Below are positions 1 to 19,375 of a stretch of DNA of 19,375 bases, piece after piece. This stretch comes from Candidatus Iainarchaeum sp. (GTDB lineage Archaea; Iainarchaeota; Iainarchaeia; Iainarchaeales; DTGL01). The DNA lies in contig JAWALG010000022.1 of the NCBI GenBank assembly GCA_038886995.1, positions 1 through 19,375 on the forward strand, read 5' to 3'. The stretch's first letter is position 1. Each line of letters starts with the position of its first letter. Both the position numbers and the translations under genes were made by a program. The notes under the pieces were generated by a model that was not told the DNA's origin, did not search any database, and saw only the letters and a list, made by a program, of their open reading frames with translations.

Positions 1-1777
1 TAACCCTTTCCAGGTGTGCGCGGTCTCTTATGCTTAAGTCAAAAACAACTCTTATCACATTTTGAGAATCGATTTTAATTTCACTCTTAAGAACCTTTAC
101 CTTATTCTTTTCAAATTCTCTAAACAAGTCACTGAGGATATCAGCCCTTTTGAAAGCCCAGGCCTCCATTCTAACAGCATAGCCGCCCCTTTTCAGCAGA
201 TCTTGTCTTACCGAAAATATCTTCTTATGTGATAGGTTTGGCAGTATCGTACAATCAGTTCTATGTACTGTAATCTCCCCCCCTTTTGTTTCATAAGCTA
301 CAATGTCGTCTCCGGGCAGAGGTGTGCAACACTTTGCAAGAATTATCTTTTCAATTTTCTTTGGACTAACAACCATCTTCTTTAACTTATTTGATTTAAT
401 TCCAAACTCTTTCCTTATGGCCAATTTTGCTTTTTGAGTTTTCACAAATTTTAACCATTCAGGTCTAACCGTCTTCGTCTTGCTTAAAATAATTTTTACA
501 GTGTCACCACTGCTTAGTCGATATTTGCCCGACCTTTTAACACCGTTTACTAGCCCATACTTAAACTTATTTCCCAGATCTGTATGTATAGAATATGCGA
601 AATCCAGGACTGTGGCTTTTTTAGGCAGCAGAAGCACATCTTTCTTGGGTGTAAGTACAAAAATAAAATCGCCAGTGATTGAAAACTTTACATAGTCAAA
701 AAGGTCTTTGGCTAGGTTCTGCTGAAGCTCCACCAATTGCCTTGCCAATGATAAGGCCGCATCGAACCCACTATATTGATACCACTTCTTATAACGCCAG
801 TGTGCTGCAACCCCATATTCTGCTTCTCTGTGCATTTCAATTGTTCTTATTTGTATTTCTACAGGCAGGCCATCTATTTTTGCAACCAAGTGTATTGATC
901 TGTATTTATTATCTTTTGGGTTAACAATGTAATCCTCAACCCTGCCAACCAGTTCAAAAGAATCGATAATTGCACTAAAAGCCTTGTAACACTCCCTTAT
1001 TGAACCACATATAACTCTGATGCCAACCAGATCCATTATTTCTTCAACGCTTCTACCTTCTTCTTGACACTTTCTGTATGTGCTGTACACGCTTTTAACT
1101 CGGCCTTGTACTGCAAAAGTTATGCCTTCACGATCTAATAGTTCCTTTATAGCCCCCTTTGCTTTTTTGATGAAATCTTCTGCATTTGGGACCTTTTTAT
1201 ACATTTTTGCCTTAGTGCTTTTGTACTCTTTTGGCGAAATAATAGCCATTGCCAGATCTTGTAACTCTGAACTTACTTCAACAAGGCCGAGCCTTTGTGC
1301 TATCTTTGAGTGTATTTCGAGGGCAATTTTTGCCTCGGTTAACACAGCTTTGCTCTTTTTCTTTTTAATATGCCTCATATAATCTAGCTGTGAAAGTATC
1401 TCAACTATGATGCCCCTCACATCCTTTGATGAAGCCAAAAGTATTTTTGCTAAGCTTTCGCTGCTAAGGTGCCCAATATTTCTTCTCTTTATATCGCCAA
1501 TCTTTGCAGACTCTTTAACTATTTCTATTGTTTTTTCGTCGACTGATGCAAGGGGGCTTTGTTCAGTTAGCTCGTGTAACAAGCAGGCCGCGACCGTTCT
1601 TTGATCAAATCTGAGCTCAAGTGCTATATTTGCAGTTCTCAACTGATGACAAAATTTTTTTTCATCAGAAAAATTTTTGGCAAATCTAAAAGCTTTTATT
1701 ATATTTTTACAGCCATCTTTATCAAAAATATTTTGTAAAGTCCCGACAAAGAGCTTGCTTTCTAGTTCACAACCCAC
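1..1777 (-). CDS. relA: Long RelA/SpoT homolog (RSH), (p)ppGpp synthetase with pseudo-HD, SYNTH, TGS, ZFD and ACT domains; 3' end lies outside the window
   Basis: Manual translation gives an open frame of 592 codons from GTG at 1777 (in-frame TAG just upstream) to the window edge. Motifs: AACLLHELTEQ (HD-like), SKDVRGIIVE, IAQRLG...ELQDL, QGRVKSVYSTYRK, EIMDLVGIRVI, DYIVNPKDNKYRSIH, VEIQIRTIEMHREAEYGVAAHWRYK, TGS FVLTPK..LPKKATVLDFAYSIHTDLG..VNG, ZFD AKCCTPLPGDDI..TVHRTDC, then ACT-like RMEAWAFKRADILSDLF. The symbol denotes family and architecture, not proven orthology. Confidence 0.95.
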   Translation of the reverse strand, partial: MGCELESKLFVGTLQNIFDKDGCKNIIKAFRFAKNFSDEKKFCHQLRTANIALELRFDQRTVAACLLHELTEQSPLASVDEKTIEIVKESAKIGDIKRRNIGHLSSESLAKILLASSKDVRGIIVEILSQLDYMRHIKKKKSKAVLTEAKIALEIHSKIAQRLGLVEVSSELQDLAMAIISPKEYKSTKAKMYKKVPNAEDFIKKAKGAIKELLDREGITFAVQGRVKSVYSTYRKCQEEGRSVEEIMDLVGIRVICGSIRECYKAFSAIIDSFELVGRVEDYIVNPKDNKYRSIHLVAKIDGLPVEIQIRTIEMHREAEYGVAAHWRYKKWYQYSGFDAALSLARQLVELQQNLAKDLFDYVKFSITGDFIFVLTPKKDVLLLPKKATVLDFAYSIHTDLGNKFKYGLVNGVKRSGKYRLSSGDTVKIILSKTKTVRPEWLKFVKTQKAKLAIRKEFGIKSNKLKKMVVSPKKIEKIILAKCCTPLPGDDIVAYETKGGEITVHRTDCTILPNLSHKKIFSVRQDLLKRGGYAVRMEAWAFKRADILSDLFREFEKNKVKVLKSEIKIDSQNVIRVVFDLSIRDRAHLERV

Positions 1778-1797
1778 AAAGAAATTCTGCTAAATAG

Positions 1798-1805
1798 TTA
1801 ATAAA
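1798..1805 (-). promoter_or_regulatory. Putative TATA box (TTTATTAA) of the RSH gene, leaderless-type spacing
   Basis: TTTATTAA lies 21-28 nt upstream of the GTG with no SD motif; the same octamer lies 22-29 nt upstream of the tpiA ATG. Confidence 0.5.
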
Positions 1806-1845
1806 AAAAGATATTCGGCATGCATAACTAATTTTGGCGCTATTC

Positions 1846-1852
1846 TTAAAAA
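1846..1852 (+). promoter_or_regulatory. Putative TATA box of the SRP RNA gene
   Basis: TTAAAAA 23-29 nt upstream of the predicted RNA 5' end (about 1875). Confidence 0.45.
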
Positions 1853-1874
1853 CCCAAATAAACAATAATCTATT

Positions 1875-2141
1875 GTGGGCTAGGCTGGGGAGCTAGCGGT
1901 TCCCTGTACCGGAAATCCGCTTTATGCCGGGCCGAAGTTCCGGGGGAGGCTTTAGGCCGAAGGCAAAGCCACAGCAGAACTTTGATGCTTTGCCCCCACC
2001 GGCTTCACTTTATGGTGAACCCGCTAGGCCCGGAAGGGAGCAACGGTAGCCACACTGTGAAGTGCTGTGGGATCTCAGAGCGGAGGTATGCTGTGGGCCA
2101 ACTTTGCTTTTGGTCTTTTGCCAACTCCGGAGCGCGCCCAC
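1875..2141 (+). ncRNA. ffs: Signal recognition particle (7S) RNA, about 267 nt, with Alu domain and helix 8 but apparently no helix 6
   Basis: GC-rich island. Terminal helix GTGGGC/GCCCAC. Alu domain with UGU motif (CCCTGTACCGG) and GCGG/CCGC loop-loop complementarity. Long helix 5 (AGGCCGAAGGCAAAG/CTTTGCTTTTGGTCT; CCACAGCA/TGCTGTGG). Helix 8 signature GAACCCGCTAGGCCC-GGAA-GGGAGCAACGG at about 2017-2046. Confidence 0.95.
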
Positions 2142-2150
2142 TTAAAGCAT

Positions 2151-3275
2151 TTAAATACGTTGTCCTTTTCTGTATTTCATTTTAGAACTTTTTAACGCTT
2201 CTTTCTGCAGTACACTAAGCGCATCTTCTAGCGCAGTCAGGAGATTCCAAGATTCTGAAGAAGCATTGAATGAAAATTTTCCTGATGTTACCTTTGCCTT
2301 TACTAAATGCCTTGCCCTCATACCTTTTTTTCTCTGTGATTTGAAATGTATTGAAAGCATTACGTCTGCAGGCAGCAACCTTTCAAGTTTCTCGTACGCT
2401 GCTTTTATTCTTGTTTTCGCCTTTTCTTCATCCAAACTGCTTAGCGCAGGCATGCCTGATATTTGAATCTTTAAATAAGGCCTTTCCTCATACAATGTTG
2501 CTTTTAACACATCTTTCGTTGTAACAATTCCCCTAATCTTTTTTGCTTCTATTAGTAAGATGCTCTTGTCAGAGACAATCTCTTCCTTTGCTGCTTTCAA
2601 AGTATCTGAAGGTCGGAATGTTTTTGCTTCTTCCATAAGTTCCTGAATCTTCACACCCAAGATTTTTTTTGCTTCTGGTTCTTTGCCACTCAAGGAAAAA
2701 AGGCCTGTTTTTTTTGGTGAATGTATGAAATATTTTTCTATAAGGCCACTCAATGTTACCACGCCACAGTAGTTGCCAACATCATCAACTATTGGTATCT
2801 GCTTTACATTCATTTTTCTCATAATTGCTAAGGCTTTCGCTATGGTATCGTCCTTTCTTGCCTCGAAAGTTTCTGAACATATGCTCTCAAGTTTCGTCTT
2901 TGCGACTCTTTCATCTTCAAGTGCGTTGGAAAGAACATCTTTTATATGCACAAAACCAATGATCTTGCCGGAGCTCATTACTGGCAAAAGCCTTGCACCT
3001 GATTGATACATCTGCTCAGCAATTCTACGCAAATCGTCTTCTTCTGATAAAAAAGGCACCTTGCTTTCTACGATTGTCTTAACCTTTAATTCTGGATATA
3101 TCCTTTTCCTTCTAAGAAATTCCCTCGGTGTTAGCAAACCTAAAAAAGCATCTCCAGAAAAAACCGCCAGTGTGCTTTCACCACGCTTTAGCATAACACT
3201 AAAAGCTTCTGATATCTTTGCATCAGCATCTACTTTTGCAACATCCTTCAAAATAAGTTCTGAGGCTTTTACCAT
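2151..3275 (-). CDS. CBS-domain protein (4 CBS) with C-terminal HPF/RaiA-like domain; Hib-type archaeal ribosome hibernation factor
   Basis: Four CBS repeats (LAVFSGDAFLGLLT, LPVMSSGKIIGFVH, IPIVDDVGNYCGVVT, KKIRGIVTTKDVL). The C-terminal about 105 aa fit a beta-alpha-beta-beta-beta-alpha pattern ending NASSESWNLLTALEDALSVLQKE, typical of the HPF/RaiA fold. SD GAGGTGA upstream. Confidence 0.8.
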   Translation of the reverse strand: MVKASELILKDVAKVDADAKISEAFSVMLKRGESTLAVFSGDAFLGLLTPREFLRRKRIYPELKVKTIVESKVPFLSEEDDLRRIAEQMYQSGARLLPVMSSGKIIGFVHIKDVLSNALEDERVAKTKLESICSETFEARKDDTIAKALAIMRKMNVKQIPIVDDVGNYCGVVTLSGLIEKYFIHSPKKTGLFSLSGKEPEAKKILGVKIQELMEEAKTFRPSDTLKAAKEEIVSDKSILLIEAKKIRGIVTTKDVLKATLYEERPYLKIQISGMPALSSLDEEKAKTRIKAAYEKLERLLPADVMLSIHFKSQRKKGMRARHLVKAKVTSGKFSFNASSESWNLLTALEDALSVLQKEALKSSKMKYRKGQRI

Positions 3276-3284
3276 AGAATCACC

Positions 3285-3962
3285 TCACTTAAAGCCAGAC
3301 AGAAGCTCATTGATTTCCTTTTCCTTATCTTTTGCTTTCATTACGCCCGATGCTACAAACACGCCAACACAGCCGAGTTCAATAGATTTCCTCACATCAA
3401 GAGAATTTTTTATTCCCGCGCCAGTTATTATTGGTATTGAGCTTTTCTTGCCAACTAGTGAAACAACATTGCTTATAAGCTCCGGTTTTGCAGTTGAAAC
3501 AGATATATCCCCTGATATGAGTTCAGGTGGCTCTATTGCAATTAAATCAGGCTTAACCCCAAAAGAAGAAATCCTCTGCGCCCTTTCAACTGATTCTGCA
3601 CAAGTCATTACTACAAGCCCAGATTCTTTAGCGCGTCTTATCGCTGCTTCAAGGAAAGCATCATCTCTTTTATTCTCAGCATGGTTCAAAATTGTTCCAA
3701 TTGCGCCAGCTTCCCTTACTGCTTCTGGCAGTATATGCCCAGTATGTGCGCCATATGTTACAGGATCAACATGCTGTGCAAATACAGGCAAGCTGACATT
3801 TTGTGATATCAATCTTATGTCACATGCTTGAACCACAAGAACAACAGTAATATCTTTGTTATTCGCAACCATTTCAACTATTTTTGCAGTTTCCAATGCT
3901 TTAGCTCCAGTGCCAGACTCATATAGCTTGAAGTTTATAAAAAGAGCAGGTAGTTTAAGCAT
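3285..3962 (-). CDS. tpiA: Triosephosphate isomerase, archaeal type
   Basis: INFKLY, FAQHVDP..GAHTG, ILNHAE, IAIEPPELI, GAGI, GVFVASGVMKA; 225 aa. Confidence 0.97.
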   Translation of the reverse strand: MLKLPALFINFKLYESGTGAKALETAKIVEMVANNKDITVVLVVQACDIRLISQNVSLPVFAQHVDPVTYGAHTGHILPEAVREAGAIGTILNHAENKRDDAFLEAAIRRAKESGLVVMTCAESVERAQRISSFGVKPDLIAIEPPELISGDISVSTAKPELISNVVSLVGKKSSIPIITGAGIKNSLDVRKSIELGCVGVFVASGVMKAKDKEKEINELLSGFK

Positions 3963-3983
3963 GTAATAATAACGATTTGCAAT

Positions 3984-3991
3984 TTAATAAA
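3984..3991 (-). promoter_or_regulatory. Putative TATA box (TTTATTAA) of the tpiA-hib transcript
   Basis: 22-29 nt upstream of the tpiA ATG, no SD motif. Confidence 0.5.
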
Positions 3992-4003
3992 ACTTTTGGT
4001 TAG

Positions 4004-4963
4004 TTATTCCGAATCAACATCTTCTATGCCACGCTCTGTTATCTTGTATATGGCTTCACCATCTGGTAAGCTCGGCGAGTCTATAAGCCTTGCTACCCTT
4101 TTCTCACCTTTGCTTTGCCTCAGATATAAACGAGTTTTGGATGCATGACCAACGATATTACCGCCAACTGGCGCCGTGGGGTCACCGAACAGTATGTCTG
4201 GTCTTTCCATTACTTGGTTTGTAACTAAAACGCAAAGGTTATGCATTTCAGCCATTCTTGCAAGCTGATGCATGTGCTTATTTAATTTTTGCTGCCTTTC
4301 CGCAAGCATTCCTCTGCCTATGTACTCTGCCCTGAATTGCGATGTAAGCGAATCCACAACTAATAATCTCACTCCTTCTTTTTTGATTATTTCATCTGCT
4401 TTTTCCGCAAGCAGTATTTGGTGATCAGCATTGTATGCTCTTGCCACAAATATATTTTTTAGTGCGTTTTTTGGGTCAAGGCCTTTTGCTTCAGCTATTT
4501 GGGCTATTCGCTCAGGCCTAAAGCTTGACTCTGAGTCGATGTATATTGCCTTTCCTTCAAGGCCGCCCTTTTCAATAGGAAGCTGGACCATTACACAAAG
4601 CTGGAAACACCACTGAGTTTTGCCTGAAGCCATCTTTCCGTAAACTTCGGTTATGCTTTGGCTTTCTATACCACCACCGAGAAGAGAATCAAGTTCTTTG
4701 CTTCCTGTGCTTATACGACCAATCTTGGCGCGCCTCTCATGTACTTTATCAGCAGTCTCAAAGCCCATACCTAAAGCTTCTCTTGCCGCATTTATTGCCT
4801 TTTCAGCAGTTTTTTCACCAAGGCCAGCTATTTCAGTAAGCTCAATTGGCGAAGCAATGGCTATGCTTTCTAGTGTTTTGTAATTTGCAGCAATCAGCTT
4901 TTCAGCGGCTTGAGTGCCTATCCCAGGCAGGTCGGTTATATCCTTTATCTTTTGGGAAACCAT
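4004..4963 (-). CDS. radA: DNA repair and recombination protein RadA
   Basis: N-terminal HhH (DLPGIG), FETA polymerisation motif, Walker [40 protein letters not shown]. Confidence 0.98.
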
Positions 4964-5008
4964 AATCGCACCAAAAATATATTTGAATAATAGCTTTTTA
5001 ATTGGTTT

Positions 5009-6385
5009 TCAGGACTTCACTTCCGATAAAGCTTGGCAAAATCTTTCAGCTTCTATTTTATAGTCAATGGGCAGAATGTCATCTGCAATAATCTCAAAAC
5101 CTTCTCTTTGGCCAATTGCTTTTCTGGTTGTACCATGAATCAAAACAAAATTTCCAACCATTTTTTCTTCAAGCACCCTTATCGTGTCTTCTACACCATT
5201 CTTTTCAACCAACTCTGTGAGCTCGTCAGTGCTAAGGCCAATAGTGTTTTCAGCAACCCGCCCAAACATAGTGCAACTAACATTTGCGGAGCCATCATCG
5301 ATTACTAAAGATATTACTGCCCTCTTCTTAGTTTTTTTACCGCATTTCTCACAAACAGGGCTAGAAGAACCACCTCTACACTCAGGGCAGAAATCATATA
5401 TTAGCTTGCCTTTGCCAACTGCAATTATTTCTGCCAGAATTTCAGCAAAATAATTTTCATCTTTAAGCTCATCTATTTTTTTCCTAGTGTATTCTTTGCC
5501 GGTAACCAAGTAAGCTTCCGGGATGTCGATTTCAGTTTTCGGGTTTTCAATAATCCTTGACCTTGCGCTGAGATGAATTTCCAAGCCACTACGGCCTTCT
5601 TTTATATCGGCGCCTTCTAACTTAATGAGTTCACCCACATATAGCTTTTGTGCTTTACTAGCCAAATTATGCCACGCCACCACCCTTGCTTTATCCTTTC
5701 CATCCCAAACCTCAAATTGCAATACTTTGCCTTTATTACCCTCTCTTTCAAATTCAAACCTATCAAAGATTTTCGTTACCCTTACAACCAAGTCAACATT
5801 TTTTGTCGGTTCTTTAACATTAGAAAGCTTTACTAGAGAGATTTTAGCATCAGGAAGCTCACTTGTGTCATACTTGCCTTCAGCATTGTATATTTTGCCT
5901 CGTGAGCCAAGAGACAAAGTAAGATTTCCTTTGAATTCTGTAACATAGCAACCTTCTACAAAAACAGCACTGCCTTTGCATATTTTTTCAGAGTCAATCA
6001 TCTGAATTTGTTTATCCCACAAGGTAAGTGTTGCTTCACCTGTAGCGTCCGCAATAACCATCTTGCAATATTTGCCCTTTCTATTGTCTTTTTCAAATGA
6101 CCTTATTTCACCAATGTTAATAACCCGTCCTATGACGCACACATCCTTCAACCCACTTTTAAGCTCGCCCACCTTGAAATTTCTTTCAGCACTTTTTTCA
6201 ATTTCAATATCTATGCCGAGCTCCTTTGCAACCATGAAAGCAGCGCCTTCTTCTGTAAGCAACCCAGCAAACCTTTCAATCTTGTTGCTTACCATGTCCT
6301 TTATGTCTTTCTCGCTCTTTCCAGTTTTTGCTATTATGCTATCTACAATCTTTTTGTAGTCAAGCATTGTTGCCATAATAATCAT
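5009..6385 (-). CDS. rpa: Replication protein A / single-stranded DNA-binding protein (multiple OB folds plus Zn finger)
   Basis: N-terminal GLLTEEGAAFMVAKELG, OB folds (IADATGEATLTLWD, VWDGKDKARVVAWH, IDDGSANVSCTMFG), CPEC...CEKC; adjacent to radA. The true start may be one of the ATGs at 6376 or 6367. Confidence 0.92.
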   Translation of the reverse strand: MIIMATMLDYKKIVDSIIAKTGKSEKDIKDMVSNKIERFAGLLTEEGAAFMVAKELGIDIEIEKSAERNFKVGELKSGLKDVCVIGRVINIGEIRSFEKDNRKGKYCKMVIADATGEATLTLWDKQIQMIDSEKICKGSAVFVEGCYVTEFKGNLTLSLGSRGKIYNAEGKYDTSELPDAKISLVKLSNVKEPTKNVDLVVRVTKIFDRFEFEREGNKGKVLQFEVWDGKDKARVVAWHNLASKAQKLYVGELIKLEGADIKEGRSGLEIHLSARSRIIENPKTEIDIPEAYLVTGKEYTRKKIDELKDENYFAEILAEIIAVGKGKLIYDFCPECRGGSSSPVCEKCGKKTKKRAVISLVIDDGSANVSCTMFGRVAENTIGLSTDELTELVEKNGVEDTIRVLEEKMVGNFVLIHGTTRKAIGQREGFEIIADDILPIDYKIEAERFCQALSEVKS

Positions 6386-6461
6386 ATCATCTGCATAAAA
6401 TTTTATTACAATGCTGGGCTTTTAGGTAAGAAATAAAAATAAGAAACCACATCTAATAAGT

Positions 6462-7121
6462 ATGATTGAAAGCATTGCTAAGAACATTTTTGTTTTTTAT
6501 TCTCCAAACCTTGGCAGTAATGTCTACATCCTTTGCGGGAAAAAAGTGGCTCTGATAGATGCTAGCATAAGCACCAACGAAAGGCAGCTTAAGGAAGAAC
6601 TCTCTGGGCTACACATAATGCCTGAAGATGTTTCCATGATTCTTTTTACTCACGCACATGCCGACCACACTGGCTGTGCAAATCTTTTTAGAAACGCACA
6701 AAAGCTAATGCATGAAAAAGATGCTGAAGCAGTTGAACTTGGTGATACTAACTATACTTTGGCAAGCATGACTGGTCAAAAAGCCATTCTAAGGATAGAC
6801 AAGCAACTTTCAGGAAATGAAATCATAAACATTGAGCCATTCTCACTAAAAGTTATTCATACGCCCGGGCACACAAAGGGTTCTGTATGTTATTATGAGC
6901 AGAGGCAAAAGCTTCTTTTTTCAGGTGACACCCTTTTGGTGGGTAGCTGTGGCAGAACAGACCTTCCAGGTGGCAATGAGAAAGAAATTGTGGGTTCAAT
7001 TTCAATGCTTAGGAATATAGATTTCAACATTCTGCTTCCAGGCCATGGCACAATCCTTAAAGAATCACAAAAAGCTAACATTGACTTCGTCTTAAAAACA
7101 CTTAAGGGCAAATACTTATAG
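6462..7121 (+). CDS. MBL-fold metallo-hydrolase (glyoxalase II-like)
   Basis: THAHADH, HTPGHTKGS, LFSGD, GRTDLPGG, LPGHG. Confidence 0.93.
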   Translation: MIESIAKNIFVFYSPNLGSNVYILCGKKVALIDASISTNERQLKEELSGLHIMPEDVSMILFTHAHADHTGCANLFRNAQKLMHEKDAEAVELGDTNYTLASMTGQKAILRIDKQLSGNEIINIEPFSLKVIHTPGHTKGSVCYYEQRQKLLFSGDTLLVGSCGRTDLPGGNEKEIVGSISMLRNIDFNILLPGHGTILKESQKANIDFVLKTLKGKYL

Positions 7122-7133
7122 TGTGGTGTTTTT

Positions 7134-7934
7134 ATGAAAGTAATTGAGAAGCATTTCGGCAAGGTTTATCGCCAAATCTTGAACAAAATAGAAGAAAGGA
7201 ATGCGCTCGTGTTTTTGGTAATAGACCCGCCAAACCAGACGCCTGAAAAGGCCGGTTTACTAGCAAAAATAGCAGAAGAAGCAGGCGTTTCAGCAGTAAG
7301 CGTTGGCGGGTCAGTTGGGGCACAAGGAACATTGCTTGATGACACAATAAAAAGCATAAAGGAGAAGACGAGCATTCCAGTTATTCTGTTTCCAGGCAAT
7401 ATTGCAACGATATCCCCAAAAGCAGACGCAATATATTTTATGAGCATGTTGAACTCTTTGGATCCATATTATATAAGCGGTGCGCAGATTGCCTCAAGTT
7501 ATCCTGTGAAACAGGCCGGAATCGAGGTTATACCTACATCATACATACTTGTTGAGCCTGGTAGGGCCGCAGGCTGGATTGGTCGTGCAAAATTAATCCC
7601 AAGGGAATTGCCATATCTTGCGGCAGTCACTGCTCTTGCAGGCCAGTACATGGGCTCACATATTGCAATACTTGAAGCTGGCGGTGGTGCTTCTGAGCAT
7701 GTGCCAACAAACATGATTGCTGAAACTAGGGCGGTGGTGGATATCCCCATTGTAGTTGCAGGTGGTGTCAAAACCAGTGAGCAAGCAAAAAGCTGTGCAA
7801 AAGCAGGTGCAGATATCTTGCATGTAGGTGCAGCAATAGAAAAGCTTTCAAACGATTTGGAAAAGGCAAAGAAGCATCTCGCTTCAATGGTAAAATCAGC
7901 TGAAGAAGGAGCCAAGAGTAGAGATCAAAAGTAA
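7134..7934 (+). CDS. Geranylgeranylglyceryl phosphate synthase (GGGPS/PcrB family)
   Basis: LVIDP, VGGS, PVILFPGN, ADAIYFMSMLNS.DPYYISGAQ, YILVEPG, LEAGGGA, VAGGV. Confidence 0.93.
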   Translation: MKVIEKHFGKVYRQILNKIEERNALVFLVIDPPNQTPEKAGLLAKIAEEAGVSAVSVGGSVGAQGTLLDDTIKSIKEKTSIPVILFPGNIATISPKADAIYFMSMLNSLDPYYISGAQIASSYPVKQAGIEVIPTSYILVEPGRAAGWIGRAKLIPRELPYLAAVTALAGQYMGSHIAILEAGGGASEHVPTNMIAETRAVVDIPIVVAGGVKTSEQAKSCAKAGADILHVGAAIEKLSNDLEKAKKHLASMVKSAEEGAKSRDQK

Positions 7935-7935
7935 G

Positions 7936-8838
7936 TCACTCATCAATAATTTTTCCTGACTTCACCAAAGCCAAGATTCCCTTCTTTGAGTTCCATTTTG
8001 GCTTCCAACCAGCTCTCTTTATCTTCTCAATAGAATACTCTCTGTTTCTTACTAACCTTTCAATGTGCTGGGGCGTTATTATAGTTTTCCTGAAAGTGAT
8101 TATGTATAGGTAAGCAAGAATCTTACCTAACCAAACAGGAATTTTTTTAATTTTTCTTTTGAGACCTAAAGCGCCTTTTATCTCCAAGCAAAGTTCTTCT
8201 AGTGTTAGCGCTTTTTCTTCAGCAACAATATATTTCTCGTCAGCAGTTTTTTCATTTTCCAAGCAAAAGGCAATAGCATCGACAAGGTCATCTACATACA
8301 CTGTTTGCCATTTGTTTTTACCAGAACCTATCAGAGGAAAACCCTTCTTTATTATTCTGAATATCTTTTTCCAATATTCATTAGGCCCAAGGATGATTGC
8401 AGGCCTTATTATTGTAACATGGATAAGTTCCTGAAATTCTTCAACCTTTTGCTCTGCCAATACCTTTGATTTTTCATAATTAGTTTGTGGATGCAAGGGG
8501 CTTTCTTCATTTACTTTGCCTTTTTGTGCCCCATGCACACCAGCAGTGCTTATGAACAAAAACCTTTCAACCTTTTCCTCAGATGCTGCCTTTATTATAT
8601 TCTCTGTACCATCAACATTTACCTTATAGAGCATCGGAGAATTTTCATCAAGAATTGCTGCGCAGTGCACAATAGCATTACAACCCCTAACCGCTTTTTT
8701 ACAATCAGAATAATTCAAAAGGTCCATTCCTTTATCCAAATCAAATTCTTTCACTTCAAAGTTTCTCTTCTCGAGTTCGCGAACAAGGGCTTTTCCTAAA
8801 AAGCCACTGCTTCCTGTTACAAGCACTTTTTTTGCCAT
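7936..8838 (-). CDS. NAD-dependent epimerase/dehydratase (extended SDR family)
   Basis: VLVTGSSGFLG, VHCAA, VNVDGTEN, ISTAGV, YEKSK catalytic motif, IIRPAIILGP. Confidence 0.92.
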   Translation of the reverse strand: MAKKVLVTGSSGFLGKALVRELEKRNFEVKEFDLDKGMDLLNYSDCKKAVRGCNAIVHCAAILDENSPMLYKVNVDGTENIIKAASEEKVERFLFISTAGVHGAQKGKVNEESPLHPQTNYEKSKVLAEQKVEEFQELIHVTIIRPAIILGPNEYWKKIFRIIKKGFPLIGSGKNKWQTVYVDDLVDAIAFCLENEKTADEKYIVAEEKALTLEELCLEIKGALGLKRKIKKIPVWLGKILAYLYIITFRKTIITPQHIERLVRNREYSIEKIKRAGWKPKWNSKKGILALVKSGKIIDE

Positions 8839-8921
8839 ACATAAAGATAAAGTGGAAGCATTAATAATTATTGTGAATTTGCTTATATCGCCTTAAAAAG
8901 AATTTACACCAATAATATGTT

Positions 8922-9962
8922 ATGCAGGTGATTGACTGCTCTTTTGGCGAAGGCGGCGGCCAGATAATGAGGACAGCGCTTGCTTTAGCTGCTTTAACAG
9001 GAAAAGACCTACACCTTAAAAATATACGCGCAAAAAGGCCAAAGCCAGGACTTATGCCACAGCATTTAGCATCAGTAAAAGCTTTAGCTGCAATATGCGA
9101 CGCTGAAATAAAAGGTGCTTTCGCTGGAAGTATGGAACTCACTTTCAGGCCAAAAAGAATACACGATTCAAGCATATATGCAAACATAAGCACAGCAGGC
9201 AGCATAACACTGCTAATACAACAGCTTATGCCTGCAAGCTTAGCAGCAAAAGTGAAATTAAGAGCATCAGGCGGCACAGATGTTAATTTTGCTCCAAGCG
9301 CAAATTACCTCCAGAAAATAACAATTTGGTTTCTTAAAAAAATGGGTGCTAAACTTTCTTCAGAAATATTCTCAAGGGGCTATTTCCCAAAAGGAAATGG
9401 CTCTATGGCATATACTTCTGAGCCAAGTTTGCCACTAAAATCAATAGTCCTGACATCAAGAGGTAAGCTCGTTTCAATAGAGGCATTTGCGCATTGTGCT
9501 GGCATGCCCACAAAAGTTGCCCAAGATCTAATGCTTTACACAAAAAGGCGAATACAAGAGATGATGGGTGATTTTGATTTTGTTGAAAAAATTGAAACTA
9601 AGCCCGAAACAAAAGAAACGAAAGGTCTTGGAATAGACCTTTTCGCAAACTACCGAAACTGCCGAATTGGCGTAGGCCTTTCTTCCTTCAAAGATATTAG
9701 CCCTGAAGCAATAGCTAACAGAGCAGCAAAAGAGTTTATGTTCGAGATTAACTCGCTAGCACCTTTGGACTCACACATGATTGATCAAATAATACCTTTT
9801 ATGGCTCTTGCAAATGGTAAGAGCACTGTTTGCGGTTTACTAACAGAACATACGAAGACAAATATTGAAGTAACCGAAAAGTTGCTGCCAGTGAAATTTG
9901 AGATTGTGGAAAAAGGTGGTCTATCACAAATTTCAGTAGATGGTGTTTCTTTCACTCTTTAA
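8922..9962 (+). CDS. rtcA: RNA 3'-terminal phosphate cyclase
   Basis: GEGGGQIMRTALAL, NIRAKRPKPGL..QH, TAGSITL, GGTDV..AP, RGYFPKG.G, and catalytic His in LDSHMIDQ. Confidence 0.96.
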   Translation: MQVIDCSFGEGGGQIMRTALALAALTGKDLHLKNIRAKRPKPGLMPQHLASVKALAAICDAEIKGAFAGSMELTFRPKRIHDSSIYANISTAGSITLLIQQLMPASLAAKVKLRASGGTDVNFAPSANYLQKITIWFLKKMGAKLSSEIFSRGYFPKGNGSMAYTSEPSLPLKSIVLTSRGKLVSIEAFAHCAGMPTKVAQDLMLYTKRRIQEMMGDFDFVEKIETKPETKETKGLGIDLFANYRNCRIGVGLSSFKDISPEAIANRAAKEFMFEINSLAPLDSHMIDQIIPFMALANGKSTVCGLLTEHTKTNIEVTEKLLPVKFEIVEKGGLSQISVDGVSFTL

Positions 9963-10059
9963 TTTACCACAACTTTTTGTTAATAAGATGGCCCTTTCAT
10001 GAACTTTTGAAATTTTGCAATTTAACTATACAAAGAATGGATGCAACCTGCGATAAATT

Positions 10060-10067
10060 TTTATATA
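10060..10067 (+). promoter_or_regulatory. Putative TATA box (TTTATATA) upstream of the GH15-like gene
   Basis: Preceded by purine-containing CGATAAA (BRE-like); SD AGGTGA before the ATG at 10107. Confidence 0.5.
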
Positions 10068-10106
10068 CCGTATGTCATATATGTATAGACTTTTAAAGGT
10101 GATTAA

Positions 10107-12023
10107 ATGGTCCAACTATTTGTTCCTAGCAAAAAAGATTATAATTTAGAGCGCATAAAGCCACTTGAAGAAAAGCTAAATTATCTCAAGGCAAAGGTCG
10201 TTGAAGAAGAAGTACAAGACGAATCCGTATCCATGTTTATTTATCAACTTGAAAAGGAACTTGAAAAAGCAAAAATTGGAGATGAAAGTGCCCTGAAGAG
10301 AGCGTCACTTCTTGCTGACAATATAGAGCAGCGACTTCCAAAAAAAGAAGCAGTTGAACCAGCAGACACCTTAGAGGAACTCAGAAGCAAGATAAAAAAA
10401 CCACTTGTTGAAGAACCAAAGAGCATTCAGGAAGGACAACTAGAAGCACATCCTCCACAAAAGGAACCTACAGTCGAAAAGACCTTGTTTGAAGAGCAAG
10501 AGACGTTGGATTCCCAAGAAATTTTCCCTAAAGAAAAAGTTGCGGCTGCCTTTGAACCAATAATTGAGGAAAAGCCATCTCAGAAGTTGCAGGTTCAAAA
10601 GGAAACTCCATATGCTGCCACTAAGAGTGATGTTCCAAGCAGTGGTGGTGAAATTTTAAAAGAAGAGGGGGGTATTTTTGAAGAATTTGCATCTGAAAGT
10701 GAAGAGGTAACGCCACTAATACAGGCTGAAAAAGAAGTTCCCACTACTGAGCATTCTGTTGAACAGGAAGAGCCAATAGTCAAGCCGACTTGGCAAGAAA
10801 AAAAGCAGAAGAAAGAGAAGAAAAAAGCAAGTATTTCTATTGTCTCATTTGACAAAGAAAACGCTGAAGCGCTTTTCAAGAACTCCATTGAGCTTGTTAC
10901 AAAGGCACAACTTGAGAATGGTGGCATAACTTCTGGCTTAAATGCTGTTCTAAACTATATTTATCCCAGAGCGCACCTTCTCTCAACACTTGGCTTGGTC
11001 TACGCCGGAAAATTTGAAGAAGCAAAGAAAGCGCTTTCCTTTGCTATAAAAGGCCAGAATAGGCATACCGGCGCCTTGCCACAAAGATGGGATTATCATG
11101 GAAATGATGCAAGTTACCGTAAAGTTGAGCCGGACTGTACAGCACTGTTCCTGTACACTTTTGCAAAGTATGTCTCAAAGAGCTCTGACTATGAATTTGC
11201 TGAGCATAACTGGGAACGCATTGAGAAATCTGTTGACTTTATAAACTCAAAGATAATACCAGGTAAAAACCTCGTTCTTACACCATCTTCAATACACGAA
11301 TATGCCCCAATGGATTACGGCTACGAGATATGGTGTAATGCTGTTTGTTGTGCTGCTTTAAGGGAATTGAGCGCAATAGCTGATAGGATAAGGTTGCAAT
11401 ATCCGCCTTTGGATAAACAAAATCTTTTGCGCGAATCAATAATGTCATTCATGTGGAATAGTAGGCTTAACACATTCATAAAAACAATAAAAGTTGAGGA
11501 TGCAACGAGTGTTATCACAGGGCCAGATGCTTCAGTGCTCGCCTTATCATTCTTCAATGTTTTCCCCAGTAACGATGACCGGCTAAGAAGCACAATTGAA
11601 TTTACAGAGAAAAACCTAAAGTATGGTGCATTAGGTGGAATTATGGATTACCCACCAACTTATGGCCAAGAGAGCAGTGGCGTTGGCGCGAGCACACTTT
11701 TCACAATGCTGCTGGCTGACTATCACATATCACAAAACAATTTTGATGAAGCAAGGGACTATATGCAATGGATACTTAGTGTTTCATCTGACTGGAAATT
11801 GCCAAAGTACGTTTCTACAAAGGACGACTTTGAGGCATTGGTCTCTGATCTAAATGATGCTGGCCTTATTGATAGGGAAACACTTATGATGATTGAAGGA
11901 ACCAGAAAGCACCCAGATTATGCTAACAATATTGCACACATAGTTGAGCCATATTTGCCAGCCCACGGGGTCTTCCTTGTAACTTGGAGCCACTTCAAGG
12001 ATAAATTCAAAGATCAATTGTAA
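10107..12023 (+). CDS. GH15/glucoamylase-like (alpha/alpha)6-barrel protein with long coiled-coil plus acidic N-terminus; probably catalytically inactive
   Basis: The C-terminal about 385 aa follow the archaeal GH15 layout (QLENGGI, YIYPRA, GALPQRW, EPDCTALFLY, WERIEKSVDFI, PDASVLAL..F.VFP..DDRLRST), but key motifs are altered. The N-terminal about 245 aa are E/K/P-rich. Confidence 0.7.
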   Translation: MVQLFVPSKKDYNLERIKPLEEKLNYLKAKVVEEEVQDESVSMFIYQLEKELEKAKIGDESALKRASLLADNIEQRLPKKEAVEPADTLEELRSKIKKPLVEEPKSIQEGQLEAHPPQKEPTVEKTLFEEQETLDSQEIFPKEKVAAAFEPIIEEKPSQKLQVQKETPYAATKSDVPSSGGEILKEEGGIFEEFASESEEVTPLIQAEKEVPTTEHSVEQEEPIVKPTWQEKKQKKEKKKASISIVSFDKENAEALFKNSIELVTKAQLENGGITSGLNAVLNYIYPRAHLLSTLGLVYAGKFEEAKKALSFAIKGQNRHTGALPQRWDYHGNDASYRKVEPDCTALFLYTFAKYVSKSSDYEFAEHNWERIEKSVDFINSKIIPGKNLVLTPSSIHEYAPMDYGYEIWCNAVCCAALRELSAIADRIRLQYPPLDKQNLLRESIMSFMWNSRLNTFIKTIKVEDATSVITGPDASVLALSFFNVFPSNDDRLRSTIEFTEKNLKYGALGGIMDYPPTYGQESSGVGASTLFTMLLADYHISQNNFDEARDYMQWILSVSSDWKLPKYVSTKDDFEALVSDLNDAGLIDRETLMMIEGTRKHPDYANNIAHIVEPYLPAHGVFLVTWSHFKDKFKDQL

Positions 12024-12039
12024 ACGCATTAACTTTATT

Positions 12040-12651
12040 CTAATCTTTTAATACTTTTGATATCTCTTTTTTTACGCTTTCAAAGACCTCTTCAGTGCTT
12101 CTGTTTGCGTCTATTATTTTTATGTTTTCATCTGGTAGTAGATTTGGAATTTCAAGATAAGTTTCCCTAATTTCTTTGAGAAAATCTCTCTGCTCAAACT
12201 TTTCCTTTACCTTTCTTTCTAAACTCATCCTTGCTATTGCAGTATCAACATCAACATCAAGTATAAGCACTAAATCCGGAATAAGCATTCTTCTGTGTGC
12301 AGCAATTATTTTTTCTATAGGTATGCCTTGAGCATGTTGATAGCAAATTGTTGAATACTTATATCGGTCACATAATATAATTGAGTTCAGTCGCAGAGCA
12401 GGCCTTATAACTTTCTCTAAATGTTCCTTCCTGTCCTCAATATATAAACTTAGCATAAGTTTGGCTTTTTCAACAGGGTTAGTATCTGACTTCAGTATGC
12501 CCCTTATCTGTTTTCCAACACCAGAGTATGTTGGCTCTCTTGTAAGCAGTATGTTGTCAAATTCCATTGAAAATAGCCATTTTGCAGCAAGAGAAAGCAT
12601 TGTTCCTTTGCCACAACCATCTATTCCTTCAAAAACAATGAACTTCCCCAT
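12040..12651 (-). CDS. tmk: Thymidylate (dTMP) kinase
   Basis: FIVFEGIDGCGKGT P-loop, TREPT, CDRY..STICYQ, PDLVLILDV. Start placed at ATG 12651 (GGGGG SD-like motif upstream) rather than 12681. Confidence 0.96.
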   Translation of the reverse strand: MGKFIVFEGIDGCGKGTMLSLAAKWLFSMEFDNILLTREPTYSGVGKQIRGILKSDTNPVEKAKLMLSLYIEDRKEHLEKVIRPALRLNSIILCDRYKYSTICYQHAQGIPIEKIIAAHRRMLIPDLVLILDVDVDTAIARMSLERKVKEKFEQRDFLKEIRETYLEIPNLLPDENIKIIDANRSTEEVFESVKKEISKVLKD

Positions 12652-12723
12652 CAAACCCCCTAATATATATAACAAAAACAAATAAAAACAAATTTAGTGA
12701 ATTATCATTAGGTCCAAAAGATT

Positions 12724-12794
12724 GCGGCTGTGGTGTAGTGGCAGCACGAGAGCCTTCCAAGCTCTTAGCCCGGGTTCAAATCCCGGCAGCCGCA
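12724..12794 (+). tRNA. tRNA-Gly (anticodon TCC), no intron, CCA not encoded
   Basis: Acceptor GCGGCTG/CAGCCGC; D-stem GTGT/GCAC; anticodon arm AGAGC-CTTCCAA-GCTCT (TCC at 12756-12758); T-arm CCGGG-TTCAAAT-CCCGG; discriminator A (archaeal/eukaryotic type). Confidence 0.97.
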
Positions 12795-12819
12795 TTGTTT
12801 AGAACATTGTTATTAAATA

Positions 12820-13599
12820 TTAAAGCATATCAAGCTTGCTTGCAGGCGCTATAACCTCTATGCTTTCACCAACCGAAAACAAAAAGCCACGCAAGGCAAT
12901 TCCCACATTTAAGTTTTTTTCTTCTAAGAAACTCAAAAGCTCAAAAGCCCTTTCAGGTGGCACAGTCAGGGTATCTGCTTGTGTTTGAAGGCCCATTTTT
13001 ATTGCGATTGCCTCTAAAGTTTGCTTATATGCAGTTATGATTAGCGTATCTTTTTCTCCCTGTTCAAATAATCTTCTAAAAATTTCCTTCAACAAATCCC
13101 TGTTAAAGACCCTTTTATTTGGAAAGTCCATCTCCTTTAGTGTCTCAATCTGCTTCTTTAGTATCCCGCTCAGGTAAGTGAGTTGTTTTGACTGCTTATC
13201 CAAATCAACCCATATTTGTTCGATATCGCATATATAAAAACCAGCATTGTTTCTTGCAATATCGAGAAGTTCTTTTTCTATTTTGCTGCGCTCTATTAAA
13301 ACAGAAAGTTGTTTAACTGTTTCATTAGCATTTTTTTCTTTTACACTGTTATTAAGCTTTATAATAAGCTTGCTTTTCATCCTGCCGTACAAGTATGCGT
13401 TACCTTTGTCTGTAATATAAAGAGAACCATTTTTCCTAGTGATGTACCCAAGAGCGGATAGATACCTTACAATCCTGCTTAGTGCAGCCCTCGCAGAGTT
13501 TATGCTTGAATAATCGCTTAAAATGCTAGAGAGCACCTCAGTGTATTTAATGCCCTGCCTTTGTTTCAGAATTAACAATATCGCTTCTTTTGAAACCAT
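12820..13599 (-). CDS. Hypothetical protein with N-terminal winged helix-turn-helix
   Basis: 259-aa ORF; ILLILKQRQGIKYTEV...RAALSRIVRYLSALGYITRKNGSLYITDKG is a wHTH-like pattern, followed by a helical segment. Confidence 0.7.
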   Translation of the reverse strand: MVSKEAILLILKQRQGIKYTEVLSSILSDYSSINSARAALSRIVRYLSALGYITRKNGSLYITDKGNAYLYGRMKSKLIIKLNNSVKEKNANETVKQLSVLIERSKIEKELLDIARNNAGFYICDIEQIWVDLDKQSKQLTYLSGILKKQIETLKEMDFPNKRVFNRDLLKEIFRRLFEQGEKDTLIITAYKQTLEAIAIKMGLQTQADTLTVPPERAFELLSFLEEKNLNVGIALRGFLFSVGESIEVIAPASKLDML

Positions 13600-13646
13600 G
13601 TTAATAATTTAAGCAGATCAAGCTTTAAACTATTTTCATTTTTCAT

Positions 13647-13922
13647 CTAAACAAGCTGCGGCTTCTTTATCCTTTTACCTATGGTAAACACATGCTTTGC
13701 ACCGCAAACACTGCAGATTGCGCTGAATGTTGGCTTCTTGTTTAATTTCTTCTTGTGTGCAACCGCTTGATATTTGCCACCATAGCCAAGGTTATTCCTT
13801 TCGTGCTTTCTTGTGCCTTTTGCCATTTTTCTTGCTCTTCCGCCTTTGTATTCTTTTATATTGTGTTCAGTGTGCTTCTTGCACTTCTTGCAGTACCTGC
13901 TCATCTTTTTTGGGAACTCCAT
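13647..13922 (-). CDS. rpl44e: 50S ribosomal protein L44e (eL42)
   Basis: MEFPKKMSRYCKKCKKHTEH...GYGG...KK...CSVCG; start at ATG 13922 with GGTGA SD. Confidence 0.96.
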   Translation of the reverse strand: MEFPKKMSRYCKKCKKHTEHNIKEYKGGRARKMAKGTRKHERNNLGYGGKYQAVAHKKKLNKKPTFSAICSVCGAKHVFTIGKRIKKPQLV

Positions 13923-13981
13923 AAAATCACCGCATAACCAATAGTGATTGGCAAAAATTAAAAAGCTATTCACAAAATTGC

Positions 13982-14506
13982 TTATCTGCCAATTCCAGCC
14001 AAAAGCATTGCTTGCTTTTCAATGACAGCAAGCTCCAACTTTTTTGGACTAATCTTTCCTTTTACAACCTTTGCTGCGCCCCCATAGATTATTTTCGCTT
14101 TTGCAATATCGGGTTCGAATGAAAGTGGCGATTCCTTTAAGCCCACTTTTTTTAAGCATTTCAAAAAGCCCTCTTTTTCTGAACATGCAATTAGAAGATT
14201 TCTCTTCCCACAGTTAGCAATCTTAAGTGCCTCATCAATCTTTGATGTGCCATAAAGGTATAACAGAAACTCAATTTCAAGTTTTTTTGAAAGCCCATCC
14301 TTAGAGCGAAATGACTCAAAGGCCTTTTCAGCAGCGCTTACGACTTGCATTCTTCCAAGTATGCTCTCGGAAGGCACAATGACAGCAAATCTCTTGCCTT
14401 TTTTTGAGCAAGACAAACATTTATTAATTTTTGTCATCAAACTATTTAAATCAGAAGTTGTTTTTCCTAAAAACAAAAATATTTTTTTCCGCTTCATGTG
14501 AGTCAT
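13982..14506 (-). CDS. cgi121: KEOPS complex subunit Cgi121
   Basis: QVVSAAEKAFESF...LSKKLEIEFLLYLYGTSKIDEAL and C-terminal LELAVIEKQAML match the Cgi121 pattern. Start may be 14497. Confidence 0.85.
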   Translation of the reverse strand: MTHMKRKKIFLFLGKTTSDLNSLMTKINKCLSCSKKGKRFAVIVPSESILGRMQVVSAAEKAFESFRSKDGLSKKLEIEFLLYLYGTSKIDEALKIANCGKRNLLIACSEKEGFLKCLKKVGLKESPLSFEPDIAKAKIIYGGAAKVVKGKISPKKLELAVIEKQAMLLAGIGR

Positions 14507-14550
14507 ATAAGATTCTTATAAAAATGCTTTAATGTTTTAAGGTGATTCTT

Positions 14551-14955
14551 TTGGCTGAGTATATGCTAAAATCAAAAAGGAAGGTTAGCGGCGGCCTGAG
14601 GCATAGCATTGAACGCTGTGACAAGAAGCTCGCTTGGAAGGGCAATCCACCAACATTGACGAAGGTCGCTGAGAAAGAACAGAGGAAAAAAGTAAAAGGC
14701 AGAGGCAAAACACAAAAGGTCAAGCTTCAGAAAGCAAGGAGTGCTTCAATAACTGATAAGGGCAAGGTTTTCACTGCTGAGATAAAACAAGTAGTAAAGA
14801 ACGATGCAAATAGGCAATACACTAGGCAGAATGTCATTACCAAAGGCGCAGTAATTGAGGTTGAGCACGAAGGCAAAAAGCTAAGAGCAGTAGTTACGAA
14901 CAGGCCTGGGCAGCATGGTGTTGTTCAGGCAAAGCTCATTGAAGAACAAAAGTAA
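14551..14955 (+). CDS. rps8e: 30S ribosomal protein S8e (eS8)
   Basis: SKRKVSGG, KVKGRG, V.NDANRQYTRQNVITKGAVIE, AVVTNRPGQHGVVQA. Start placed at TTG 14551 after the GGTGA SD. Confidence 0.96.
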   Translation: MAEYMLKSKRKVSGGLRHSIERCDKKLAWKGNPPTLTKVAEKEQRKKVKGRGKTQKVKLQKARSASITDKGKVFTAEIKQVVKNDANRQYTRQNVITKGAVIEVEHEGKKLRAVVTNRPGQHGVVQAKLIEEQK

Positions 14956-15003
14956 GCAACACAGGCCACCTAATTTCTTGTTTGGAAAACATAACAGAAA
15001 AGC

Positions 15004-15011
15004 TTATAAAA
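15004..15011 (+). promoter_or_regulatory. Putative BRE/TATA (GAAAAGC-TTATAAAA) of the pilin gene
   Basis: Purine-rich BRE-like stretch directly before TTATAAAA; strong SD GAGGTGA at 15049-15055. Confidence 0.55.
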
Positions 15012-15059
15012 TACAAATTCTTATTATTTTGCACTAAAAAGCTTTTATGAGGTGATATA

Positions 15060-15482
15060 ATGAACTCAAAAGGTATAAGCCCTGTTATTGCGACAGTTCT
15101 TTTGGTGTTGGTTGCAGTGATGATAACAGTGGTTGTGGCGACTTTCCTAATGAGCTCAACACAGGAACAAAAGGCAAAAACAGAAGAAGAACTCAAAGGC
15201 ATAGGCAGCGCAAGCTTTGTAGTTAAGACATGCACCCGCTCAAACACAACAGTAACCCTTTTGCTAGACAATACTGGCAGCGTAGATCTGAACAATTTCA
15301 GTGTAAATTGTCTAGATTCTACTGGAGCTACAAAAGCAACAGCTACAATTTCTTTTGATGTTCTTTCACCAAAAGAAACAGACACAAAAACAGCAACTTG
15401 CACTGCTGACACTACGAGGGTTAGAGTAACATCAGTAGAATATCCAAAGGCAATGTCGGAGAGAGACTGCACAACAAGCTAA
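15060..15482 (+). CDS. Archaeal type IV pilin (class III signal peptide)
   Basis: MNSKG/ISPVIATVLLVLVAVMITVVV; beta-rich globular part with NTGSVDL and 4 Cys. Confidence 0.92.
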   Translation: MNSKGISPVIATVLLVLVAVMITVVVATFLMSSTQEQKAKTEEELKGIGSASFVVKTCTRSNTTVTLLLDNTGSVDLNNFSVNCLDSTGATKATATISFDVLSPKETDTKTATCTADTTRVRVTSVEYPKAMSERDCTTS

Positions 15483-15489
15483 ACACAAA

Positions 15490-15508
15490 TCTTTCTTTTT
15501 TCTTTTTT
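15490..15508 (+). terminator. Oligo-T archaeal terminator-like tract after the first pilin
   Basis: TCTTTCTTTTTTCTTTTTT beginning 8 nt after the stop codon. Confidence 0.5.
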
Positions 15509-15517
15509 GGTGTTTTT

Positions 15518-15982
15518 ATGCCTTTTAGTCTGAATATGGGGCGCACACAGAAAGGCATAAGCCCTGTAATTGCAACAGTGCTCCTAGTTCTTGTAACCGT
15601 TATATTAGCAGCAATGTACTTTGGTTGGCTTCACAGCTTTGCTGGAGAAAGCATAACTAAAGGCGAAGAAATAGGTAGAAAGAAGATAAACTGCAGCAAT
15701 GCAGGCATAACAATACTTTCTTGCAGTTATGATAAAGGCGGAACTGAAATAGTATCAGTTACAATAGAAAACACCGGCTCTGTGGACTTAAATGGCTTCA
15801 AGGTTATTGCGAAGTACACTGATAACACCTCTGATTCGAACAATAATAGCAACCTCTATCTTGATGCTGGCTCTACGGGTATTGTATACCTGACCGCAAA
15901 CTACGAGAAAACCGTTTCAGAGGTTAGAGTAATTCCATTACAATGTGATATCATTAGCGATACAACATCAGCATGTAGTTGA
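15518..15982 (+). CDS. Archaeal type IV pilin, paralog of the upstream pilin
   Basis: QKG/ISPVIATVLLVLVTVILAAM; ENTGSVDLNGF; 4 Cys. Start may be 15536. Confidence 0.92.
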   Translation: MPFSLNMGRTQKGISPVIATVLLVLVTVILAAMYFGWLHSFAGESITKGEEIGRKKINCSNAGITILSCSYDKGGTEIVSVTIENTGSVDLNGFKVIAKYTDNTSDSNNNSNLYLDAGSTGIVYLTANYEKTVSEVRVIPLQCDIISDTTSACS

Positions 15983-16014
15983 ATAACAAAAATCAAATAG
16001 GATGAGGCATCTTT

Positions 16015-16407
16015 ATGGCATTAAAGCCCTTCGTGGAGGTCTCAATTGTTCTTTTGCTAATATTCTCACTTTTCTTCTTCGCGGTTTTTTTACCGCAATT
16101 TATAAGTCAAAACATTACCCAGGATCCAAAAGCCAGAAGCAGGATAAAACTTGTCGCTTTTCTTAAATCTGATGAGCCAGAATCAGTAAAATTTGAGCAG
16201 ATACTGAGAAAGCTGTCTTCTGAGCCGGAGCTGTCAGAAATATTTACTTATGAGATAATACTTGCTGATGTAAATCCAGAAAAGCTAAGGCCTTATGGCA
16301 TTGAATCAAGGCAAACACCTTGCTTTATTTTAGGCAACGAGATTTTAAGCTTAAGTGCTGATGAAGCTTGGCTTAGAGCCAAAATAATTGCTCTTTCAAA
16401 AGCATAA
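16015..16407 (+). CDS. Membrane-anchored thioredoxin-fold-like protein lacking CxxC
   Basis: N-terminal TM helix, then IKLVAFLKSDEPESVKFEQILRKL...YEIILAD.NPEKLRPYGIE..TPCFILGNE; SD GAGG upstream. Confidence 0.55.
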   Translation: MALKPFVEVSIVLLLIFSLFFFAVFLPQFISQNITQDPKARSRIKLVAFLKSDEPESVKFEQILRKLSSEPELSEIFTYEIILADVNPEKLRPYGIESRQTPCFILGNEILSLSADEAWLRAKIIALSKA

Positions 16408-16458
16408 AAAAATCCTGATAATGCTTTTAAACAAGTAAAGCATATTCTATTTGAGAGG

Positions 16459-18489
16459 ATGTGCAGCAAAGCATTCATTTACAGCATTATCTTGCTTTTT
16501 ACCATGCCTGGCTTTTCCCTAGCAGCTCGAATAGATTCTATAGTAATCGAAGATGGTAACACATATACAAAGAATCTTAGATTGGCTGTTTCAATTATTG
16601 CCGAAGCTGATGAGATTTGCTTTTCCTGCAATTCAGAAAACTGGACGAATTGGCAGGCCTATTCACAAAATACAAACTTCTTGCTTACGAATTCATATGG
16701 TTGCAGTACTGTTGATGGCAACAAAACAATATATGTAAAAGCAAGGGACTCAAGCGGCGAATCTTTGGCTATGGCAAGCATAATTCTTGATAGAAAAGCG
16801 CCAATAGCACCATCAAACATTGCTGTAGCACTGTTAGATAAAAAAGTGAAAGTTTCATGGGCTGCTGCTTCAGATTCAAGTGGCATATCCCACTATGTTT
16901 TAACAATCCAGGAATACGGCTTGCAAAAAAAAGAGTTCACAGTGACTGTTCCATCTGATGAAACAAATTATGAGCACAATGCACTAGAGCGGAGAAAATA
17001 CTGCTATCTTGTAACTGCTTATGACCTAGCAGGCAATAGCTCCACAAGCACAAAGGAGCAATGCGTAGTAACCTCCACAAAAGGTCCTGAATTCACACTG
17101 AGCGTTTTTGACGCCAATATGAGCCAAAGGGATTTCAATGGCGTGAGCTACTTTTCAGCGGAAAGAATTAACATTATTGTTGAGCTTCTCGATATAAATG
17201 TCATTGTAAAAGACATTTTTGGGAGCATAACCCAAGGCAATGAAACCGAGGAATTAAGCTTTATAAAGAATGCAAACGGCTTTCTTTCTGATTATAATTT
17301 GAAGAGCATAGATGGAGAAGCAAAGATAACGGTTACTTTGATAGACAATCTTGATCTCAACAGCACACAAACATTAAGCTTATATGTCGATTCTACGCCG
17401 CCTGACATCAACATTGTTTCATTAACACAAACAGGCAAAAATGAGCTCACTGCTAAAGTTCAGCACTCAGAGGATGTTTTCAAAATAGTTGTCTCTTTTG
17501 GAAGCCAAGAGCAGATTTTTGATAAGGGTTTTAGCGATTCTTCTAAAGAGTCAACGCTCAAAATTGACCTAAATAACATAAATTCTGAGAAAATAACATT
17601 AAATTTTGTCGCCCTCGACTTTGTTATGAATAAAGCCGAAGCCAAAGCAGAAAAGATACTTCTGCTAAATGCGGAAGCCAAGGCAAACGATCTTGAAAAA
17701 CTAGCTGAGCAGATCTCAGAGAAAATTTCAAATAACAAAGATGTTGCCTTGTTTGAGCAGAAGGGCATTGCAGAGGAATTGTCGGGTCTAAAAAGCAAAA
17801 TTACTGATTTAAAAGAAAAAATGAGCTCTGGCGACTATGAAACGTCTAGGGGTGTGCTTACTGAATTGAAAAATAACCTTGAACAGCTAAGTTCAAAGAT
17901 AGCTGATGTTTCATTAGCGCAGAGCTACCTAATTGACTACCACGAAGAAAAACTTGTGTTCTACGACGAGCTCAAAGGTTACTTCAAAGAATTCCCAACA
18001 AACACTGAAAAACTTTGGAAAAATCTTGCAATAAAAAGGGCCATTAATCTGATTGAGATAAGTTCAAGCTCAGGAAAAAACTATGCAATTGTAGTTTCCC
18101 TTTCAATTAAGAACGTGAGCGCCGAAACTTTAAGCAACTTTTATATGGTTGATTTTGTCCCAGAGAAAATTGCTAGAGACCTTAATGAAGTAAAGAGTAA
18201 TTATCCATCCCAATTTGGCAAAAACCCCCAAACCATATTATTTGAGATTACTGCCTTAGAGCCAAACGAAAGCATTGAGCTCAAGTATCGCGGAAAGCTT
18301 CTTCTACCAGATGAATTTAATGGCTTGAAAATAGAAAATTCTGATTTTCATGTTCCGGTGCCTTTAGAAGACCTTCGCACAGAAATAACCTTTGTCAAGA
18401 AGTCCAAAAGTTTTGATATCTTTCCACTTTTGTTTTTAATACTAGCTTCATTTTTTGCATTCATCCTTATAAGGAGGCTAAAGAAATGA
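16459..18489 (+). CDS. Large surface-anchored protein with signal peptide, Ig/fibronectin type III-like domains, coiled coil and C-terminal TM
   Basis: Signal peptide; DGNKTIYVKARD..G and LDRKAP Ig-like motifs; FN3 pattern KVSW...DSSGISHY...YCYLVTAYDLAGNSS; VDSTPP; heptad-rich middle; C-terminal hydrophobic helix plus RRLKK; many N-x-S/T sequons. Confidence 0.8.
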   Translation: MCSKAFIYSIILLFTMPGFSLAARIDSIVIEDGNTYTKNLRLAVSIIAEADEICFSCNSENWTNWQAYSQNTNFLLTNSYGCSTVDGNKTIYVKARDSSGESLAMASIILDRKAPIAPSNIAVALLDKKVKVSWAAASDSSGISHYVLTIQEYGLQKKEFTVTVPSDETNYEHNALERRKYCYLVTAYDLAGNSSTSTKEQCVVTSTKGPEFTLSVFDANMSQRDFNGVSYFSAERINIIVELLDINVIVKDIFGSITQGNETEELSFIKNANGFLSDYNLKSIDGEAKITVTLIDNLDLNSTQTLSLYVDSTPPDINIVSLTQTGKNELTAKVQHSEDVFKIVVSFGSQEQIFDKGFSDSSKESTLKIDLNNINSEKITLNFVALDFVMNKAEAKAEKILLLNAEAKANDLEKLAEQISEKISNNKDVALFEQKGIAEELSGLKSKITDLKEKMSSGDYETSRGVLTELKNNLEQLSSKIADVSLAQSYLIDYHEEKLVFYDELKGYFKEFPTNTEKLWKNLAIKRAINLIEISSSSGKNYAIVVSLSIKNVSAETLSNFYMVDFVPEKIARDLNEVKSNYPSQFGKNPQTILFEITALEPNESIELKYRGKLLLPDEFNGLKIENSDFHVPVPLEDLRTEITFVKKSKSFDIFPLLFLILASFFAFILIRRLKK

Positions 18490-18878
18490 TGAAAACATTT
18501 GAAGTTATGATTGCTGGTGTAATCATAATAGGCATGCTTGCAATGCTTTCTTTGCCAACTATTAGCCCGCAGGCAAAGTACGCCGAAGTTAGGGCAAATT
18601 GCGAGTCAGCACTTCTCTCCATGGCAGAAGATAACTCGCTAAGGGCCTTAATTATAAGTACCTCTGATGAAAACTCTTTGGCAAGCGTAAAGGAATATAT
18701 GTCACAATATATACACTATCCTTTTGAAGTTCAAATATGCGATGAGAACAACCAATGCATAGGTCAAAAGCCAGATTCTGAGAACTATGTGCTAGTTTCC
18801 TACCTTTTCGACGGTAACATAACCCAACACAAATTAGCGGTGGTGAAGATATATGCCAAACCATACAGCTCAGAATAA
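18486..18878 (+). CDS. Small membrane-anchored, minor-pilin-like hypothetical protein
   Basis: MKTFEVMIAGVIIIGMLAML: a Glu followed by a hydrophobic helix. ATGA overlap with the upstream gene. Confidence 0.65.
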   Translation: MMKTFEVMIAGVIIIGMLAMLSLPTISPQAKYAEVRANCESALLSMAEDNSLRALIISTSDENSLASVKEYMSQYIHYPFEVQICDENNQCIGQKPDSENYVLVSYLFDGNITQHKLAVVKIYAKPYSSE

Positions 18879-19375
18879 TTGTTTCTTAACCACAAGCGAT
18901 GAAAAGGCGCAAGCATATCTCCTCGTAACATTTATACTTGCAGCATTTATACTGGCAGCAATAGTTTCAATACGCACCGCATCAACATTTAAAACCACGG
19001 GCGCATTTGAGATTGAAAACATAAAGAAGGAGCTTGCAATAGCAAGAGCTTCTGGTATATACTCAAACGACCTTAACTCAGTTATAAGTCATACTGCACT
19101 GCAATTCAGAAATTATCTCGCAAGCAAAGGCCTTACCATGAAGCTTGCTTTTGTAGCATATGACGACAACAGCCAATATGTTTTTGGGAATTATACAGGT
19201 CAGGATTGCAATTACTACAGCAGTGTTATCACAGGAGTAGTGCCTGATGGCACAACAGTAGTTATTGGCAAAGAAACACTTTTAAATGACTATTCATTTA
19301 ATTTTTGTGGCGCAGCCTTTAACCTCAGAAATAAGTTCAAGTATAGGTTAGAGCTTCTGCGCAATGAGGAGGTTA
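18853..19375 (+). CDS. Class III signal peptide (pilin-like) protein, 3'-truncated by the window; not in the ORF track
   Basis: Manual translation from ATG 18853 (GGTGA SD at 18842-18846): MPNHTAQNNCFLTTSDEKA/QAYLLVTFILAAFILAAIVSIR...; open to the window end. Confidence 0.75.
   Translation, partial: MPNHTAQNNCFLTTSDEKAQAYLLVTFILAAFILAAIVSIRTASTFKTTGAFEIENIKKELAIARASGIYSNDLNSVISHTALQFRNYLASKGLTMKLAFVAYDDNSQYVFGNYTGQDCNYYSSVITGVVPDGTTVVIGKETLLNDYSFNFCGAAFNLRNKFKYRLELLRNEEV

Follow-up and report, generated by a model that had tools for sequence, protein, structure and literature searches.

A conserved long RelA/SpoT homologue native to Iainarchaeota is a candidate archaeal (p)ppGpp synthetase

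Results

The window (the whole 19,375-nt stretch of Candidatus Iainarchaeum DNA analysed here) begins inside a gene for a compact long RelA/SpoT homologue (RSH), referred to below as A-type ([hS]; positions 2..1777, minus strand). From a GTG at 1777 the frame stays open for 592 aa up to the edge of the sequence, where both the window and contig C22 begin, and this truncation explains why it would escape an ORF track. The missing 3' end is supplied by contig C2, which matches the final 220 nt of the RSH sequence at all but one position and continues for another 16 codons and a stop (C2:220-270). The resulting product has 608 aa, of which the window encodes residues 1-592, and the 608-aa protein P0002 is identical (100%) to the window translation over these 592 aa. 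A 94%-identical protein (P0243) also exists. The GC content of the region (0.38-0.39) resembles that of the remaining window. Translation and Pfam searches bore out the original prediction of a frame of at least 592 aa with synthetase motifs followed by TGS, ZFD and ACT domains. The quoted motifs GRVKSVYS, DLVGIR, DYIVNPKDNKYRSIH, EIQIRT, HREAEYGVAAHWRYK and FAYSIHT were all found in the translation, as was the zinc-finger motif CC...HRTDC.

Upstream of the RSH lies a divergent archaeal SRP RNA gene (1873..2143, plus strand; RF01857, 147.1 bits), which we treat as context outside the proposed system. The 95-nt spacer common to the two gene starts holds a T/A-rich stretch (1797..1810, minus strand), 20-33 nt upstream of the GTG, that might, judged from its letters alone, be a TATA-like box. 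One metatranscriptome (X6) matched the window solely at 1886-1936 and 2020-2048, within the SRP RNA gene and at 90-95% likeness. These RNAs probably come from other organisms and are uninformative on RSH expression.

The other neighbours in the window are archaeal as well, including a short TIM, RadA, RPA, PcrB/GGGP synthase, L44e, Cgi121 and archaeal pilins. Moreover, the gene order GGGPS-MBL-RPA-RadA-TIM-CBS-SRP RNA-RSH-KaiC-like-tRNA-LysRS is identical on a 203-kb Candidatus Iainarchaeum contig (relative L058), the SRP RNA neighbour included. Since the RSH is truncated by the end of its contig, and the characterised homologues are all bacterial, it could be a bacterial contaminant or the product of a chimeric join, and would then be silent on archaeal biology. 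However, two contigs bridge the RSH and the SRP RNA gene and extend past the window start: a 9581-nt contig, probably from the source sample, covers window positions 1-2400 with 1 difference, and a 16820-nt contig from another study covers the same positions with 119 differences. Both contigs speak against an assembly break at the join, and the predicted contiguity with archaeal genes is confirmed by neighbours, synteny and bridging contigs alike. A chimeric join or contamination is effectively refuted by the shared synteny and the bridging contigs.

The Pfam profiles HD_4 (residues 36-165, 2e-15), RelA_SpoT (225-331, 5e-34), TGS (372-430, 1e-17) and ACT_4 (531-607, 3.5e-9) matched the protein in this order. 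The N-terminal domain (1283..1672, minus strand; profile match C22:1283-1672, 60.5 bits) has the HD fold: PF13328 matched it with 57-60 bits (cut-off 27.2), and its helical structure is confidently modelled. Its hydrolase motifs are degenerate (HD to HE, ED to EQ, DRLHN to SQLDY), as expected of a pseudo-hydrolase. The synthetase domain (785..1105, minus strand; PF04607, 5e-34) has all catalytic motifs intact. The RSH has two of the features that define a long RSH, a SYNTH domain with catalytic residues and an N-terminal HD fold. It scored 405.9 bits with TIGR00691 (spoT_relA), below the curated cut-off of 499.2. The scores with the equivalog models for the proteobacterial RelA GTP diphosphokinase (NF008124, 252.5 bits against 728) and for SpoT (NF008303, 261.2 bits against 947), whose hydrolase residues the RSH has lost, were also below cut-off.

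The C-terminal region comprises the TGS domain (488..664, minus strand), a remnant of the AH domain (residues 437-479; 341..469, minus strand), a zinc finger or RIS domain (residues 480-509, CC...H...C; 251..340, minus strand; precomputed PF28438, named RelA_RIS) and an ACT/RRM domain (residues 531-592; 2..187, minus strand) that extends to residue 607 on contig C2. By coordinate arithmetic on the translation, the TGS histidine of the DFAYxIHT motif, His398, maps to 586-584, precisely where it had been placed. The AH remnant consists of a single conserved helix (WLxFVKTxKAKxxIR) and a Lys-rich linker that is predicted to be disordered (AlphaFold pLDDT <50 at residues 462-475). In the precomputed Pfam annotation, the AH profile PF19296 had no match in archaeal-type RSHs, whereas it was found in the bacterial hits. 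Consistent with this, TGS and ZFD are separated by 82-91 aa in A-type proteins compared to 167-190 aa in bacterial ones, and about 90 AH residues are absent between them in 32/32 A-type orthologues. The original prediction of a ribosome-type Rel/RelA architecture thus holds for TGS, ZFD and ACT but not for AH, and the HD domain is a pseudo-hydrolase. Calling the protein full-length was an overstatement, because about 90 aa of the AH domain and the catalytic residues of the hydrolase are missing.

To place the gene within the phylum, we counted RSHs in Iainarchaeota (Diapherotrites) genomes. A long-RSH match (TIGR00691, E<=1e-15) was present in 113 of 151 sampled genomes, and in 27 of the 151 the match exceeded the curated cut-off. 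Li et al. (2021, mSystems, PMC8407392) gave a RelA/SpoT frequency of 69.0% for Diapherotrites; that paper is also the sole source of values for Woesearchaeota, Pacearchaeota and Nanoarchaeota. Within the same order, 51 of 60 relatives from more than 30 families encode an A-type orthologue (counted by hand). Aligned A-type orthologues (n=32) are 28-73% identical overall.

Across these orthologues, the synthetase residues R, K, D, R, E and Q are each conserved in 32/32, as are the Y and H of the guanine site. K, N, Y, S and H of the acceptor-site motif PKxNxYxSxH are kept in 28-32 of 32. The sensor residues are equally invariant, with the TGS histidine and each of the four ZFD ligands (C, C, H, C) in 32/32. 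In contrast, the hydrolase site is destroyed: the D of HD is kept in 3/32, the two residues of ED in 3/32 and 5/32 respectively, and no protein keeps the H of DRLHN (0/32). The joint invariance of synthetase residues, TGS histidine and ZFD ligands fits a putative tRNA/ribosome-sensing synthetase.

Besides the A-type gene, 35 of the 60 relatives (our own count) carry a second paralogue, B-type ([Hs]), of 480-670 aa without AH and ZFD. Among 17 B-type proteins, all 9 HD sites are conserved in 17/17, the synthetase E and Q in 0/17, and two of its Arg residues in 1/17 and 0/17. The TGS histidine is likewise lost (0/17) and the ZFD is absent from 17/17. This mirror pattern resembles the division of labour between RelA and SpoT, with an A-type enzyme predicted to synthesise and a B-type enzyme predicted to hydrolyse.

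Phylogenetic trees were calculated with FastTree (103 rows) and under LG+G4 in 'quick' mode (50 rows, with 14 of the 32 A-type and 10 of the 17 B-type proteins plus 26 bacterial sequences). In both, the sampled bacteria all fell into a single clan containing none of the archaeal groups (100 in the LG+G4 tree, 96 in the FastTree tree). Bacterial sequences had been chosen as the closest database hits to the queries, which biases the sample, and the rows are without Pseudomonadota RelA/SpoT (including E. coli RelA), named Spirochaetota and CPR sequences; for these reasons no donor can be named. The trees are compatible with one acquisition followed by duplication as well as with two acquisitions. 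Li et al. (2021) predicted acquisition from Bacteria in their accessible text, which could be taken to mean a very recent transfer. Yet this conflicts with the occurrence in 51 relatives, with the separate bacterial clan and with the identity to the nearest bacterial proteins of just 34-37%, far from a near-identical bacterial sequence lacking archaeal relatives. We consider contamination, chimerism or very recent transfer exceedingly improbable. The RSH is an intact and conserved archaeal gene, native to its Iainarchaeota host and vertically inherited across the phylum. The host is a small hot-spring archaeon.

While the above results settle where the gene belongs, its activity has to be predicted from residues and folds. 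The conserved sites suggest that the A-type protein would move pyrophosphate from ATP to GDP or GTP, probably yielding (p)ppGpp that it could not itself degrade. Given that just one of its two catalytic domains still has its active-site residues, the protein might alternatively be a catalytically silent scaffold with a structural role on the ribosome. This pseudoenzyme reading is highly improbable, as the examined synthetase residues are invariant in orthologues only 28-73% identical, while the same residues decayed freely in the B-type paralogue, an illustration of how relaxed selection acts on the family.

Some toxic small RSHs pyrophosphorylate the CCA end of tRNA. This activity, or another product such as (pp)pApp, could make the A-type protein a growth-arrest or defence effector instead of a (p)ppGpp alarmone synthetase. 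Three observations would fit: several near-complete genomes have the synthetase without an RSH hydrolase, the RxKD position differs from bifunctional Rel (K to D in 19 of 32 A-type proteins, E in the present RSH), and no archaeon has yet yielded (p)ppGpp according to the accessible text of Braun (2021), in which radiolabelling and LC-MS detected none in haloarchaea and Sulfolobus. However, the long-RSH architecture and the canonical acceptor site argue against another product, the best sequence and fold matches are Rel/RelA rather than toxSAS, and the gene has housekeeping neighbours with no antitoxin-like partner beside it. The charge reversal from RxKD to ExDD is moreover the known mark of monofunctional RelA enzymes, and these do make (p)ppGpp. 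Another product therefore seems very improbable.

Two modes of control can be envisaged for the predicted (p)ppGpp synthetase. By analogy to RelA, the C-terminal domains would hold the enzyme autoinhibited; ZFD and ACT would anchor it to the ribosome, where contact of TGS with the CCA end of uncharged tRNA would switch synthesis on. In bacterial RelA, the AH domain runs along the A/R-tRNA. Since this domain is absent, the ribosome geometry of the archaeal RSH cannot be the bacterial one, and the flexible linker would have to stand in for it. Such a RelA-like switch with a linker replacing AH is plausible, albeit with somewhat less than even chances.

Alternatively, a real (p)ppGpp synthetase could be regulated off the ribosome, with TGS, ZFD and ACT serving only autoinhibition, oligomerisation, or the binding of a small ligand or protein partner, and with no role for uncharged tRNA on the archaeal ribosome. 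Off-ribosome regulation by C-terminal domains is known for some Rel/SpoT enzymes, and the loss of about 90 AH residues in every orthologue is in line with it. The AlphaFold model (pLDDT 85.5, pTM 0.79) is compact, and its best Foldseek matches were 5iqr (RelA on the 70S ribosome, E 1e-32), 7qpr (full-length SpoT) and 6yxa (B. subtilis Rel). In overall shape it is closer to ribosome-free 7qpr (TMq 0.55) than to ribosome-bound RelA (0.42). Furthermore, 460-aa relatives (family f3) keep synthetase and TGS with ZFD and ACT absent, indicating that the enzyme can persist without ribosome anchors. On the other hand, a compact model is expected of any autoinhibited resting state and is still compatible with a ribosome-bound state. 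The TGS histidine and ZFD ligands, kept in A-type but lost in B-type proteins, follow the pattern expected if they serve activation of synthesis by tRNA and the ribosome. We regard purely off-ribosome control as a serious but rather unlikely reading. Taken together, the protein is probably a compact monofunctional long RSH ([hS]-TGS-(AH remnant)-ZFD-ACT) acting as a (p)ppGpp synthetase, for which uncharged tRNA on the ribosome is a possible trigger.

In many relatives, the hydrolase-only B-type paralogue would remove the alarmone. A search with a same-genus B-type protein did not recover this gene from the present 88.6%-complete assembly, and a PF13328 profile search found no other HD_4 protein in it. 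In 4 of 4 same-genus relatives, the B-type gene adjoins a class I aaRS gene (aaRS assigned by Pfam on the G004 copy). The orthologue of this aaRS gene in the present assembly (G000) reaches to within 80 bp of the beginning of contig C26, which suggests that the B-type gene probably lies in an assembly gap. Yet four near-complete relatives with a hydrolase-dead A-type protein also have no other HD_4 gene: G028 (1 contig, 99%), G027 (2 contigs, 97%), G025 and G050. The pair is therefore not universal, and another route of alarmone removal would be needed in these organisms.

Discussion

Among known RSHs, E. coli RelA (5iqr, 5kpv) shares the dead hydrolase, the synthetase that is predicted to be live here, the CCA-reading TGS histidine, ZFD/RIS, ACT/RRM and an acidic residue at the RxKD/ExDD position; it also provides the best Foldseek match and a phmmer hit of 1.3e-70. 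Nevertheless, the NF008124 score shows that the archaeal RSH is not its orthologue, the host ribosome is archaeal, and 608 aa compare with 744 aa in RelA, with about 95 AH residues absent (query 443-480 versus RelA 477-609). As the archaeal group forms a clan of its own in trees that leave E. coli RelA outside, the hydrolase was apparently lost independently of RelA.

Bifunctional Rel of Actinomycetota and Bacillota (8fr8, B. subtilis Rel 6yxa, RelSeq 1vj7) has the same domain order, and the M. smegmatis/tuberculosis-type Rel 8fr8_I is closest by sequence (2.9e-87 over residues 38-459 and 480-602). Rel, however, keeps HD, ED and DRLHN, hydrolyses (p)ppGpp and has a full AH domain (PF19296). 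Hydrolase-only long RSHs ([Hs]) are known from A. baumannii (SpoT, 7qpr, whose overall shape the A-type model matches best) and plants (RSH1). With intact HD and degenerate synthetase they are the counterpart of the B-type proteins, which differ by their lack of AH and ZFD.

The view that long RSHs are absent from archaea, from which the original prediction started, agrees with the reference survey of the family, which in its accessible part lists no archaeal long RSH (Atkinson 2011); Jimmy et al. (2020) distinguish 13 long-RSH subfamilies in theirs. Apart from PMC8407392, we found no paper linking RSH genes to DPANN in a search whose coverage stopped short of the supplementary tables of Jimmy et al. 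Because RelA/SpoT in DPANN is already in print, the gene is less surprising than first implied. The relevant portion of Li et al. (2021) devotes one sentence to its presence, and domain anatomy, the two paralogues and activity are not covered there. The value of the present findings is tempered accordingly, with the presence of the gene in the phylum published and its functions predicted from sequence throughout.

The use of (p)ppGpp by archaea has long been in question. This locus offers a concrete and conserved candidate enzyme, and relatives provide its likely hydrolase partner. The mirror-image decay of A- and B-type proteins would be a clean natural case of subfunctionalisation, and indicates which C-terminal parts are tied to synthesis (TGS histidine, ZFD) and which are not. 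The locus also bears on whether an archaeal ribosome can support a RelA-type sensor whose regulatory arm is so much reduced. It is conceivable, though we would not count it probable, that Iainarchaeota possess a complete, vertically inherited alarmone cycle, consisting of an AH-less sensor-synthetase on the archaeal ribosome and a separate hydrolase paralogue. If true, archaea would have re-invented the division of labour between RelA and SpoT independently, and this cycle would be their first true stringent response.

An intact RelA/SpoT homologue in an archaeal genome

Starting with a GTG (1777), the minus-strand frame at 2..1777 stays open through 592 codons and continues past the first base of the window, which opens contig C22 of an 866-kb assembly of 38 contigs (88.6% complete). 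Window positions 1-220 overlap the start of a second contig of the same genome (C2:1-220) in reverse with one mismatch, indicating that the two contigs are adjacent and were broken within the ACT domain. On C2 the frame continues for 16 further codons before a stop, and the complete protein of 608 aa is recorded as P0002, on a 9581-nt contig. The mismatch (T/C at window 108) causes a Lys/Arg change, and the C2 base is also the one seen in a Logan contig from what is probably the source run. Every motif quoted in the original prediction was found in the translation, and the TGS His placed at 586-584 is His398, confirming the observation of an RSH gene in archaeal DNA.

The surroundings of the gene are archaeal and include SRP RNA (1873-2143), a short TIM, RadA, RPA, a PcrB-family GGGP synthase, L44e, Cgi121 and archaeal pilins. 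A 203-kb contig with the title Candidatus Iainarchaeum carries the nearest named relative (73% identity), and there the order GGGPS-MBL-RPA-RadA-TIM-CBS-SRP RNA-RSH-KaiC-like-tRNA-LysRS corresponds to C22 reversed, followed by C2. Furthermore, window 1-2400 is covered without a break by Logan contigs from two studies, one probably from the source sample (1 difference) and one of 16,820 nt (119 differences), whose RSH protein, P0243, is identical at 570/608 residues. Given these bridging contigs and the shared synteny, a chimeric join between the RSH and the SRP RNA was not borne out at the contig and synteny level; contamination is likewise an unlikely source of the gene.

Directly downstream of the RSH, C2 encodes a KaiC-family ATPase of 247 aa (PF06745, 1.5e-71; 334-1077, plus strand), followed by a tRNA and LysRS, an order common to the Iainarchaeum relative. 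Both DNA and RNA runs yielded numerous short contigs of high depth that matched two short, conserved parts of the SRP RNA (1886-1936 and 2020-2053) at 90-95% likeness, very likely from other archaea of the same hot-spring samples. Elsewhere in the window, a 638-aa ORF (10107-12023, plus strand) matched no Pfam family at E<=0.001. At 15060-18878 (plus strand), small proteins with archaeal pilin N-terminal signals (15060-15482 and 15518-15982) are clustered ahead of a 676-aa protein, which matched fn3 and Big_13 weakly, and of two small ORFs without families; the whole may form a locus for surface filaments or adhesion. Two minus-strand ORFs, at 12820-13599 (259 aa) and 14936-15472 (178 aa), have no Pfam family, and the latter may be no gene because a pilin-like ORF overlaps it on the opposite strand.

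A long RSH with a reduced helical domain

Pfam assigned HD_4 (residues 36-165), RelA_SpoT (the synthetase; 225-331, 5e-34), TGS (372-430) and ACT_4 (531-607), and precomputed annotation added PF28438, named RelA_RIS in the Atlas. Alignment to known long RSHs fell into two blocks, 38-459 to 109-548 and 480-602 to 663-787 for M. tuberculosis-type Rel (8fr8), and 83-443 to 106-477 and 480-607 to 609-740 for E. coli RelA, showing that ~95 residues are absent between the TGS and the zinc finger. The His motif of the TGS is separated from the CC motif of the ZFD by 82-91 aa (median 87) in 32/32 archaeal orthologues and by 167-190 aa (median 178) in 43/43 bacterial matches. What remains of the AH domain is a single conserved helix and a Lys-rich linker, which AlphaFold modelled as disordered (pLDDT <50 at 462-475) within an otherwise confident model (pLDDT 85.5, pTM 0.79). 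The closest folds to this model were ribosome-bound RelA, full-length SpoT and B. subtilis Rel. The nearest Atlas cluster consists of 606-aa TGS+RelA_SpoT+RIS proteins, of which 68% are bacterial; compact long RSHs thus also occur outside archaea.

Two paralogues with opposite decay

The RSH protein was searched against 60 relatives belonging to its order, and a hand count of the matches gave a strong full-length match (A-type, [hS]) in 51. A second, weaker match spanning HD-SYNTH-TGS was present in 35, always together with the first, and 4 of these 35 had in-frame stops. We retrieved 31 A-type orthologue loci and 20 second or weaker-match loci for alignment alongside five bacterial Rel sequences; the 20 comprised 17 usable B-type ([Hs]) sequences, a 323-aa fragment that was dropped and two 460-aa A-like forms. 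Residues were counted at the motif positions of canonical bacterial Rel (A-type, n=32 including the studied gene; B-type, n=17).

The synthetase R, K, D, R, E and Q were each kept in 32/32 A-type sequences, making a pseudoenzyme unlikely, and the TGS His and the C, C, H and C of the ZFD were likewise each 32/32. In the B-type, by contrast, the synthetase E and Q were found in 0/17, the two Arg in 1/17 and 0/17 and the TGS His in 0/17, and all 17 were without a ZFD, while most kept an ACT-like C-terminus. The hydrolase site showed the reverse: the D of HD was retained in 3/32 A-type sequences, the ED pair in 3/32 and 5/32 and the H of DRLHN in 0/32, whereas the B-type scored 17/17 at these and at all nine HD positions counted. 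The Lys of the RxKD acceptor-site motif is Asp in 19/32 A-type sequences and Glu in the studied protein. An acidic residue here is the ExDD signature of monofunctional RelA, reportedly described by Sajish and colleagues.

The 460-aa form (family f3; L029 of G014 and L030 of G045) retained the motifs of the synthetase along with the TGS His, had no recognisable HD_4, ZFD or ACT and was placed by FastTree on a branch of great length (2.72). Separately, P0015, a 628-aa long RSH without AH, retained LLHD..ED and nearly all HD and SYNTH motifs and was placed beside the B-type and bacterial clans in the same tree; it may be an undivided bifunctional form.

The missing putative hydrolase partner

No B-type gene and no second HD_4 protein were found in the 88.6% complete source assembly. 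In 4/4 same-genus relatives examined (loci L015, L016, L017 and L026) the B gene and a class I aminoacyl-tRNA synthetase gene (Pfam; G004 copy checked) are arranged tail to tail. In the source genome, the orthologue of this neighbour (C26:81-1517, minus strand) stops 80 bp short of the beginning of contig C26, so an assembly gap is the likelier explanation for the absent B gene. Against the A/B pair as a general model, however, stand genomes with the hydrolase-dead A-type alone and no other HD_4 protein, namely G028 (1 contig, 99% complete), G027, G025 and G050, all near-complete. G014 (1 contig) has the 460-aa form as its sole RSH, and no candidate alarmone hydrolase was identified in any of these five near-complete or closed genomes.

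Distribution, history and naming

A TIGR00691 match at E<=1e-15 was scored in 113 of 151 sampled genomes of the phylum (43/55 high-quality), with 2/17 in family f30, 7/15 in f3 and 0/10 in f34-f37; among named control genomes it occurred in 10/14, all ten bacteria. An LG+G4 tree built from a subset of 50 rows placed the bacterial (26 rows), B-type (10) and A-type (14) sequences in one clan each (SH-aLRT 100, 99 and 92, respectively). FastTree with 103 rows likewise recovered one bacterial and one B-type clan, and neither archaeal type was nested within the sampled bacteria in either tree. Identity was 40-45% between the B-type and Rel of thermophilic Bacillota, and 34-37% between the A-type and its best bacterial matches. 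These trees would fit an old acquisition and a later duplication within the lineage, a history that we do not claim given biased bacterial sampling and an uncertain root.

Atkinson 2011 lists no long RSH for archaea. According to Li et al. 2021 (PMC8407392), 69.0% of Diapherotrites carry RelA/SpoT, which also occurs in three further DPANN groups and for which they predict a bacterial origin, so its presence in the phylum was already known; our literature search on RSH/ppGpp in DPANN archaea found no further paper. For the AH-less [hS] anatomy and the reciprocal [hS]/[Hs] pair we found no description in the literature searched. In NCBI records the A-type is called 'TGS domain-containing protein', and the B-type either 'bifunctional (p)ppGpp synthetase/hydrolase' or, in other cases, 'HD domain-containing protein'; the B-type motif counts indicate that 'bifunctional' is wrong.

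A predicted synthetase-only sensor

The original interpretation, a ribosome-type alarmone synthetase, stood in part: the gene proved intact, native to its archaeal host and conserved, with invariant synthetase site, TGS His and ZFD ligands, but its hydrolase site is destroyed and most of the AH domain is gone. Judged by its motifs, the A-type enzyme would make (p)ppGpp from ATP and GDP/GTP; other products are unlikely. More tentatively, uncharged tRNA at the ribosome may switch it on, with the flexible linker taking the place of the AH domain. Regulation away from the ribosome is the chief alternative. The strongest indirect argument for a tRNA/ribosome trigger is that the parts known from bacteria to serve in tRNA CCA reading and ribosome anchoring are always kept in the A-type and discarded in the B-type. 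With such a division of labour, the pair would carry the RelA/SpoT logic further, into a synthetase-only sensor and a hydrolase-only enzyme.
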